Shown piece after piece: positions 1 through 64,000 of a DNA stretch of 64,000 bases. Numbering within the stretch: the first letter of the stretch is position 1; every line of letters starts with the position of its first letter. The notes beneath the pieces are model-generated. The model had not been told where the DNA came from. It saw only the letters and a program-made list of their open reading frames with translations, and searched no databases. The stretch comes from Betaproteobacteria bacterium (GTDB taxonomy: Bacteria > Pseudomonadota > Gammaproteobacteria > Burkholderiales > Thiobacillaceae), in contig JACRAU010000023.1 of assembly GCA_016234655.1 (NCBI GenBank), positions 42,066 through 106,065 of the forward strand. The letters run 5' to 3'. The position numbers and the translations under genes are program-made.

Positions 1-348
1 CAGGTGGAGGACTTGAAGAAGTCGATCGATACCAAATTCGCGGCGCAAATCGACAAACTCAACCGCGATTTGGCCAAGACGCGCGACGCGGCGGCACGCG
101 CGCCGATCGAGGCCAAGCTGGCTGGATTGACGGCCAAGCGCGACCAGGAGATGGATGCGGGTTTGGCCAAGCTAGGCATCGATTCCGCCGAGGCCAATCT
201 TAGGCCTCAAGCGCTCAATCTGAAGGCCGCGCAGTTGGCGCGCGGCGATCTGAGGAAAGAGCAGCAGTTGCGGCAGATCGAGGTGGACAATCTCATCAAG
301 CAGCAGCCGCCACGCCGGACCGTAACGGGGTCTTTCAGCGTGCATTGA
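1..348 (+). CDS. 3' part of a hypothetical coiled-coil protein (5' end outside window)
   Basis: Reading frame open to base 1; Ala/Lys/Gln/Leu-rich helical sequence; stop at 346-348 followed by a hairpin terminator; no family recognised. Confidence 0.5.
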   Translation, partial: QVEDLKKSIDTKFAAQIDKLNRDLAKTRDAAARAPIEAKLAGLTAKRDQEMDAGLAKLGIDSAEANLRPQALNLKAAQLARGDLRKEQQLRQIEVDNLIKQQPPRRTVTGSFSVH

Positions 349-361
349 TTTTGTGCCGGGC

Positions 362-391
362 AAAAAAGGCAGCCGCTCGGCTGCCTTTTTT
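362..391. terminator. Bidirectional rho-independent terminator
   Basis: aaaaaa-GGCAGCC-gctc-GGCTGCC-tttttt between two convergent genes. Confidence 0.7.
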
Positions 392-406
392 ATTTTCGAT
401 GGCCGA

Positions 407-1399
407 TCAGGCCGGCCACAGCGGCGGCTCGTCCATCGCCGCGACCTGCTCGCGCAGCTCCAGGATGTGGTCCTGCCAGTAGCGCTGACTGTTGAACCAG
501 GGGAAGGCAGCGGGGAAGGCCGGGTCGCTCCAGCGCCGGGCCAGCCAGGCGGCGTAGTGAATCAGGCGCAGGGTGCGCAGGGCCTCGATCAGGTGCAGCT
601 CGCGGGCATCGAATTCCATGAAATCTTCATAGCCGGCCAAGATGTCGGCCAACTGCCGGATGCGCTCCTCGCGCTCGCCCGATAGCAGCATCCACAGGTC
701 CTGCACCGCCGGGCCCATGCGGCTGTCGTCGAAGTCGACGAAATGCGGGCCGTCGTCGGTCCACAGCACATTGCCCATGTGGCAGTCGCCGTGCAGGCGC
801 AGCGATGCCACCTCGCCGGCGCGGCCGAAGGCGTGGCGCACCCCGGCCAGCGCCTGCTCGGACACGGAGCGATAGGCCTCGCTTAAATCCTCCGGCAACC
901 ACTCGCCCTGCAATAAAAAGGCGCGCGGTTCCTCGCCGAAGCTGGCGATATCCAATGTGGGCCGGTGCTCGAAGGCTTGCAAGGCGCCGACCGCATGGAT
1001 GCGGCCGATGAAGCGGCCCATCCATTCCAGGGTGTCGGGATCGGACAGTTCCGGCACCCGGCCGCCTTGGCGCGGGTAGACCGCGAAGCGGAAGTCGCCG
1101 TGGCGATGCAGGCTGGCGCCGCCGATCAGCAGGGGCGCGACCACGGGGATCTCGCGTTCGCTCAGTTCCAGCGTGAAGGCGTGTTCTTCCAGGATGGCGG
1201 CGTCGGACCAGCGCTCGGGCCGATAGAACTTGGCCACCACCGAGTCGCCGTCCTCCAGCCATATCTGGTAGACGCGGTTCTCGTAGCTGTTGAGCGCGAG
1301 TTGGCGGCCGTCGCCGCGCAGGCCGACGCCGTCGAGGGCGTCGAGCACGGTGTCCGGCGACAGGCCGGCGTAGGGGGCAAGGGGTTCCATGGCCGTCAT
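407..1399 (-). CDS. srkA: Stress-response Ser/Thr kinase SrkA (YihE/RdoA family)
   Basis: 330-aa ORF; LNSYENRVYQ near the N-terminus and the kinase core LHGDCHMGNVLW...FVDFDDSRMGPAVQDLWML typical of the YihE/RdoA family. Confidence 0.9.
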   Translation of the reverse strand: MTAMEPLAPYAGLSPDTVLDALDGVGLRGDGRQLALNSYENRVYQIWLEDGDSVVAKFYRPERWSDAAILEEHAFTLELSEREIPVVAPLLIGGASLHRHGDFRFAVYPRQGGRVPELSDPDTLEWMGRFIGRIHAVGALQAFEHRPTLDIASFGEEPRAFLLQGEWLPEDLSEAYRSVSEQALAGVRHAFGRAGEVASLRLHGDCHMGNVLWTDDGPHFVDFDDSRMGPAVQDLWMLLSGEREERIRQLADILAGYEDFMEFDARELHLIEALRTLRLIHYAAWLARRWSDPAFPAAFPWFNSQRYWQDHILELREQVAAMDEPPLWPA

Positions 1400-1562
1400 T
1401 GTAAGGGCCGTTTATCTATAAGCATGAAGGGCGATATGTGTTATTTTTAAACTGAGTAGCAGACTCTTGGTATGGAAGAGAGAAGCGCGGAATAAAGGGC
1501 GTGTGCAGATAGCGCAACACTGATTCCACAGAGGCGTTCAGGCCTTTGAGAAGCGAGTAAGC

Positions 1563-4500
1563 ATGAATATAAAGCGGCAATGGCAGGCAATCATAATGCT
1601 CTCGCTTGCGGTGGGTATGGCTGGGCCGCTAAGGGCAGAGACCGTGACCGCCAGCGTGACGGTAGGAACCAGCCCCATTGCGGTTGCCGTCAATCCGGCC
1701 AGCGGCTGGGTCTATGTCGCGAACAATGGCAGCGCCAACGTCAGCGCGATTAATGGTGCGACTCATGCCGCCAGTGCTATCGCGGCGGGCACCAGCCCAC
1801 GCGCCATCGCTGTCAATCCCGCGACCAACCGCATCTATGTCGCGAACAACGGCAGCGCCAACGTCACCGTGATCGACGGCAGCGACAATTCCGTGGTGAC
1901 CACTGTCGCCGTGGCAAGCACGCCGCGCGCCATCGCGGTCAATACGGCCACCAACAAGATATACGTGGCGAACGAGGGCGGCGATAGCGTGTCGGTGATC
2001 GACGGCGCGACCAATACCGTGGTGGCCACACCCGCGGTCGGCGATCAGCCGCGCGCCATCGCGATCAATCCGGTTACCAATAGGATTTATGTCGCGAATT
2101 TCAATGGCGATAGCGTGTCGGTGATCGACGGCGCGACCGATACCGTTTCCGCCACGATCACGGTGGGTGCCGACCCAGTGGACATTGCAGTGAATCCCGC
2201 CACCAATAAGATTTATGTCGCGAACAATACCGGTGACAGCGTTACGGTCATCGATGGTGCTACCAATTTCACAACCACCATCGCTACCGGTAATGATCCG
2301 GAGGCGCTGGTCGTCAATCCGGTCACCAATCGGATTTACGTGGCGAACGATACTGCCAATGGCGTGGCGGTAATCAATGGCGATACCAATAGCGTCATCA
2401 CCACGGTCGCAGTTGGCACTGCCCCTCGTGCGATCAGCCTCAATCCCGCGACCAACCGGATCTACACCGCGAACTTTACCGGGGACAACGTCACGGTGAT
2501 CGACGGCGCGAACAATAGCGTCGCCGCCACGCTCACTGCCACCAACGGCACCCAGGCCATTGCCGTCAACCCGGCGACCAACCAAGTCTATGCCGCCAAC
2601 AACTTGGCGGTCGGGGGCGTCTACAGCGTCACGGTGATCGACGGCGCCACCCATGCCATCGGCACCATCGCGGCAGGGACTCGGCCTACCGCCGTGTCGG
2701 CCAATCCGGCCAGCAACAAGATCTACGTCACCAACTACACGGCTGGCAGCGTCACCGCTATCGATGGCGCTACTGACGCCACCAGCACCATCAGCGTCGG
2801 TGCCAGTCCACGCGACATCGCCGTGAACGCGGCGACCAACCGAATCTATGTGGCCAATGAGGGCAGTGCCAATGTCACGGTGATCGACGGCGCTGCCGGT
2901 ACCGTCACGGCCAGCGTCGCCGTCGGCAGCGGTCCGCGTGCCCTTGCCGTCAACCCGGCCACCCACCGGGTCTACGTGGCGAACAACTTCGGCAATAGCG
3001 TGAGCGCGATCAACGGCACGACCAATGCGGTTGCCGCCACCATCGCCGTGGGCACCAACCCGCAGGCGATCGCCGTCAACCCGGCCAGCAACCGGATCTA
3101 CGTGGCGAACTGGGGTAGCGCCAATGTCACCGTGGTCGATGGCGCAAGCCATACCGTCGCCGCCACGGTCGCGGTTGGCACCAGCCCGCGCGCGATCGCG
3201 ATCAATGCCGCCACCAACCGGATCTACGTGGCGAACGAAGACAGCGACAACGTCACCGTGATCGACGGCAGCAACAATACCGTCGTCACTACGGTCTTGG
3301 TCGGGGATGCGCCCGGTGCTATCGTCGTCAATCCGGTCACGAACAAAATTTTCGTCGCGAATAACGGCAGCAACAATGTCACCGTGATCGACGGTGCGAC
3401 CAACGGCGTCGTTGCGACGCTCGCGGTCGGCACGGGGCCGAGTGCAGTGGCCGTGAATCCGGCCAGCAATAAGATTTACGTGGCCAACTATGGCAGCGCC
3501 AACGTCTCGGTGATCGGCGGCATCGGCACCAGCGTCATCGCCACCTTAAGCGCTGGCACCAACCCCAATGCGGCGGCGGTGAACCCGGCCGGCCACAAGG
3601 TCTATGTGGCGAATTGGGGCAGCAACAACGTCACCACCGTCACCGAAAAGGCGGACGAGGCGATTCCGCTCACGGTGACCGTAACGCCGCTATCCGGCAA
3701 CGTCACGACCAGTTCGACCCCGACCCTGACCCTGACCGCCACCAGCGCCTTCTCGCCGACGGCGCCGCCGGTGCGAGGGGTATATTTCCAGGTGGACAGC
3801 CTGCAAGGCACATGGAGCAAGGCCACGGCTGCGGGCGGGGCCAATTGGAGCGCGAGCACTGCCAGCCTGACCCCTGGCCGGCATCTGCTATACGCCTTTG
3901 CGGTCGATGGCCAGGATGCCAGTTCCATCAATCTCAGCGCTCCCGTGCTCGGCAGGGTGGCGGTCTACACCTTCTCCGTCGTGGCCGCCCCCACGGCGAC
4001 GCTTTCGCCTTCATCGCTGAGTTTTGCCGACCAGATATTGTCCACCGCCTCGACCGCGCAAACGGTGACTCTGAGCAACAACGGCGGCGGCACGCTCAAT
4101 ATCTCCGCCATCGAGTTGACCGGTGCAAACGCCGCCGACTTCGCCCGCACCACCGCTTGTGGCGCGACGTTGGCAGGTGGGGCAAGCTGCACGATCTCGG
4201 TCACCTTCACGCCCAGCGCGGCCGGTGCGCGCAGCGCCAGCCTGAGTGTCAGTTCGGATGCGAGCGGCAGCCCGCATTCCATCAGCCTAGGCGGCACCGG
4301 TATTCTGTCTCCGGCGGCGGTTGGGCTTTCCCCTGCCACGCTCGACTTCGGCAGCCAGACAACCTCGACCACCCCGGCGGCGAAGACAACCACGCTGAGC
4401 AACACGGGCGGCAGCACGCTTAATATTTCCGCCATTTCGATATCCGGCACCAATGCCGCCGACTTTGCCCGTACCACCGATTGCGGCGCGACCCTGGCCG

Positions 4501-6050
4501 GCGGTGCGAACTGCACGATTTCGGTCACCTTCACGCCCAGCGCGACCGGTAGCCGCAGTGCCAATCTGTCGGTGAGTTCGGATGCCACGGGCAGCCCGCA
4601 TGTCGTGGCACTCTCCGGCTCGGGGGTCTCTCCACCCCCGCCGCCGCTGCCGCCACCCCCGTCGCCCGTGCCGGTGCCGGGCGATGTGACCTATCAGCCT
4701 GTCGGTTCGGTTACGAGCGTGATACAAAACGCCGGCAGCAACGTCGAGTTGTCGGCAAATGGCGTGCTTGTCGTGAAACCCGGTATCCCCACAGCCTTGC
4801 TGCTCAACGAAAGCGCGCAGGCCAATGTGCTGATCTCGCTGCCCAGCCAGGAGACGGTCAGCTTCGTCATCGGTCGCTCGGTGCTCGATTTCAGGTCATC
4901 GAACGACACCTTGTTGCAGGTTGCCAAGGTCAACGGCGCCACGGCCTTGAGGGTGGTGCAAGGCGAGGCCAGGATAGCGGGGACGGTGTCCGGCCAGGCC
5001 ATGGTCGCGGTCGGCTTCCACACGGCCTTGCTCACCACCGAAGAAGTCAACACGGTCGTCCTGGTCAGCCGCGAAGGTGAAGGCTGGGTGGTGGAGGTCG
5101 ATCAGGGCAAGGTATCGGTCCAAAGCGAGGGACAAGGCGACACGACGGCGGTTTTCTCCGGCGAGTTGTTGAACTTCGGCAGCCGGGGCGAATTGAATGC
5201 CATACAGCTCGGTTCGAAAGCCGGTCGTCACAACCATGCCGGCGACCCGCTGGATGTGCTTGCGGTTGCCAGCGGCGGCCAGACCACATCGTTGACGATC
5301 CAGCCGATCATCCCCAACCTGAACGGCAGTCCGGCCCGTTTGGGCGGCCAGTCGCTAATCGATACCATCGGTGCCATCGTGAAAGGCAGCGGCATCCAAA
5401 CCTCGCTCGGCGTGCTGCGGCTGACCTTCCCCGGTGGCGTCGTCGCCAATGCCTTGCCATTGGGCAGCATACCCATCGACGTTAGCCGCAAGGACGGCAT
5501 GACCGTACTCGCCAACGGCAATGTCGAGGTGGTCAAGTCCGGCATCGTGGTCACTTTTACTCCGGCCGTGTCCGACCCCGGTGACTTTGCCCGGCGGGCG
5601 GCGGCCTTGAATACGCAAGGCAGCGCCTCCAGCACCCTCTTGTCGAATGGCGTGCTCCATACCACCATCGACGGTACGCTTTATATCCTGCGGCCGGAGT
5701 GGACTGTCACGCTCGGCGGCCAGGGGCAGGCTGGCTTCAGCATCGATGCCACGGGCCGCGTGGTCTATCGGAATGCGGCCGGTAATGTGCAGGTACTCAA
5801 TCCGGTGATCGCCGATTACGCACGCTTGGCCAGTATCGTCAAAAGCCTGGATCCCAATGCGACACTGAGCGACAACGGCAATGGCTCGGCGACTTTGCGC
5901 CTGCCGAATGCAACTTACAAGCTATTGGCGGACTATGTGCTGACCCAGCCGACCGCCGAACAGATGCGATGGGATTGGTGGTCGGACGGCAAAGGTCGTA
6001 TCTTCGTCAACAATAGTGACGGCAAGGCGCAGGGTTTCCTGGTGCACTGA
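1563..6050 (+). CDS. Giant secreted repeat protein: signal peptide, 16 YVTN beta-propeller repeats, two HYDIN/choice-of-anchor-D-like domains, poly-Pro linker, ~480-aa unknown C-terminal region
   Basis: 1495-aa ORF; N-terminal signal (MLSLAVGMAGPLRA/ET); 16 repeats of N(R/K)IYVAN-x-GS-x-NVTVIDGATN; duplicated LSN-GG-TLNISAI...CGATLAGGA-CTISVTFTP module; PPPPPLPPPPSPVPVP linker. Confidence 0.9.
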   Translation: MNIKRQWQAIIMLSLAVGMAGPLRAETVTASVTVGTSPIAVAVNPASGWVYVANNGSANVSAINGATHAASAIAAGTSPRAIAVNPATNRIYVANNGSANVTVIDGSDNSVVTTVAVASTPRAIAVNTATNKIYVANEGGDSVSVIDGATNTVVATPAVGDQPRAIAINPVTNRIYVANFNGDSVSVIDGATDTVSATITVGADPVDIAVNPATNKIYVANNTGDSVTVIDGATNFTTTIATGNDPEALVVNPVTNRIYVANDTANGVAVINGDTNSVITTVAVGTAPRAISLNPATNRIYTANFTGDNVTVIDGANNSVAATLTATNGTQAIAVNPATNQVYAANNLAVGGVYSVTVIDGATHAIGTIAAGTRPTAVSANPASNKIYVTNYTAGSVTAIDGATDATSTISVGASPRDIAVNAATNRIYVANEGSANVTVIDGAAGTVTASVAVGSGPRALAVNPATHRVYVANNFGNSVSAINGTTNAVAATIAVGTNPQAIAVNPASNRIYVANWGSANVTVVDGASHTVAATVAVGTSPRAIAINAATNRIYVANEDSDNVTVIDGSNNTVVTTVLVGDAPGAIVVNPVTNKIFVANNGSNNVTVIDGATNGVVATLAVGTGPSAVAVNPASNKIYVANYGSANVSVIGGIGTSVIATLSAGTNPNAAAVNPAGHKVYVANWGSNNVTTVTEKADEAIPLTVTVTPLSGNVTTSSTPTLTLTATSAFSPTAPPVRGVYFQVDSLQGTWSKATAAGGANWSASTASLTPGRHLLYAFAVDGQDASSINLSAPVLGRVAVYTFSVVAAPTATLSPSSLSFADQILSTASTAQTVTLSNNGGGTLNISAIELTGANAADFARTTACGATLAGGASCTISVTFTPSAAGARSASLSVSSDASGSPHSISLGGTGILSPAAVGLSPATLDFGSQTTSTTPAAKTTTLSNTGGSTLNISAISISGTNAADFARTTDCGATLAGGANCTISVTFTPSATGSRSANLSVSSDATGSPHVVALSGSGVSPPPPPLPPPPSPVPVPGDVTYQPVGSVTSVIQNAGSNVELSANGVLVVKPGIPTALLLNESAQANVLISLPSQETVSFVIGRSVLDFRSSNDTLLQVAKVNGATALRVVQGEARIAGTVSGQAMVAVGFHTALLTTEEVNTVVLVSREGEGWVVEVDQGKVSVQSEGQGDTTAVFSGELLNFGSRGELNAIQLGSKAGRHNHAGDPLDVLAVASGGQTTSLTIQPIIPNLNGSPARLGGQSLIDTIGAIVKGSGIQTSLGVLRLTFPGGVVANALPLGSIPIDVSRKDGMTVLANGNVEVVKSGIVVTFTPAVSDPGDFARRAAALNTQGSASSTLLSNGVLHTTIDGTLYILRPEWTVTLGGQGQAGFSIDATGRVVYRNAAGNVQVLNPVIADYARLASIVKSLDPNATLSDNGNGSATLRLPNATYKLLADYVLTQPTAEQMRWDWWSDGKGRIFVNNSDGKAQGFLVH
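1644..3645 (+). repeat. 16 tandem ~41-42-codon YVTN-type coding repeats
   Basis: Counted 16 (Y/F)(V/T/A)(A/T)N cores at regular spacing in the translated ORF; periodicity also visible at nucleotide level. Confidence 0.85.
3994..4626 (+). repeat. Tandem duplication of a ~100-codon Ig-like (HYDIN/choice-of-anchor-D-like) domain
   Basis: Two adjacent copies with near-identical blocks (NAADFARTT-CGATLAGGA-CTISVTFTPSA-G-RSA-LSVSSDA-GSPH). Confidence 0.8.
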
Positions 6051-6053
6051 CCC

Positions 6054-8534
<2,481 letters not shown>

Positions 8535-8638
8535 AGTGCTGCTCCTGTGCGGATAAGTTTAACCAGCATAGTCAGGGAATGTGGCGGCCACAATGTCTAT
8601 CCGCGCGCCGTGGCGGCAGGTTCCCGTAGAATCAGGCC

Positions 8639-9943
8639 ATGCTCAGCGCTATCGAATACCGCCGCTTCCAGCAGGTCCGCTGGACCGCCTATGCCCTGCT
8701 GGTGCTGTCCTACATGCTGGTCTACTTCCACCGCATGGCGCCCGGCGTGGTCGCGGCCGACCTGATGCGGGCCTTCCACACCAGCGGCGCCGAGCTAGGT
8801 TCCTTGGCCGCGATGTATTACTACGTCTACACCGCGATGCAGATTCCTTCCGGCATCCTGGCCGATACCCTCGGTCCGCGCATCAGCGTCACCGTCGGCG
8901 CCGTGGTCGCCGGCGTCGGCTCCATCCTGTTCGGCCTGGCGCCCGACCTCGCCGCCGCCTCGACCGGGCGCTTCCTGGTCGGCCTCGGCGTCTCGGTCGT
9001 CTTCGTCGGCCTCATGCGCTCCAACACCGTGTGGTTCAGCGAACGCCGCTACGGTCTGGTCAGCGGCCTGACCCTGCTGCTGGGCAACCTGGGCTCCATC
9101 CTGGCGGCCGGGCCGCTGGCCGCGCTGCTCCTGTGGTTCTCCTGGCGCAACGTCTTCGTCGCCGCCGGCCTGCTCTCTCTGCTGTTGGCCGTGCTCACCT
9201 ATGCCTTCGTGCGCAACCGGCCGGAGGACGCCGGCTTTCCCTCGGTCCGCGCCATGGCCGGCGAGGCCGAGCACGCGATGAGCGAGCGCCATTGGCGGCA
9301 CGAGCTCAAGGCCGTGCTCGGCGACCGCAAGGTCTGGCCCGGTTTCTGGGTCAACTTCGGCGTCACCGGCAGCCTGTTCGCCTTCGCCGGGCTATGGGGC
9401 GTGCCCTTGATGCGCGACCTGTTCGGCCTCACCCGCGGCGAGGCCTCGCTCTACACCACCGCCGCCCTGGCCGGCTTCGCCGTCGGCACCTTCTTCATGG
9501 GCTGGCTGTCCGACCGCCTGCACCGGCGCCGGCCGGTCATCCTCGGCGCCGGCCTGCTGTCCTGCGCCAGTTGGCTCGGCCTCATCCTGCTGCCCTGGGG
9601 GCCGGGCTGGTCGGGTTTGCTGCTCTATGCGGTGCTTGGCCTGTCGGCCGGCGGCATGGTGGTCACCTACGCCGCGGCCAAGGAATGGGCGCCCCCGGCC
9701 AACGCCGGCATGGCCATCGCCCTGGTCAACACCGGCCTCTTCCTCGGCGCCGCCATCATGCAGCCCCTGTTCGGCTGGGTGGCCGACCTGAGCTGGGACG
9801 GCACCCTGCTAGAAGGCGTGCGGGTCTACAACTGGGCGGGCTATCGCAACGGCCTGGCCGTCTCCGCCGGCTTCGCCTTCATCGCCGTGCTCGGCGGCTG
9901 GCGCTTGAATGAAACGCACTGCCGAAACCAGACCCTGAAATGA
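8639..9943 (+). CDS. MFS transporter
   Basis: 434-aa hydrophobic ORF with ~12 predicted TM segments; MFS loop motif GILADTLGPR. Confidence 0.85.
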   Translation: MLSAIEYRRFQQVRWTAYALLVLSYMLVYFHRMAPGVVAADLMRAFHTSGAELGSLAAMYYYVYTAMQIPSGILADTLGPRISVTVGAVVAGVGSILFGLAPDLAAASTGRFLVGLGVSVVFVGLMRSNTVWFSERRYGLVSGLTLLLGNLGSILAAGPLAALLLWFSWRNVFVAAGLLSLLLAVLTYAFVRNRPEDAGFPSVRAMAGEAEHAMSERHWRHELKAVLGDRKVWPGFWVNFGVTGSLFAFAGLWGVPLMRDLFGLTRGEASLYTTAALAGFAVGTFFMGWLSDRLHRRRPVILGAGLLSCASWLGLILLPWGPGWSGLLLYAVLGLSAGGMVVTYAAAKEWAPPANAGMAIALVNTGLFLGAAIMQPLFGWVADLSWDGTLLEGVRVYNWAGYRNGLAVSAGFAFIAVLGGWRLNETHCRNQTLK

Positions 9944-9953
9944 AAGACAACGC

Positions 9954-10043
9954 GTAGGGCGGCTTCGCGCAGCAAGCCGCCGAATGGAAGAATCCGACAC
10001 ATCTCATACGGCGCAGTGCTGCGCGACTGTGCCCTACAGCTCT
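9954..10043. repeat. REP doublet, left copy (two inverted ~29-nt GTAGGGCG...CGCCG units)
   Basis: gtagggcggcttcgcgcagcaagccgccg ... cggcgcagtgctgcgcgactgtgccctac; about 85-90% identical by eye to 17606-17697 in the same orientation. Confidence 0.75.
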
Positions 10044-10044
10044 G

Positions 10045-10323
10045 GTGTTGCTCTACTGGCAGATCGGGCGCGACATTCTGGCGCGGCAGGCCGAGCAAGG
10101 CTGGGGCGCGAAGGTGATCGAGCGGCTGGCGCAGGACCTGCGCACCGCTTTCCCGGACATGAAGGGGCTTTCACCGCGCAATCTCAAGTACATGCACGCC
10201 TTTGCCGAGGCGTGGCCGGATGAGGGATTTGTGCAAGAGGTGCTTGCACAATTGCCCTGGTACCACCAATTGGCGCTGCTGGACAAGCTGCATGGCCTGG
10301 CACAAAGCCACCACCCCAGCTAG
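10045..10323 (+). pseudogene. Remnant of a DUF1016 (YhcG-like, PDDEXK nuclease family) gene, truncated at both ends
   Basis: LLYWQIGRDILARQAEQGWGAKVIERLAQDL...GLSPRNLKYMHAFAEAWPD matches only the N-terminal DUF1016 region; family N-terminus absent; ORF ends after ~90 codons, no nuclease domain. Confidence 0.7.
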
Positions 10324-10446
10324 GGCCTTGAAATGGTAGGATTTGCGGCGGGAGACCACACCATTACATGACGCTCGAAGCCCTCGCTCGGGAAGGCATC
10401 GGCAAGTTACAAGCTATCCAAGCAGATAAGCAAGGATGAAAGACAG

Positions 10447-12564
10447 ATGACCAGCTCAACCAAGACATACCTCGAACAAGCTCTAGAAGATGGCCTTGCC
10501 AAGATTACAGGCGAAGGCAAAACCCAGCGAATTCACTACATCGCCGCCGATCATTCCGAGCGCTATTCCGACCCCGAGGAAAAGGTTCGCGCCGAGTTCT
10601 GGGCTGAGCTGATCTACAAATACGAATACAGGCCGGAGCGAATCGGGTTTGAGGTCAAGGTAGAGCGCCGCACCCCTGACGATAAGGCTGATTTGGTGAT
10701 CTACGCCGATGACGAAATGAAAGACCGCTATTTCGTCTTCGAATGTAAGCGTCCCGACATTAGTGATGCGGAATTCGCCCAGGCCATCGAACAAGCTTGC
10801 GGAAATAGGGCCAGCCTTGGAGCCAAATATGCAGGTGCCATCGCCGGCCTGACTCGCCGACTCCTCCGTTTTGATGATCCGAAAAAATTCCCTTCGGGTG
10901 AGCGTCAAAGAAACCGGATCGCGGATATACCGCTGCGCTATGGGAAACCGCCATCAAGCCGGTTTTTCAAAGGTGGGGTTCGCTATGAATTCGGGAAACT
11001 TGTCAAAGCCTCGGATTTGCCAGCCATTCCTCGGGAAGCGCTTCGATCCGCTATTCGCAAATGCCATCAAACATTATGGGAAGGTGGTCGCCGCAGTCCT
11101 ATTGCGGCCTTCGGCGAGTTTTGCAAGCTGGTCTTCGTGAAACACCGCGATGAAAAAGACCCGGACCGTCACGATGGCGTGCCCTACGAATTCCAAACTC
11201 GTGAAGATGAAACGCCTGAACAACTGGCCGCTCGTATCTACAGGCTGTATGACATTGAAAAGAGCGCCGACCCAACCGTATTCGAGGGGAAAATTAATGT
11301 CGATCCGCTCATTCTTGCGCAATGTGTGGAACACCTTGAAGCCATTTCCCTTGACCGAACTGAACTGGATACCAAGGGTGTGGCCTTCGAGGAGTTCATG
11401 GGGGGATTCTTCAAGGGCGACTTTGGCCAGTATTTCACGCCCCGCGAACTGATTGCTTTCGCGGTGGAAATATTGAACCCCGAGCGGAAAGACACGGTGC
11501 TCGACCCGGCTTGCGGTTCCGGGGGCTTTCTTCTCTATGCGCTTGACCATGTCCGTCGCGAAGCCGACCGCAAGAAAAAGCCCGGCACAATCGAACACTT
11601 TCAGTACTGGCACGACTTCGCCGAGAAGAACCTGTTTGGCATCGAGATCAACGAAGAACTGGCCCGTGTCGCCAAGATGAACATGATCATTCACGACGAC
11701 GGCCATACCAACATCGTCGGCCACGATGCGCTTGATCTATTCAAAGCGCCTCCGCCGAAGATGGATGCCGACGGGCGACTCATTGCGCCGCCGCCCAGAA
11801 CTTATCTCGGCGACCATAACGAAGGCATCAAGCCAGGTCGTTTTGACTTGATCCTGACCAACCCCCCCTTCGGTTCCGTCATCAAGCGCACAGAGAAGGC
11901 AGAAGGATACCTGGAGCAATTCGAGCTACGTAATTTCCTCTCGAAGAGCGCTACGGGTAGCGAGCCGGACGAATCGGAAAAAGGCGAGCAGGATGCCAAG
12001 CGCGGGGCCAAAGCCGTCAAGGACCGCGCCAGCATCAAGACCGAAATCCTGTTCCTGGAGCGGGTGCATTCTTTTCTCAAGCCAGGCACTGGGCGCGTTG
12101 CCATCGTCCTGCCCGACGGCATCCTCACCAACTCGTCGTTGCAAGGGGTGCGCGACTGGCTGCTGGATCATTTCCAACTGCTGGCCGTGGTGTCCCTGCC
12201 CCAGTTTGCCTTTGCCCACTACGACGCTGGCGTCAAAGCCAGCATCGTGTTCATGCGCCGATTGGCCGAGGATGAGGTGGTGTCCGACGACGCCCCCATC
12301 TTCATGGCTCTGGCCGAAAACATCGGCTACGACGCCACCGGGCGCAAGACCTTTGCCGTTACTCCGGTAAGCGAGACATCGGAAAAGGAAAAGGTCGAGA
12401 TTTTAAGTAGCGACCTATTCGATTACCGGGTGACCTACGAATGGAGCACCACCAACCCGAAGAAGCCGGATTGGAGCGAACGACATCGGGAGATCATTCC
12501 CGATACCGGGCTGGTTGCACAGTGGCGAGCATTTCAGAAGGACCCGACGTCTTTTTTCGTCTGA
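10447..12564 (+). CDS. N6-adenine DNA methyltransferase (HsdM-like, gamma class) fused to an N-terminal HsdR_N-type PD-(D/E)xK module
   Basis: 705-aa ORF; SAM motif VLDPACGSGGFLL, catalytic LTNPPFGS, FGQYFTPRELI; N-terminal ADLVIYADD...RYFVFECKRP resembles the D...E-x-K core of type I R-subunit N-terminal domains. Confidence 0.9.
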   Translation: MTSSTKTYLEQALEDGLAKITGEGKTQRIHYIAADHSERYSDPEEKVRAEFWAELIYKYEYRPERIGFEVKVERRTPDDKADLVIYADDEMKDRYFVFECKRPDISDAEFAQAIEQACGNRASLGAKYAGAIAGLTRRLLRFDDPKKFPSGERQRNRIADIPLRYGKPPSSRFFKGGVRYEFGKLVKASDLPAIPREALRSAIRKCHQTLWEGGRRSPIAAFGEFCKLVFVKHRDEKDPDRHDGVPYEFQTREDETPEQLAARIYRLYDIEKSADPTVFEGKINVDPLILAQCVEHLEAISLDRTELDTKGVAFEEFMGGFFKGDFGQYFTPRELIAFAVEILNPERKDTVLDPACGSGGFLLYALDHVRREADRKKKPGTIEHFQYWHDFAEKNLFGIEINEELARVAKMNMIIHDDGHTNIVGHDALDLFKAPPPKMDADGRLIAPPPRTYLGDHNEGIKPGRFDLILTNPPFGSVIKRTEKAEGYLEQFELRNFLSKSATGSEPDESEKGEQDAKRGAKAVKDRASIKTEILFLERVHSFLKPGTGRVAIVLPDGILTNSSLQGVRDWLLDHFQLLAVVSLPQFAFAHYDAGVKASIVFMRRLAEDEVVSDDAPIFMALAENIGYDATGRKTFAVTPVSETSEKEKVEILSSDLFDYRVTYEWSTTNPKKPDWSERHREIIPDTGLVAQWRAFQKDPTSFFV

Positions 12565-12599
12565 GCCCCGTCGTCGTAGGCGAAGCTCTATGCTTCGCG

Positions 12600-13964
12600 A
12601 TGCGACGGGGCAAAGCGGGACTTCGTTTTGACCCGAGCTTTCACCTGCCTAATCCTGATTTACCTGGGCAGTCGGGTTTCCCAATCAAGTTTGACGTAAA
12701 GTCTCTGGCGGCTTTGTGCTCCAACATAATTCAGCCAAACGAGTTCACCCGCGAATATACCGACGATTCTCCAGATTCCGTTGCGCTGATTCGCGCCGCC
12801 AACGTACGGGATTGCGAACTAGACCTTTCCGACTTGGTGTTTGTCGCTAAATCTAAGTTGGAATCTAAGTCATTCGACGCATCCTACATTAAGGAAGGCG
12901 ATATTCTAATTACGAGAACTGGAGCCAAGGCGGGCGAGACTTGCGTGGTGCCGCAGCTGAAGCGGGACTATATCGTTTCATCTCATTCAATCCGCGTTGT
13001 TCCTCGGAAGGAGGCGGTTGAATCGAGATATCTTGAAATGTTTCTAATCAGTCGTTGGGGCAAAGCGCAGGTGAATCGTCTTTTTACGGGCGCTGCACAG
13101 CCTCAACTACAGCTCTCTACCGTTAGCCAGCTTCAAATCTCGATTCCGCCCCGGGCCAAGCAAATTGACCTGATCGCTGCTATGGATGCGGCGCGGGTGG
13201 AGCGCTGGGCGAAGCTAGCCGAAGCTGACGCCCTGCTCGCAGGACTCGATGGCTACGTGCTGGAGGCCCTCGGCCTTACCCCGCCACCCAAGGATGAGCG
13301 CAAGGTATATGCGGTATCCAAATCCTCACTTGGCAGCCAATCGCGACTCAACGCCGATTACTTCCACCCTGAGCGCATCCTGGCACTTCGCGCCCTGGAA
13401 CATCCCATGCAACACCTGGATTGCCCTCGGTTAGAAGAGGTTGTGGGCTTCATCCGCGACCAGATCAAAACGCCCGGTCCCAACTACCTCAGTCTTGCCA
13501 ACGTGCAGAGCCATACTGGCGAACTCGTTCCTACGGACGAGAACGTAACCGGTGCCTGTTCCACATTTCAACGTGGCGACGTGTTGTTTGCCCGTCTGCG
13601 GCCATACCTCAACAAGGTTCACACGGCGGAAGCCGATGGCTGTTGCTCGCCGGAGTTCCACGTCTTGCGGATCAAGGATGCTGACGCACTTTCCCCGGAT
13701 TATCTGGCCGCCATCCTGCGTAGCAGCCTGACCTTGGCGCAAACCCGTCACATGATGACTGGCAACACCCATCCCCGATTGACGAATGAGGATGTGGTGA
13801 ATCTGGTCATCCCCGTGCCCAAACCAGCCATTCAGGAAATGATCGCCACCGAAGCCCGCCGCCGCCGTGAGGAAGCCCGTCGCTTGCGCGCCGAAGCGGA
13901 AGCCGGTTGGCAGGCGGCAAAGCGCTGGTTCGAGGAACAATTACTTGGGCCGGTGCAGCCATGA
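12600..13964 (+). CDS. hsdS: Restriction-modification specificity subunit (HsdS-like, two target-recognition domains)
   Basis: Two TRD halves each ending in a conserved helical spacer (QLQISIPPRAKQIDLIAAMDAA...; VNLVIPVPKPAIQEMIATEARRRREEARRLRAEAE...). Start set at the first ATG after the methylase stop; the track ORF begins earlier at 12441 inside the methylase gene. Confidence 0.8.
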   Translation: MRRGKAGLRFDPSFHLPNPDLPGQSGFPIKFDVKSLAALCSNIIQPNEFTREYTDDSPDSVALIRAANVRDCELDLSDLVFVAKSKLESKSFDASYIKEGDILITRTGAKAGETCVVPQLKRDYIVSSHSIRVVPRKEAVESRYLEMFLISRWGKAQVNRLFTGAAQPQLQLSTVSQLQISIPPRAKQIDLIAAMDAARVERWAKLAEADALLAGLDGYVLEALGLTPPPKDERKVYAVSKSSLGSQSRLNADYFHPERILALRALEHPMQHLDCPRLEEVVGFIRDQIKTPGPNYLSLANVQSHTGELVPTDENVTGACSTFQRGDVLFARLRPYLNKVHTAEADGCCSPEFHVLRIKDADALSPDYLAAILRSSLTLAQTRHMMTGNTHPRLTNEDVVNLVIPVPKPAIQEMIATEARRRREEARRLRAEAEAGWQAAKRWFEEQLLGPVQP

Positions 13965-15124
13965 TGTTCGAATTCCTGATTGCCTATCACCACGCCCCCG
14001 ACACCGAAATCGTCGAGGTGATCCGCGATGTTTTATCCAAGGTGTTGGAAGACAACCTCAATGAATTCGATGGTGAGGCGGTCGAGCGGATGGTGGTTCC
14101 AAGTCTGGAAAGGCCCGGCGACTATTTGGTGGGAGGGGATGGCGATGAGTTCCGCCGTGTGTTGTTCGGCTTCACCCTGGATTTGCCGGAAGAAACTGGC
14201 TCCATACGCACCGTGGTGGATGAGTTTTCGGAAGCCTTGAACACCGCCCCCGTCGTTCATCTGGTCAAGTTCGACGATCCCCTGATCCGGGCTGATCTGG
14301 CGCGTTGGGCGGATGAAATCTACGCCTTGGAAATGAAGTTGCGGCGGGTGCTGACGCTGGTCTATCTTCATGCTTATCAAGACGGTGATCCCTATGACTT
14401 ACTAAGCGAGGAAAGCACCCAGACCATCGCCAAGGAACGGCCGAAGCCCGAGCACATGAAGGACCGGGCGGAGAATCAATTTTTCCATCTGACCTTCAGC
14501 CAGTATGTCGGTCTCAACCGGCGACCAGAATTCAAGCTCCCTGAGTTACTGGAACTGATCCGTGACAAGGAGGCTTACGACGCCCTCCGCGAAGAACTCG
14601 CCCGCGCACCTGTGGAAGATGAGGACGACGCCGTATTGCTGGCAGGCCTCAAGGAACGCATGGAAGCCATCGAGGCCATGCGCAACTGCTGCGCCCACAG
14701 CCGCAGGCCATCCAAGAAGGTGATCGAGAACTACGACAACGCCCGGCCGTTGTTGGATCAACTCCTGGATAGTTACCTTGTCCGCTGGGAGTGGTCGGAA
14801 CCGGTGGAGGAAATGCCTTGGGATGCCGCCGCGCGGGAAGCCGTTGAGCATGCAATGGAGCATGCCCGCTGGGATGAAGAAAACCAGGAAATCACCCTGT
14901 TCGACGCCGACGACGACCGGATGCAGTGGACCGCAAGCGGCATAGGCGAGCTTCAAGACCAGTTGGCCCAGATTGCCGCGAGTGCCTTCTATGCCAACGC
15001 CCCAAGGGAGGGCGGCGAGTTTGTCTTCGAGTGTGACGAGTATGGGGTAGTCGAATCGGTACTTGATGACTACCGGGAACGACTAGAGGAATTCTTCAAA
15101 GCGCGCGATGACGCGGATGATTAG
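13961..15124 (+). CDS. Acidic HEPN/Abi_2-like protein (R-x4-H motif)
   Basis: ATGA overlap with the hsdS stop; FHLTFSQYVGL ... AIEAMRNCCAHSRRP matches the Abi_2/HEPN pattern (TFG-L ... RN-x-x-AH). The rest is unrecognised and strongly Asp/Glu-rich. Confidence 0.6.
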   Translation: MMFEFLIAYHHAPDTEIVEVIRDVLSKVLEDNLNEFDGEAVERMVVPSLERPGDYLVGGDGDEFRRVLFGFTLDLPEETGSIRTVVDEFSEALNTAPVVHLVKFDDPLIRADLARWADEIYALEMKLRRVLTLVYLHAYQDGDPYDLLSEESTQTIAKERPKPEHMKDRAENQFFHLTFSQYVGLNRRPEFKLPELLELIRDKEAYDALREELARAPVEDEDDAVLLAGLKERMEAIEAMRNCCAHSRRPSKKVIENYDNARPLLDQLLDSYLVRWEWSEPVEEMPWDAAAREAVEHAMEHARWDEENQEITLFDADDDRMQWTASGIGELQDQLAQIAASAFYANAPREGGEFVFECDEYGVVESVLDDYRERLEEFFKARDDADD

Positions 15125-15138
15125 GGGGTGAAGACATC

Positions 15139-16170
15139 ATGGCCATTTGGTTGATCCGCGCCGGTTCTCACGGCGAATACGAACAGAAGTTCATCCAGGA
15201 AAACCGCGTCTATGTGACCTGGGACGGCCTGGATGTGGACCTGGCCAAGCTCAAGCAGCGGGCCGACCTGACGGCGGCGATGACCGAGCGTTACCCGGAC
15301 ACTAAGCCGAGGGCGATCATGAATTGGGTGAGCCAGGTCTGGCCGTTTGCCCACGAAATCAAGAAGGGCGACTTGGTCGTTCTGCCGCTCAAGACCCAGC
15401 CGGCAATCTACATCGGCGAAGTGACCGGCGACTATCAGCCTGCGCCTGGTGGGCCTAATCCCTTCTACCACTGGCGGGCGGTGAAGTGGATTGCCGAGGG
15501 CGTGCCGCGTAGCAACTTCGGCAAAGATTTGCTCTTCACCTTCGGTGCCTTCCTGACCATCTGCCGGGTGCAGCGGAACAATGCCGAGCAGCGCATCGCC
15601 GCTATGCGCGCCAATGGTTGGAAGCCGGAAACCGCTGCCGCTACGACCAAGGCGACTACCCAGGCAACCGACGAGGTGGCCGAGGATACTGACCTCGAAG
15701 AGCTCGCCCGTGATCAGATCGCCGACCTGATTGCGGCCCGCTTCAAGGGGCATGGCCTGACGCGCCTGGTGGAAGCGATTCTTCAGGCACAGGGCTATAC
15801 GACCTACCGAAGCCCCGAGGGGGCGGACGGCGGAGCGGATATTCTGGCCGGTTCCGGGCCACTTGGCTTTGGCGCGCCGCGTCTCTGTGTCGAAGTGAAA
15901 TCCGAGTCTGCGCCGATTGGCCGTGAGCCGGTGGACAAGTTGCTGGGGGCCATGACCAAATTCAACGCCAGCGAAGGGCTCTTTGTGGCCTGGGGTGGTT
16001 TCAAGGGCAATGTGCAGAAGGAGCTGGCCACGCAATTCTTCCGCCTGCGCCTTTGGACACGCAAGGAATTGCTGGAGCAGTTGTTCGAGCAGTACGACCG
16101 GCTAGACGAGGACTTGAAGGCCGAGCTGCCACTGAAGCGCGTTTGGATGGTGGCGGCGCAGGAGGAGTAG
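15139..16170 (+). CDS. Mrr-cat family restriction endonuclease with an uncharacterised N-terminal domain
   Basis: C-terminal GADGGADILA...PRLCVEVKSES (D...E-x-K) and FVAWGGF typical of the Mrr catalytic domain; N-terminal ~150 aa (MAIWLIRAGSHGE...KKGDLVVLP...YHWRAVKWI) of unknown fold. Confidence 0.85.
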   Translation: MAIWLIRAGSHGEYEQKFIQENRVYVTWDGLDVDLAKLKQRADLTAAMTERYPDTKPRAIMNWVSQVWPFAHEIKKGDLVVLPLKTQPAIYIGEVTGDYQPAPGGPNPFYHWRAVKWIAEGVPRSNFGKDLLFTFGAFLTICRVQRNNAEQRIAAMRANGWKPETAAATTKATTQATDEVAEDTDLEELARDQIADLIAARFKGHGLTRLVEAILQAQGYTTYRSPEGADGGADILAGSGPLGFGAPRLCVEVKSESAPIGREPVDKLLGAMTKFNASEGLFVAWGGFKGNVQKELATQFFRLRLWTRKELLEQLFEQYDRLDEDLKAELPLKRVWMVAAQEE

Positions 16171-16247
16171 GGCGAGGAAAGATCGGCGTGTGAATGGCTT
16201 CAGGTCGACCAGAACGGCCACCGCCATCGCTTCTTGTCTGACCCGCC

Positions 16248-16790
16248 TTAAACCCCCGCCGGCAGCTTGGCCGCCATCATCTTCCTCCGGTCCAGCTTGT
16301 CGCCGTCGACGATGAAGGTGCCGTCGCCCACCGCGTGCAGCGTGCGCTTTTCCTTGCGCGCCGTGTTCTTGTAGGCGGCCACGCCTTCCAGCACGATGAG
16401 GTTGTGCTTTCTGACCATGTCGACGACCCGGCATTCGATGTTGGCCAGGCATTCCTTGATCAAGGGCGCCTTGACGATCTTGCCCGGCTCGGGCGTGAGG
16501 CCGAACTTGGCGAACTTGTCGGTGTCGGCGCCGGAGCGGGTGCCGATGCCGACTACCTGGTCCAGCAGGTCGACGGTGGGGATGGCGATGACGCACTCCC
16601 GGTGCTTGCGCAGCGCGGCGAAGGAGTAGTTCCAGGCGCCGGTGCAGATGCCGAACGCCGGCGTGAAGTCCAGCACCATGGTCCAGGAGAGGGTCATGAT
16701 GTTGTTCTTCTTGCCGTCATGGGTGGTCACCAGGACGACGGGTCCGGGTTCCATCAGGGTAAAGGCCTTGCCAAGTTCCATCTCACGCAT
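16248..16790 (-). CDS. Flavin reductase-like FMN-binding protein
   Basis: 180-aa ORF; PGPVVLVTTHDGKKNNIMTLSWTM and overall split-barrel flavin reductase domain pattern. Confidence 0.85.
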   Translation of the reverse strand: MREMELGKAFTLMEPGPVVLVTTHDGKKNNIMTLSWTMVLDFTPAFGICTGAWNYSFAALRKHRECVIAIPTVDLLDQVVGIGTRSGADTDKFAKFGLTPEPGKIVKAPLIKECLANIECRVVDMVRKHNLIVLEGVAAYKNTARKEKRTLHAVGDGTFIVDGDKLDRRKMMAAKLPAGV

Positions 16791-16938
16791 GACGCACCTC
16801 CATGATTCCTACTGAAATAGGCGCTTATTTCACAGTGTAGTCCTCGCCAGGGCGGATGCAGGCGGGCGGTTTCCCGACATCGCCTGTCGTGGCTGCCCAT
16901 GTTAGCGTTCGCCCTCTCGATCCTGGATGTTGGAGTTA

Positions 16939-16968
16939 TTGACAACGCATCGCCGGCGTTGTCACAAT
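16939..16968 (+). promoter_or_regulatory. Putative sigma70 promoter (TTGACA-18 nt-CACAAT) overlapped by a 9-bp inverted repeat operator
   Basis: TTGACA 16939-16944, CACAAT 16963-16968; perfect inverted repeat TGACAACGC (16940-16948) / GCGTTGTCA (16956-16964). Confidence 0.4.
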
Positions 16969-16975
16969 GTCCAAC

Positions 16976-17272
16976 ATGAAAGCCGTGCAGCTCGTCTCGA
17001 CGCGCATCTCATACTCGGAAGTGGCCTTTGCCGAGCTCGTGCTGTGGCGCTTGCCTCAAGCCGTGGAGGGGTCGGCCCATGGCTTCAAGTATCGGCTTGC
17101 CTACGTGGTGCGTGGCGAATGTGTTCTTCGTTACGACAACGAGGTTGGGAAAGGCGATCATCGGCATGTCGGCCGAATTGAAAGCGCCTACACCTTCACG
17201 ACCCCGGAGAAATTGATTGCCGACTTCCAACGTGACATTGAGAGGTGGAACGATGAAAACCGTGACGCTTGA
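16976..17272 (+). CDS. DUF6516 (TumE-like) putative toxin of a TA pair
   Basis: HGFKYRLAYVVRGECVLRYDNEVGKGDHRH block characteristic of DUF6516. Track ORF starts at ATG 16967, which overlaps the putative -10, so ATG 16976 (MKAVQL...) is preferred. Confidence 0.65.
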   Translation: MKAVQLVSTRISYSEVAFAELVLWRLPQAVEGSAHGFKYRLAYVVRGECVLRYDNEVGKGDHRHVGRIESAYTFTTPEKLIADFQRDIERWNDENRDA

Positions 17273-17600
17273 CGTTCGCTCGCCCTCCGATGCGATGGCG
17301 GACTTCACCCAGGCCTGGAAAACGGGCAAACCGCAACGCTCCGCCCGTATCAGTTTTGCCACGCCCGAGCTGCTTTGGAAGGTGCTTACCGAAAAGCGCT
17401 GGGAGCTACTGAAGGCATTGTGCGGGGCCGGCCCCATGTCGATTCGCGAGGCGGCCCGTCGCGTTGGCCGTGACGTGAAGGCTGTTCACGGCGACGTAAC
17501 GGCGCTGTTGAATGCCGGTGTGCTTGATCGCACGGAGGACGGCCAGATCGTTTTTCCGTTCGAGGCCGTGAAAGTCGAGTTCCTTTTGCAGGCGGCATAG
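17253..17600 (+). CDS. HTH DNA-binding protein, putative cognate antitoxin/regulator
   Basis: Overlaps the upstream gene by 20 nt; winged-HTH segment MSIREAARRVGRDVKAVHGDVTALLNAGVL; start at MKTVTLDV preceded by gagaggtgg. Confidence 0.65.
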   Translation: MKTVTLDVRSPSDAMADFTQAWKTGKPQRSARISFATPELLWKVLTEKRWELLKALCGAGPMSIREAARRVGRDVKAVHGDVTALLNAGVLDRTEDGQIVFPFEAVKVEFLLQAA

Positions 17601-17605
17601 CACTT

Positions 17606-17697
17606 GTAGGGGCGGCTTCGCGTGGCAAGCCGCCGAATGGAAGAATCCGACCCTTACATACGGCGCAGTGCTGCGCGACTGCGCCCTACGGCTCTAC
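17606..17697. repeat. REP doublet, right copy
   Basis: gtaggggcggcttcgcgtggcaagccgccgaatggaagaatccgac...cggcgcagtgctgcgcgactgcgccctac; direct repeat of 9954-10043. Confidence 0.75.
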
Positions 17698-17724
17698 AGC
17701 CCTGTCCTGATCGGCGGGCATCAT

Positions 17725-17753
17725 AAAAAACGCCGGCTCGGGGCCGGCGTTTC
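17725..17753. terminator. Bidirectional rho-independent terminator
   Basis: aaaaaa-CGCCGGC-tcgg-GGCCGGCG-ttt between convergent genes. Confidence 0.65.
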
Positions 17754-17802
17754 GTAGGGTGCGTTCAACGCACCATGTGAAGGTGCACGGAGTGCACCCT
17801 AC
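17754..17802. repeat. Second REP-like inverted pair (GTAGGGTGC...GCACCCTAC)
   Basis: gtagggtgcgttcaacgcacc ... ggtgcacggagtgcaccctac. Confidence 0.6.
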
Positions 17803-17814
17803 ATCCAAGGGAAC

Positions 17815-18663
17815 CTAATTCAGCTGCTGAATGCCCGCCACCACCCAGCCGTGGCTGCCGTCGGCCGGCTTGCTCAGGTGCCATATCTCGTCGAAGCCTT
17901 CGGCATTGCCATTGGCCTCTTCCCGCACCTGGCCGTGGAAGCGCACGCTCACGCGCAGCTTGTTGCCTTCCTCGGCGCATTCCAGCACCTCGGCATTGAG
18001 CAGGGTCACGTCGGTCTGCTGGCTAGCGGCACCGCGCTCGGCCAGTTGCAGTTTGATCTCGGCGAACATCTCGGGCGAGGTGAATTCGCGGATGTCGTCG
18101 ATGTTGCCGGCATCATAGGCGGCCTGCATGCGCAGGAAGTTGAGCTTGGCCTCGCGGCTGAAGGCTTCGGCATCGAAGCCGGGAGGCAGGCTGGCGGCGG
18201 CCTGGGGTGCGGCGCCGGCGCCGGCCATGGGCTCGGCCTGGAACGGCATGACGTTGCCGCCCGCCGTGGCGCCGGCGTACTGCATGGTCGGCTGCTGGCG
18301 CTTGCGGGTGAGGAACTTGAACAGGAAGATCGCGGCCATGACCAGCAGCGCGATCATCAGGAAGTTGGCCATCTCCTCGCCGAAGCCGAAGTGCGAGGCC
18401 AGGGCGGCCAGGCCCAGACCGGCGGCCAGGCCGGCGACCGGCCCCATCCAGCTGCGCTTGCCCGGCTGGGCGGCGGCGCCGGCGGCGTTGTTTTGGTTCG
18501 GGGCGGTGGCGTTCTTCGACGGCGCGCCGGCAGGCTGTTGCGGGGTGATCTGGCGCTGCATGCCGGACGACTTGCCGCCGCCGAAGCGTTTGGCCTCCGC
18601 GTCGTGCATGGGTAGGGCAAAGCCGATGAAGACGGCCAACAGGGCAGGGAAGATACGCAACAT
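17815..18663 (-). CDS. Tim44-like domain protein
   Basis: N-terminal signal/TM, Gly/Ala/Pro-rich linker with a TM segment, C-terminal Tim44-like block (FLRMQAAYDAGNIDDIREFTSPEMF...WVVAGIQQ). Confidence 0.85.
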   Translation of the reverse strand: MLRIFPALLAVFIGFALPMHDAEAKRFGGGKSSGMQRQITPQQPAGAPSKNATAPNQNNAAGAAAQPGKRSWMGPVAGLAAGLGLAALASHFGFGEEMANFLMIALLVMAAIFLFKFLTRKRQQPTMQYAGATAGGNVMPFQAEPMAGAGAAPQAAASLPPGFDAEAFSREAKLNFLRMQAAYDAGNIDDIREFTSPEMFAEIKLQLAERGAASQQTDVTLLNAEVLECAEEGNKLRVSVRFHGQVREEANGNAEGFDEIWHLSKPADGSHGWVVAGIQQLN

Positions 18664-18759
18664 GTGAAACTCCTTGGTTAAAGCGAATCGGGATTGTAGC
18701 GAAAACCCATGGCAATGGCTTTACTGCTCAATGTTGACCGGGTCTGACGCCGGAAGTTC

Positions 18760-19728
18760 TCAGGTCTCTGGTACGCCGCCGCTCACCCAGAACTCCGCGC
18801 CCTTGTCGAGAAACTCGTCCACCGGTACGTAGTGCGAACCGTCGCAGGAGAAGGTGAGGCCGACCACGCCGTTGAAGATGTTGAGGGTGCCGCTGCGCAG
18901 ATAGAGCATCTCGTCCATGAAGCGCAGCGTCTTCAGGCCTTGCAGCACCGGACTGATCTTGCTGGCCCTGACCTCGGCGTTCTTCGGGTAGGGCCGGCGC
19001 GGATAGGCCAGGCAGCAGTCGGGGTCGGTCAGTTCCTGGATATCGAGCAGGCGATAACGGTAGGGGTCGTCGATGTGCCAGGCCACCGCGCGATTGCTCG
19101 AGAAGTGCAGGATGATGTGATAGATGCCGTGCGCCACCATCAGTTCCCTGACCACGCCGAGCACGGTGTCGATCTCCCGGTCCATCTGGCTGTCGCTGCG
19201 GGTCTGGTGGAACACCGTGCCGCGGATCGACGGGTCACCCTTGATCTGCTGCCATTGCAGGCTTTGGCGGGACAGCTCGCGGGTGATCGGCAGGTCGCGC
19301 AGGTCGAAGTCGACGCCGACGAAGCCGAGCACCCGGCCTGCCGCGTCGCGCACGAGCTGGATCGCGGTGAGCGAGGGGCGCCTGGCCCGCTCGCTGATAT
19401 AGGCCTCGGACAACAGAAAGCCCTCGGCCGGCACCGCCTCTTTCATATAGGGCCGGTGCGAACGGTCGCGGCCGAAATCTTCGTCGATCAAGCCTTCGCG
19501 GCTGATGTTGCTGCTGACCTGGACGCCGTTGGTGTCCATGGCATACATGAAGTTGCCGAAGGGCAGGGTCTTGAACGCGTCGGCCAGCACCGCATCGAGG
19601 TCGGCCCGGTCGCCCCAGGCCCGGCCGCAGGACTGGGCCGCTTGGCCCAGCGGCTCGCGCAGCATGTCCTTCAGCGCCTCGCGCTGGCGGACGATTTGTT
19701 CTTGTAGGGTAGAGGCTTGGTCTTGCAT
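18760..19728 (-). CDS. Hypothetical cytoplasmic protein with a PDC/Cache-like N-terminal half
   Basis: 322-aa ORF; RPYMKEAVPAEGFLLSEAYIS...SLTAIQLVRDAAGRVLGFVGVDFDLRDL resembles a Cache/PDC ligand-binding fold; no TM, signal or recognisable output domain. Confidence 0.5.
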   Translation of the reverse strand: MQDQASTLQEQIVRQREALKDMLREPLGQAAQSCGRAWGDRADLDAVLADAFKTLPFGNFMYAMDTNGVQVSSNISREGLIDEDFGRDRSHRPYMKEAVPAEGFLLSEAYISERARRPSLTAIQLVRDAAGRVLGFVGVDFDLRDLPITRELSRQSLQWQQIKGDPSIRGTVFHQTRSDSQMDREIDTVLGVVRELMVAHGIYHIILHFSSNRAVAWHIDDPYRYRLLDIQELTDPDCCLAYPRRPYPKNAEVRASKISPVLQGLKTLRFMDEMLYLRSGTLNIFNGVVGLTFSCDGSHYVPVDEFLDKGAEFWVSGGVPET

Positions 19729-19795
19729 GAGGGTTCAATGAAACCGGAAAACTTTGCGCCGAGTATATCAACCGTGGGCGCTGTTTTCTCCAGGC

Positions 19796-20413
19796 TCAAT
19801 CCAGAAAGGCCTCGATCTCCGGCCGCAAGTCGGCCACCGGGCGATAGCCGTTGTTCAGCAAGCGATAGCCCTCCGCATTCTGTAGCACCAGGGAGGGAAA
19901 GCCGCGCACGCCCAGTTGCCGGGCCATGCGGAAGTGGGCCAGGGTTTTCTCTTTCATCGCGGCCGTATCGAAGGCGTGCAGAAACCGCTCGGTGGCGATG
20001 TCCTGCGCTTCGGCCAGGCCGGCGAGGACCGCCGGTTGGGTGACATCCTGCCCGGCGGTATAGAAGGCCGACTGGATGGCTTTGAACATGGGAAAGGTCG
20101 CCTCCGCTTGGAGCGCGGCGGCGGTAACCACGGCGCGGCAGGCCGGTTCGGTATCGTAGACGAAGCCGGCGGGCAGGGCGCCCTCGAACTGGAAGGTCTG
20201 GCCGGTCATCGCGTTCACGTCGTGCCAGTGGTGCAGAATCTCGGCGCGTCGCGCTTCGTTCAACGGCTCGGTCTCCGAGCGCAGGCCGCCCAGGATCAGG
20301 GCGATCTTCATCCGGTCGCGAAATTCCTCGCGCAGGGTTTCGATCGCCGGCGAGAAACCCCAGCACCAGGAACACATGGGATCGGCGAAATACCAGAGGA
20401 TGGGTTCGGTCAT
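19796..20413 (-). CDS. DsbA-family thioredoxin-fold protein
   Basis: FADPMCSWCWGF CxxC motif near the N-terminus; start set at MTEPILWYF (track ORF extends to 20476). Confidence 0.85.
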   Translation of the reverse strand: MTEPILWYFADPMCSWCWGFSPAIETLREEFRDRMKIALILGGLRSETEPLNEARRAEILHHWHDVNAMTGQTFQFEGALPAGFVYDTEPACRAVVTAAALQAEATFPMFKAIQSAFYTAGQDVTQPAVLAGLAEAQDIATERFLHAFDTAAMKEKTLAHFRMARQLGVRGFPSLVLQNAEGYRLLNNGYRPVADLRPEIEAFLD

Positions 20414-20426
20414 CTTCGATCCGGCG

Positions 20427-20756
20427 TCAGCCCAGGTTTTCGGTGAACCGTCGCCTCGCCGCGTCCAGCTCGGCACGGAGCAAGGCGCGCTGGGTGGTGT
20501 CGCTCGCCGCCTGGTCGAGCAGCCGGGCGCAATCGGCGGCGAAGGCCTCGAACGCCGCCATCACCTTGGCCTCGTCGAGCGCGCGGGCCTTGCGCGGTGC
20601 CGGTCTGGCCACGCCGTCCAGCGGCATAAGCACCGCGTAGCGCGGGATCAGTTTCTGCCCGCCGCTCTCGCCGCTGGCGGCGATGGGGCTGGTTTTTACA
20701 TAGACCTGGCCCTCGAACTCGAATCGAGCGCCTATCGGCAGTTGGGTGAATTTCAT
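20427..20756 (-). CDS. Hypothetical protein
   Basis: 109-aa ORF packed between selO and the dsbA-like gene on the same strand; no family recognised. Confidence 0.55.
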   Translation of the reverse strand: MKFTQLPIGARFEFEGQVYVKTSPIAASGESGGQKLIPRYAVLMPLDGVARPAPRKARALDEAKVMAAFEAFAADCARLLDQAASDTTQRALLRAELDAARRRFTENLG

Positions 20757-20811
20757 GATTGCGGGTTGTCGATGCGGACGAGGCCCAATCTACAGCCTCC
20801 GGTGATCGCGC

Positions 20812-22410
20812 TCAAGAACTGCACGACAACATGGAACAGCCGGCCTTCTGCCTGGCCCAATCCGGCCGCTTGGCGGCGAAGCGCGCGCGCTCGGGCTGTT
20901 CGTCGTAGGGCCGGCGCATCACGTCGAGCAGTTCGTGCACCCGGCTTGCGTCGCCCTGTTCGGCCAGGTCGATGGCCTCTTGCGCCAGGTAATTGCGCAG
21001 CACGAAGCGCGGGTTGACCGCGTTCATCCGGGCGCGGCGCTCTGCCGCCGGCATGGCCTCCAGGCGCAGGTGTCGGGCATAACGACCGAGCCAGGCCTCG
21101 AAGTCGGCCCGGTGCCGGAGGCGTAGCGTTTCCGAATAGAAGGCTTCGTGCAGGGGCGCGAGGCTGGGCGCATCGGCGTCTATCTGGGCCAGCTCGCGGA
21201 AGAACAGGGTCATGTCCACCTCGGCCTTGTGCAGCAAGGTGAAGGCCTCGGCCATCAGCTCGAGGGTGTCCTCGTCGAGCCGGGACAGGCCGAATTTGGC
21301 CGCAGTCATGGCGCGCGATTCCACGAGATAGGCATCGACGAAGCCTTCCATGCCATTTTGCAGCGGCTCGGCCGTGCGGAAGGCCGGGCGCAGGGCCTCG
21401 GCCAATCGGCTCAGGTTCCAGTGCGCGATTTGCGCCTGGTGGCCGAAGCGGTAGCGCCGGCCCTCGGCATCGGTGGTGTTGGGCGTCCAGTCCGGGTCGT
21501 AGTTGTCGATCCAGCCGTAGGGGCCGTAGTCGATGGTCAGGCCGAGGATGGACATGTTGTCGGTGTTCATCACGCCGTGGACGAAGCCCACGCGCATCCA
21601 ATGCGCGATCATGCGCGCGGTGCGGCCGCACACCTCGGCGAACCAGCGCGCGCGTTTCTCTTCGGTGTCGCCTTCCAGTTCCGAGAAGTCGCGGGCGATG
21701 GTGAAATCCACCAAGCGCTTCAAGAGTTCGGTGTCGCCGCGCGAAGCGAGGATTTCGAAATTGCCGAAGCGGATGAAACCGGGTGCCACCCGGCACACCA
21801 CCGCGCCCGGCTCGTATCGAGGGTTGCCGTCGTAGAACATGTCGCGCACGACCTCTTCGCCGGTGCCCACCAGGCTGAGCGCGCGCGTGGTCGGCACGCC
21901 CAAATGGTGCATGGCCTCGCTGCACAGAAATTCGCGGATCGACGATCTCAATACCGCGCGGCCGTCGGCTCGGCGGGCATAGGGCGTGGGGCCGGCGCCC
22001 TTCAATTGCAGCTCCCAGCGCTGGCCTGCCGAGTTGACGGTCTCGCCCAGGTTGATCGCGCGGCCGTCGCCCAACTGACCGGCCCAGTTGCCGAACTGGT
22101 GGCCGCCGTAGCAGGCGGCATACGGGTCCATGCCCGCGATCAGGCGGTTGCCGCCGAACACCTCGGCGAACGCGGGCGTATCGATGTCGGCCTCGGCAAG
22201 GCCGAGCAAGGCCGCCACCTCGGGCGAGTGCGCCAGCAGATGCGGCTTGGCCACCGGCGTCGGCGGCACGCGCGACCAGCAGGCGCCGTGCACCTGGCGT
22301 CGGTGCGGGCCTTGCTCGGGGTCGCCCGGCAGTTCGTTGATAAAGCGGTTGTCGAAATTCAGCTTGAGCATATCGGCATGATAGGGCCGACTGCCAGACG
22401 GTTCAGCCAT
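20812..22410 (-). CDS. selO: Protein adenylyltransferase SelO (YdiU/UPF0061)
   Basis: [16 protein letters not shown]-terminus and [23 protein letters not shown] block; the start could alternatively be the second Met (22371). Confidence 0.9.
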
Positions 22411-22423
22411 GGCTTGAGTGGGG

Positions 22424-23020
22424 TTAACGCCGCCAGACCAGGCAACGGTTGTTGGCCGGCATTTCGCGGTCTTCCAGCAGGGTCAGGCCGATGGCCGCCG
22501 CCAGTGCATTCACCGCCTCGAAATCGCGGATGCCCTGGTGCGCGCAGTGCTCTTTCAGCCACAGCTCAAACTTGGCGTTGCTCTCGCTGGTGAACCGGCC
22601 CTTGTAGTTGAACGGGCCGTAGACGATCAGCTTGGCGTTCTCGGCCAATACGTCGGCCAAGCCGGCAAAGGCGCGCTCCACCTCGGGCCAGCCCATGATG
22701 TGCAGGGTGTTGGCGCTGAACACCGCGTCGAATCTTTGCTGCGGCCAAGCGCCGGTCACATCCAGTTCGATGGGGGCGGGCGTGTTGGCCAGGGCCGCCT
22801 CGTCCAACCACATCGCAATACCCGGTAGATTATCGGCGCGGTCGCTAGCCTGCCAGGTCAAATGCGGCAGCGCGGCGGCGAAGAATGCCGCGTGCTGGCC
22901 GGTGCCGCTGCCGATCTCAAGCACTCGGCGGCGGTCCATCAAGTGTTCGCGCAGGGCTTCCAGAATCGGCTCGCGATTGCGCTCGCACGAAGGCGCGTGC
23001 GGCTTTTCGGCAGCGGCCAT
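22424..23020 (-). CDS. DUF938 class I SAM-dependent methyltransferase
   Basis: [15 protein letters not shown]... and motif [16 protein letters not shown]. Confidence 0.85.
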
Positions 23021-23023
23021 CGG

Positions 23024-23524
23024 CTAGCCCAGGTAATCCTTCTTGCCCAAGGGCACGCCGTTGTGGCGCAAGATGTCGTAGGCCGTGGTGATGTGGAAGA
23101 ACAGGTTGGGCAGGGCGCGGTTCAGCAAGAATTGCTGGCCGTGATAGGTGCTCACCGTGTCGCCGCGTTTGATGGTCACCTCGCGCGCCTCGCTGCCGTC
23201 GATCTGGTCGGGCCGGAAGCTTTGCAGATAAGACACTATCTCGTACACTCGCGCGATCAGCTCGGCAAAGCTCTGCTCGATATGGGCGAACTCGGGCGCT
23301 TCGACGCCGGCCAGGCGGGCGGCGCCGTTCTTGGCGTGGTCGCAGGCCACCTGCACCTGCTTGGCGAAACCGAACATATCGGGATACAGACGGTAATTGA
23401 GCAAGACCGCCGGGTCGATTTTGTTCGCAACGCAATGGGCCTCGGCCTTTTCTAGGATGGCGGCCAGGTTGCTCAAGGCATGAATGAACACCGGCACCGA
23501 GGCCTGGTACATGGAAATCGACAT
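23024..23524 (-). CDS. DUF1993 domain protein
   Basis: MYQASVPVFIHALSNLAAILEKAE... typical DUF1993 N-terminus, 166 aa. Confidence 0.8.
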   Translation of the reverse strand: MSISMYQASVPVFIHALSNLAAILEKAEAHCVANKIDPAVLLNYRLYPDMFGFAKQVQVACDHAKNGAARLAGVEAPEFAHIEQSFAELIARVYEIVSYLQSFRPDQIDGSEAREVTIKRGDTVSTYHGQQFLLNRALPNLFFHITTAYDILRHNGVPLGKKDYLG

Positions 23525-23683
23525 GGTGTACTCCAGAATCGCGATAAGTTCGGAGCGCGCAGCCTAGCACAGCGGGGCGCTCGATTCGATGAAGGCCCCG
23601 CTTGCGCATGGGTCTGGCCTCGCCGACGCGATCCGGGTTTTATTCGGAGGCCAGTGCGATTATCCTTCTGCCTTGAATCAATC

Positions 23684-25378
23684 ATGATGCGCATTCGCAG
23701 CCCCACCCCGATGACAATCTCGGTCAGCGAAGTCCTTGTCAAATTCCTGGAAAAACTGGGCGTCCGCTGCGTTTTCGGCATCCCCGGCTCGCACATCCTG
23801 CCGGTCTACGATGCGCTCCATGATTCGCCCATCCGCTCGGTGCTGGCCAAGCACGAGCAGGCAGCGGGTTTCATGGCCGGCGGCCATGCCCGGCTGACGG
23901 GCGGGGTCGGGGCCTGCATCACCACCGCCGGGCCGGGCGCGACCAACCTGGTCACCGCCATTGCCAATGCCTATGCCGATCACCTGCCGGTGATCGCCAT
24001 CACCGGCGAGGCGCCCACCCACATCTTCGGCAAGGGCGGTTTGCAGGAGAGCTCGGGCGAAGGCGGCAGCATCGACCAGGTGGCCCTGTTCGCCGGCATC
24101 ACCCGCTACCACAAGCTGGTCGAGCGCACCGATTACCTGCCCAATGTGCTGATCCAGGCAGCCAAGCACTTGCTGTCCAAGACGCCCGGCCCCGTGGTCT
24201 TGAGCATTCCCTACAACATCCAGAAAGAACGGGTCGACGCCGCTATCCTCGATGCGATCAGCTTCGGCCGCGCCAACGGCGAAGGCGTGATCGCCGAGCC
24301 CTACATCGATAAAAGCGTGGCCATGCTGCGCGCAGCCAAGCGTCCGCTGATCGTCGCCGGCTACGGCTGCATCCGCGCCGGCGCGCGGGAGCCCCTGCGC
24401 CGCATCAGCGAACGGCTGAATATCCCGGTCACCAGCAGCCTCAAGGCCAAGGGCGCCATCGACGAGCGCTCGGCGCTGGCCCTAGGCAGCCTGGGCGTCA
24501 CCTCCGGCGGCGATGCCCTGCGCTATCTGGAACAAGAGGCCGATCTGGTGCTGGTGCTGGGCGCGGGCTTCAACGAGCGCACCAGCTATGTCTGGGACAA
24601 AAATCTCCTGGCCGGCAAGAGGCTCATCCAGGTGGACAACAGCGCCCAGCAACTGGACAAGGTCTTCCGCGCCGACCTCACGGTGCATGCCGACCTGGGC
24701 GCCTATCTCAAGGCACTGGATGCCGCCATTCAGAAAGAAAACCTTGCAGCCAAGGCGCCGGTGGACATCGCCGCCTTCATCGCCGCCACCCAGGCCCAGG
24801 CGGCGGCCAAGGGCGAGACCATCTTCAATGCGCAGTTCGACCACGTGCGCGCCTTTTATGCCTGGCTGGAACAGCGGTTTCCCGACGGCCTGGTTATGTT
24901 CGACGACAACATCGTGTTCGCCCAGAACTTCTACCGGGTGTCGGCCAAGGACCGGTTCTGTCCCAACACCGGTATTTCCTCGCTCGGTTATGCCATCCCG
25001 GCCGCCATCGGCGCCGGCTGCGAGGTGAAGCAGCCGCTGTTCGCCATGATCGGCGACGGCGGCTTCCACATGTGCGCCATGGAGATCATGACCGCGGTCA
25101 ACTACAACATCCCGCTGAACGTCGTCCTGTTCAACAACAGCACCATGGGCCTGATCCGCAAGAACCAGCATCACCTCTACCAAGATCGCTTCATCGACTG
25201 CGATTTCACCAACCCGGATTTCGCGCTGCTGGCAAAGGCCTTCGGCATCCGGCACAGCCGGGTGGAGAACGAACAGGATTTGGCGAAACTGGATGCGGTC
25301 GATTTCCATCACGGCATCAACCTCATCGAGCTCATGATCGACCGGGATGCCTACCCGAATTATTCTTCAAGACGTTAA
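23684..25378 (+). CDS. Thiamine-pyrophosphate-dependent enzyme (acetolactate synthase-like)
   Basis: N-terminal VFGIPGSHILPVYDAL; TPP-binding IGDGGFHMCAMEIMTAVNYNIPLNVVLFNNSTMG. Start at ATG 23684 or 23711; the track ORF start at 23480 overlaps the divergent gene. Confidence 0.85.
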   Translation: MMRIRSPTPMTISVSEVLVKFLEKLGVRCVFGIPGSHILPVYDALHDSPIRSVLAKHEQAAGFMAGGHARLTGGVGACITTAGPGATNLVTAIANAYADHLPVIAITGEAPTHIFGKGGLQESSGEGGSIDQVALFAGITRYHKLVERTDYLPNVLIQAAKHLLSKTPGPVVLSIPYNIQKERVDAAILDAISFGRANGEGVIAEPYIDKSVAMLRAAKRPLIVAGYGCIRAGAREPLRRISERLNIPVTSSLKAKGAIDERSALALGSLGVTSGGDALRYLEQEADLVLVLGAGFNERTSYVWDKNLLAGKRLIQVDNSAQQLDKVFRADLTVHADLGAYLKALDAAIQKENLAAKAPVDIAAFIAATQAQAAAKGETIFNAQFDHVRAFYAWLEQRFPDGLVMFDDNIVFAQNFYRVSAKDRFCPNTGISSLGYAIPAAIGAGCEVKQPLFAMIGDGGFHMCAMEIMTAVNYNIPLNVVLFNNSTMGLIRKNQHHLYQDRFIDCDFTNPDFALLAKAFGIRHSRVENEQDLAKLDAVDFHHGINLIELMIDRDAYPNYSSRR

Positions 25379-25384
25379 CGGCGC

Positions 25385-27190
25385 ATGAGCGAGAGCAGGG
25401 CGCCGCAGTTGGCGGCATGCATCGCCCGCCACCGGGCCGGCATCCCGGGCCTGGCCGAGCTGGGCCGGCAACTGCAAGCAGCCGAGTTGATCGCGCTGTA
25501 CGAACAGGCCTACCCCCTGCTGGAACAAGCCATGTGGTCGGATGGCGCAGACTTCGCGCCCCTGCTGGCCGACTACCAGGCCCTGTTCCGCGAGCAGGAG
25601 GCGCTGATTGCACAAAAGGGCAACGACGACCGTCACCACTTCATCCTCGGCATTCCCATCGCCGACCGGCCGCCCCATCTGCGCGCCTGTCTGGAAAGCA
25701 TTTATCAGGTCTGCCGGCTGTATGACTACGGCGGCCAAACCGCCGGCGTGTGGAGCAAGATCAAGGTCGTCGTCAGCGAAGACAGCCGCAAGGAGACCAA
25801 CATCCGCCGCGATATCGAGCTGGTGGAGGAATATCGGGCGAAGGGCTTGCAGGTCGTCCACTTCGGCCTGACCGAGCAATATGAACTGCTGCACGCCCTG
25901 CCGGCCGGCACGCGCGAACGCCTGGGCCATCTGCTCACCACTCAGCCCAAAGACCAGTTCTATCTCAAGGGCCAGGCCGCCAACCGGAACCTGAGCTACC
26001 TCAAGTTTCTGCAACTCACCGAAGACAAGGCCAAGACGCTGTATTACCTGGTCGACAGCGACCAGCACTTTTGCGTCAACCGCCAGACCGCCAGCGGCGA
26101 CGAGGCGGTGTATGCCCTGAATTACTTCCACTACGTCGATAAGATTTTCCGCGGCAGCGACACCCTCATGCTCACCGGCAAGATGGTGGGCGACCCACCG
26201 GTGTCGCCCTCGGTAATGGCGGCCAACTTTCTCGACGATGTCACTGCCTTTTTCAGCCGCCTGGCCGAGTTGGGCGGCAGCGAGGCCTGCCGGTTTCACG
26301 GCACCCGACAAAAGCCGGGCGACGCCGCCTATCACGACCTGTCCAAGCTGTTCGGCTTTGAGCAAAAACAGGCCACCTTCGAATATTCGTGCCGGCTGCA
26401 CGGCGCGCACGACCACGCCGCCTGCCTGCGCGGCTTCGCCGGTCGGTTGAACGCCTTCTTCTTCGGCGAGCACCTCACGCGCAAGACCTGGTTCAGCTAC
26501 GGCAACGGCTTTGCCCAGCTCAGCCCGGCGCGCACCGTCTACCCCGGCAACTATGTCGTCAACTACGCGGGGCTGAAATACGTCATCCCCTTCGGCCATC
26601 TGCGCCTGCGCATGTCCGGCCCCACCGCCGGCCGGCTGATCGCCGCCGAGATCGGCCCGCGCTTCGCCGCGTTCAACATGCCCAACCTGCACCGGCGCGT
26701 CACCGAGGCGGGGCTGAATGACGACTTCCGCCCCGGCGTGGAAGTGGGGCAGGAACATATCGACCTCGCCAACGAATTCGAGCGCCAATTCTTCGGCGAC
26801 CTGATGCTGTTTTCCACCGAAGCGCTGGTCAAGCGGACTGACGTGACCCAGCCCTTCGCCCGCGCGGCGGTCGAGGCCGTGCTCGATCAGAAAGAGGCCG
26901 AACTGTTGGCGCTATATCGGCAAAAGCACGAGGCCATCGTGGCCAAGAGCCGGCAATTGAGCGAGCGGGTGTTCGAGAGTGGTCATTGGTGGCTGGCTGT
27001 GTCCGATCTGGCGGGCGCACTAGAGCAGGTGCGGATATTCATCGCCAACATCGAGCGCAACTTCGGCCAGCACGCGCCGGCCTGGGGCCAGATACAGTCG
27101 GCCGAGCACCGCGCCCAGCGCAAACAGCAGATCGTCGAGGCCTTGATGAACTACCGGGCCGAGCGCGAGGCTTGGGACAGCCTGTTCTAA
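25385..27190 (+). CDS. Hypothetical 601-aa protein with a possible GT-A-like glycosyltransferase core
   Basis: Starts 6 nt after the TPP-enzyme stop; FILGIPIADRPPHLRACLESI followed by LYYLVDSDQHF (DxD-like) resembles a GT-A fold; the C-terminal ~300 aa are unrecognised. Confidence 0.55.
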   Translation: MSESRAPQLAACIARHRAGIPGLAELGRQLQAAELIALYEQAYPLLEQAMWSDGADFAPLLADYQALFREQEALIAQKGNDDRHHFILGIPIADRPPHLRACLESIYQVCRLYDYGGQTAGVWSKIKVVVSEDSRKETNIRRDIELVEEYRAKGLQVVHFGLTEQYELLHALPAGTRERLGHLLTTQPKDQFYLKGQAANRNLSYLKFLQLTEDKAKTLYYLVDSDQHFCVNRQTASGDEAVYALNYFHYVDKIFRGSDTLMLTGKMVGDPPVSPSVMAANFLDDVTAFFSRLAELGGSEACRFHGTRQKPGDAAYHDLSKLFGFEQKQATFEYSCRLHGAHDHAACLRGFAGRLNAFFFGEHLTRKTWFSYGNGFAQLSPARTVYPGNYVVNYAGLKYVIPFGHLRLRMSGPTAGRLIAAEIGPRFAAFNMPNLHRRVTEAGLNDDFRPGVEVGQEHIDLANEFERQFFGDLMLFSTEALVKRTDVTQPFARAAVEAVLDQKEAELLALYRQKHEAIVAKSRQLSERVFESGHWWLAVSDLAGALEQVRIFIANIERNFGQHAPAWGQIQSAEHRAQRKQQIVEALMNYRAEREAWDSLF

Positions 27191-27196
27191 TCCCGG

Positions 27197-27523
27197 CTAT
27201 TCCAATTGGCTTGGGTGTTTGATTGTTGCAATCAACCTGGGCAGTCGCTGCTGACTGGCCATATCTCTCGGTAAATGACCGGGTAGGACCTCAAGAAAAC
27301 CCGGCGTAGCCAAGAGCCCGCGAAACTCTGCCGCCAGCAAGCTCTTAGCCAGCCCGACATAAGAAAGCCGGTTCTCGCCTAGCGAGACGAGTTTCAGCGC
27401 AACCGCCAAATCTTGCGGCTTCAACACCCATTGCCGGTTGCTGGCCCGGCGCAAGGCGGCGGAATCGCCTGCGATAGAAGGTTTGTTTTTCACGATACTC
27501 GATTCGTCATATGCAATATGCAT
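27197..27523 (-). CDS. Hypothetical small protein
   Basis: 108-aa ORF downstream of the sulfotransferase-like gene on the same strand, in a lower-GC stretch; no family recognised. Confidence 0.35.
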   Translation of the reverse strand: MHIAYDESSIVKNKPSIAGDSAALRRASNRQWVLKPQDLAVALKLVSLGENRLSYVGLAKSLLAAEFRGLLATPGFLEVLPGHLPRDMASQQRLPRLIATIKHPSQLE

Positions 27524-27565
27524 ACAGCATATAACGCTACCCGGGCTGGGCTGGGTTAGAAGAGT

Positions 27566-28321
27566 TCATCTGAGACTGAGCGAATCCGCCGCCTTCTCGA
27601 TAATCTGCCGCCGGCAGGCCTCATACACTGCCCGCGCCTGGTCCAGCACCTTTTGCGGCACCGCGACATGCGAGTAATCCACCGGCGTGCGGTCGATGCG
27701 GCCGCTGTGAATGCGCGCGGACGAGTCGCCCTTTCGGGCTTTGCCGGTGTGGCTGAAGCGTCGATAGCGCTCGCTCAAGGGCGTATCCAGCGCAAGCCAG
27801 TGCGAGAGTTTGGGCAGCAGCTGCTCCGGTGCGCGCTGGAACAGCTCGGCATCGAAATAGAAATAGGGCCGGTCGGCCGACTGGCTGAACTCGGCCAGAG
27901 CCTGCACCCGCGCCATGTAGTAGTTGGCCGCTTCAAGCGGCGAGGCATAAGGCTCGGCCGCCGCTTTTTGCGCGAACAGATTTACGATGCTCTTGATCGT
28001 GTGCTCCGGCTCGGCCAGGGAGACCAGGATTTTGATATCGGCCCGGCCCAGCCGCTCGGGTCTTAGCCGATAGTCGTTATGCAGCAGCTTGTCGAACAGA
28101 TAGCGGCTGCTCGGCTTGAGCGCATCGCCTTCCAGAAACACCGCCAGCTGTTTATCCAGCGCGGCGGTATCGTCATAGCTGATGTGCATTTCGTAATAGC
28201 CGTTGATCTGCGGGTGCGAGCCGAGAATATGCCCGGCCAGGCTGGTAAAGGCCCGCATGTGGCTGAGCAGGAAGATTCGGGCGTGGGGTTCGGGCACGGC
28301 GTTCATGGCATGAGGCTTCAT
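27566..28321 (-). CDS. Sulfotransferase-like protein (tentative)
   Basis: 251-aa ORF; N-terminal RIFLLSHMRAFTSLAGHILGSHPQING resembles a degenerate PAPS 5'-phosphosulfate-binding loop, with later GDSSARIHSG; assignment uncertain. Confidence 0.45.
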   Translation of the reverse strand: MKPHAMNAVPEPHARIFLLSHMRAFTSLAGHILGSHPQINGYYEMHISYDDTAALDKQLAVFLEGDALKPSSRYLFDKLLHNDYRLRPERLGRADIKILVSLAEPEHTIKSIVNLFAQKAAAEPYASPLEAANYYMARVQALAEFSQSADRPYFYFDAELFQRAPEQLLPKLSHWLALDTPLSERYRRFSHTGKARKGDSSARIHSGRIDRTPVDYSHVAVPQKVLDQARAVYEACRRQIIEKAADSLSLR

Positions 28322-28448
28322 GGATCAAGCGATTGATCACATTGCATAAAAACGGGCACAGCCCAAATCATAACAATCTCAGCCTGCCAAGCATCCCCTG
28401 CCCCGCAAGCGGGGGAAGCTCAGATTGCGGTGCATTTCCTTTAATGCT

Positions 28449-29027
<579 letters not shown>

Positions 29028-29035
29028 TCACTAGT

Positions 29036-29051
29036 AGCAAGCGGCAGGCCA
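29036..29051 (-). promoter_or_regulatory. Candidate sigma54 -24/-12 promoter for nifF
   Basis: Minus strand reads TGGCCT-gccgc-TTGCT (GG-N10-GC spacing correct, two mismatches in the -24 box), about 40 nt upstream of the nifF ATG. Confidence 0.4.
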
Positions 29052-29161
29052 CCTCGGCTTGGGCTGGCGTCGATGCGCGCTGGCTGGCGGAAACGGCCGG
29101 GCCACGGCCTGTGCCGGCTTGGTGCGGATCGCACCACTTTGCGCCGCATGGTCGGGGCGGC

Positions 29162-29177
29162 TGTCGCAAACCCGACA
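29162..29177. promoter_or_regulatory. NifA upstream activator sequence (TGT-N10-ACA)
   Basis: TGTcgcaaacccgACA; ~95 bp upstream of the plus-strand -24 box and ~110-125 bp from the candidate nifF promoter. Confidence 0.65.
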
Positions 29178-29271
29178 AGCGTTCGTGCAAGTGGGTTTCC
29201 ACACACAGGGTTGGGCGTTTTGCCTCCAACAATCAATATATAAATCAATTATTTGCGTTTGCTCCGGCCTT

Positions 29272-29287
29272 TGGCACGGCCCTTGCG
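29272..29287 (+). promoter_or_regulatory. Sigma54 -24/-12 promoter of the iscA(nif)-nifUSV... operon
   Basis: TGGCAC-ggccc-TTGCG, near-perfect match to TGGCAC-N5-TTGCA; ~40 nt upstream of the iscA ATG with RBS taggaga. Confidence 0.8.
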
Positions 29288-29325
29288 ATTGTCAGACCGT
29301 AAGGCACTTTTCTTAGGAGAACGCG

Positions 29326-29649
29326 ATGATCAACCTGACCCCCAAGGCCATTTCCGCCATCGACAAATTCATCAAGGGCAACGACACCCCGGTGGTCGGC
29401 CTGCGCCTCTCCATCTCGGGCGGCGGTTGCTCCGGTTTCCAGTACGGCATGAGCCTGGAGGCGAACAAGGCCGAGGACGACGTGGTGGTCGAGATCGGCG
29501 GCGTCACGCTGCTGGTCGACCCGTTCTCGGCGCCGATGCTGCAGGGCGTGACCGTGGATTTCGTCGACAGCCTGAACGGCAGCGGCTTCAAGTTCGAGAA
29601 CCCCAACGCGACCAGCAGTTGCGCTTGCGGTTCTTCGTTTTCGGCTTGA
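29326..29649 (+). CDS. iscA: nif-associated A-type Fe-S cluster carrier (IscA/HesB family)
   Basis: 107 aa; GGGCSGFQY and C-terminal SSCACGSSF motifs. Confidence 0.9.
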   Translation: MINLTPKAISAIDKFIKGNDTPVVGLRLSISGGGCSGFQYGMSLEANKAEDDVVVEIGGVTLLVDPFSAPMLQGVTVDFVDSLNGSGFKFENPNATSSCACGSSFSA

Positions 29650-29651
29650 TG

Positions 29652-29671
29652 CCGTTCATGGCCATGAACGG
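29652..29671. other. Perfect 20-bp palindrome just after the iscA(nif) stop
   Basis: CCGTTCATGG|CCATGAACGG. Confidence 0.6.
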
Positions 29672-29673
29672 TT

Positions 29674-29717
29674 CTTCCCTCTCCCCCAACCCCTCTCCCG
29701 CCTGCGGGCGAGGGGAG
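29674..29717. repeat. GC-rich hairpin repeat (CCCTCTCCC...GCGGG..GGGGAG family)
   Basis: ttccctctcccccaacccctctcccgcctgcgggcgaggggagc; related to copies at 28401-28414 and 30651-30775. Confidence 0.65.
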
Positions 29718-29736
29718 CATTAAAAGGAATACGGAC

Positions 29737-30642
29737 ATGTGGGACTACTCGGATAAGGTCAAGGAACACTTCTTCAGCCCGCGCAATTCAGGGGTGCTGA
29801 ACGATGCCAACGCGGTGGGCGATGTCGGCTCCATCTCCTGCGGCGATGCCTTGCGCCTGATGCTCAAGGTGAACCCGGAAACCGAGGTGATCGAGGACGC
29901 CCACTTCCAGACCTTCGGTTGCGGCTCGGCCATCGCCTCGTCGTCGGCGCTGACCGAGATCATCAAGGGCATGAAGCTGGACGACGCGCTCAAGGTGTCC
30001 AACCAGGACATCGCCGATTACCTGGATGGCCTGCCGCCGGAGAAGATGCACTGCTCGGTGATGGGACGCGAGGCCCTGCAAGCGGCCATCGCCAACTACC
30101 GTGGCGAGGAGTGGAGCGACGACCACGAGGAAGGCGCCCTGATCTGCAAGTGCTTCGCCATCGACGCGGTGATGATCGAGGACACGGTGCGGGCCAACAA
30201 GCTGTCCACGGTCGAGGATGTGATCAACTACACCAAGGCCGGCGGCGGCTGCTCTTCCTGCCACGAGGGTATCGAGGAAATCTTGGTCAAGGTGCTGGCC
30301 GAGCGGGGCGAGACCTTCCAGGCCGGGCCGGTGAAGATGAAGGAAGAGAATGCCCAAAATGGTAAGGGCGGCAAGCTGAACAACCTGCAACGCATCCGCC
30401 GCATCGAGATGGTGCTGGAGTCGGTGCGTCCGCAGTTGCAGCGCGACCACGGCGACATCGAGCTGGTCGATGTCGACGGCAAGACGGTCTACGTCAACAT
30501 GACTGGCGCTTGCGCCGGCTGCCAGATGGAGGCCCTGACCCTGCAAGGCATCCAGCAGAAGCTGATGGAAGAGTTGGGCGAGATGATCAAGATCGTGCCG
30601 ACCAAGGCCGGTGCTTACGCCAGGGCGGCGAGCCAGGCGTAG
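29737..30642 (+). CDS. nifU: Nitrogenase Fe-S cluster scaffold NifU
   Basis: Three-module layout: IscU-like ([24 protein letters not shown]), central 2Fe-2S (CKC...GGGCSSCH), C-terminal Nfu (GACAGCQM); closely resembles Azotobacter NifU. Confidence 0.97.
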
Positions 30643-30650
30643 GTGGTTTT

Positions 30651-30775
30651 GTCCCCTCCCCCGCAAGCGGGGGAGGGTTAGGGAGAGGGGGCGGTATCTC
30701 GCGCAATCGGCCCTCTCCCCCAGCCCCTCTGATGAAGCCGCTACCCTGCGGTATCCCGCTTGCGGGAGAGGGGAG
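30651..30775. repeat. Cluster of three GC-rich hairpin repeats between nifU and nifS
   Basis: Perfect 11-bp stem CCCTCCCCCGC-aa-GCGGGGGAGGG (30654-30677); GGGAGAGGGGGC...GCCCTCTCCCCC; TCCCGC-tt-GCGGGAGAGGGGAG. Confidence 0.7.
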
Positions 30776-30794
30776 ATGAACGAAAGGATAGAAA

Positions 30795-32003
30795 ATGGAT
30801 GCGATCTACCTGGACAACAACGCCACCACGCGGGTCGACCCCGCGGTGGTCGAGATGATGCTGCCCTTCTTCACCGAGCAGTTCGGCAATGCCTCCAGCC
30901 TGCACAGCTTCGGCAACAAGGTCGGCCTGGCGATCAAGAAGGCGCGCATGCAGGTGCAGGAGCTGCTGGGCGCCGAGCACGAATCGGAGATCGTCTTCAC
31001 CTCCTGCGGCACCGAGTCCGATTCCACCGCCATCCTTTCCGCCTTGAAGGCCCAGCCCGAGCGTCGCGAGATCATCACCACGGTGCTGGAGCACCCGGCC
31101 ATCCTGGCCTTGTGCACGCAATTGGAGAAGGAAGGCTATACCGTCCACTACCTCAAGGTGGACGACAAGGGTCGGCTGGACTTGGACGAATACAAGCGGC
31201 TGCTTTCCGACAAGGTCGCCGTGGTCTCCGTCATGTGGGCCAACAACGAGACCGGCAGTTACTTCCCGGTGCTGGAGATGGCCGAGTTGGCCCACGCCGC
31301 CGGCGTGATGTTCCACACCGACGCGGTGCAGGCCGTGGGCAAGATTCCGATGGACCTGAAGAGCAGCAAGATCGACATGCTCTCGCTGTCCGGCCACAAG
31401 CTGCACGCGCCCAAGGGCATCGGCGTGCTCTACCTCAAGCGCGGCACCCGCTTCCGGCCGCTGCTGCGCGGCGGCCACCCGGAGCGCGGCCGTCGGGCCG
31501 GCACCGAGAACAGCGCGTCCATCGTCGGCCTGGGTAAGGCCTGCGAGATGGCCCTGGCGGCGATGGACTACGAGAACACCGAGGTCGCCCGCCTGCGCGA
31601 CAAGCTGGAGGCCGGCATATTGGCCCGCGTACCGCGATCGTTCGCCACCGGCGACGTGAGCAACCGCTTGCCCAACACCAGCAACATCGCCTTCGAGTTC
31701 ATCGAGGGCGAGGCCATCCTGCTGCTGCTCAACAAGTTCGGCATCGCCGCCAGTTCCGGCTCGGCCTGCACCTCGGGCAGCCTGGAGCCCAGCCACGTGA
31801 TGCGCGCGATGGGCATCCCCTACACCGCCGCCCACGGCACGGTGCGCTTCTCGCTGTCGCGCTACACCACCGAGGCCGAGGTCGACCGGGTGATCCAGGT
31901 CGTGCCGGAGATCGTCGCGCAACTGCGCAAGCTGTCGCCCTACTGGGGCGAGACCGGCCCGGTCGAGGAACCGGACAAGGCCTTCGCGCCGACTTATGCC
32001 TGA
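30795..32003 (+). CDS. nifS: Cysteine desulfurase NifS
   Basis: Class V aminotransferase; PLP-lysine block SLSGHKLHAPKGIG; active-site SSGSACTSGS. Confidence 0.97.
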   Translation: MDAIYLDNNATTRVDPAVVEMMLPFFTEQFGNASSLHSFGNKVGLAIKKARMQVQELLGAEHESEIVFTSCGTESDSTAILSALKAQPERREIITTVLEHPAILALCTQLEKEGYTVHYLKVDDKGRLDLDEYKRLLSDKVAVVSVMWANNETGSYFPVLEMAELAHAAGVMFHTDAVQAVGKIPMDLKSSKIDMLSLSGHKLHAPKGIGVLYLKRGTRFRPLLRGGHPERGRRAGTENSASIVGLGKACEMALAAMDYENTEVARLRDKLEAGILARVPRSFATGDVSNRLPNTSNIAFEFIEGEAILLLLNKFGIAASSGSACTSGSLEPSHVMRAMGIPYTAAHGTVRFSLSRYTTEAEVDRVIQVVPEIVAQLRKLSPYWGETGPVEEPDKAFAPTYA

Positions 32004-32012
32004 GGTCTAGCC

Positions 32013-33164
32013 ATGAAACCGGCCCGCACCATCACCATCGACGACACCACGCTGCGCGACGGCGAGCAGTCGGCCGGCGTCGCCTTCACCCTGGAGGAGA
32101 AGCTGGACATCGCCCGCCGCTTGGATGCGCTGGGCGTGCCGGAACTCGAGGTCGGCATTCCGGCCATGGGCGACGGCGAGTGCGAGGGCATCCGCGCGGT
32201 GGCCGCGCTTGGCATGCAAGCCAGGCTGGTGGTGTGGAGCCGCATGCACGGCGGCGACCTGGCGGCCTGCCGCAATATGCCGGTGGACATGGTCGACCTG
32301 TCCATCCCGGTGTCCGACATCCATATCGCCAAGAAGCTGAAGCGCGATCGCGCCTGGGTGCTGCGCACCATCCATGACATGGTGCCGCGCGCCTTGGATA
32401 TGGGTCTGGAGGTGATCGTCGGCGGCGAGGACGCCTCGCGCGCCGATCCCGAATTCCTGTTGCGCGTGGCCGATGCCGCCCAGGCCGCCGGCGCCCGCCG
32501 GTTCCGCTATGCCGATACCTTGGGCGTGATGGAGCCGTTCGGCGTGGCCGAGGCGATCGCCACCTTGCGCGGCGTGGTCGATCTGGAGATCGAGATGCAC
32601 GCCCACGACGACCTCGGCCTGGCCACGGCCAACACCCTGGCCGCCTGCCGTGCCGGCGCGAGCCATGTGAACACCACGGTGAACGGCCTGGGCGAGCGGG
32701 CCGGCAATGCCGCGTTGGAAGAGGTGGCGCTGGGCTTGAACAAGCTCTACGGCCTGGATACCGGCGTCGACCTGAGCGATTTCCCGGCGCTGTCCGAGCG
32801 GGTGGCTGCGGCCTCCGGCCGGCCGGTGCCGTGGCAGAAGAGCCTGGTCGGCGAGGGCGTCTTCACCCACGAGGCCGGCATCCACGTCGACGGCCTGCTC
32901 AAGGACCCGGAGACCTACCAGGGCTTCGACCCGCGCGAGGTGGGCCGCAGCCACAAGCTGGTGCTGGGCAAGCACTCCGGCTCGCGCGGCGTGATCGCGG
33001 CCTATGCCCGCATGGGCCTCAATCTGAGCCAGGCCGACGCGCGCGAACTGCTGCAGGACATCCGCGCCTTCGCCGAGAAGGCCAAGCGTTCGCCGGCCGA
33101 GCACGAGCTGCTGTTCATCTACCGGCGCCTGATCAGCCGCGGCATGCCGGAAGCGGTGCATTGA
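32013..33164 (+). CDS. nifV: Homocitrate synthase NifV
   Basis: [17 protein letters not shown]-like N-terminus, 383 aa, position after nifS. Confidence 0.95.
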
Positions 33165-33174
33165 AGGAGGCGAA

Positions 33175-33948
33175 ATGGACCAAGCCCTGACCGTTGCCGC
33201 CACGCCGTCGCCCGAGCCCGGCCTGTTCGCCTTGTTGCGCGAAGACATCGACTGCGTGTTCCAGCGCGACCCGGCCGCGCGTTCCCGCTTCGAGGTGATC
33301 ACCACCTATCCCGGCGTGCACGCGATCCTGCTTTACCGCATCGCCCATCGCCTCTGGCGGCACGGCCTGCGCTACAGCGCGCGCTTTCTGGCCTATCTGG
33401 CCCGGCTGTTCACCAATGTCGATATCCACCCCGGTGCCCACATCGGCCGCCGCTTCTTCATCGACCACGGCGCCGGCGTGGTGATCGGCGAGACGGCCGA
33501 GATCGGCGACGACGTGACCCTGTATCACGGCGTCACCCTGGGCGGCACCACCTGGAACAAGGGTAAGCGCCACCCGACCCTGGGCGACGGCGTCGTGGTC
33601 GGGGCCGGCGCCAAGATACTCGGAGCGATCCTGATCGGCGAGCGGGTGCGGGTCGGCGCCAACTCGGTGGTGGTCAAGGACGTGCCGGCCGACCGCACCG
33701 TGGTCGGCATCCCCGGCAAGGTCGTGGTGCGCCTGGAGGCGGCGGGCGAGAACGCGCTGGGCATGAACCTGGACCATCACCTGATTCCCGACCCGGTCGG
33801 CAAGGCCATCGCCTGCCTGATGGAGCGGATCGAGGTGCTGGAGGCGCGACTGCGCGACAAAGGCGAGGCGGTCGACGGCCAGTGCGGCGTGTGCGAGGCC
33901 GACGACCTGTGCGGCAACGAGACTGCGCGCAAGATCAGAAAGGGCTGA
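33175..33948 (+). CDS. cysE: Serine O-acetyltransferase (nif-cluster CysE)
   Basis: SATase N-terminal helices plus hexapeptide region [41 protein letters not shown]. Confidence 0.9.
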
Positions 33949-33951
33949 GCG

Positions 33952-34467
33952 ATGGACTTGATGGATTTCGATCAGGCGGGCCTGTACTTCGACGAGCCGG
34001 TCACGGCCGGGGTGGAGGCGTTGATCGCCGAGGCCGGCGCCGAATACGGCGAGGCGGCGGCCGAGGCCTTGCTGCACAAGGCCTATTTCCTGGCGCCGGA
34101 GTCGCTGATGGTGCTGGTCGCCCTGTACCGCTACTACTTCTACCAGCACCGCCTGGACGACGCCTTGCTCGTGGCCGCGCGGGCAATGGCCATCGTCGGC
34201 CGCCGCTTGGGTTTCCCCGACGACTGGCGGCAACTGCATACCGGTTTTCTCGGCCAGGGCGTGCTGCGCTCGATGGGCCTGCTGCGCTTCTACCTGCACG
34301 TGCTCAAGGCCGCCGGTTACATCAACCTGCGCCTGGGCCGCATCGCCGAGGGCCGGGCGATGCTGGAAAAACTGGTCGAGATGGACAGCCATGACCGCAT
34401 GGGCGGCAAGGCACTGCTGGAGACGGTCGTCGCGGCCGTCGCGGCCCGTATCGAGGAAGCCGCCTGA
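33952..34467 (+). CDS. Hypothetical helical (TPR-like?) protein embedded in the nif operon
   Basis: 171-aa ORF starting 3 nt after the cysE stop; all-helical composition; no family recognised. Confidence 0.6.
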   Translation: MDLMDFDQAGLYFDEPVTAGVEALIAEAGAEYGEAAAEALLHKAYFLAPESLMVLVALYRYYFYQHRLDDALLVAARAMAIVGRRLGFPDDWRQLHTGFLGQGVLRSMGLLRFYLHVLKAAGYINLRLGRIAEGRAMLEKLVEMDSHDRMGGKALLETVVAAVAARIEEAA

Positions 34468-34519
34468 ATGCCGCGATATCGAGGCAAACCCCTTCAACCC
34501 GTTTAACCGGAGACATGAA

Positions 34520-34927
34520 ATGGACGAACTGACCCTGGACGAAGCCCTGGAAGAGCTTTCCGCCGCCGAGGATTTCCTCGAATACTTCGGCGTCGCCTAC
34601 GAGCCGAGCGTGGTGCATGTGAACCGCCTGCATATCCTGCAACGCTTTCACGATTACATGGCCCAGGCCAGCGAATTGTCCAAGGACGATGCGATGCGGC
34701 ACGAGCTGTATGCCGGGCTGCTAAAGCGGGCCTACGAGGACTTCGTGCATTCCGATGCGCTGACCGAGAAGGTGTTCAAGGTCTTCCATATGCACGAACC
34801 GCAGACCGCCTTCGTGCCGCTGACCGCGATCGGCGTCGCAGCGCCGGCTGCTGCACCGGTGAGCGGCGGTTGTGGCTGTGGCAGCAGCGGCGGTTCCTGC
34901 GGCAGTTCGTCCATCGCCTCGCACTGA
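34520..34927 (+). CDS. nifW: Nitrogenase-stabilising/protective protein NifW, with a Cys/Gly/Ser-rich C-terminal tail
   Basis: AEDFLEYFGVAYEPSVVHVNRLHILQRF core; start at ATG 34520 (track ORF starts upstream at 34391); tail GGCGCGSSGGSCGSSSIASH. Confidence 0.9.
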   Translation: MDELTLDEALEELSAAEDFLEYFGVAYEPSVVHVNRLHILQRFHDYMAQASELSKDDAMRHELYAGLLKRAYEDFVHSDALTEKVFKVFHMHEPQTAFVPLTAIGVAAPAAAPVSGGCGCGSSGGSCGSSSIASH

Positions 34928-34934
34928 GCTTGGA

Positions 34935-35396
34935 ATGCTGCCCCGCTTCGAATACGGCAAGGCCGTCCGGGTCACGCGCAACGTGCGCAACGACGGCACC
35001 TTTCCCGGCATGGCCACGGGCAAGCTGTTGGTGCGGCGCGGCAGCGTCGGCTATGTGATGAACGTCGGTACCTTCCTGCAGGACCAACTCATCTACACCG
35101 TGCATTTCGTCGACCAGGACCGCATCGTCGGCTGCCGCGAGGAGGAACTGATCGGTGCCGACGAGCCCTGGGTGCCGAGCCGGTTCGAGACCCGCGAGAA
35201 GGTGCTGGCAAAAATCGCGTTGTCGATTCGAGGCGAGGTGGTGGCGCCGGTCGGCGCCGTGGGCGAGGTGTTCAAGGTACTGCGCGATATGCCGGACGGC
35301 ATGCACTACCACGTGCACTTCCCCGGCCATATGTTGCAGGTTCCGGAGAGCGTGCTCGAGGCGGCGGAACAGAAAGCGGAGGGCGAAGATGAGTGA
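34935..35396 (+). CDS. nifZ: NifZ
   Basis: FEYGKAVRVTRNVRNDGTFPG...GSVGYVMNVGTFLQDQLIYTVHF NifZ domain; start at ATG 34935. Confidence 0.9.
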   Translation: MLPRFEYGKAVRVTRNVRNDGTFPGMATGKLLVRRGSVGYVMNVGTFLQDQLIYTVHFVDQDRIVGCREEELIGADEPWVPSRFETREKVLAKIALSIRGEVVAPVGAVGEVFKVLRDMPDGMHYHVHFPGHMLQVPESVLEAAEQKAEGEDE

Positions 35397-36222
35397 GCCT
35401 AATGCAGTGGCTTATCTGGTGCTGAAGACCGCGCAAAACCTCTATAGCCGTAACCCACAAGAGCTCAAACCGGATGAGCATGAGCGCGTGATGCGCATGG
35501 TCGGCCGGCAATACGAGCTGGAAGAACGCATATTGGCCACGCCCGAGGCGCACGAGGTGGTGGTGCCGGAGGCCACCTTGCAGGCGGCATTGGCCGAGAT
35601 TGCCGGGCGCTACCCCGATGAGGTGGACTTCTTCAACGACCTGAACGATAACGGGCTGTCGCGCGAGGGCTTCATCTCGGCGCTGGAGCGGGAGATAAAG
35701 GTCGATGCCATCCTGGAGAAGGTGGGTGCGCGCGCGGCCAAGGTCAGCGATATCGATGTCGATCTGTATTACCACTACCACCCGGAACAATTCCAGCGCC
35801 CGGAAACCCGGCGCGCCCGCCATATCCTGGTCACGGTCAACGACAGCATCGCCGACAATACCCGCGAGGCGGCGCTGGCGCGCATCGATGCCATCGCCCA
35901 GCGCCTGGCCAAGGAGCCCAAGCGTTTCGAGGAACAGGCGCTGAAGCACTCGGAATGCCCGACCGCCTTACACGGCGGCCTGCTGGGTGAAGTCAAGCGC
36001 GGGCAGCTCTACCCCGAGCTGGATGAGGCGCTGTTCGCAATGCAGCCAGGCCAAGTCAGCGGCGTGATCGAGTCGTCGCTCGGCTTCCATGTCTTGTTTT
36101 GCGAGGCGATTACGCCGGCCGGTACCCTGCCCATCGCCCTGGTGCGCGATGCGGTGCGCGCGAGGCTCGAATCCCGGCGCAAGAAAATATGCCAAAAGGT
36201 CTGGCTGGCCGGCTTGAGTTAG
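35389..36222 (+). CDS. nifM: NifM parvulin-type peptidyl-prolyl isomerase
   Basis: Start overlaps the nifZ stop (ATGAGTGA); C-terminal PPIase RRARHILVTVN...HSECPTALHGGLLGEVKRGQLYPELDEALF...GFHVLFCE. Confidence 0.9.
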   Translation: MSEPNAVAYLVLKTAQNLYSRNPQELKPDEHERVMRMVGRQYELEERILATPEAHEVVVPEATLQAALAEIAGRYPDEVDFFNDLNDNGLSREGFISALEREIKVDAILEKVGARAAKVSDIDVDLYYHYHPEQFQRPETRRARHILVTVNDSIADNTREAALARIDAIAQRLAKEPKRFEEQALKHSECPTALHGGLLGEVKRGQLYPELDEALFAMQPGQVSGVIESSLGFHVLFCEAITPAGTLPIALVRDAVRARLESRRKKICQKVWLAGLS

Positions 36223-36253
36223 AGCCTACCCAATTCTTGGGCGCCAACTCGCC

Positions 36254-36712
36254 ATGATCTTTTCCCGATCCAGCCAATATGCCGTCCAGGCCATGGTCTA
36301 CCTGGCCAGCCAGCCACCGGGGCATTACGTCCTGGCGCGCAGCATGGCGTCCGACCTGGACATCCCCCGACCCTATCTGGCCAAGTTGCTGAATCGCCTG
36401 GTGCAGGCGGGCCTGGTGCATTCGGTGCGCGGGCGCTTGGGCGGGTTCCGTCTGGCGCGCCAGGCCGGCCGGATCGGCCTGTTGGAGATCGTCATGCAGG
36501 TCGAGGGGGTCGAGATGAAGCAGGATTGCCTGCTCGGCCTCAAGAAATGTTCGGACGAGACCGCGTGCGCGATGCATAAACGTTGGCGGCCGATCAAGGA
36601 ACAGCTCTTCCGCATCTTGGAAGAACACAGCCTGGCAAAACTCGCCCAGGCCATCAACAGCGGGCGGGGCTGCCTGGGCGCCTTGTCCCTGGCGACACTA
36701 TTGCCGCGTTAA
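36254..36712 (+). CDS. Rrf2-family (IscR/NsrR-like) transcriptional regulator
   Basis: SSQYAVQAMVYLA... winged HTH N-terminus; three clustered Cys (C-x6-C-x5-C: CLLGLKKCSDETAC) typical of Fe-S-binding Rrf2 proteins. Confidence 0.9.
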   Translation: MIFSRSSQYAVQAMVYLASQPPGHYVLARSMASDLDIPRPYLAKLLNRLVQAGLVHSVRGRLGGFRLARQAGRIGLLEIVMQVEGVEMKQDCLLGLKKCSDETACAMHKRWRPIKEQLFRILEEHSLAKLAQAINSGRGCLGALSLATLLPR

Positions 36713-36990
36713 TCGTCGTCATCCTCGTCGCTCATCCGCCGGCGGGGCACGGTCTTGGGATCGGCCGTGATGCCGCTATAGATCTCGACCCGGTCGCCCG
36801 CTTGCAGCGGCGCATCCAGCTTGGCCAGCTTGCCGAAGATGCCGATCTTCTGCGCCGCCAGGTCGATCTGCGGGAACAGGTTCAGGATGCCGGAGCGCTC
36901 GATGGCCTGTTGCACGGTGCTGTCCTCGGGTACCTCGATGCGTAGCCAGACCTGCTGGCTCGGCTCGGAATAGGCGACGGCGATCTGCAT
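36709..36990 (-). CDS. rnfH: RnfH (UPF0125) ubiquitin-fold protein
   Basis: 93 aa; QVWLRIEVPEDSTVQQAIERSGIL...GDRVEIY pattern; last gene of the rnf operon. Confidence 0.9.
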   Translation of the reverse strand: MQIAVAYSEPSQQVWLRIEVPEDSTVQQAIERSGILNLFPQIDLAAQKIGIFGKLAKLDAPLQAGDRVEIYSGITADPKTVPRRRMSDEDDDD

Positions 36991-37014
36991 GGTTCGACTC
37001 CTTCGTTCGTCCTA

Positions 37015-37689
37015 TCAACCGGCCGTCGCTTGCGGCACCGCCGCCACGGTTTCGCGTTCGGCCAGTTTCTTGTCGATCAGGCGCTTGCCCGCCAGCAGGA
37101 AGCCGACGGCCAGGAAGCCGCCCGGCGGCAGGATCATCAGCAGGTAGCCCTTGTATTGCGGGATGACCGTGGTTTCGAGGAAGGCGAAGGCGGGACCCAA
37201 GAGTAGATGGGCGTTGGCGAACAGGGTGCCGCTGCCGAGCAGCTCGCGCACGCCGCCGATGACGACCAGGGCGGCGGTAAAGCCCAGGCCCATCATCAGG
37301 CCGTCGACGGCGGAGGCGGCCATGCCGTTCTTCGACGCGAACGCCTCTGCCCGGCCCAGGATCGCGCAGTTGACCACGATCAGCGCGATGAACAGGCCGA
37401 GCACCTTGTACAGCTCATGCACCCAGGCGTTCAGGCCCATGTCCACCAGCGTGACCAGCGTGGCGATGAACGCGATGTAGACCGGGATGCGCACCTCCGC
37501 GCTGACCAGATGCCGGATGCTGGAGATCAACACGTTGGAGGCGGTGAGCACGGCGGTGGTGGCCAGGCCCATGCCCAGGCCGTTGGTCGCGCTGCTGGTC
37601 ACCGCCAGGGTCGGACATAGGGCCAGCATCTGGGCGAACACCACGTTGTTGCCCCACAGGCCGTCTCTCGCGATGCGTGCATAGCTCAT
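37015..37689 (-). CDS. rnfE: Rnf complex subunit E
   Basis: DGLWGNNVVFAQMLALCPTLAVTSSATNGLGMG...; start at MSYARI, ATGA overlap with the rnfG stop (track ORF extends to 37830). Confidence 0.92.
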   Translation of the reverse strand: MSYARIARDGLWGNNVVFAQMLALCPTLAVTSSATNGLGMGLATTAVLTASNVLISSIRHLVSAEVRIPVYIAFIATLVTLVDMGLNAWVHELYKVLGLFIALIVVNCAILGRAEAFASKNGMAASAVDGLMMGLGFTAALVVIGGVRELLGSGTLFANAHLLLGPAFAFLETTVIPQYKGYLLMILPPGGFLAVGFLLAGKRLIDKKLAERETVAAVPQATAG

Positions 37690-38300
37690 GATTTCACCTC
37701 GTCCAGCAAACGGCCGCGCTCGTGCTCGAAGAACTCCAGGCCACCCTTGACCGCCTTCACCACGCCGCGCGGCGTGATGGTGGCGCCGGTGAACTGGTCG
37801 AACACGCCGCCGTCCTTCTTGACCGCCCATTGGTCGGCGGGCGGGTCGCCCAGGAAGCGGCGCTCGAAGCTGTGGATCCAGTCGGCCTTGGCCGGCTCGA
37901 TCTTGTCGCCCAGGCCGGGGGTTTCCTTGTGCCTGAGCACGCGCACGCCCAACACGCGGCCGTCGCGGTCCACGCCCATGATGCAGGCGATGGGTCCGGC
38001 ATAGCCGGGGCCGGCCACTTGGAACACCACCGCCTCGACACGGCCGGCGCGGCGGCCACGATAGACGGTGACCTCGCCGCCGGGGCCGGGCAGGGTCACG
38101 CTGTCGCTGAGCAGGTCGTTGTCGTACTGGCTGGGCAGTACTTGCGCCAGCGATTGCTTGAGGTCTTCCGCCGCAGCGGCCTCGATATCCGCCGAGGTGA
38201 TATAGGCAGCCATGGCCAGGGCGCCGCTGGTCAGCAGCGCGCTACCGCCCAACAGCAACCCCTGGTACGAGAGCTTGCCGCGCAGGGCTTCCAGGTTCAT
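37686..38300 (-). CDS. rnfG: Rnf complex subunit G (FMN-binding)
   Basis: N-terminal TM and FMN-attachment region HKETPGLGDKI. Confidence 0.92.
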   Translation of the reverse strand: MNLEALRGKLSYQGLLLGGSALLTSGALAMAAYITSADIEAAAAEDLKQSLAQVLPSQYDNDLLSDSVTLPGPGGEVTVYRGRRAGRVEAVVFQVAGPGYAGPIACIMGVDRDGRVLGVRVLRHKETPGLGDKIEPAKADWIHSFERRFLGDPPADQWAVKKDGGVFDQFTGATITPRGVVKAVKGGLEFFEHERGRLLDEVKS

Positions 38301-39358
38301 GTCCGGGCCTCCTGCTCCGCCGGCAAGGCGCCGCCCTTGCGGTCGCGGCCGTAGATGCGCGGCTTCATATAGCGGTCGATCACCGGCGTGGCGGCGTTCA
38401 TCAGCATCACCGCGAAGGCCACGCCCTCGGGGTAGCCGCCGAAGCTGCGGATCGCCCAGGTCAGCAGGCCGCAGCCCAGGCCGAACAGGAATTGGCCGGC
38501 GGCGGTGTTGGGCGAGGTGACCGGATCGGTGGCGATGAAGAAGGCACCGAGCATGAGCCCGCCCGACAGCAGGTGGGGCAAGGGGCCGAGGAAATGAGCC
38601 GGGTTGGCCCAGTTGGCGATCAGCGCCGGCACGGCCACGCCGAGCAGCATGGCGACCGGGGCGTGCCAGGTGAAGATGCGGCGCGCGATCAGGAAGATGC
38701 CGCCGGCCAGCAGCAGCAAGCTCGCGGTTTCGCCCAGGCTGCCGACGCGGCTGCCGGCCAGGCCGTCTTGCAAGGCATAGTGGCCGGGCAGGCTATGCAG
38801 CAGGTCGACGCCGCGCGTCAGTTCGGTCTTGGCATGGCCGAGCAGCGAGGCGCTGGTCATCGCGTCCCACGAGGCGCCGCCGAAGGTGATGGCCAAGGCC
38901 TCGGCAAAGCCCGGCGCGGGCGGCATCGTGGCCGTCCACAGCGTCATCTCCACCGGGAACGAGATCAGCAGCATCACCCGCGCCGCCATGGCCGGGTTGA
39001 ACACGTTCTGGCCCAGGCCGCCGAACACGTGCTTGACGATGGCGATCGCGAACAGCGAGCCGAGGGCGGCGATCCACCACGGCGCGAACGGCGGCAAGGA
39101 CAGGGCGAGCAGCCAGGCGGTGAGCAGGGCCGAGCCGTCGAACAGGGCGGGCCGGGCCGGGCGGCCTTGCAGGCGCAGGGCGACGGCCTCGGCCAGCAGG
39201 GCCGTGGCCAGCGCCACCGCCCAAAGAAAGACGGCCGGCCAGCCGTAGAGCCAAAAGCCGTACAAGGTGGCCGGCACCAAGGCCAGTATCACCGTGGCCA
39301 TGATCCGGCCGACGCTGGTGATGGCATGGGCGTGCGGGGCGTGAACGGCTTGGCTCAT
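38297..39358 (-). CDS. rnfD: Rnf complex subunit D
   Basis: Polytopic NqrB/RnfD-like sequence; start MSQAVHAPHAH with ATGA overlap of the rnfC stop (track ORF extends to 39727 in an Arg-rich non-coding-like prefix). Confidence 0.92.
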   Translation of the reverse strand: MSQAVHAPHAHAITSVGRIMATVILALVPATLYGFWLYGWPAVFLWAVALATALLAEAVALRLQGRPARPALFDGSALLTAWLLALSLPPFAPWWIAALGSLFAIAIVKHVFGGLGQNVFNPAMAARVMLLISFPVEMTLWTATMPPAPGFAEALAITFGGASWDAMTSASLLGHAKTELTRGVDLLHSLPGHYALQDGLAGSRVGSLGETASLLLLAGGIFLIARRIFTWHAPVAMLLGVAVPALIANWANPAHFLGPLPHLLSGGLMLGAFFIATDPVTSPNTAAGQFLFGLGCGLLTWAIRSFGGYPEGVAFAVMLMNAATPVIDRYMKPRIYGRDRKGGALPAEQEART

Positions 39359-40824
39359 GCGGTGGCCCCTGTCATCTTCTTGGCGGCTTCCGCCGCCTCT
39401 TTCGCGGCGCGCCGACGGGCCGCCGCTTCTTCGCGTTCGCGCGCGATGCGCTCCATGCGCGCCGTGCGTTCCGTGGCCAACTTCTTGGTCGCTTCCTGCT
39501 TGAGCTTGGCCTTTTCCTTGGCCGTCAGTTCGCCCTTGGCATGGTTGAAGTAATGCACCAGCGGGATATGGGCAGGGCAGACATAAGAGCAGGAACCGCA
39601 AGCGATGCAGTCCTTGAGCCCGATGTCGACCGCATCGGCCAGATCGCCGACGCGGATGCGCGCGGCCATCTCCAGCGGCAACAGGCCGACCGGGCAGGCG
39701 CGCACGCAACTGGAGCAGCGGATGCAAGGCGCCGGCTCGGGCTGGCCGATCTCGGCAGGGGTCAGCGCCAATACGCCGCTGGTGCCCTTGACGATGGGGA
39801 TGCCGGTGATCGGCATCTCATGGCCCATCATCGGCCCGCCCATGACCAGCCGCGCCGGCATCTTGCCGAAGCCGCCGCAATGGTCGAACAAGGCCTGGGC
39901 CGGCGTGCCGATCGGAACCTCTAGGTTGCACGGCTCTTTCACCGCGCCGCCGCTCACGGTGACGATGCGCGAGACCAAGGGACGGCCCAGCGCGATGGCC
40001 TCGTACACGGCATAGGCGGTGGCGACGTTGTGTACCAGGACGCCGATGTCGGCCGAGCGGCCGCCGGCCGGCACCTCCTTGCCGATCAGCGCGCGGGTGA
40101 GCTGCTTGTCCCAGCCCATCGGGTACATCGCCGGCACCGCCACCACTTGAATGTCGGTGCCGAGCGCCGCAGCGCGCATGGCGGCGATGGCCGCCGGCTT
40201 GTTGTCCTCGATGCCGACCAGTACCTGCCGGCTGCCGACGGCGCGATGGATCAGGCGAATGCCGGCCACGACGCCCTCGGCCCGCTCGCACATCAACCTG
40301 TCGTCGCAGGTGAGGTACGGCTCGCATTCGCCGCCGTTGACGATCAGGGTGTCCACCCCGCTCTTGCGGCTGATGTTCAGTTTTACTGCCGACGGAAAGG
40401 CGGCGCCGCCCAGGCCGACGATGCCGGCGGCGGCGACGCGCGCGGCGATGTCCTCGGGCGCGAGCGCGAAGGGATCGTCCGGGATGTCCGCCGCTTGCCA
40501 TCGATCTTCGCCGTCCGCTTCCAGCGTGAGCGTCGGCACCGGCAGGCCCGAGGGGTGCGGCGCCGGGTAGTCGCCCAGGGCGACAATGCGGCCCGAGGTC
40601 GGCGCATGCACCGGGGCCGAGATTGGCCCCTGGCCGCTGGCGATGAGCTGGCCCTTGAGCACCTTATCGCCCACCGCCACGATCGCTGTCGCGGCGGCGC
40701 CGACGTGCTGCTGCAAGGGCACGAACAAGCGCTCCGGCATCGGCAGCGCGCGGATGGGCCGCTCGGCCGAGAGCTCCTTGCGTCCGATCGGGTGGACGCC
40801 ACCGCGCAATTTGAAGAGTTTCAC
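39355..40824 (-). CDS. rnfC: Rnf complex subunit C (NADH-binding, 2x[4Fe-4S])
   Basis: MKLFKLRGGVHP N-terminus; CIRCSSCVRACP and CIACGSCSYVCP ferredoxin motifs; Lys/Ala/Glu-rich C-terminal tail. Confidence 0.95.
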   Translation of the reverse strand: MKLFKLRGGVHPIGRKELSAERPIRALPMPERLFVPLQQHVGAAATAIVAVGDKVLKGQLIASGQGPISAPVHAPTSGRIVALGDYPAPHPSGLPVPTLTLEADGEDRWQAADIPDDPFALAPEDIAARVAAAGIVGLGGAAFPSAVKLNISRKSGVDTLIVNGGECEPYLTCDDRLMCERAEGVVAGIRLIHRAVGSRQVLVGIEDNKPAAIAAMRAAALGTDIQVVAVPAMYPMGWDKQLTRALIGKEVPAGGRSADIGVLVHNVATAYAVYEAIALGRPLVSRIVTVSGGAVKEPCNLEVPIGTPAQALFDHCGGFGKMPARLVMGGPMMGHEMPITGIPIVKGTSGVLALTPAEIGQPEPAPCIRCSSCVRACPVGLLPLEMAARIRVGDLADAVDIGLKDCIACGSCSYVCPAHIPLVHYFNHAKGELTAKEKAKLKQEATKKLATERTARMERIAREREEAAARRRAAKEAAEAAKKMTGATA

Positions 40825-40834
40825 GATGCCGTCC

Positions 40835-41386
40835 TCATGCCGCCAGGGCCGTGGACACCGGGTTCGAACCCGGCTTGGGCCAATACCAGGATTGCAGCGT
40901 CACCGGCACCGGCACCAGGCGGGTGGCCTCGGTCGGGCAGGCCTCGACGCATTTGCCGCAGGCGGTGCAGGCCTCGCGGAACACAGCATGGATATGCTTG
41001 GCCGCGCCCATGATCGCGTCGGTGGGGCAGACCTTGTAGCAGCGGGTGCAGCCGATGCAGATGTCCTCCTGCACCTCGGCCACCAGCGGGCCGCTGTCTT
41101 TCACGCCCGACAGGTCGGCCTCGATGCCCAGTTTGGCGGCCAGGGCCACGGCCAGGTCGCGCCCGCCCGGCGGGCACAGGGTGACCGGCGCGCTGCCTTC
41201 GGCCAGGGCGTTGGCGGCGCCGGCGCAGCCGGGAAAACCGCATTGGCCGCACTGCGAGCCGGGCATCATGGCCTCCAGTTCGGCGGCGAGTGGGTTGCCC
41301 TCGACCCGCAATTTGCGGGCGGCCACGCCCAGCATGAGTCCGAGCGAAGCGCCCAGGGCGGTGAGGCTGACGACGGCGGCGAGCAT
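40835..41386 (-). CDS. rnfB: Rnf complex subunit B (polyferredoxin)
   Basis: QCGQCGFPGC plus CIGCTRCYKVCP and CTACGKCVEACP motifs. Confidence 0.95.
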   Translation of the reverse strand: MLAAVVSLTALGASLGLMLGVAARKLRVEGNPLAAELEAMMPGSQCGQCGFPGCAGAANALAEGSAPVTLCPPGGRDLAVALAAKLGIEADLSGVKDSGPLVAEVQEDICIGCTRCYKVCPTDAIMGAAKHIHAVFREACTACGKCVEACPTEATRLVPVPVTLQSWYWPKPGSNPVSTALAA

Positions 41387-41405
41387 GGTTCGGCTCCTTC
41401 GATCG

Positions 41406-41987
41406 TTAATGGTTGGCCAGGCCGGCGAAGCCCATGAAGGCCAGCGACAGCAAGCCGGCCAAGATGAAGCCGGCCGGCGCGCCGTTCATGGTGGCGGGTA
41501 CCTGGGCCAGGGCCAGGCGTTCGCGCAAGCCGGCGAACAACACCATCACCAGGGTGAAGCCGAGCGCCGAGCCGAAGCCGTAGAGCAGGCTTTCCACGAA
41601 GGCGTGCTTTTCCTGCACGTTGAGCAGCGCGAGCCCGAGCACCGCGCAATTGGTGGTGATCAGCGGCAGGTAGATGCCGAGTACCTGGTAGAGCGAGGGG
41701 CTGGCCTTGCGGATCGCCATCTCGGTGAACTGCACCACGGCCGCGATGACCAGGATGAAGGCGAGGATGCGCAGGTATTCGATGCCCAGCGGCGCCAGCA
41801 GCCAATGCTCCAGCATCCAGCTTGCGGCCGTGGCCAGGGTCAGCACGAAGGTGGTGGCCATGCCCATGCCCAGGGCGCTGTCCATTTTCTTGGACACGCC
41901 CATGAACGGGCACAGCCCCAGGAATTTCACCAGGACCACGTTGTTCACCAAGGCGGTGGACAGCAGCAGAAGAAGGTATTCGTTCAC
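41406..41987 (-). CDS. rnfA: Rnf complex subunit A
   Basis: [22 protein letters not shown]... Track start is TTG at 41993, only 1 nt from GGAGGA; GTG at 41987 has 7-nt spacing and is preferred. Confidence 0.93.
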
Positions 41988-42012
41988 GATCAAGTCCTCC
42001 GCCCAACATTTC

Positions 42013-42027
42013 GCATGGATCGTGCCA
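42013..42027 (-). promoter_or_regulatory. Candidate sigma54 -24/-12 promoter of rnfABCDGEH
   Basis: Minus strand reads TGGCAC-gatcc-ATGC (perfect -24 box, GG-N10-GC spacing), ~25 nt upstream of the rnfA RBS. Confidence 0.55.
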
Positions 42028-42132
42028 ACCGATGGCTATTTTTTATAGCGCGGAAAATCAGGCACTTGCGCTATATGGCACCCGAATGGTGCGTAGCGCG
42101 ATGTGGGGCTTAGTGCAACTCCGCTTGCCCAA

Positions 42133-42148
42133 TGTCGGGAAAACGACA
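42133..42148. promoter_or_regulatory. NifA upstream activator sequence (TGT-N10-ACA)
   Basis: TGTcgggaaaacgACA, ~105 bp upstream of the rnf -24 box. Confidence 0.6.
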
Positions 42149-42243
42149 GCGTAGTTGGGCGCGTTGCCCTTGTGAATCGATCTCCATTCCCTGGGCATGG
42201 TTGTTGCTTGACGAAGGATGCCCCTCATTTTTACGAGTCCGCC

Positions 42244-43805
42244 ATGGAACATCCGGCCAGCCCCGACACATCGCCCGAGCCTCGGAAAGCAGAGCAAGGC
42301 ACGGCCGCCGCCGGCGAGGCCTTGCCGGCCCGGGCCTTCCGCCTGGCGGTGGAACAAGCGGCCTTGGCGATCTCGATCACCGATGTCAACGCGCACATCC
42401 TCTATGCCAATCAGTCCTTCGAACGGGTGACCGGCTATCCGGCCGAGGAGGTGATCGGCCACAGCGAGGCCCTCCTGTCCTACAAGGTCACGCCCAAGCT
42501 GGTGTACGAGACCATGTGGGCGCAACTAATGCGCCAGCGTTCGTGGAACGGCCTGTTGGTGAACCGGCGCAAGGACGGAGGCCGCTATCTGGCCGACCTC
42601 ACCATCACGCCGGTCATCGACGCGGCCGGGCGCACCACGCATTACCTCGGCATGCACCGCGACGTGACCGAGGTGCACCGGCTGGAGCGCCAGGTGCAGA
42701 ACCAGAAGGCCTTGATCGAGTCGGTGGTGGATGCGGCGCCGGTCGCCATCGCGCTGCTCGACGAGGGCGAGCGCGTGATCCTGGACAACCAGGAATACAA
42801 GAAGCTGATCGGTGATCTCGGCCGCGAGCCGGCGGCGGACATGCTGGCGGCGGTGCGCGCCAATATGGGCAATCGTTACGACGAACTGCGGCGCGACAAC
42901 AAGGGGTTCCAAGGGCAAGAGGTGCGCTTCGATCTGCCCCGGCACACTCGCTGGTTCGTCTGCGCCGGCACTTGGTTCGAGGAGCAGGACACCAGCGCCG
43001 ACGCCTTCTATGAACCGGCGCGCAAACCCTATCTCTTGCTGACCATGCACGAGGTCAGCGCGCTCAAGCGCCAGGAAGAGGCGCTGCGCATGAACACGCT
43101 ACGCGCCTTGCTGGCCGAGCAAGACCGCATCCAGAGCTTGCGCGAGACCTTGTCGGCGGCGGCTTATCAACTGGAAGGGCCGTTCAATATGGTCGCCGCT
43201 GCCGTATCCATGCTCGAGCGGCGTGGCGAGCATGCCGCCGATCCCTTGATCGACGGCTTGGCCGAGGCCTTGAAGTCGGGCCAGGCGGCACTGGAAACCT
43301 TGCGTGCTTGCGCGCCCGGCGGCACGGCCGAGGCGATGCAGCCGCTCAACCTGAATGCCTTGTTGCACGACGTGCTGCGCCTGTTTACCCAGCGCATGCT
43401 GGTCGACGGCGTGGTGGTGGAATGGCAGCCGACCGCCGAGTTGCCGGCCGTGCTCGGCCGGCCGGCCGAGCTGGCCACCCTGTTCAAGCACCTGCTGGAA
43501 AACGCGCTCGATGCGATCCACGAGTCGCGCCGGTCCGGCCGCGAAATCCATGTCCGCACCGCATTGCATGCCGATAGCGTGGAGATAGATATCGAGGACA
43601 CCGGCCCCGGCATTCCGAGGGAATGGCAGTTGAAGGTGTTCGAGCCCTTTTTCACCACCAGGGGCGGCGATAGCCAGCACATGGGCATGGGCCTGGCCGT
43701 GGCGCAGGACATCGTATCGCGCCATGGCGGCGTGATCGCGATCGACCCCGAACACGCCGGCGGTTGCCGGGTGTGCGTGCAATTGCCGCTGATGAAGGAA
43801 GAGAA

Positions 43806-43809
<4 letters not shown>
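42244..43809 (+). CDS. nifL: Nitrogen-fixation regulatory flavoprotein NifL
   Basis: Tandem PAS (AISITDVNAHILYANQSFERVTGY..., HYLGMHRDVTE) and C-terminal GHKL domain (IEDTGPGIP); length and N-terminus match Azotobacter NifL when started at ATG 42244. Confidence 0.9.
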
Positions 43810-45364
<1,555 letters not shown>

Positions 45365-45368
<4 letters not shown>

Positions 45369-45667
45369 ACGAGATGGCCGCCCTCGGCACTAGCCGCTGC
45401 TTCCTCACCTACACCGGCGTCAAACTGCCGTTCAAGCTGGTTACGCCGCTGAGCGACGGCGAGGTGGAAAACCGCAACACCTACTTTCGCGGCTACTTCG
45501 ATGCCGATGAGCGCCTGCTCGGCTTCGACAAGATGGTCTATGGCGAGATCGAAATGGCCCACCGCTATGCCTATCACCCGAACGGCGCGCTGAAGCAAGT
45601 CGAGGTCGCCGACATCGACGGCGACCTCACGCGGCTCGACTTCGACGCGCAGGGCGAGCCGGCATGA
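45365..45667 (+). CDS. Hypothetical 100-aa protein translationally coupled to nifA
   Basis: ATGA overlap with the nifA stop; normal amino-acid composition (MNEMAALGTSRCFLTYTGVKLPFKLV...). It is the tail of an otherwise spurious 610-aa track ORF. Confidence 0.6.
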
Positions 45668-45897
45668 AGCCCTTCACCCCCTGCCGAGGCAAGACCGCCT
45701 GCCGCGACGACGGCGTTGCTTGCTTGACCTGCGGCCGCGGCCTGCAAGAGGTCGAGGCCACCCGCCGCCTGATCGACGCCCTGGCCGAACTGGCAGTCCA
45801 ATATGAATACGAAAACCCCGCCGAGTTCGTCGCCTATGTCGCGAGCAAGGTGGGGAAGAAAGTGCGGCATCGGCGGGAAGGGCAGGCCGGGGAGTGA
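45664..45897 (+). CDS. Small Cys-rich protein, DUF1289-like
   Basis: ATGA overlap with the preceding ORF; PCRGKTACRDDGVACLTCGRGLQEV (C-x5-C-x6-C-x2-C) resembles DUF1289. Confidence 0.5.
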   Translation: MKPFTPCRGKTACRDDGVACLTCGRGLQEVEATRRLIDALAELAVQYEYENPAEFVAYVASKVGKKVRHRREGQAGE

Positions 45898-46021
45898 GAA
45901 CGCGCCTTCACTGCGGGCGGCACGGTGAACTCGAGATGACAGTAAACGGCCCCGACGAGTAGAATCCGCCGCTATTCTTGGGTTTTGCGGCCCGAGCAAA
46001 AACCGGCGACAAATCCAATCA

Positions 46022-46147
46022 GGAAGAGTGGCAGAGTGGTTGAATGCACTGGTCTTGGAGCCGCCAGGCTCTAGTGCAGGCTAACCTGCATAGCAGGTTA
46101 AGGCACGAAGTGCCGGCCGGAACTAAAACCGGCAAGCAGCATAAGTT
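46022..46147 (+). pseudogene. tRNA-Ser-like 5' fragment with a hairpin-rich insert, lacking T-arm and 3' acceptor
   Basis: GGAAGAGTGGCAGAGTGGTTGAATGCACTGGTCTTG parallels acceptor, D-arm and 5' anticodon stem of the adjacent tRNA-Ser. After a ~65-nt insert, AAAACCGGCAA parallels the 3' anticodon stem; no TPsiC arm. Confidence 0.4.
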
Positions 46148-46235
46148 GGAGGCGTGGCCGAGTGGTTTAAGGCACCGGTCTTGAAAACCGGCAACGGGAA
46201 ACCGTTCGTGAGTTCGAATCTCACCGCCTCCGCCA
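46148..46235 (+). tRNA. tRNA-Ser (anticodon UGA)
   Basis: Manual cloverleaf: acceptor GGAGGCG/CGCCTCC, D-arm GCC-GAGTGGTTTAA-GGC, anticodon arm CCGGT-CTTGAAA-ACCGG, long variable arm, T-arm GTGAG-TTCGAAT-CTCAC, G-CCA end. Confidence 0.92.
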
Positions 46236-46242
46236 AACAAAA

Positions 46243-46265
46243 ACGGCCCATTGGGGGCCGTTTTG
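46243..46265 (+). terminator. Rho-independent terminator after tRNA-Ser
   Basis: aCGGCCC-attgg-GGGCCG-tttt. Confidence 0.6.
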
Positions 46266-46353
46266 CATTTCTACGGCGCGTTCACCAGACGATGGGGAAA
46301 TTCTTCAGGCGCAAGGGCCGGGTGTCGGTTATATCGATATCCTGTCAAAGACA

Positions 46354-46374
46354 AGGCCCGGCATGGCCGGGCCT
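46354..46374 (-). terminator. Hairpin downstream of the DUF3365 gene
   Basis: AGGCCCGGC-cat-GCCGGGCCT on the minus strand followed by tgtcttt; weak U-tract. Confidence 0.45.
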
Positions 46375-46398
46375 GGCGAGCCGGAATGATAGTCCGGT

Positions 46399-46989
46399 TT
46401 ACAGCGGGCGGGTGATGCTGATGGCGCCGCGGAACTGGTGGAGCTGGTAGCCCGTGGCCTGGTCGTTGGGGTATTCGGTCGCGAGCTTGGCCTTCACGGC
46501 ATCGGATAGGCTGTCCTTGGGGCCGTGGCAGTTCATGCACAGCCCGCCGATGACCAGGCCCTTGGTGTAGCGGAAATAGGGTTTGCCGTCGCCGCCGGTG
46601 ACGATGTCATAGTGCTCCAGCTTGGCCGGGTCGCCGCCCGAGGCGAGCTGCTTCTCCAGCGCGCGTAGCGCGTCGGCTTCCCAGGCGTCGGGCGTGCTGC
46701 GTTTCTCGTTGCGGTTCTTGAAGGTGACGCGCTTGATGCCGACGCCGTGTTTCTTGGCGATCTCGCCGGCGATCACGGGCGCCTTGTCCTTGCACACGCC
46801 GATGGCGCCATGGGCGCCGATCTTGGCGATGTCGTCGTTGAGTTCGCCGACGAGGCGTTTGATGAGTTCACCCGAGGCGGTGCGCGCTTCCGCCGCGTAG
46901 GCGGCCTTCTTGTCGGGGCTGGGGGTGCTGGCGCATGCGGCGAGAACGAAGGGCAATGCAGCGGCGAGTACGAAGCGATGCGTTTTCAT
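46399..46989 (-). CDS. DUF3365-type c-heme lipoprotein
   Basis: Lipobox LAAC after the signal peptide; single CMNCH heme-c motif; start at MKTHRF preceded by aggaga (track ORF extends to 47073). Confidence 0.8.
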   Translation of the reverse strand: MKTHRFVLAAALPFVLAACASTPSPDKKAAYAAEARTASGELIKRLVGELNDDIAKIGAHGAIGVCKDKAPVIAGEIAKKHGVGIKRVTFKNRNEKRSTPDAWEADALRALEKQLASGGDPAKLEHYDIVTGGDGKPYFRYTKGLVIGGLCMNCHGPKDSLSDAVKAKLATEYPNDQATGYQLHQFRGAISITRPL

Positions 46990-47129
46990 ATTGTCTCCTG
47001 CGTTGTTGAGTAGCGGTTCGAGCCCAGCCCCCGGCGCTGCCCGGCCAAACCATGCGGCCTTGACCAAGTCCACTCCAGGAATAGGGGATATGGGCCGCTA
47101 GTACTCTACTACTAGTTTTGGGGCGGGTG

Positions 47130-47543
47130 TTAGCGCTGGGCGCCGGCCGGGCCGATATTGAGCGGCGCCTGGTTGCGCATGTGGTCGGCGACCTTGACGA
47201 AGGCGGCGAACAGTTCCTGGCGCAGGGCCTCGTCGGCCACCGTGTCCTTCAGCGCCTTGTCCATGCAATACAGCCACTGGTCGCGTTCGGCGTCGCCGAT
47301 GGGGAAGGGCAGATGGCGGGCGCGCAGCATCGGGTGGCCGTATTTCTCGACATACAACTGCGGGCCGCCCATCCAGCCGGAGAGGAATTCGTACAGCTTC
47401 TGCCGGGCGTTGCCGAGATCGGCCGCGTGCATCTTGCGAATGCCATAGGCCTCGGGCAGTTCGTCCATGTGATCGTAGAAACGGTCGACCAGGGCGCGGA
47501 TCGGGGCGTCGCCGCCGATCTGTTCGTAGTGGGTGCGCATCAT
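47130..47543 (-). CDS. glbO: Group II truncated hemoglobin
   Basis: YEQIGGDAPIRALVDRFYDHM...HPMLRARHLPFPIG...RDQWLYCM typical of trHbO; start at MMRTHYEQ preferred over the track start 47588. Confidence 0.85.
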   Translation of the reverse strand: MMRTHYEQIGGDAPIRALVDRFYDHMDELPEAYGIRKMHAADLGNARQKLYEFLSGWMGGPQLYVEKYGHPMLRARHLPFPIGDAERDQWLYCMDKALKDTVADEALRQELFAAFVKVADHMRNQAPLNIGPAGAQR

Positions 47544-47632
47544 GTGGCTGAATATATTAGCGATAGCTAATTTTTTCGGAAGCCGCATTGTAGCGCGGCT
47601 TTTGGCCGACTAAAATCCTCGGTTATCGAATT

Positions 47633-48754
47633 ATGCAGCCGGAGCCCTACATGTCTTCCCACGATCCCAAGCAGGTCATGCATTCCATCATCCAGCGCAT
47701 CGCCACCGGCCCCGACTTGTCGAAGGACATCAGCCTGGACGAGGCGCGCATGGGCATGCAGGCCATCCTCGACAACGCCATCGACCCGGTGCAGGCCGGC
47801 ATCTTCTTCATCGCCCTGCGCATGAAGCGCGAGACCATGGACGAGTTCAAGGGCATCCTCGACGCGATCCTGGACTCGACCGGCCGGGTGACCGCCGAGG
47901 TGGACGAGGTGGTCGATATCGCCGATCCCTACGACGGTTACAACCGCTGCCTGCCGGCCGCGCCGTTCCTGCCCGCGCTGCTGGCCGAACTGGGCGTGCC
48001 GGCGGTCAACCACGGCCTGGAGGCGGTCGGCCCCAAATACGGCGTCACCGCCCGCCACGTGCTGCGCGCGGCCGGGGCCGATGTCGATCTCACGCCGCAG
48101 GCGGCGGCCAAGCGCCTGGCCGACCCGGCCATCGGCTGGGCCTATGTCGACCAGGCCAAGTATTGCCCCAAGCTGCACGACATGATTCCGCTGCGCCAGC
48201 GCATGATCAAACGCCAGGCGGTGACCACGGTGGAGACCGAGGCCAAGCCCATCGTCGGCCGCAAGAAGACCCATCTGGTCACCGGTTTCGTGCACAAGCC
48301 CTACCCGCCGATCTACGCCCAGCTCGCCCGCCATGCCGGCTTCGATTCCGCCCTGATCGTGCGCGGCGTCGAGGGCGGCGTGATCCCGAGCCTGCGCCAG
48401 GTCGGCAAGGCCGTGGCCTACCAGGACAAGGGCGAAGAGGCCGAGTACGAGATCAACCCCGAGGCCATGGGTATCCAGCAGACCGCGCGCGCGGTGCCGC
48501 TGCCGGACGACCTGCCCAAGTCCGAACGCGACGACGAGGTGGCGATCATGGTCGACGTCAAGGCCACCGCCCAGGCGGCGGCCGAGGCCGGCATGGCCGC
48601 GCTGTGCGGCAACAAGGGCGCGACCTACGATTCGCTGGTGCTGGGCGCGGCGATGGTGTTGCATCATGTCGGCCGCGCCAAGACTCTGGCCGAGGCTGCC
48701 GATATGGCGCGCGCGGCGCTGGATTCGGGCAAGGCCGCCAAGCGGGTGAAATGA
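47633..48754 (+). CDS. Anthranilate phosphoribosyltransferase-like (glycosyl transferase family 3) paralogue
   Basis: GT3 N-terminal helical bundle (LDEARMGMQAILDN..DPVQAGIFFIALRMKRET) and Rossmann-like C-domain; not in a trp operon context. Confidence 0.8.
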   Translation: MQPEPYMSSHDPKQVMHSIIQRIATGPDLSKDISLDEARMGMQAILDNAIDPVQAGIFFIALRMKRETMDEFKGILDAILDSTGRVTAEVDEVVDIADPYDGYNRCLPAAPFLPALLAELGVPAVNHGLEAVGPKYGVTARHVLRAAGADVDLTPQAAAKRLADPAIGWAYVDQAKYCPKLHDMIPLRQRMIKRQAVTTVETEAKPIVGRKKTHLVTGFVHKPYPPIYAQLARHAGFDSALIVRGVEGGVIPSLRQVGKAVAYQDKGEEAEYEINPEAMGIQQTARAVPLPDDLPKSERDDEVAIMVDVKATAQAAAEAGMAALCGNKGATYDSLVLGAAMVLHHVGRAKTLAEAADMARAALDSGKAAKRVK

Positions 48755-49062
48755 TGACCTTCGTCGCGATCGCCCAGGCGGACGAACTCAAGCCGGCCCA
48801 GATGAAGCGCATCGAGGCCGGCGGCAAGCGCCTGCTGCTGTGCAATGCCGAGGGCGAGTATTTCTGCGTGGACGAGATGTGCAGCCACGAGGACTACTCG
48901 CTCTACTTCGGCTGCATCAAGGGCCGCTCGATCAAGTGCTCGCTGCATGGCAGCTACTTCAACCTGGTCAGCGGCCAGCCGGAGAACGAGCCGGCCGACT
49001 GCCCGCTGCGCACCTACCCGGTCAAGGTCGAGGCCGGTCAGGTCTGGGTCGATCCGACCTGA
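48751..49062 (+). CDS. Rieske [2Fe-2S] ferredoxin-like protein
   Basis: CSHE...(18 aa)...CSLHG Rieske ligands; start overlaps the upstream stop (ATGA); the track ORF 48163-49062 is an artefactual extension. Confidence 0.85.
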   Translation: MMTFVAIAQADELKPAQMKRIEAGGKRLLLCNAEGEYFCVDEMCSHEDYSLYFGCIKGRSIKCSLHGSYFNLVSGQPENEPADCPLRTYPVKVEAGQVWVDPT

Positions 49063-49647
49063 TCAGTCCTTCGGGAAGTTCTTGCGTAGCGCTTCCAGTT
49101 CCTGCCGGTAGCGCTCGGCGTCGCCGTAGTCGAAGAATTTGGCGTAATGCGCGTGGTTACCGAGCAAGCGGCGGGCGTGCTTGATCGGGCACCAGTATTG
49201 CTCGGTGCGGGCAGCGATCTCGCGCGCATAGTTCATCAGGCCGTTGCCGTAGGAACAATAAATGCAGTTCACCCGCTCGATCCAGTTCAGATAAGCCAAA
49301 AGGCCGCGATCGTAGATGAAGTGGTCGGCGCGCCGAACGCGCGGGATGCCATAGACCGGAAAGCAGGTCCACTGATAAAGGGTGACGGCGAGGTCGAGCA
49401 GCAGCATGGGTAGCAGGACGCCATAGATGATGGGCGCGGTGAGCAAGAACGAGACGGGTGCTTGCAGGATGTAGCGCAAGGTGCCCGTGCGCAGTTTTCT
49501 ATGTAGTTCGAGCACATCCTGTTCGAAACGGACCCGCCGGTTTTCCAAGTGGTAGCGGAAATCCGCCCGCTTCTGTTCGAGGTCCGCCTCCAGTTCCGTT
49601 TGCAGTTCGCGGATGCGGGCCATCAATTCGTCGATGCGGGCATTCAT
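49063..49647 (-). CDS. Hypothetical membrane protein
   Basis: 194 aa from MNARIDEL; N-terminal coiled coil, two TM segments, Cys/His-rich C-terminal region (CIYCSYGNG...YWCPIKHA); the track ORF to 50766 is an artefact. Confidence 0.65.
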   Translation of the reverse strand: MNARIDELMARIRELQTELEADLEQKRADFRYHLENRRVRFEQDVLELHRKLRTGTLRYILQAPVSFLLTAPIIYGVLLPMLLLDLAVTLYQWTCFPVYGIPRVRRADHFIYDRGLLAYLNWIERVNCIYCSYGNGLMNYAREIAARTEQYWCPIKHARRLLGNHAHYAKFFDYGDAERYRQELEALRKNFPKD

Positions 49648-49713
49648 GGAGGCGTGCCTTGTATTGAGTGCCAGCATTAGGCGCGGTGCGGGTCTAGGCG
49701 TCAAGCCGGTAGA

Positions 49714-50568
49714 ATGCCGGGCATGAACCCGCGCAGCATCCTCATCACCGGTTGTTCCTCCGGCATCGGCCACACCGTCGCCCACGGTCTCAAGGCGCGC
49801 GGTTGGCGGGTGTTCGCCACGGCGCGCAAGCCGGACGACGTGGCGCGCCTGAATGCCGAAGGCCTGGAAGGCCTTCAACTCGATCTCGACGATTCCACTT
49901 CGATTCGCGCGGCGGTCGATGAAGTTTTGCGCCGCACCGGCGGCAGCCTCGACGCGCTGTTCAACAACGGTGGTTTCGGCCAGGTCGGCGCGGTGGAGGA
50001 CCTCACCCGAGAAGCCTTGCGCGAACAGTTCGAGACCAATCTGTTCGGCTGGGTCGAGCTGAGCAACCTGGTCATCCCGGCCATGCGTCGCCAAGGTCAT
50101 GGCCGCATCGTGATGAACAGCTCGGTGCTCGGCTATGCCGCCTTCGCCTATCGCGGCGCCTACAACGCGGTGAAGTTCGCGCTCGAGGGCATCAGCGACA
50201 CCCTGCGCCACGAGTTGCACGGCACCGGTATCCACGTGGTTTTGATCGAGCCGGGGCCGATCGTCAGCCGCTTCCGCGAGAACTGCCTGCCGCATTTCCA
50301 GCGGCACATCGATTGGCAGCACAGCGTGCACCGGGCGCAATACGAGAGTCAGATGGCCCGGCTGAACCAGCCCGGCCCGGCCGCGCCCTTCACCCTGCCG
50401 CCGGCGGCGGTCTTGGCCAAGGTGATCCATGCCCTGGAGAGCCGGCGGCCGCGTGCGCGCTATCCGGTCACCGTGCCGGCCGTGGCCTTTTGGTGGTTCA
50501 AGCGCTTCCTGCCCATACGTTGGATGGACTGGATGCTGATGCGGGCCTCGGGCGGCGGCAAGCGCTAA
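49714..50568 (+). CDS. Short-chain dehydrogenase/reductase
   Basis: ILITGCSSGIG cofactor motif and catalytic Y-NAV-K. Confidence 0.9.
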   Translation: MPGMNPRSILITGCSSGIGHTVAHGLKARGWRVFATARKPDDVARLNAEGLEGLQLDLDDSTSIRAAVDEVLRRTGGSLDALFNNGGFGQVGAVEDLTREALREQFETNLFGWVELSNLVIPAMRRQGHGRIVMNSSVLGYAAFAYRGAYNAVKFALEGISDTLRHELHGTGIHVVLIEPGPIVSRFRENCLPHFQRHIDWQHSVHRAQYESQMARLNQPGPAAPFTLPPAAVLAKVIHALESRRPRARYPVTVPAVAFWWFKRFLPIRWMDWMLMRASGGGKR

Positions 50569-50648
50569 CGGCCCTACTCCAGGCACGGTCTCTCCCGGGC
50601 GAGAGGCCGGTATACTTGCGCCCTGCAAGCAATCCTGAACTGATCCCC

Positions 50649-51773
50649 ATGGCCGAAGACACCCCCGCCGGCAGCGCGCCGGCCTTCCCCAAGCTATTGC
50701 CGCTGCCCAAGATCGAGCGGCCCCTGAACCTGCCGGTGGACAAGCTGGCCGACGTGAAATCGGCACAGGACTTGCCCGATCGCTTGGTGTTCGGCGATCT
50801 CGTGGCCGGCAGCTTCAAGGTCCAGAAGAAGGGCTGGTCGGCCGAGTGGCGCGATGCCGACGGCCACCGGGCCAAGTTCCGCTATGCCGGCGGCCTGTCC
50901 TCGCTGGAGCTGAACTTCGAGGGCGAGGAGATGGTGACCTTGGTCAGCGCCGAGCGCTTCGCCGATCTCGACGGCACGGTGCAGAACCTGCAACCCGGCT
51001 CGTGGCTGGAAAAGCTCGGCGCCCGCCTGAGCGCGCGCCACAACCTCAAGGTCTTCGCCCACCGCGAGGACGATGCGGTGGCCGGCAACTTCGCCGACGG
51101 CCCGCTGCTGACCTTGGCGCTGCCGGTGCCGGCCGACCGATTGCTGGCGCTATATGAGTTGCACAAGCAGTGGCAAGGCGATGCCGCGATCGCGACCAAC
51201 CTCGACGGCTATGCCCGGCTGCACTTCAGCGTGGTCAATTACCTGGAAGGCGTCAACCCGGCCATGCTCAACCACCCGGTCGGCCTGGTGTTGCACCACG
51301 TCAACGCGCTGGGCACGCCGGCCGGCGAGATGCCGGCGCGCGAGGAAGACGACGAGGGTTCGGCGGCCTGGACCTTGCGCCGCAGCCATTACCTCTATAT
51401 CGCCCATTGCGCCATGCGCGACGCCGCGCGCCTGGTCGAACGCCTAGCCGATGTCGGTTTCATCGGCACGGCCGATGACCGCGAGGGCTATCCCAACGCC
51501 GCCGAATTCGGCGCCGCGCTGATGCCGTTCGGCTACGAATACGTGGTGAAGAACGTCTATTGGTTCGATGCCGCGCGTCGGCGCCGGGTGTTCTATCCTG
51601 ATCTGGGTGACAGCGCCGACCGCAACGCGCTGGGCGCGCACAGCGGCGACATCTGGCTGAAGTCCTTGATCCGCGATGCGCAGAAGCTGGCCGAACAGTT
51701 CAAGGCCGATACCGCGCGGAGCTTCGCCGAGGGCATGGCGCAGGAGGGCGAGAACCCCGCCGGTCTACATTGA
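50649..51773 (+). CDS. Hypothetical protein
   Basis: 374 aa from MAEDTPAG; ordinary composition; no family recognised; the upstream part of the track ORF overlaps the SDR gene out of frame. Confidence 0.6.
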   Translation: MAEDTPAGSAPAFPKLLPLPKIERPLNLPVDKLADVKSAQDLPDRLVFGDLVAGSFKVQKKGWSAEWRDADGHRAKFRYAGGLSSLELNFEGEEMVTLVSAERFADLDGTVQNLQPGSWLEKLGARLSARHNLKVFAHREDDAVAGNFADGPLLTLALPVPADRLLALYELHKQWQGDAAIATNLDGYARLHFSVVNYLEGVNPAMLNHPVGLVLHHVNALGTPAGEMPAREEDDEGSAAWTLRRSHYLYIAHCAMRDAARLVERLADVGFIGTADDREGYPNAAEFGAALMPFGYEYVVKNVYWFDAARRRRVFYPDLGDSADRNALGAHSGDIWLKSLIRDAQKLAEQFKADTARSFAEGMAQEGENPAGLH

Positions 51774-51812
51774 TGATCGCTTGGAAGCCGTCTTAAAAAT
51801 CACCGCCTTCCT

Positions 51813-51886
51813 GTAGGAGCCGTTGTTCGGGCCGAGGACGGCCCTCCTACAACACCCCCGGTAGGAGCGGCCTCCTGGCCGCGAAC
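51813..51886. repeat. REP-like hairpins (GTAGGAG...CTCCTAC and GGTAGGAGCGGCCTCCTGGCCGCGA)
   Basis: gtaggagccgttgttcgggccgaggacggccctcctac followed by ggtaggagcggcctcctggccgcgaac; the core GGAGCGGCCTCCTGGCCGCGA recurs near 62375-62397. Confidence 0.6.
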
Positions 51887-51894
51887 ACAAGCTC

Positions 51895-53562
51895 TTAGGT
51901 CTGAAACTGGCTGAAGCCGTCGTTCATCTCATACACCAGCATGTCGATGTGACGGATGGTATGCAGGGTACGATGCACCGCCTCTTGGTTGTGCTCGGCC
52001 ATTTGCGCGATGCGTTCCACATGGCGCGCGATGTCCTGGCTGGCCGCCTCCTGCTCCTTCACCGAATTCACGATATCGTTCACGCCGATGCCGGAAGTGC
52101 GGGCGGCGAGCTTGGTCTCGCTCAAGGCGGCGCGCACCTCGCTGAGCGACGCCACGCTGGCCTCGATGGCCCCGGTGCCGCTCTGGACGGCCTGGGTCAC
52201 CTCGGTCGACTGGGTTTCGATCTGCTTGGTGACGGCATCGATGCGGCGGGCCGATAGGCTGGATTGCTCGGCCAGGCGGCGCACCTCGTCGGCGACGACG
52301 GCGAAGCCGCGGCCCTGCTCGCCGGCCCGTGCCGCCTCGATCGCCGCATTCAACGCGAGCAGGTTGGTCTGGTCGGCGATGTCTTGCACTTGTTTGGTCA
52401 GATCGTTGATCTCGGCGGTCTGGGTCAGGAAGCGGTGCGTGGTCGATTCGATGCCCTGGATCGCGGCATGCAGCCGTTCGATCTCCCATGACAGCGCCTC
52501 CAGCCGGCTATCGCTATGCTCGCTGCGTTCGATGCTCTCGTCCGACAGGCGGCGCACGTCGTCGGCCGCGCTGGCGACCGAGGCGATGGCCACCGTGAGT
52601 TCCTGTACCGCCGCGGCCACCGCGCCGGCCGCCTCGGCTTGATCGCGCGAGCCGCCGGTGACCTGTTCGGCCTCGATGGTGACCGACTGCACCTTGATCC
52701 CGACGTTATGCGCATTGTTCCGTGTTTGCACCACCAGCTTGTGCAGGCCTTCCATGAAGGTGTTGAAGGCCTGCGAGGCCTGGCCGACCTCGTCTTCGTC
52801 ATGCACGGTCAGCCTGGCCTTCAAGTTGCCGACGCCGTTGGCCATTTGTTCCATCGAGCTGCGCAGCGAGTGCAGCGATTGATTGACCCGGCGCAAGACC
52901 ATGATGGCGAACAAGATGCCCAGTACGATGGCCAATAGCGTCAGGCCGGCGCTGATGCGCAGGGCATTGCTGGTGTTGGCCTCGACCTCGGCCTGGGCCG
53001 CTTGCAATTTCCGGTTCTCGTCGGAGCGAAGCTTGAGCAAGGTCATGCTCACGTCGCGCCAGAGCGGGGCCTCTTCCCGCACGAAGCGTTCGCGCGCATC
53101 GCCCTGCACGCCGACGATCTGCACATACATGTCGCGCAGTCCGGACAGCGCATCCCATTTGGCGTCGATCAGCGCCAGCGTCTTGGCTTGTTCGCTCTCC
53201 GGCTTCGCCATCGCGATGGCCTGGTCCAGGGCCTTGCGGAAGGCGGCGGTGGATTGGTCGAGATTCGCCTGCGCCGTCGTGTCGGCCGAATCGAGCATCA
53301 AATTGCGAATGGCCTGTCCGCCCAACATGCCTTCGGTATACATATCTTCGTAGATTTGCATGCGGCCCAGATCGTGCGCCATGAAATCCTTCAGCCGGTC
53401 GTTGGTCGCATACAACTGATACAAGGCGATGCCCATCGCGAGCAGCGACAACAAAATGCCGGGAATCAGCGCGGCCAGGATCTTGGTCTGCACGCTGTTG
53501 ATCGCCAAGGGCGGGATTTTGGGCAATTGGCGGGCGACGGGGAGGACGAGATTGGTTTGCAT
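51895..53562 (-). CDS. Methyl-accepting chemotaxis protein
   Basis: Two TM flanking a helical periplasmic sensor, HAMP, and signalling hairpin [35 protein letters not shown]. Confidence 0.9.
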
Positions 53563-53672
53563 GGCGATGGACTCGATTGCTGCGCGGAGTCCGAGGCTAA
53601 CAGCCCAGGATTAAGATTTTTTGACATGCTCGGCTAAACTATGACGACACATCGCCCTAACGAGATCGCGCC

Positions 53673-54869
53673 ATGCACATCGGCACCCCCCTATCCCCAT
53701 CGGCCACCAAGGTCATGCTGCTCGGCGCCGGCGAGCTCGGCAAGGAAGTCATCATCGCGCTGCAACGCCTGGGCGTGGAGGTGATCGCGGTCGACCGCTA
53801 CGACAATGCGCCCGGCCATCAGGTGGCGCATCACGCCCATGCCATCGACATGAGCAACGGCAACGTGCTCGGCCGCCTGATCGACAGCGAACAGCCGCAC
53901 CTGGTGGTGCCCGAGATCGAGGCCATCGCCACCGAGACCCTGGTCGAACTGGAACGAGCCGGAAAATGCCGGGTGATCCCGACCGCGCGCGCCGCCAACC
54001 TCACCATGAACCGCGAGGGCATCCGCCGGCTGGCGGCCGAGGCCTTGAAGCTGCCGACCTCGCCCTATGCCTTCGCCGACAGCTTCGACCAACTCAAGGC
54101 CGCCATAGCCGGCGGCATCGGCTATCCCTGCGTGATCAAGCCGGTGATGTCGTCCTCGGGCAAGGGCCAAAGCAAGGTGGACGGGCCGCAGGAGTTGAAG
54201 ACCGCCTGGGACTACGCCAACGCCGGCGGCCGGGTGGCCAAGGGCCGGGTCATCGTCGAGGGCTTCGTCGACTTCGATTACGAAATCACCCAACTCACCG
54301 TGCGTGCCATGGGCGCCGACGGAAAAACCCACACCCATTTCTGCGAGCCCGTCGGCCATGTGCAAGTCAAGGGCGATTACGTCGAGAGCTGGCAGCCGCA
54401 GGCCATGAGCCCGGCCGCGCTGGAAAAGTCCCGCGCCATCGCCAAGGCGGTGACCGACGACCTGGGCGGCTTGGGGCTGTTCGGCGTCGAGTGCTTCGTC
54501 AAAGGCGACCAAGTCTGGTTCTCCGAGGTCAGCCCCCGGCCGCACGACACCGGCATGGTCACCATGATCACGCAAAGACAGAGCGAGTTCGAACTGCACG
54601 CCCGCGCCATCCTCGGCCTGCCGGTCGATACGACCTTGCGCAACCCCGGCGCCTCGGCCGTGATCTACGGCGGCATGGAGGCGAAGGGGATTCGTTACGA
54701 GGGCGTGGCCGAGGCCTTGGCCATCCCGGGTACCGACATCCGCCTGTTCGGCAAGCCGGTCGCCTTCGAACGCCGGCGCATGGGTGTGGCCCTGGCCGAG
54801 GGGCGCGACACCGACGAGGCGCGGCAGAAGGCGAAAGAAGCGGCGGGACGGGTGAAGCCGGTCGCTTAG
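53673..54869 (+). CDS. purT: Formate-dependent GAR transformylase PurT
   Basis: [15 protein letters not shown]-terminus, ATP-grasp core, 398 aa. Confidence 0.93.
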
Positions 54870-54872
54870 CTG

Positions 54873-56132
54873 TCAGACAAAGCGGGCGACGAAGGCGCCC
54901 ACGCTGTCCTCGGGCAATTTTAGCCAGGCGCGGTGACCGCTGCCGGGCACGACTGCAATTGCTTGGCCTTCGGCATCCTCGATCTCGTTCACGACAAACT
55001 CGCGTACGCCAGTCGGTTGAATCAGCTCGATCCGGCCGCCCGCGCTCAGTTTGTTCTTCGCGGTGAATTCCGCCATGTCGCGTGAAGCATCGAAGCCGAC
55101 GATGTCGCCGACGTAGAGGCTGCGGCCGGATTCGGAGTGGCCGCGCAAGGTGTTCTGGTAGTCGGCCTCGTGATGACGCTGGTAGAAACCGTCGGTGTAG
55201 CCGCGATTGGCCAGGCCTTCGAGCTGGCCGAGCAGGGCGGGGTTCAGCGGCCGGCCGGCCACGGCATCGTCGATGGCCTGGCGGTAGGCTTGGCAGGCGC
55301 GGGCGACGTAATACGGCGATTTGGTGCGGCCCTCGATCTTGAGCGAATCGATGCCGATCTCGACCAGGCGCTGCACGTGCTCGATGGCGCGCAAATCTTT
55401 CGAATTGAGGATGTAGGTGCCGTGCTCGTCCTCCTCGATCGGCATGTAGCTGCCCTCGCGCCGCTCGCGCTCTTCCAGCAGCCAGACATCGCCGGCGGCG
55501 TCTTCTTTCGCGGGGTTGAGCTTGTAATCCCAGCGGCAGGAGTTGGTGCAGGTGCCTTGGTTGGGGTCGCGGCGGTTGAAGTAGCCGGAGAGCAGGCAGC
55601 GGCCCGAATAGGCCACGCACAGCGCGCCGTGGACGAACACCTCCAGTTCCATGTCCGGGCAGGCCTGGCGGATGTCGGCGATCTCGTCCAGCGATAGCTC
55701 GCGCGACAGGATGACGCGGGCGATGCCGGCCTGTTGCCAGAAGCGCACGGCAGCGCTGTTCACGGTGTTGGCCTGCACCGAGAGGTGGATGGGCATGTCG
55801 GGCCAGGTCTCGCGCACCAAGAGGATCAGGCCGGGGTCGGACATGATCAGCGCATCGGGTTTGAGCGCGATGGCCGGTGCCATGTCGTCGAGATAGGTCT
55901 TGAGCTTGGCGCCGTGCGGAAAGATGTTGGACACTAGATAGAAGGCGTGGCCCTGCGCGTGGGCGCGGCGGATACCTTCGGCCAGGACTTCGATGTCGCC
56001 GAAGTCGTTGTTGCGCACCCGCAGGGAATAGCGCGGCTGGCCGGCGTAGATGGCCGTGGCGCCGAAGGCGAAGGCGGTGTCGAGCATGGCCAGGGAGCCG
56101 GCCGGGGCGAGCAGTTCGGGGGTGCGGGGCAT
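54873..56132 (-). CDS. U32-family peptidase-like protein (YegQ/TrhP type)
   Basis: PELLAPAGS N-terminus and the U32 signature EVFVHGALCVAYSGRCLLS. Confidence 0.88.
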   Translation of the reverse strand: MPRTPELLAPAGSLAMLDTAFAFGATAIYAGQPRYSLRVRNNDFGDIEVLAEGIRRAHAQGHAFYLVSNIFPHGAKLKTYLDDMAPAIALKPDALIMSDPGLILLVRETWPDMPIHLSVQANTVNSAAVRFWQQAGIARVILSRELSLDEIADIRQACPDMELEVFVHGALCVAYSGRCLLSGYFNRRDPNQGTCTNSCRWDYKLNPAKEDAAGDVWLLEERERREGSYMPIEEDEHGTYILNSKDLRAIEHVQRLVEIGIDSLKIEGRTKSPYYVARACQAYRQAIDDAVAGRPLNPALLGQLEGLANRGYTDGFYQRHHEADYQNTLRGHSESGRSLYVGDIVGFDASRDMAEFTAKNKLSAGGRIELIQPTGVREFVVNEIEDAEGQAIAVVPGSGHRAWLKLPEDSVGAFVARFV

Positions 56133-56347
56133 GATTTGCGAGAAAAGGCGTACAGTGTCAGGAAACGGGGGATAGCGCGACTAATCGAAGTATCGTGCGC
56201 TTGCGAGCGCAATGCTACTTGTAAAGCGGGAATAAACTAGGGAACCCGTTCAAGTCAATCTAGAGTTGGCATTCTGGCGGGCGTCTCTACCCGGCACAGG
56301 CTGAGGCTGGCAGATCGTTCGATAACAGTACATCGAGGGAGTGGGAT

Positions 56348-57952
56348 ATGCGCTGGGGAGTGGGTAACAAGATATTGCTGGGTTATGTGCTGGGCTTCGC
56401 CCTCATGCTTGGTTTTTCGGCCTTGACCTTGTTCAACGGCAGCACGGTGCGCGCCACTACGGTCGACGTGGCCGAGAAGGGCCTGCCTGGCCTGGTCGCC
56501 TCGTCGCGTCTGGTTGCGGCCATGGAGCGGCGGGTGATCGTTCTCTATGAGTTGTATGCGACGGCCGATGCGGCCCGTTACGATGCCTTGATCCAGGAGA
56601 ACGACAAGGAGATCGAGGGACAAACCGGCGCGGTCAGGATGCTGGCCGGTTTTTCCTCGGTGGAGCAGAACTGGCAAGCCGTCTTGCAGCGCTTGTCCGG
56701 CATCGAAGCCCGTTTTCGCGGCGTGATGACCGCGAATTCGGTGGACTGGGACCTCGCCCGCGAGCTGTTGGGCCAATACCACGGCGCGGCGCGCGAGGCG
56801 GAAGATATGCTGTTCAAGATGGCGCAGGCGGCGACCGCGACGGCCCAGGCCGATGCCGACCGCGCGGCCTCGCTGACCACGACCTTGATGACGGTGAGCG
56901 TGATCATGAGTGCCCTCGTGCTCGGGGTATTTATCCTGGCGGCATGGTTCACGCGCAATACGGTGGTCATGCCGCTGCGCGAGATCAGCCGCAAGATCAC
57001 CGAGATCGCGACCGGCCGGGACTTCACGGTCACGCTGGCCATCGGCCAGGACGATGAGATCGGCGAGATCGCCCGTTCGTTCAATCGCCTGGTCGAGCAG
57101 ATTCGCCAGATGGCCCGGACCTTGGACCAGGCGGCCGGCGAGCTGGGCGGTGCGGTCGATACCCTGTCGGGGGTGGTGCAAGACAACCATGGCAGCATCG
57201 ACCGGCAGTTGGCCGAGGCGGAGGCGATCCAGCAGAAGGTTCGGGCCTTGGCCGGCCAGGTCGGCGACATCGCGGCCCAGGCCGGCGATGCGGCCCAGGC
57301 GGCGCGCGATTCGGCGCGGGCCTCGGCCGAAGGCAGGCAGGTCGTGGCCGATAGCCGCGCCTCGATCAGCGCGCTATCGCAAGAGGTGGTGGCGACCTCC
57401 GGCGTCGTCGGCAAGTTGGAGGAGGATGCCCAGCAGGTCAGCGCGGTGCTGGTGCGAATTCGCGATATCGCCGAGCAGACCAACCTCTTGGCCCTCAACG
57501 CCGCGATCGAGGCGGCGCGCGCGGGCGAGGCCGGGCGCGGCTTTGCCGTGGTGGCGGACGAGGTGCGCAAGCTGGCGACCACGGCGGGCGATGCCACGAC
57601 CGAGATCGACCGTATCATCGCCCACTTGAGCGAGGTCACGGCCATGGCCGCCAAGGCCATGCGCGATAGCCAGGACACGGCCGCGCGCAGCGTCGGCCAG
57701 GCGCAGGAGGCGGAAGCCAGGCTGCGGCGCATCGAGGCGGCCGCCGAGGGCATCGATAGCCGCAACAGCGCCATCGGCCTGGTCACTCAGGACCATCAGC
57801 GGCACGTCGGTTCGATCCAGTCGGCCGTCGAGAACGTCGGCTTGGCGGCCAGGGCGGTGAAGGATAAGAGTCTGACGCTCGAGTCGTCGGCGGATCGCCT
57901 AGGCCAATTGGCCGGCGGCCTGCGCCAGTTGATCGGCCAGTTGCGTTATTGA
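56348..57952 (+). CDS. Methyl-accepting chemotaxis protein
   Basis: TM-sensor-TM-HAMP layout and [35 protein letters not shown]. Confidence 0.9.
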
Positions 57953-58096
57953 TCCGGTCGGCCGAAGCGGCGGCTTCTTGGCGCCGTTGCGTGTCGGCTT
58001 ACCGTTCGATTTCGATTTTCACGGCGCGCGACGATGGGGTAGGGGGGCGGGGCGACTTGGTGTATCTTCGGCGCTAGAGATCACTGGAGCCGTTTC

Positions 58097-58630
58097 GTGC
58101 CGTACAAGCGTTATTTGCCTTTCCTGTTCGCCTTCGTCTTGCCCATCGTGTTGGTCTATGCCTGGTGGGGCGGTTTCAATGCGGTCGATATCCGCACCGA
58201 GACGCGCGGGCCGTATACCTATGCCTATATCGAGTACACCGGCGACTATGCCAAGCTGCCGAGCAAGTTGGAGGAGGTGCGCCGGCAATTGAAGGCGCAG
58301 GGGATCGAGCCGGGCCTGCCGATCACCGTGCTGTATTCCGACCCGGCCGTCGTGGCCAAGTCCGAACGCCGCGCGCGCATCGGTTGCCTGGTGCCGCCGG
58401 GCACGGCGGTGAAGGCGCCGATGCGAATCGACGCCATTTCGTCGCGCCCCGTGCTGGTGGCCGAGGTCCGGGCCGGCATGCTGATCGCGCCGAGCCGCGC
58501 CTACCAAGCCCTGGGCAACCATCTCGCCGAGCAGGACAAGGCCATTCGCATGCCGACCGTGGAGCTCTACGCCGCCTCCGATAGCGTGTTGGAGATGGGG
58601 GTGTTGACGGTGGAGATGGAGGCGCCATGA
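58097..58630 (+). CDS. Membrane-anchored GyrI-like/SOUL-like small-molecule-binding protein (tentative)
   Basis: GTG start; N-terminal TM; the remaining ~150 aa have a GyrI-like beta/alpha pattern; weak assignment. Confidence 0.5.
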   Translation: MPYKRYLPFLFAFVLPIVLVYAWWGGFNAVDIRTETRGPYTYAYIEYTGDYAKLPSKLEEVRRQLKAQGIEPGLPITVLYSDPAVVAKSERRARIGCLVPPGTAVKAPMRIDAISSRPVLVAEVRAGMLIAPSRAYQALGNHLAEQDKAIRMPTVELYAASDSVLEMGVLTVEMEAP

Positions 58631-59544
58631 GTTTTCTGATCTTGATCGCGGTGTTGGCCGTCGAGGAATACTGGTCGTCTTCGCGCTCCAAGCGCTTGAT
58701 CGACCTGGCCGAGCGCTATGGCGATTGGCTCGGCCGGCGCTTCAACGGCGGCCAGCCGCATCAGGGCCTGTTCGCCTGGGGCATGGGAGCCTTGTTGCCG
58801 GCCATTGCCGTCGGCGTCATCGCCGGCTTGCTCGCTTGGCTGGCCGGCATCCTGGGCTGGTTGTGGGCGGGCGCGGCGGTCTACGTCTGCCTCGGTTTCA
58901 AGGCGGCTCACGGTCATGCAAACCGTATCGCGCTTGCCTTGCGTAGCGGCGACCTGGCGCTGGCCAAGGAAGAACTCAAGGCCATGCGGCCCGGTTCGGT
59001 CGAGGCGCTGGGCGAGAACGAGATCGCGAAGCTGGCCCTGGAAGAGATGCTGCGCGCCGGCTTCGCCCGCCTGCTCGGCGTGATGTTCTGGTTCGTCTTG
59101 CTCGGCCCCTTCGGCGCGGTGCTGTTCCGGCTGACCCATGTGCTGCACGATTACTGGCACGCCCATATCCCGGAACGCGGCGAGTTCCTGGGCCACGTCG
59201 ACAGGCTGCGCCAATTGCTGGACTGGCTGCCGGTGCGGGCCACCGCCTTCAGTTTCGCCATCGCCGGCAACTTCCAGGGCGCGATGGAGTGCTGGCGCAA
59301 CCAGGCCTGGCAGTGGTGGGAGCGCAACGAAGGCGTGCTGCTGGCCGCCGGTGCGGGGGCGATCGGCGTCAAGCTCGGCGGCGCGGTGCCGCTGCCGAAC
59401 GGCAGCATCGAACGGGCCGAGCTAGGCGCCGGCGCGACGGCCGACGCCGATTACTTGGAAGGCGCGACGGCCTTGATCTGGCGGGTGACCCTGTTCTGGC
59501 TGGCGCTGCTGTTCCTGATGAAGCTGGGCGAGTTGGCTGCCTGA
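58627..59544 (+). CDS. AmpE/CobD-family membrane protein
   Basis: ATGA overlap with the upstream gene; layout and the LDWLPVR motif resemble AmpE/CobD. Confidence 0.65.
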   Translation: MSFLILIAVLAVEEYWSSSRSKRLIDLAERYGDWLGRRFNGGQPHQGLFAWGMGALLPAIAVGVIAGLLAWLAGILGWLWAGAAVYVCLGFKAAHGHANRIALALRSGDLALAKEELKAMRPGSVEALGENEIAKLALEEMLRAGFARLLGVMFWFVLLGPFGAVLFRLTHVLHDYWHAHIPERGEFLGHVDRLRQLLDWLPVRATAFSFAIAGNFQGAMECWRNQAWQWWERNEGVLLAAGAGAIGVKLGGAVPLPNGSIERAELGAGATADADYLEGATALIWRVTLFWLALLFLMKLGELAA

Positions 59545-59563
59545 GGCCTAGGAATTAGGTCAT

Positions 59564-60802
59564 ATGCTCAACGCCATCTGGATCGGCTTTCTGCTGCTCG
59601 CCTGCGCGGGCGCCTTGTTCCAATTCTTCGTGCTCGGCCAGGGCGACATCTTCGCCTTGGTGATGCGCGCGGCCTTCGATTCGGCCAAGACCGGCTTCGA
59701 GGTGGCCTTGGGCCTCACCGGCGTGATGGCGCTGTGGCTCGGGGTGATGAAGATCGGCGAGCGCGCGGGTTTTCTCGATCTCTTGGCGCGGCTGCTGGCG
59801 CCGCTGTTTTCGCGTCTGTTCCCCGACGTGCCCAAGGGCCACCCGGCCCTGGGCTCGATCACGATGAACATGTCGGCCAATATGCTGGGCCTGGACAATG
59901 CCGCGACGCCGATGGGCCTCAAGGCCATGAAGGAATTGCACGAGCTGAACCCGGACAAGACCACTGCGAGCAATGCGCAAATCCTGTTCCTGGTGCTCAA
60001 TGCCTCGTCGGTGACCATCCTGCCGGTCACCATCTTCACCTACCGCGCGCAACTGGGCGCGGCCGATCCGACCGATGTCTTCATCCCTATCCTGATGGCG
60101 ACCTATTGTTCGACGCTGATGGGCCTGGTCGCGGTGTCGTTTTATCAGCGCCTGCGCCTGTTCGATCCGGTGGTGCTGGCCTGGCTGGGCGGCATCACCT
60201 TGCTGGTGGGCGGCATGGCCGCCTATTTCTCCGCGCTGCCGGCGGCGCTGATGGCCGGCCACTCGGCCGTGCTCAGCAATTTCCTGCTGCTGGCCGTGGT
60301 GGCGACCTTCCTGGTCGGCGCGGCGGTGAAGCGGGTCAACGCCTACGAGGCCTTCATCGAAGGGGCCAAGGACGGCTTTCACACGGCGGTCACCATCATC
60401 CCGTACCTTGTCGCGATGCTGGTCGCCATCGGCATGCTGCGGGCGAGCGGCGCCTTGCCGGCCTTCGTCGACCTGGCGAAGGCGGCGGTGTATGCCCTCG
60501 GCTTCGATGCGGCCTGGCTCGACGCCTTGCCGACCATGTTGGTCAAGCCCTTGTCGGGCAGCGGCGCGCGGGCGATGATGATCGAGACCATGCAATTGCA
60601 CGGCGCCGATTCCTTCGCCGGCCGCCTGTCCAGCATCGTGCAAGGCAGCACCGAGACCACCTTCTACGTGCTGGCGGTCTATTTCGGCGCGGTCGGCATC
60701 CAGCGCGCGCGCCATGCCGTGGCCTGCGGCCTATTGGCCGATCTGGCGGGCTTTACCGCCGCGGTTTTCGTCGCCTATCTGTTTTTTGGCGCCCTCGTTT
60801 GA
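59564..60802 (+). CDS. Nucleoside-recognition-domain membrane protein (fused SpmA/SpmB-like)
   Basis: 412-aa polytopic ORF; SANMLGLDNAATPMGLKAM motif. Confidence 0.8.
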   Translation: MLNAIWIGFLLLACAGALFQFFVLGQGDIFALVMRAAFDSAKTGFEVALGLTGVMALWLGVMKIGERAGFLDLLARLLAPLFSRLFPDVPKGHPALGSITMNMSANMLGLDNAATPMGLKAMKELHELNPDKTTASNAQILFLVLNASSVTILPVTIFTYRAQLGAADPTDVFIPILMATYCSTLMGLVAVSFYQRLRLFDPVVLAWLGGITLLVGGMAAYFSALPAALMAGHSAVLSNFLLLAVVATFLVGAAVKRVNAYEAFIEGAKDGFHTAVTIIPYLVAMLVAIGMLRASGALPAFVDLAKAAVYALGFDAAWLDALPTMLVKPLSGSGARAMMIETMQLHGADSFAGRLSSIVQGSTETTFYVLAVYFGAVGIQRARHAVACGLLADLAGFTAAVFVAYLFFGALV

Positions 60803-60818
60803 TTTTGTGAATTGAGTC

Positions 60819-62300
60819 ATGCAGGAATATCCAACACTAGCTGCAGTTGATCTCGGGTCGAACAGTTTTCATCTCCAAGTCGGCCGGGTCGAGGGCGAGC
60901 AGTTGTTCTATCTCGATGCACACAAGGAGTCGGTGCGCCTGGCCGCCGGGTTGAACGGCGACAAGTACTTGGATGCCGCCTCGCAAAAGCGGGCACTCGA
61001 CTGCCTGGCCCGTTTCGGCGAGCGGCTGAATGGCATGCCGGCCGGCAGCGTGCGCGCGGTGGGCACCTCGGCCTTGCGCGTGGCGAAGAACTCGGTTGAG
61101 TTCATGGAGCAGGCCAAGGCCGCGCTCGGTTTCGACATCGAGGTGGTGTCCGGCCGCGAGGAGGCCCGGCTGATCTACCTGGGCGTCGCGCACAGCCTGC
61201 CGTTGAACAAGGAGCCGCGTCTGGTGGTCGACATCGGCGGCGGTTCGACCGAGTGCATCGTCGGCGTCGGCTACGAGCCGCAGGAACGCGAGAGCCTGCG
61301 CATGGGCTGCGTGGTATTCTCGGAGCGTTATTTTCCCGACGGCCGGGTCGACAAGGCTTCGATGAAGGCGGCCGTCACCGCCGCGCGCATGGAGACCTTG
61401 GAGGTGGCCAAGCAGTTCAAGCGTGGGCGTTGGGCCGAGGCGGTGGGTTCGTCCGGCACCGCGCGCGCCCTGAGCGAGCTGTGCTTTCAGATGGGCCTGT
61501 CGGACGGCGAGATCACCGCCGACGGCCTGAAGTGGCTGCGCGACAATATTGCCAAGGCGGGCGGCGTCGAGCAGGCCGACCTGCCGGGCCTGAAGCCGGA
61601 TCGGCGGCCGGTCATCCTGGGCGGCATCGCGGTGATGTCGGCGATCTTCGAGGAATTGAAGATCGAGACCATGAAGGTGGCGCAGGGCGCCATGCGCGAA
61701 GGCATTCTGTGGGACTTGCTCGGCCGGGTGCACGACCACGACATGCGCGACGTGACCGTCGCCCAGTTCGTGCGGCGCTATCACGTCGACGCCCGGCAGG
61801 CCCAGCGCGTCGAGCGCCTGGTTTTGGATATGTTCGCGCCCTGGCGCGATGCCGGCCTGCCGGATGCCGCGCACTTCCTCGTTTGGGCGGCGCGGCTGCA
61901 CGAGATCGGCATCTCCATCGCGCATTCCGGTTTCCATAAGCATGCCGCCTATATCCTGGAGAACGCCGACATGCCGGGCTTCTCGCGCCAGGATCAGGTG
62001 CGTTTGGCGGCGCTGGTGCGGGCCAGCCGGGGCGGTCTGGCCAAGCTGGACATCGCGCCGGACTATCCCGATTGGCCGCTGATCCTGTGCCTGCGCTTGG
62101 CGGTGTTGTTGCATCGGAATCGTTCGGATGCGGTCTTGCCCGATATGCGGCTCGATTGCGCCGAAGGCGAATGCGTGCTGCGTTTGCCGGAGCAGTGGCT
62201 GGCGGGCAATCCGCTCAGCCAGGCGGCGATAGAGAGCGAGATCAAGCAGTGGCGCGGTCTGCCGGCCGAGCCCAGGCTGGCCGGGCTGAGCGGGCGTTGA
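60819..62300 (+). CDS. ppx: Exopolyphosphatase (Ppx/GppA family)
   Basis: AAVDLGSNSFHLQV N-terminus, ASKHA fold motifs (DIGGGSTE), C-terminal HD-like region. Confidence 0.92.
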   Translation: MQEYPTLAAVDLGSNSFHLQVGRVEGEQLFYLDAHKESVRLAAGLNGDKYLDAASQKRALDCLARFGERLNGMPAGSVRAVGTSALRVAKNSVEFMEQAKAALGFDIEVVSGREEARLIYLGVAHSLPLNKEPRLVVDIGGGSTECIVGVGYEPQERESLRMGCVVFSERYFPDGRVDKASMKAAVTAARMETLEVAKQFKRGRWAEAVGSSGTARALSELCFQMGLSDGEITADGLKWLRDNIAKAGGVEQADLPGLKPDRRPVILGGIAVMSAIFEELKIETMKVAQGAMREGILWDLLGRVHDHDMRDVTVAQFVRRYHVDARQAQRVERLVLDMFAPWRDAGLPDAAHFLVWAARLHEIGISIAHSGFHKHAAYILENADMPGFSRQDQVRLAALVRASRGGLAKLDIAPDYPDWPLILCLRLAVLLHRNRSDAVLPDMRLDCAEGECVLRLPEQWLAGNPLSQAAIESEIKQWRGLPAEPRLAGLSGR

Positions 62301-62330
62301 TGCCGCTTTAGAGCCAACTGAAATAGGCTC

Positions 62331-62481
62331 TAAGAAGCTGTTTAAGAAAAGCCACCAAGCTCGGAAATGCCTTGTGGGAGCGGCCTCCTGGCCGCGATGC
62401 AGGCGATTTCGCGGCCAGGATACCCAAAGGGCATAAAGGCCGCTCTACAGGAAGGCGGGGATTCTTTAAAACAGCTTCTTA
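62331..62481. repeat. ~150-bp nested inverted-repeat element between convergent ppx and ppk
   Basis: Outer arms TAAGAAGCTGTTT(62331-)/AAACAGCTTCTTA(-62481); middle TGTGGGAGCGGCC/GGCCGCTCTACAG; inner perfect CCTGGCCGCGA/TCGCGGCCAGG. Confidence 0.6.
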
Positions 62482-64000
62482 GGCCTGGGCCGTCAGCAAA
62501 CCGATCAGATAGTCCTGGGCCTCGAAGGCCTTGCCGCGCCGACGCACGCGCTGGAACGAACCGTCCGGGTTCATCAGCCAGGCCTTCACGTTGTCGCGCA
62601 GGTAGGGCTTGAGGCCCTCGTTGATGACGCGCCGTTTGAGCTTGGGTTCCAGTAGCGGGAAGCAGGTCTCGATGCGGCGGAAGAAGTTGCGATCCATCCA
62701 GTCGGCGCTGGCCAGGTAGACGTTTTCCTTGCCGGCGTCGAGGAAATAGAAGATGCGGCTGTGTTCCAGGAACCGGCCGAGGATGGAGCGGACCCGGATG
62801 TTGTCCGACACGCCCTTGATGCCGGGACGCAAGGCGCACACGCCACGGATGATCAAGTCGATCTTTACGCCCGCCTGCGAGGCCTCATACAGCGCTTGGA
62901 TGACCTCGGGCTCCAGCAGTGCGTTCATCTTGGCGATGATCGCGGCCGGTTTGCCTTGCTTGGCGTGCTTGGTCTCGTTGCGAATGGCGGCGACCAGCTT
63001 CGAGTGCAGCGTGAACGGGGCCTGGAACAAGTGGGTGTGGGAATGCGCGCGGCCGAGGCCGGTCAACTGCATGAACACTTCGTTCACGTCGCTGCATAGC
63101 TCCGGGTTGCAGGTCAGCAGGCCGAAGTCGGTGTAGAGCCGGGCGGTGCGGGCGTGGTAGTTGCCGGTGCCGAGGTGGGCGTAGCGCTTGAGCTGGCCCT
63201 TCTCGCGCCGCACCACCATGGCCAGCTTGGCGTGGGTCTTGTGGCCGACGATGCCGTAGACCACGTGCGCGCCGGCATCTTCCAGTTGCTTGGCCCAGTT
63301 GATGTTCGCCTCTTCGTCGAAGCGGGCGAACAGCTCGACCACGGCGGTGACTTCCTTGCCGCGCTGCGCGGCGGCGATCAGTTGCCGCATCAACTCCGAA
63401 TCGGTGCCGGTGCGGTAGACGGTCTGCTTGATCGCCAGCACGTCCGGGTCTTCCGCCGCCTGGGCGATGAAGTCGATCACCGGCTGGAACGACTGGTAGG
63501 GATGGTGCAGCAGGATGTCGCCGGCGGTGATCGCCTTGAACAGCTCGGGCTGCCGGATGATCTGGCTCGGCATGCCCGGCGTGAAGGGCGGGAATTTGAG
63601 ATCGGGCCGCTCGACCCGGTCCGGCACCGCCATCAGCCGCACCAGGTTGACCGGGCCGGCCACCTGGTACAGATCGTCGCGCGACAGGTTGAACTGGCGC
63701 AGCAGGAATTCGACGGTCGCCTCGCGGCACATGTCGGAGACTTCCAGGCGCACGGCATCGCCGAAGTGGCGGTGCGGCAGCTCGCCCTGCAACTGCTCGC
63801 GCAGGTTCTTGGTCTCTTCCTCGTCGACGAACAGGTCGGAGTTGCGGGTGATGCGGAATTGGTTGCAGCTCAATATCTCCATGCCGGAGAACAGCTCGCC
63901 GACGTGGGCATGCAGCATGGAAGACAGGAAGACGAAGCTGTATTCGCAGCCGGCCACCTCGCGCGGCAGCTGGATCACGCGCGGCAGCGAGCGCGGCGCC
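62479..64000 (-). CDS. ppk: Polyphosphate kinase 1 (C-terminal ~500 aa; N-terminus outside window)
   Basis: Frame open to the window end; two PLD-like HKD-type blocks (VGHKTHAKLAMVVRRE; GRFLEHSRIFYF). Confidence 0.95.
   Translation of the reverse strand, partial: APRSLPRVIQLPREVAGCEYSFVFLSSMLHAHVGELFSGMEILSCNQFRITRNSDLFVDEEETKNLREQLQGELPHRHFGDAVRLEVSDMCREATVEFLLRQFNLSRDDLYQVAGPVNLVRLMAVPDRVERPDLKFPPFTPGMPSQIIRQPELFKAITAGDILLHHPYQSFQPVIDFIAQAAEDPDVLAIKQTVYRTGTDSELMRQLIAAAQRGKEVTAVVELFARFDEEANINWAKQLEDAGAHVVYGIVGHKTHAKLAMVVRREKGQLKRYAHLGTGNYHARTARLYTDFGLLTCNPELCSDVNEVFMQLTGLGRAHSHTHLFQAPFTLHSKLVAAIRNETKHAKQGKPAAIIAKMNALLEPEVIQALYEASQAGVKIDLIIRGVCALRPGIKGVSDNIRVRSILGRFLEHSRIFYFLDAGKENVYLASADWMDRNFFRRIETCFPLLEPKLKRRVINEGLKPYLRDNVKAWLMNPDGSFQRVRRRGKAFEAQDYLIGLLTAQA

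Follow-up and report, generated by a model that had tools for sequence, protein, structure and literature searches.

Four genes standing on one strand of a 64-kb window (the whole stretch of DNA analyzed here, 64,000 nucleotides) raise the question of whether a methyltransferase fused to a nuclease, a specificity subunit, a HEPN-like protein and a further nuclease make up a single defense system, and what the HEPN-like protein would do within it. We refer to the genes as M, S, H and R, and they and their main features are placed as follows.

10447–12564, + strand: M, open reading frame of 705 aa
10573–10830, + strand: nuclease domain of M (residues 43–128), Pfam HSDR_N_2, PD-(D/E)xK fold
11368–12288, + strand: methyltransferase domain of M (residues 308–614), Pfam N6_Mtase, E 3e-32
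12600–13964, + strand: S, 454 aa, counted from the ATG at 12600
13961–15124, + strand: H, open reading frame of 387 aa
14681–14698, + strand: HEPN motif of H, R241-N242-C-C-A245-H246 (R-x4-H), within MRNCCAH at residues 240–246
15139–16170, + strand: R, open reading frame of 343 aa

The same-strand order and the spacing are as originally predicted. The M stop codon TGA (12562–12564) is separated by 35 nt from the start of S, the ATGA at 13961–13964 makes the start codon of H overlap the stop codon of S by 4 nt (a gap of −4 nt), and the TAG of H (15122–15124) precedes the start of R by 14 nt, all three junctions having been read directly from the sequence. The start of S at 12600 is supported by tblastn alignments of homologues that begin at residue 1, and no terminator-like site was found at any junction of the four genes. 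In related loci, nucleotide similarity begins at the start of M and stops at the stop of R, and the gene order M–S–H is found again in dozens of unrelated genomes; for both reasons, the arrangement lies far beyond chance. The island holds only these four genes and a DUF1016 fragment, and its G+C content of 0.55–0.59 over 10–15 kb, against approximately 0.60–0.70 in the flanking 8 kb, is consistent with acquired DNA.

The Pfam search upheld the domain calls made earlier for all four proteins. Databases label M as a type I M subunit, and it matches the PADLOC model MTase_I PDLC03030 over residues 36–605 (E 6e-116), while scoring only 26 bits against TIGR00497 hsdM (cut-off 243) and, at 304 bits, staying under the cut-off of 720 for NCBIfam MAD2. 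Its closest solved relative is RM.BsaXI (8w0p), with E 1.9e-33 for the methyltransferase part, and a profile of its nuclease domain matches BsaXI in the endonuclease domain at the N terminus (E 1.2e-7). There, D82, E99 and K101 of M align on D90, E105 and K107 of BsaXI, which are required for cleavage (PMC11997821), and no variation is seen at the putative catalytic residues E69, D82, E99 and K101 among 19 close and 11 distant homologues. The methyltransferase is of the gamma class of N6-adenine enzymes (motif I DPACGSGGF, motif IV NPPF), and its motif residues are invariant in 19 homologues bar a P-to-L change in one sequence; homologues of M are 62–92% identical across phyla. The RM subunit of BsaXI, a type IIB enzyme, is thus a homologue of M in both halves.

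S contains two Pfam Methylase_S stretches and matches many PADLOC Specificity_I models (best E 1.4e-31), and it scores 126 bits against NCBIfam MAD5, under the cut-off of 400. At the nucleotide level, the regions of its target recognition domains (TRDs; about 12616–13170 and 13320–13810) are variable and the central and C-terminal regions conserved, and we take S to be an HsdS-type specificity subunit with two TRDs. Type IIB enzymes such as BcgI and BsaXI combine an RM fusion subunit with an HsdS-like subunit, do without HsdR and cleave a fixed distance away to either side of a bipartite site that they also methylate; the solved structure of BsaXI is that of a complete (RM)2S enzyme (PMC11997821). 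Genes 1 and 2 have this layout, as M unites a PD-(D/E)xK endonuclease with an N6-adenine methyltransferase in one subunit and S is an HsdS-type subunit with two TRDs, and three related loci (L012, L018 and L022) carry M and S as a single-chain fusion. The reported absence of HsdR from the island held: tblastn with a type I HsdR found no such gene in the 64-kb window (best E 1.1), and none stands beside the M–S–H triad in related loci either. A type I system, which comprises HsdR, HsdM and HsdS, is therefore not what the window contains, and since the nuclease is carried on the methyltransferase subunit, the M–S pair needs no HsdR. Distant M–S relatives on plasmids are M+S pairs or single-chain fusions with no conserved third gene, which argues that the pair is self-sufficient. 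M and S are accordingly predicted to form a type IIB-like restriction-modification enzyme, and the view that the locus belongs with neither type I nor type II systems has to be given up, as the layout is a described one and the nuclease domain matches that of BsaXI.

For H, a HEPN/Abi_2-like identity had been proposed, and it is borne out by the motif and by Abi_2 matches that are mostly below threshold. Pfam Abi_2 (PF07751) aligns with H over profile positions 24–181 of 184 at E 2.3e-4, the 22.0 bits not reaching the gathering cut-off of 25.6. At E ≤ 0.01, Abi_2 matches 25 of 58 close members of the H family and 15 of the 47 members of a distant alignment that includes the H of the window (A5), where three more match HEPN_Swt1; some homologues bear a precomputed PF07751 match, and no Pfam family other than Abi_2 and HEPN_Swt1 recurs in the H family. 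The sub-threshold score and the partial matches indicate a divergent relative of Abi_2 rather than a curated member. The R-x4-6-H motif conserved in the HEPN superfamily is present: R241, N242 and H246 do not vary, and A245 hardly does, in an alignment reaching down to 22% identity, and R-N-x-x-A-H is found in 60 of the 61 complete H reading frames. The AlphaFold2 model (mean pLDDT 87.7) comprises an N-terminal ferredoxin-like domain (residues 1–104), an all-helical domain (107–274) in which a long helix ends in the HEPN motif, and, as an optional part, a C-terminal alpha/beta domain (286–386); the 61 complete reading frames divide into 25 long forms and 36 short forms lacking the C-terminal domain. 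Foldseek returned no significant HEPN structure for the full model or for the isolated helical domain, the isolated model being mediocre (pLDDT 71.7). PADLOC gave only a weak AbiD match, no ATPase family matched in Pfam, NCBIfam or PADLOC, and no recognizable sensor domain of the PrrC kind was found in H. As a profile search of 1.84 billion proteins reached only 516 representatives at E ≤ 1e-3, the family appears discrete and apart from canonical Abi_2; sources call its members only "hypothetical protein," and it is absent from NCBIfam and PHROGs. On this evidence, we assign H to the HEPN-like proteins of the Abi2/Swt1 clade.

The genomic context of H is highly constrained. M and S lie immediately upstream in 38 of the 39 loci with enough sequence, and the 4-nt overlap between the stop of S and the start of H recurs in 58 of 65 loci, with H identities ranging from 31% to 100%. 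The loci come from about ten phyla and include Pseudomonadota, Desulfobacterota, Gemmatimonadota, Verrucomicrobiota, Chloroflexota, Binatia, Planctomycetota, Cyanobacteria, Acidobacteriota, Latescibacterota and Melioribacteraceae. The predicted tie of H to the methylase and S genes is thus sustained: H appears to be made by translational coupling with S and to be functionally linked to M and S, a linkage that looks obligate for H. The expected co-occurrence of all four genes stood only in this part, as R follows H in just 9 of 43 M–S–H loci and is missing from the other 34.

R behaves as a gene with a life of its own. It carries Pfam Mrr_cat at its C-terminal end (residues 201–313, E 2.4e-23) and matches the PADLOC model PDC-S02 PDLC04815 at full length (E 8.8e-157, residues 1–342 on profile positions 1–345 of 346), and its homologues carry PF28530 (DUF8426) together with PF04471. 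Copies at 80–89% identity are found elsewhere, behind a classical hsdMSR operon, behind an RT system and alone among housekeeping genes, and 3,312 homologues of R were counted at E ≤ 1e-10 among 8,000 candidates scored, compared with 341 of H at E ≤ 1e-3. We read R as a separately mobile Mrr-type nuclease gene that was appended to the locus. Where H shares 65% identity or more with that of the window, R follows in seven of nine loci, and the gap between H and R is conserved at 13–32 nt in the sub-clade that includes the window, where the two may be functionally linked; in L105 and L110, R is also placed after M–S-type genes. The proposal of a four-gene unit gives way, by these distributions and by the existing single-gene PADLOC entry, to a locus that is best described from its sequence as a conserved three-gene module, M–S–H, with R appended.

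The dependence within the module seems to run one way: H comes with M–S, and close relatives of M hold other cargo after S. M relatives at 73–85% identity stand in loci that lack H or have a different cargo, and the position behind S is taken by AriA/AriB-like genes (PARIS/AbiL) in L101 and by a MAD3-like SMC ATPase in L104. In L098, a remnant of H is followed downstream by a MAD6-like kinase, and in L105 an unrelated 225-aa protein with the sequence RNDFFH sits exactly between the conserved 3′ end of S and R.

By analogy with PrrC and Ronin, the likeliest mechanism is that H acts as a guarded RNase. One of the non-HEPN domains of H would attach it to the M–S complex, which would keep it inactive as a latent RNase until a phage knocks out the restriction complex or occupies it, for instance by means of an anti-restriction protein that mimics DNA. 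Once released or activated, H would cut cellular or phage RNA and halt growth before the phage matures, serving as a second line of defense as PrrC does with EcoprrI and RonA with HsdMS in Ronin, while R probably acts alone as a further layer of DNA restriction. The backup model is favored because the slot after S is filled by other abortive-infection modules in sister loci and because the same was proposed for HEPN genes linked to restriction-modification systems (Anantharaman et al. 2013, PMC3710099); it is weakened by the score of H under the Abi_2 threshold, the missing Foldseek match to HEPN structures and the lack of an ATPase or sensor domain. The reading as a whole, a type IIB-like M–S enzyme with a coupled, PrrC/Ronin-like guarded RNase and a separate R, has in our judgment about an even chance of being correct. 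A bolder version, which seems to us possible though short of probable, is that M–S–H is an undescribed three-component system in which a type IIB-like sensor licenses a HEPN RNase, and that the slot after S is a general dock for interchangeable suicide effectors reading the state of M–S, these being the present HEPN family, other RNxxxH proteins, PARIS-like AriA/AriB and SMC-like ATPases.

Other roles for H have to be weighed against the guarded RNase. The obligate linkage to M–S (38/39), the conserved 4-nt coupling (58/65), which suggests a fixed H:S stoichiometry, and the two extra conserved domains of H would also suit an integral subunit of the restriction complex, one that senses the transcription or RNA of the invader, regulates the nuclease of M or degrades phage transcripts without harming the cell. 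We consider this unlikely, as M relatives at 73–85% identity do without H or carry other cargo, a third gene is missing from distant M+S pairs and single-chain fusions, and BsaXI is complete as (RM)2S (PMC11997821). Less plausible still is an M–S pair that no longer restricts DNA and serves only as bait for phage anti-restriction proteins, leaving H to kill the cell. This would parallel Ronin, in which hsdM and hsdS are tightly linked to an effector without hsdR and the methyltransferase activity is dispensable (bioRxiv 10.1101/2023.04.06.535777), but neither the nuclease quartet nor the methyltransferase motifs of M vary across phyla, and the high variability of the TRDs of S is what diversifying selection for DNA specificity would produce; the combination marks a functional restriction enzyme rather than a decoy.

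The original prediction of an obligate four-gene system, with R as a restriction nuclease working together with M–S and H, draws on the placement of R behind H at a conserved gap in seven of the nine closest sub-clade loci, on the lack of terminator-like sites at the junctions and on the presence of R after M–S-type genes in L105 and L110. Set against this are the absence of R from 34 of 43 M–S–H loci, the greater number of its homologues and their unrelated contexts at 80–89% identity, its treatment by PADLOC as a single-gene candidate and the nuclease predicted to be intact in M itself, and we think a joint four-gene function highly improbable. The slimmest chance of all falls to H as an independent toxin of the AbiF/AbiD type that became a neighbor of the restriction-modification system by chance and has an RNA antitoxin of its own. 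The Abi_2 family does include AbiF, the toxin of a type III toxin-antitoxin system that is neutralized by an upstream noncoding RNA (PMC13064643), and defense genes do cluster by chance in islands. H, however, is essentially never found without M–S (38/39) and forms a discrete family; no Rfam match at E ≤ 1 was found in 9500–17800, and with its start codon inside the stop codon of S, there is no intergenic space upstream of H for such an RNA gene.

If H is indeed a latent RNase guarded by M–S, the module would be a third mechanistically distinct dead-man's switch on restriction, after PrrC and Ronin, and, unlike these two, it would reach across some ten phyla of bacteria. H is partnered by a compact enzyme of two subunits, and the structure of a close relative of that enzyme, BsaXI, has been solved. 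The swappable cargo after S offers a natural experiment on how a single sensor is connected to different effectors of abortive infection. As the H family is unannotated, current defense-system finders would overlook it or call the locus an incomplete type I system; where an "orphan type I M+S without HsdR" of this kind turns up, a type IIB-like enzyme that brings its own nuclease is the better reading.

Among known systems, the M–S pair shares with BcgI and BsaXI the N-terminal PD-(D/E)xK domain joined to a gamma-class N6-adenine methyltransferase, the separate S with two TRDs and the independence of an ATP-dependent HsdR. It differs from described type IIB systems, which have no conserved third gene, and from BsaXI in the length of the RM subunit (705 aa in M, 916 aa in BsaXI) and in having no matched counterpart of the C-terminal region that bears the "paddle" in BsaXI. 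The nearest relatives of M and S in NCBIfam and PADLOC are MAD2 and MAD5 of MADS, the methylation-associated defense system (mad1–8), and sister loci have MAD3-like and MAD6-like genes after S. MAD6, MAD7 and MAD8 are mandatory components in the model of the MADS authors; none of the three is present in the window, and with the MAD2 and MAD5 scores under the NCBIfam cut-offs, the locus is not a MADS system. R agrees at full length with the single-gene candidate PDC-S02, from which it differs in the operon-like position behind H that is particular to one sub-clade. PDC-S02 itself is a candidate only: the preprint tried one representative in E. coli against the phages T4, T5 and T7, and its list of four protective systems does not include PDC-S02.

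[quoted passage not shown] The locus resembles it in combining M and S with a closely linked putative effector gene while lacking hsdR, but RonA is a 61-aa membrane protein unrelated to H, a 387-aa soluble HEPN-like protein, and HsdM of Ronin needs no catalytic activity, whereas M in the window keeps its nuclease and methyltransferase motifs. The match is thus one of layout, not of membership. With PrrC and EcoprrI, the locus shares a gene for a HEPN-type RNase, predicted in the case of H, embedded directly after the specificity gene of a restriction-modification operon. PrrC, an anticodon nuclease, has an N-terminal ABC-type NTPase and is partnered by a classical HsdMSR in a type Ic locus; H has a ferredoxin-like N-terminal domain of ∼100 aa and no ABC/Rad50-like NTPase or other ATPase fused to its HEPN part, is partnered by a type IIB-like enzyme and belongs to the Abi2/Swt1 HEPN clade. 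The combination had been thought to be no described system, yet the idea behind it is already found in Ronin and in Anantharaman et al. (2013), who reported Abi2/AbiD/AbiF HEPN genes embedded in restriction-modification operons and proposed a PrrC-like model for them (PMC3710099). H shares with those genes the HEPN clade, the operon context and the proposal of a multi-pronged defense, whereas the H family, its domain layout, its obligate M–S partner and the coupling are not defined in that census. PARIS, Ronin and PrrC have been described as anti-anti-restriction backups, and the logic proposed for H is that of PrrC, a latent RNase kept in check by the restriction-modification complex and freed when a phage inhibits restriction (PMC3710099); the analogy originally drawn with PrrC is a reasonable mechanistic model for how H may work.

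All four plus-strand ORFs of the defence operon were found exactly where the original prediction had placed them:

10447-12564, + strand: M, the nuclease-methyltransferase fusion, 705 aa
12600-13964, + strand: S, the HsdS-type specificity subunit, 454 aa
13961-15124, + strand: H, the HEPN/Abi_2-like protein, 387 aa
15139-16170, + strand: R, the Mrr_cat nuclease, 343 aa

The junctions read in the sequence consist of a 35-nt gap between M and S, an ATGA at 13961-13964 in which the H start overlaps the S stop, and a 14-nt gap between H and R. The nucleotide similarity to related loci sets in at about 10432-10459 and ends at about 16147-16170, and the shared unit is therefore exactly M, S, H and R. 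The G+C content is 0.55-0.59 over 10-15 kb in comparison with about 0.60-0.70 in the flanking 8 kb; in DNA this rich in G+C, the output of promoter and terminator scans was uninformative. To the left of M lie a 92-aa DUF1016 gene fragment and, farther out, an MFS transporter gene, and to the right of R a flavin reductase gene. The 92-aa ORF (10045-10323, + strand) is the N-terminal part of a DUF1016/YhcG-type gene (Pfam DUF1016_N, E 2.9e-25) cut off just upstream of M, and may mark the place at which the four-gene cassette inserted into a different nuclease-family gene or displaced it. On the far side of the flavin reductase gene, some 0.8 kb outside the island, lies a likely toxin-antitoxin pair: a TumE-family toxin gene (16967-17272, + strand, E 3.5e-13) that overlaps the beginning of an HVO_A0114-type HTH gene (17253-17600, + strand, E 2.6e-30). 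The island is not tRNA-associated, since the only tRNA gene in the window, a tRNA-Ser (anticodon TGA), is far away at 46148-46235 (+ strand).

The predicted lack of HsdR was borne out, as no HsdR-like sequence was present within the 64-kb window, and its absence is explained by the nuclease domain carried by M. Residues 43-128 of M match Pfam HSDR_N_2, of the PD-(D/E)xK fold, and residues 308-614 match N6_Mtase. Among solved structures M comes closest to the type IIB enzyme BsaXI, through its RM subunit (8w0p, E 1.9e-33, methyltransferase part); the endonuclease domain at the BsaXI N-terminus is matched, at E 1.2e-7, by a profile of the M N-terminal domain made from close and distant homologues. 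In the profile alignment, D82, E99 and K101 of M align with BsaXI D90, E105 and K107, which mutagenesis has shown to be essential for cleavage (PMC11997821). All 19 close and 11 distant homologues keep these three residues and E69 unchanged; the motifs DPACGSGG and NPPF of the methyltransferase are nearly as constant, with a single P-to-L change in one sequence. S contains two Methylase_S stretches (Pfam), and its nucleotide sequence is variable in both TRD regions and conserved in the central and C-terminal regions, the usual pattern for specificity subunits. M and S are thus predicted to make up a type IIB-like restriction-modification enzyme whose nuclease and methyltransferase sites are both intact. 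The original prediction had seen an architecture fitting neither a canonical type I nor a simple type II system; with BsaXI homology in both domains of M, the M-S pair instead has the BcgI/BsaXI layout already described for type IIB enzymes (PMC11997821). Plasmids carry only distant relatives of M, at most 33-45% identical, as M+S pairs or single-chain fusions without a conserved third gene, and M-S fusions occur inside the clade too (loci L012, L018 and L022); the M-S pair is for these reasons a self-contained enzyme.

The occurrence of H depends on M-S. With the H profile we retrieved 94 loci, 26 from one-genome-per-species contigs and 68 from metagenomes, and based the linkage count on those in which the H match was substantial and 3.6 kb or more of upstream sequence was available. 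M and S lie immediately upstream on the same strand in 38 of the 39 qualifying loci, the single exception being one where S was not detected, and H is thus confined to the slot after S in the loci sampled. The hosts belong to Pseudomonadota, Desulfobacterota, Gemmatimonadota, Verrucomicrobiota, Chloroflexota, Binatia, Planctomycetota, Cyanobacteria, Acidobacteriota, Latescibacterota and Melioribacteraceae; the triad M-S-H was also found on one IMG/VR contig, and no H relative was found in 72,556 plasmids. The 4-nt overlap of S stop and H start is retained in 58 of 65 loci in which the identity of H ranges from 31% to 100%. Translational coupling this conserved argues for the co-production of S and H, and probably also for a physical complex of H with M-S.

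H itself is HEPN-like and belongs to a family without annotation. Its Pfam Abi_2 match (E 2.3e-4) spans profile positions 24-181 of 184 and scores 22.0 bits against a gathering score of 25.6; PADLOC gave a weak AbiD match, and NCBIfam and PHROGs gave none. Abi_2 is matched by 25 of 58 family members scanned singly (best E 1.9e-6), and no second family recurs. In a deep alignment (A5) of 47 sequences, the window H and 46 representatives 22-31% identical to it, 15 members match Abi_2 and 3 match HEPN_Swt1, its sister family in the published HEPN classification. In this alignment only E124, F179, Y182, R241, N242 and H246 are invariant, so that R-N-x-x-A-H stands out as the most strongly preserved element of the family; 60 of 61 complete ORFs contain it. 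An exhaustive search of 1.84 billion representative proteins found 516 members at E <= 1e-3, named in the sources only as "hypothetical protein", and H represents a discrete family outside the bulk of Abi_2. The AlphaFold2 model (mean pLDDT 87.7) has three parts:

residues 1-104: ferredoxin-like alpha/beta domain
residues 107-274: all-helical domain carrying the motif
residues 286-386: alpha/beta domain

A short form without the 286-386 domain is the commoner among complete ORFs (36 short, 25 long). Searched against PDB and BFVD, the full-length model gave only weak ferredoxin-like matches (E >= 0.003) from the N-terminal domain; residues 105-285 modelled alone (pLDDT 71.7) came out poorer and matched only generic helical bundles. 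No HEPN structure was matched significantly in these searches, and PDB sequence and profile searches gave no meaningful match; we base the putative HEPN assignment on the motif together with the profile matches. The Foldseek neighbours of residues 1-104 (window 13961-14272), ribosomal protein S6, EF-1 beta and PheRS beta, are RNA-binding alpha/beta domains, matched at a nonsignificant E of 0.01-0.1. In locus L098, the N-terminal domain alone persists after S as a 91-aa ORF.

The position after S is a variable slot, as relatives of M carry differing genes there. On long contigs with M relatives at 73-85% identity, and on one IMG/VR contig, M-S is followed by:

L103: H
L106: H, disrupted
L097 (IMG/VR contig, M 65% identical): short-form H
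L098: the first 82 residues of H only, then a MAD6-like kinase
L101:9540-11419: AriA/AbiLi-like ATPase and AriB-like protein (PARIS/AbiL type)
L104:9520-13080: MAD3-like SMC ATPase, 1186 aa
L105: unrelated 225-aa protein, R, then a UG13b defence reverse transcriptase
L099: decayed locus

The PARIS-like and SMC loci L101 and L104, with M at 75-80% identity, tie the enzyme family to PARIS and MADS components. The nucleotide similarity between L105 and the window extends to the end of S and is picked up again where R begins; H has thus been exchanged as a cassette, and the replacement (L105:9548-10225; GCA_038322235.1, contig JBBQFQ010000032.1) contains QRNDFFHS, another R-N-x3-H motif. A conjugative IncF plasmid of Klebsiella pneumoniae (L096:5848-10063, NZ_LR890357.1) carries a very distant HSDR_N_2-methyltransferase, S and a 263-aa hypothetical protein that contains YAMRNALLHGE and whose start overlaps the S stop, followed by two DUF262 genes. 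Overall homology of the H profile with the 263-aa and 225-aa proteins was rejected (hhalign probabilities 6.7% and 0.3%, respectively), and with RNxxxH as the only common feature the two are best seen as analogous to H; neither has a significant match or name in Pfam, NCBIfam, PADLOC or PHROGs. Judged by the predicted products, the slot is mostly filled by abortive-infection-type modules, H being one occupant.

R has a different distribution. It follows H in only 9 of the 43 loci with enough downstream sequence, and 7 of these are among the nine loci with an H at 65% identity or more to that of the window, a group in which the H-R gap is 13-32 nt. The check for co-occurrence suggested in the original prediction ties H to M-S, but R to H in only a minority of loci. 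R is a full-length match to the PADLOC single-gene candidate PDC-S02 (E 8.8e-157), and its homologues carry DUF8426 and Mrr_cat. They were about ten times more numerous than those of H in these searches (3312 at E <= 1e-10 among 8000 scored candidates vs 341 at E <= 1e-3), and those at 80-89% identity occupy varied contexts:

L107: after a classical hsdMSR operon, beside Wadjet
L108: alone among housekeeping genes
L109: after an RT system (STM3845 and RT)
L110: after a distant M-S pair without H

In L107, L109 and L110 (83-89% identity), the DUF8426 and Mrr_cat gene stands last, on the same strand, in unrelated defence operons, some of them within integrase-AlpA-DUF927 islands. The gene tends to behave as a hitch-hiking terminal cassette of defence operons, and R, probably an independent, type IV-like nuclease by prediction, seems to have joined the transcription unit in the sub-clade of the window. 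One PDC-S02 representative was challenged with T4, T5 and T7 in E. coli in a preprint whose list of four protective systems leaves it out.

Gene order and overlap indicate that H, with its invariant motif of catalytic type, is coupled obligately and translationally to M-S, with the Mrr-type nuclease appended. We give about even weight to the reading that the operon is a conserved M-S-H module with attached R, in which H would be a latent RNase backup guarded by M-S. The M-S complex would hold H latent, a phage neutralising restriction would unleash it, and active H would arrest growth as a second line of defence. This reading draws on H depending on M-S and not the reverse, on a PARIS-like module among the alternative occupants of the slot, and on Anantharaman et al. 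(PMC3710099), who put forward the same guarded model where HEPN genes are linked to R-M systems and count the Abi2/AbiD/AbiF clade among those "embedded in R-M operons". PARIS, PrrC and Ronin have been described as anti-anti-restriction backups (bioRxiv 10.1101/2023.04.06.535777). The AbiF proteins studied are silenced by an upstream RNA (PMC13064643). The H start overlaps the S stop, which leaves no room for such a gene, and Rfam had no match at E <= 1 across 9500-17800 for an RNA antitoxin or other RNA element; H is therefore more likely to be silenced by a protein partner.

That H is instead an integral subunit required for restriction we consider unlikely. A pure decoy of the Ronin kind, made up of M-S-H, is less probable still, as the catalytic residues of M are invariant and the TRDs of S variable. 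We hold out little prospect for an obligate system of all four genes, against which the distribution of R across the loci speaks, and hardly any for H as an independent AbiF/AbiD-type toxin that is an unrelated neighbour of the R-M system, given the linkage statistics.

Among named systems, MAD2 and MAD5 of MADS are among the nearest relatives in NCBIfam and PADLOC, with scores far below the cut-offs. MADS is defined by MAD6-8, which are absent, and membership was rejected, as was MANTIS/Gao_RL, whose components differ (AAA+ ATPase, co-regulator and PLD helicase-nuclease). None of the parts is of a new kind: they are an R-M enzyme of type IIB, a HEPN protein of the Abi2 clade, and PDC-S02. PrrC and Ronin already embody the concept of a suicide effector guarded by an R-M system. 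Full-text searches covering HEPN with hsdS/hsdM, Abi_2 with R-M, and BsaXI yielded no paper describing the M-S-H triad, and this cross-phylum combination appears undescribed; what appears novel is the unannotated H family with its two extra domains, the lack of an ATPase, the conserved overlap with S and the interchangeable effector slot.

Follow-up and report, generated by a model that had tools for sequence, protein, structure and literature searches.

Genes and features of the locus

The window, i.e. the whole 64-kb stretch of DNA that was analyzed, contains a 7.6-kb island with a GC content of 55–59% inside compared with 62–67% outside, and this island carries a candidate restriction-modification (R-M) operon and is flanked by a direct repeat. 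The features referred to below are as follows.

9957..10043, + strand: left copy of a direct repeat of ~87 nt flanking the island
10045..10323, + strand: truncated N-terminal remnant of a DUF1016 (YhcG-like nuclease) gene at the left island edge, outside the enzyme
10447..12564, + strand: putative RM subunit gene (M), 705 aa (ORF call, Pfam HSDR_N_2 and N6_Mtase, RM.BsaXI profile match)
10447..10881, + strand: predicted N-terminal PD-(D/E)xK nuclease domain, residues ~1–145
10651-10653, + strand: predicted catalytic codon, E69
10690-10692, + strand: predicted catalytic codon, D82
10741-10743, + strand: predicted catalytic codon, E99
10747-10749, + strand: predicted catalytic codon, K101
11368..12288, + strand: gamma-class N6-adenine methyltransferase domain, residues 308–614 (Pfam N6_Mtase, E 3e-32)
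11503-11529, + strand: methylase motif I, DPACGSGGF, residues 353–361
11860-11871, + strand: methylase motif IV, NPPF, residues 472–475
12522..13964, + strand: putative S (specificity) subunit gene with two TRDs, HsdS-like (two Methylase_S stretches, Pfam)
13961..15124, + strand: gene X, putative Abi_2-like HEPN protein, 387 aa
14681-14698, + strand: RNxxAH motif of X (R241...H246)
15139..16170, + strand: Mrr-like restriction endonuclease gene, 343 aa, 14 nt after X
17610-17695: right copy of the direct repeat

The search picked up the repeat in two parts, 9957-9998 and 10005-10043, both of which share 95% identity with their counterparts 7653 nt away, and the repeat occurs in the window in two copies only, compared with 0 expected by chance. 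The DUF1016 remnant next to the left copy matches DUF1016_N (E 2.9e-25) over profile positions 23–104 only, and the nuclease half is absent. A tRNA search found none at the island borders, and a scan for a promoter and terminator of the operon returned nothing above chance.

Beyond the M and S genes with which the preliminary description was concerned, we note a third operon gene, X, which encodes a putative HEPN protein, and an Mrr-like gene downstream of it. X is coupled to S in translation, with its ATG overlapping the stop codon of S (ATGA). Pfam Abi_2 matches X with an E of 2.3e-4 and 22 bits, which is below the cut-off of 25.6, and is matched by 11 of 36 X homologues (E≤0.01). The catalytic motif of the all-helical HEPN domain has the form Rx4-6H, and an MRNxVAHNR motif is conserved in the X homologues: R241 and H246 are invariant in an alignment of 36 sequences (A5), and the Asn is replaced once among the 19 homologues derived from related loci. 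A profile search with X against the PDB gave no match. X follows S in 21 of the 64 related loci that have enough downstream sequence, and another three X homologues, chosen because they did not obviously lie on contigs of the listed M hits, are each located directly after M and S genes.

The Mrr-like protein matches Pfam Mrr_cat (E 2.4e-23, 82.9 bits compared with a cut-off of 21) and PADLOC PDC-S02 (520 bits), and its comparison with the PDB gave no match. Because the gene follows M and S in only 4 of the 64 related loci, all of them close relatives, it was rejected as the core nuclease of the system; it is probably a separate type IV-like enzyme.

Putative RM and S subunits

From its N to its C terminus, the RM protein consists of a nuclease domain, a helical connector, a gamma-class N6-adenine methyltransferase domain, a beta-rich region, and a terminal helix. 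An AF2 model built on a diverse alignment has a pLDDT of 88.2 and a pTM of 0.84 and places beta strands at residues 637–684, followed by a short helix; an earlier run with 54 close homologues reached a pLDDT of 61 and was poor outside the nuclease domain. The preliminary description had recognized, in the 705-aa ORF, ~300 residues with a D...E-x-K core ahead of the methylase motifs. All of the strings on which it drew are indeed present (ADLVIYADD at residues 81–89, FVFECKRP at 96–103, VLDPACGSGGF at 351–361, and NPPFGS at 472–477), and the Pfam N6_Mtase match begins at residue 308, in agreement with the length given for the extension. Both DPACGSGGF and NPPF are invariant in the family alignments A1 and A4.

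The comparison of the N-terminal region with the Pfam HSDR_N families, which the preliminary description had proposed, gave an above-chance match of residues 43–128 to HSDR_N_2 (PF13588; 37.7 bits compared with a cut-off of 25). In the AF2 model, this region comprises a helix (43–57), three strands (66–71, 80–86, and 94–100), a second helix (107–124), and a further strand (128–133), i.e. an alpha-beta-beta-beta-alpha-beta core, with a pLDDT of >90. Glu-69, Asp-82, Glu-99, and Lys-101 are invariant or near-invariant among 70 full-length relatives with 32–66% identity, as well as in alignment A4, and in the alignment of the family profile A4 they stand opposite Glu-73, Asp-90, Glu-105, and Lys-107 of BsaXI. 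According to the BsaXI report (PMC11997821), alanine mutants of these BsaXI residues lose cleavage; the D...E-x-K core suggested earlier thus coincides with cleavage-essential positions, to which Glu-69 is to be added. We note that the homology of the nuclease to a PDB entry emerged only with the family profile and not with single-sequence phmmer, for which the N-terminal 180 residues alone gave chance matches only. We conclude from the sequence comparisons that the predicted PD-(D/E)xK nuclease of the RM protein is intact in its catalytic residues.

Over its entire length, the RM protein resembles RM.BsaXI, the top match in a phmmer search of the PDB (E 1.9e-33). The family profile A4 matches RM.BsaXI with an E of 1.4e-93 in a single stretch over BsaXI residues 14–901, the nuclease domain included. 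In Foldseek, BsaXI chains rank first (E 2.7e-27 to 1e-24, ~700–865 aligned columns), whereas structures of type I HsdM cover only ~430–510 columns (E 1e-13 to 1e-18). The names assigned by databases differ from this: the best PADLOC model for the RM protein (residues 36–605) is labeled "Type I methyltransferase," and all relatives are called "type I M protein" or "N-6 DNA methylase."

As had been described, the S protein is HsdS-like with two TRDs, and its matches in the PDB are type I S subunits and S.BsaXI. The length of 455 aa given for it did not hold: a start at ATG 12600 yields 454 aa, and the start is probably GTG 12522, which lengthens the protein to 480 aa and makes the gene overlap M by 43 nt, because homologues conserve an N-terminal segment, V..IS.GPD.FFRLSP, that begins ~40 nt before the stop codon of M. 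The S gene lies directly 3' of M in 79 of 86 related loci, and six of the seven loci without an adjacent S have less than ~700 bp of downstream sequence. At five related loci, M and S sequences are fused in one ORF; the fusion that was checked in full (L085, 1069 aa) contains HSDR_N_2, N6_Mtase, and Methylase_S, which is the layout of AloI-type enzymes.

Interpretation of the locus

The absence of HsdR, on which the preliminary description had remarked, was borne out by our analysis, as the 64-kb window contains no candidate HsdR ORF. Apart from M, only an ORF resembling glycogen phosphorylase and one for a beta-propeller repeat protein reach 700 aa, and neither helicase nor methylase domains were found in the other genes of the island. 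Among relatives, the eight contexts annotated with Pfam contain no ResIII or Helicase_C genes. Long flanking ORFs, taken as two sets of 32 (64 in total), include no HsdR family matched by two or more ORFs per set; the pooled Pfam scan covers the 25 commonest families and shows that no HsdR family recurs.

We consider it likely, from sequence and predicted structure, that 10447-12564 and 12522-13964 encode a translocase-free two-subunit R-M enzyme of the type IIB "RM + S" kind, the reading put forward in the preliminary description. As in type IIB enzymes, the nuclease and a gamma-class m6A methylase are contained in one chain, the S subunit has two TRDs, and neither a translocase nor a separate methylase accompanies them. 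The enzyme is most likely BsaXI/BcgI-style; enzymes of this kind are known, and databases mislabel them routinely. If it works as BsaXI and BcgI do, one S subunit would be bound by two copies of the 705-aa RM protein and would read a bipartite target, and each RM copy would methylate an adenine in one half-site with SAM and thereby protect the host DNA. On unmethylated DNA, the nuclease (Glu-69, Asp-82, Glu-99, and Lys-101) would be expected to cut near the site at a short, constant distance, most likely in both flanks, with Mg2+ and without ATP. X could be a second-line RNase that the RM-S complex keeps in check in the way that EcoprrI restrains PrrC, and the Mrr-like gene would probably encode a modification-dependent nuclease that acts on its own and is carried along with the cassette.

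Three other explanations of the locus were weighed against this one. M2S might be the methylation module of a larger defense system in which the genes downstream (X, the Mrr-like gene, and other variable genes) are the effectors and the nuclease-like domain of M has a sensing or minor part, as in MADS-type systems. In favor of this, M and S score best against MAD2 and MAD5 of NCBIfam and match mad2 and mad5 of PADLOC, X is coupled to S and was seen, in the loci examined, only beside such M-S pairs, and the genes that follow S at other loci vary (e.g. an AAA_21 ATPase or a Pkinase/FHA protein). However, the MADS scores are far under the curated cut-offs, and the remaining mad genes are absent, although MADS function requires mad2-4 and mad6-8. 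Further, neither X nor the Mrr-like gene was found after S in 43 of the 64 loci whose downstream sequence is long enough, and the catalytic tetrad is invariant with or without an accessory gene, and we therefore regard a methylation module as unlikely. It counts against the type IIB reading that the top NCBIfam models are those of the MADS M and S, since pairs of this lineage can accordingly be part of multi-gene systems that use different effectors.

We give little weight to the explanation that M and S form an orphan, type I-like methyltransferase whose sole activity is methylation, serving epigenetic regulation or protection, and whose PD-(D/E)xK fold is kept for DNA binding or structure. 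Solitary M and S pairs without HsdR do exist as remnants of type I systems, databases annotate the family only as methylases, and at two related loci the nuclease part and the methylase part are in different frames. Against this, the four catalytic residues are kept across phyla at 32–66% identity, which would not be expected had the domain lost catalysis, and members of the family are found on mobile islands of low GC content, together with integrases and further defense genes. The homologous domain of BsaXI is, moreover, a working nuclease (PMC11997821). It is very improbable that the locus is a classical type I system with HsdR encoded elsewhere in the genome. The window spans only 64 kb, and the connector and methylase fold of M resemble those of type I HsdM, but no HsdR was found in the eight related contexts annotated with Pfam, no HsdR family recurs among the long flanking ORFs, and classical HsdM proteins have no N-terminal nuclease and align only from around residue 270 on. 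Because the nuclease domain of M is itself of the HsdR-N type, a separate HsdR nuclease would be redundant.

Returning to the putative type IIB RM + S enzyme, its clade occurs in at least 498 genomes at the species level and has at least 8000 clusters when grouped at 90% identity. We tentatively suggest a broader, more doubtful scheme, in which this clade would be large, phylum-spanning, and uniformly misannotated as type I methylases, with a HEPN partner recruited in about one-third of the loci and found only beside such enzymes. The RM-S complex would gate the HEPN RNase, which would fire when a phage disables restriction, such that the three proteins may form one machine. A dedicated HEPN partner would provide a compact test system for the idea that R-M systems guard an abortive-infection RNase, for which PrrC has been the main support so far.

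As pipelines name the RM protein and thousands of its relatives "type I M subunit" or "N-6 DNA methylase," a locus without HsdR then resembles an orphan methylase. An RM + S locus of this kind is probably a complete restriction system, and, if so, the counting of such loci in censuses of defense systems changes. The BsaXI report (PMC11997821) gives the number of type IIB enzymes in REBASE as 28. Such enzymes are of use as reagents (2b-RAD), and a large and diverse family with swappable S subunits would supply new specificities.

Comparison with known systems

BsaXI, a type IIB enzyme composed of RM.BsaXI (916 aa) and S.BsaXI (476 aa; PDB 8w0p, 8w2p, and 8w2q), is the closest characterized relative among those compared, whereas BcgI, which has no PDB entry, is likened by architecture and size class only. 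BsaXI and the enzyme described here have the same order of PD-(D/E)xK nuclease, multi-helical connector, and gamma-class m6A methylase. In both, the S subunit is a protein of its own with two TRDs, the two S subunits are similar in size, and a translocase is lacking. They differ in that the identity between the RM proteins is only ~20–23%, and the "knob" insertion of BsaXI (~626–742) is absent here, where the profile has a gap opposite BsaXI ~628–740. The C-terminal "paddle" is also absent, as the RM protein stops ~65 residues past the conserved PIFMA.AE.IGY and, in the AF2 model, has a beta-rich C terminus that closes with a short helix. Cleavage by BsaXI depends also on residues in this long two-helix paddle (PMC11997821). 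A gene with a HEPN motif, which is coupled to S in our locus, is not mentioned for BsaXI in the sections of that report considered here. The geometry of cleavage may therefore differ from that of BsaXI, since the RM protein has neither paddle nor knob.

BcgI and the "RM, Type I-like" group of type IIB enzymes (BaeI, SdeOSI, HpyUM032XIII, and Hso63250II; RM proteins of 626–680 aa compared with 705 aa here) follow the same RM + S plan and likewise have no knob or paddle. The S subunit described here is, at 480 aa, larger than that of BcgI (341 aa), and the C terminus of the RM protein is predicted to form beta strands and a helix instead of a lone helical tail. Reviews list as type IIB features an N-terminal PD-(D/E)xK domain, a gamma-class methylase with NPPF/Y/W, and no accompanying methylase, and all three are present at the RM locus. 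[quoted passage not shown]

Compared with type I systems (HsdM/HsdS/HsdR, e.g. EcoKI), the connector and methylase fold are as in HsdM, S is HsdS-like, and the nuclease domain falls into HSDR_N_2, a family of HsdR N-terminal domains. Unlike in type I systems, however, there is neither HsdR nor an SF2 translocase, and the nuclease is fused to M.

The likeness to MADS (mad1-8) lies in MAD2 and MAD5 being the top NCBIfam models for M and S, with 303.6 bits compared with an equivalog cut-off of 720 and 125.1 compared with 400. In PADLOC, the neighboring genes have no mad matches; the kinase gene and the rest of the mad genes are missing, and 3–4 genes, not 8, make up the operon. Membership in MADS was rejected on these scores and on gene content.

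Finally, Abi2/AbiD/AbiF HEPN proteins are "embedded in R-M operons" (Anantharaman et al. 2013, PMC3710099), and our locus resembles EcoprrI-PrrC in that a gene with a HEPN motif is located inside or directly after the M and S genes of an R-M operon. Unlike PrrC, X has no ABC-ATPase domain, and its partner would be a translocase-free RM + S enzyme and not a type Ic system. If the tentative scheme outlined above is correct, the three-gene machine would represent a minimal, motor-less counterpart of EcoprrI-PrrC.

The island and its operon

The R-M operon lies on an island whose GC content of 55-59%, against 62-67% in its surroundings, sets it apart from the rest of the window. The island is bordered by a partly palindromic direct repeat of ~87 nt, which occurs in two copies in the whole window and nowhere else in it, and the 7.6 kb between the copies contain the R-M operon, a flavin reductase and a toxin-antitoxin-like pair. 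The repeats may be attachment-site duplicates; no integrase was found in the 7.6-kb island. The features are as follows.

Features of the island (window positions)
9957-10043: left copy of the direct repeat (the alignment of the repeat falls into two segments, both with 95% identity to their partners)
10045-10323: DUF1016_N fragment (YhcG-like PD-(D/E)xK protein), abutting the left repeat at the left edge of the island
10447-12564, + strand: M, the RM protein, ORF of 705 aa
12441-13964, + strand: S, ORF of the specificity subunit, likely start GTG at 12522
13961-15124, + strand: X, third gene of the operon, its ATG overlapping the S stop codon as ATGA
15139-16170, + strand: Mrr-like gene, 14 nt downstream of X
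16248-16790, strand opposite to the toxin-antitoxin-like pair: flavin reductase, at the right end of the island
16967-17272: TumE-like toxin gene (E 3.5e-13), overlapping the next gene
17217-17600: HVO_A0114 DNA-binding gene (E 3.4e-30)
17610-17695: right copy of the direct repeat

Four of these genes, M, S, X and the Mrr-like gene, are closely packed on the + strand. The DUF1016_N fragment lacks the first ~22 profile positions and the entire nuclease half and is therefore probably the remnant of an earlier defence gene, and the TumE-like and HVO_A0114 genes at the right end look like a toxin-antitoxin pair. The Mrr-like gene encodes an Mrr_cat domain (Pfam, E 2.4e-23), has a strong PADLOC match to PDC-S02 and stands behind M and S in no more than 4 of 64 loci, which all belong to close relatives; the most fitting reading is a separate and probably modification-dependent nuclease travelling with the cassette.

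Predicted nuclease, methylase and specificity parts of the probable enzyme

The preliminary description took M and S for a BcgI-type (type IIB) enzyme with an intact D...ExK nuclease core ahead of the methylase, and the sequence strings it quoted from M were all located in the ORF at the places stated. When the N terminus of M was checked against the Pfam HSDR_N families, residues 43-128 matched HSDR_N_2 (PF13588), the PD-(D/E)xK family of the HsdR N terminus, at 37.7 bits (cut-off 25); N6_Mtase covers residues 308-614. A search with residues 1-300 returned 696 clusters from a library of representatives at 50% identity. Among 70 full-length relatives of M (32-66% identity), Asp-82 and Glu-99 are invariant in the 68 sequences that could be aligned, Glu-69, Lys-101, Glu-44, Glu-45 and Arg-48 are each conserved in at least 90%, and Gln-116 is kept in 58. 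An AlphaFold model of M built from a diverse alignment (pLDDT 88.2, pTM 0.84) places a helix at 43-57, strands at 66-71, 80-86 and 94-100, a helix at 107-124 and a strand at 128-133; as modelled, the N terminus adopts the canonical PD-(D/E)xK core, with Glu-69, Asp-82 and Glu-99-x-Lys-101 predicted on the expected strands.

The top PDB match for M is RM.BsaXI, the RM subunit of a type IIB enzyme (phmmer, E 1.9e-33), and the family profile aligns with it at E 1.4e-93 in a single stretch that covers BsaXI 14-901, including the nuclease domain. This alignment pairs Glu-69, Asp-82, Glu-99 and Lys-101 of the family with Glu-73, Asp-90, Glu-105 and Lys-107 of BsaXI, whose numbering we verified; alanine substitution of each of these BsaXI residues abolishes cleavage, according to the BsaXI study (PMC11997821). 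In a Foldseek search with the model, BsaXI chains come out on top, with 698-865 aligned columns at E 2.7e-27 to 1e-24; for the type IIG enzymes BpuSI and DrdV the alignment spans 634-718 columns, and type I HsdM structures cover the connector and methylase only (430-510 columns). The domain match, the conserved residues, the modelled fold and the BsaXI alignment thus all support the proposed nuclease core.

For S, the same description had an HsdS-like subunit of 455 aa with two TRDs. Two Methylase_S stretches (Pfam) bear out its architecture, and the PDB matches are type I S subunits and S.BsaXI; the length needs correction, as the ATG at 12600 yields 454 aa. Further, homologues of S keep an extra N-terminal segment beginning ~40 nt upstream of the M stop codon, which makes the GTG at 12522 (480 aa) the likelier start.

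Related loci and the gene downstream of S

The only window ORFs of at least 700 aa are M, a glycogen phosphorylase-like ORF and a β-propeller repeat protein, so the 64-kb window holds no HsdR candidate, in agreement with the earlier remark that HsdR is missing. The last of these (1563-6050), a secreted-looking protein of 1495 aa with many YNCE/lactonase-type β-propeller repeats and Ig-like (ASH/HYDIN-type) domains, is unrelated to the R-M finding. Among 86 non-redundant related loci, S lies immediately downstream of M in 79; six of the other seven have less than ~700 bp of sequence beyond M, and in L084 no S was detected downstream of M. ResIII and Helicase_C genes were absent from all 8 contexts annotated with Pfam, and a pooled Pfam scan of 64 long flanking ORFs from the remaining loci (two sets of 32), which reveals recurring families and could let a single HsdR escape, found no HsdR family with matches to more than one ORF in either set. 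In five loci (L023, L026, L045, L085 and L086), the M ORF also holds S sequence; the 922-aa ORF of L023 has no Methylase_S domain in Pfam. Two of the fused ORFs are the following (locus-internal positions).

L085, 9998-13204: 1069 aa, from Poribacteria, HSDR_N_2, N6_Mtase and Methylase_S, checked in full
L086, 10004-13210: M plus S sequence

We note that, in L093 (~4142-4163) and L095 (~4096), both from long-read metagenome assemblies, the nuclease and methylase parts of the RM gene are out of frame with each other at nearly the same site, residues ~196-205 at the nuclease-connector boundary. The shift could reflect faulty assembly, decay or a switch by which restriction is uncoupled from modification.

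At E<=1e-10, the M family extends to more than 7996 clusters (90% identity), and none of its best 120 homologues falls below 73% identity. Its range takes in Proteobacteria, Cyanobacteria, Chloroflexota, Acidobacteriota, Planctomycetota and others. The loci frequently lie on islands carrying an integrase, and all sources that name the protein call it "type I restriction enzyme M protein," "restriction endonuclease subunit M" or "N-6 DNA methylase."

X has only 341 homologues, and those with a name are called "hypothetical protein." Its motif MRNxVAHNR is conserved, with Arg-241 and His-246 invariant in a 36-sequence alignment and the Asn replaced once among 19 locus-derived homologues; on sequence grounds, we assign it to the Rx4H signature of HEPN RNases. 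X itself scores 22 bits against Abi_2, below the Pfam cut-off of 25.6, and 11 of the 36 homologues match this family at E<=0.01. In 21 of the 64 related loci whose sequence reaches far enough downstream, X stands directly after S, and its start usually coincides with the S stop codon; in four of the five fused loci it directly follows the fused ORF. For many X homologues the contig is equal in length to that of a listed M homologue, which points to shared contigs, and three further ones, chosen because they shared no obvious contig with the listed M matches, all immediately follow N6_Mtase and Methylase_S genes. From its position and company, X thus has the look of a partner dedicated to the M family, though an optional one. 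Where X is missing, other defence-like genes can follow S (L004 13540-15419, L006 11646-14808 and L011 13548-16670), for example an AAA_21 ATPase together with an unknown protein of 273 aa, a Pkinase/FHA protein, or an unknown 225-aa protein ahead of the Mrr-like gene and a reverse transcriptase. The position behind S seems to act as a hotspot for accessory genes that vary from locus to locus.

Proposed mechanism and comparison with known systems

In reviews, type IIB enzymes are defined by an N-terminal PD-(D/E)xK domain, a distal γ-class NPPF/Y/W m6A methylase within the same RM protein, an S subunit or domain with two TRDs, the lack of a translocase and of a companion methylase, and a bipartite site cut on both sides. 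The window pair shows the first four of these five features and has BsaXI as its top match; sequence, predicted structure and context speak for the type IIB-like reading. With MAD2 and MAD5 as the best NCBIfam models, MADS came into question as well and was ruled out by the scores (303.6 against a cut-off of 720 for MAD2 and 125 against 400 for MAD5) and by the gene content.

We thus regard M and S as quite probably a self-contained RM-fusion enzyme. The likeliest mechanism is that of an (RM)2S complex that would need SAM and Mg2+, act independently of ATP, methylate both half-sites of its bipartite target and, where the DNA is unmethylated, cleave it at fixed distances from that site. We are less sure that cutting would be strictly two-sided, because M lacks the BsaXI paddle; the BsaXI knob (~626-742) is absent as well.

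BcgI-like RM+S systems have already been recognised in genomes, e.g. H. pylori HP1471/HP1472, and the kind of enzyme is therefore known. HEPN genes of the Abi2/AbiD/AbiF type embedded in R-M operons have likewise been described (PMC3710099), as has the idea of a PrrC-style "second line of defence"; the association of X with M and S is a new instance of this known theme, and X might, by analogy, serve as such a second line. The main interest lies in the large size of the mis-annotated M family and in its apparently dedicated, HEPN-like partner. By size and layout, M is in keeping with the "RM, Type I-like" group of type IIB enzymes (BcgI, BaeI, SdeOSI, HpyUM032XIII and Hso63250II; 626-680 aa), and its related loci show both layouts found in type IIB enzymes, RM+S and single-chain RMS.
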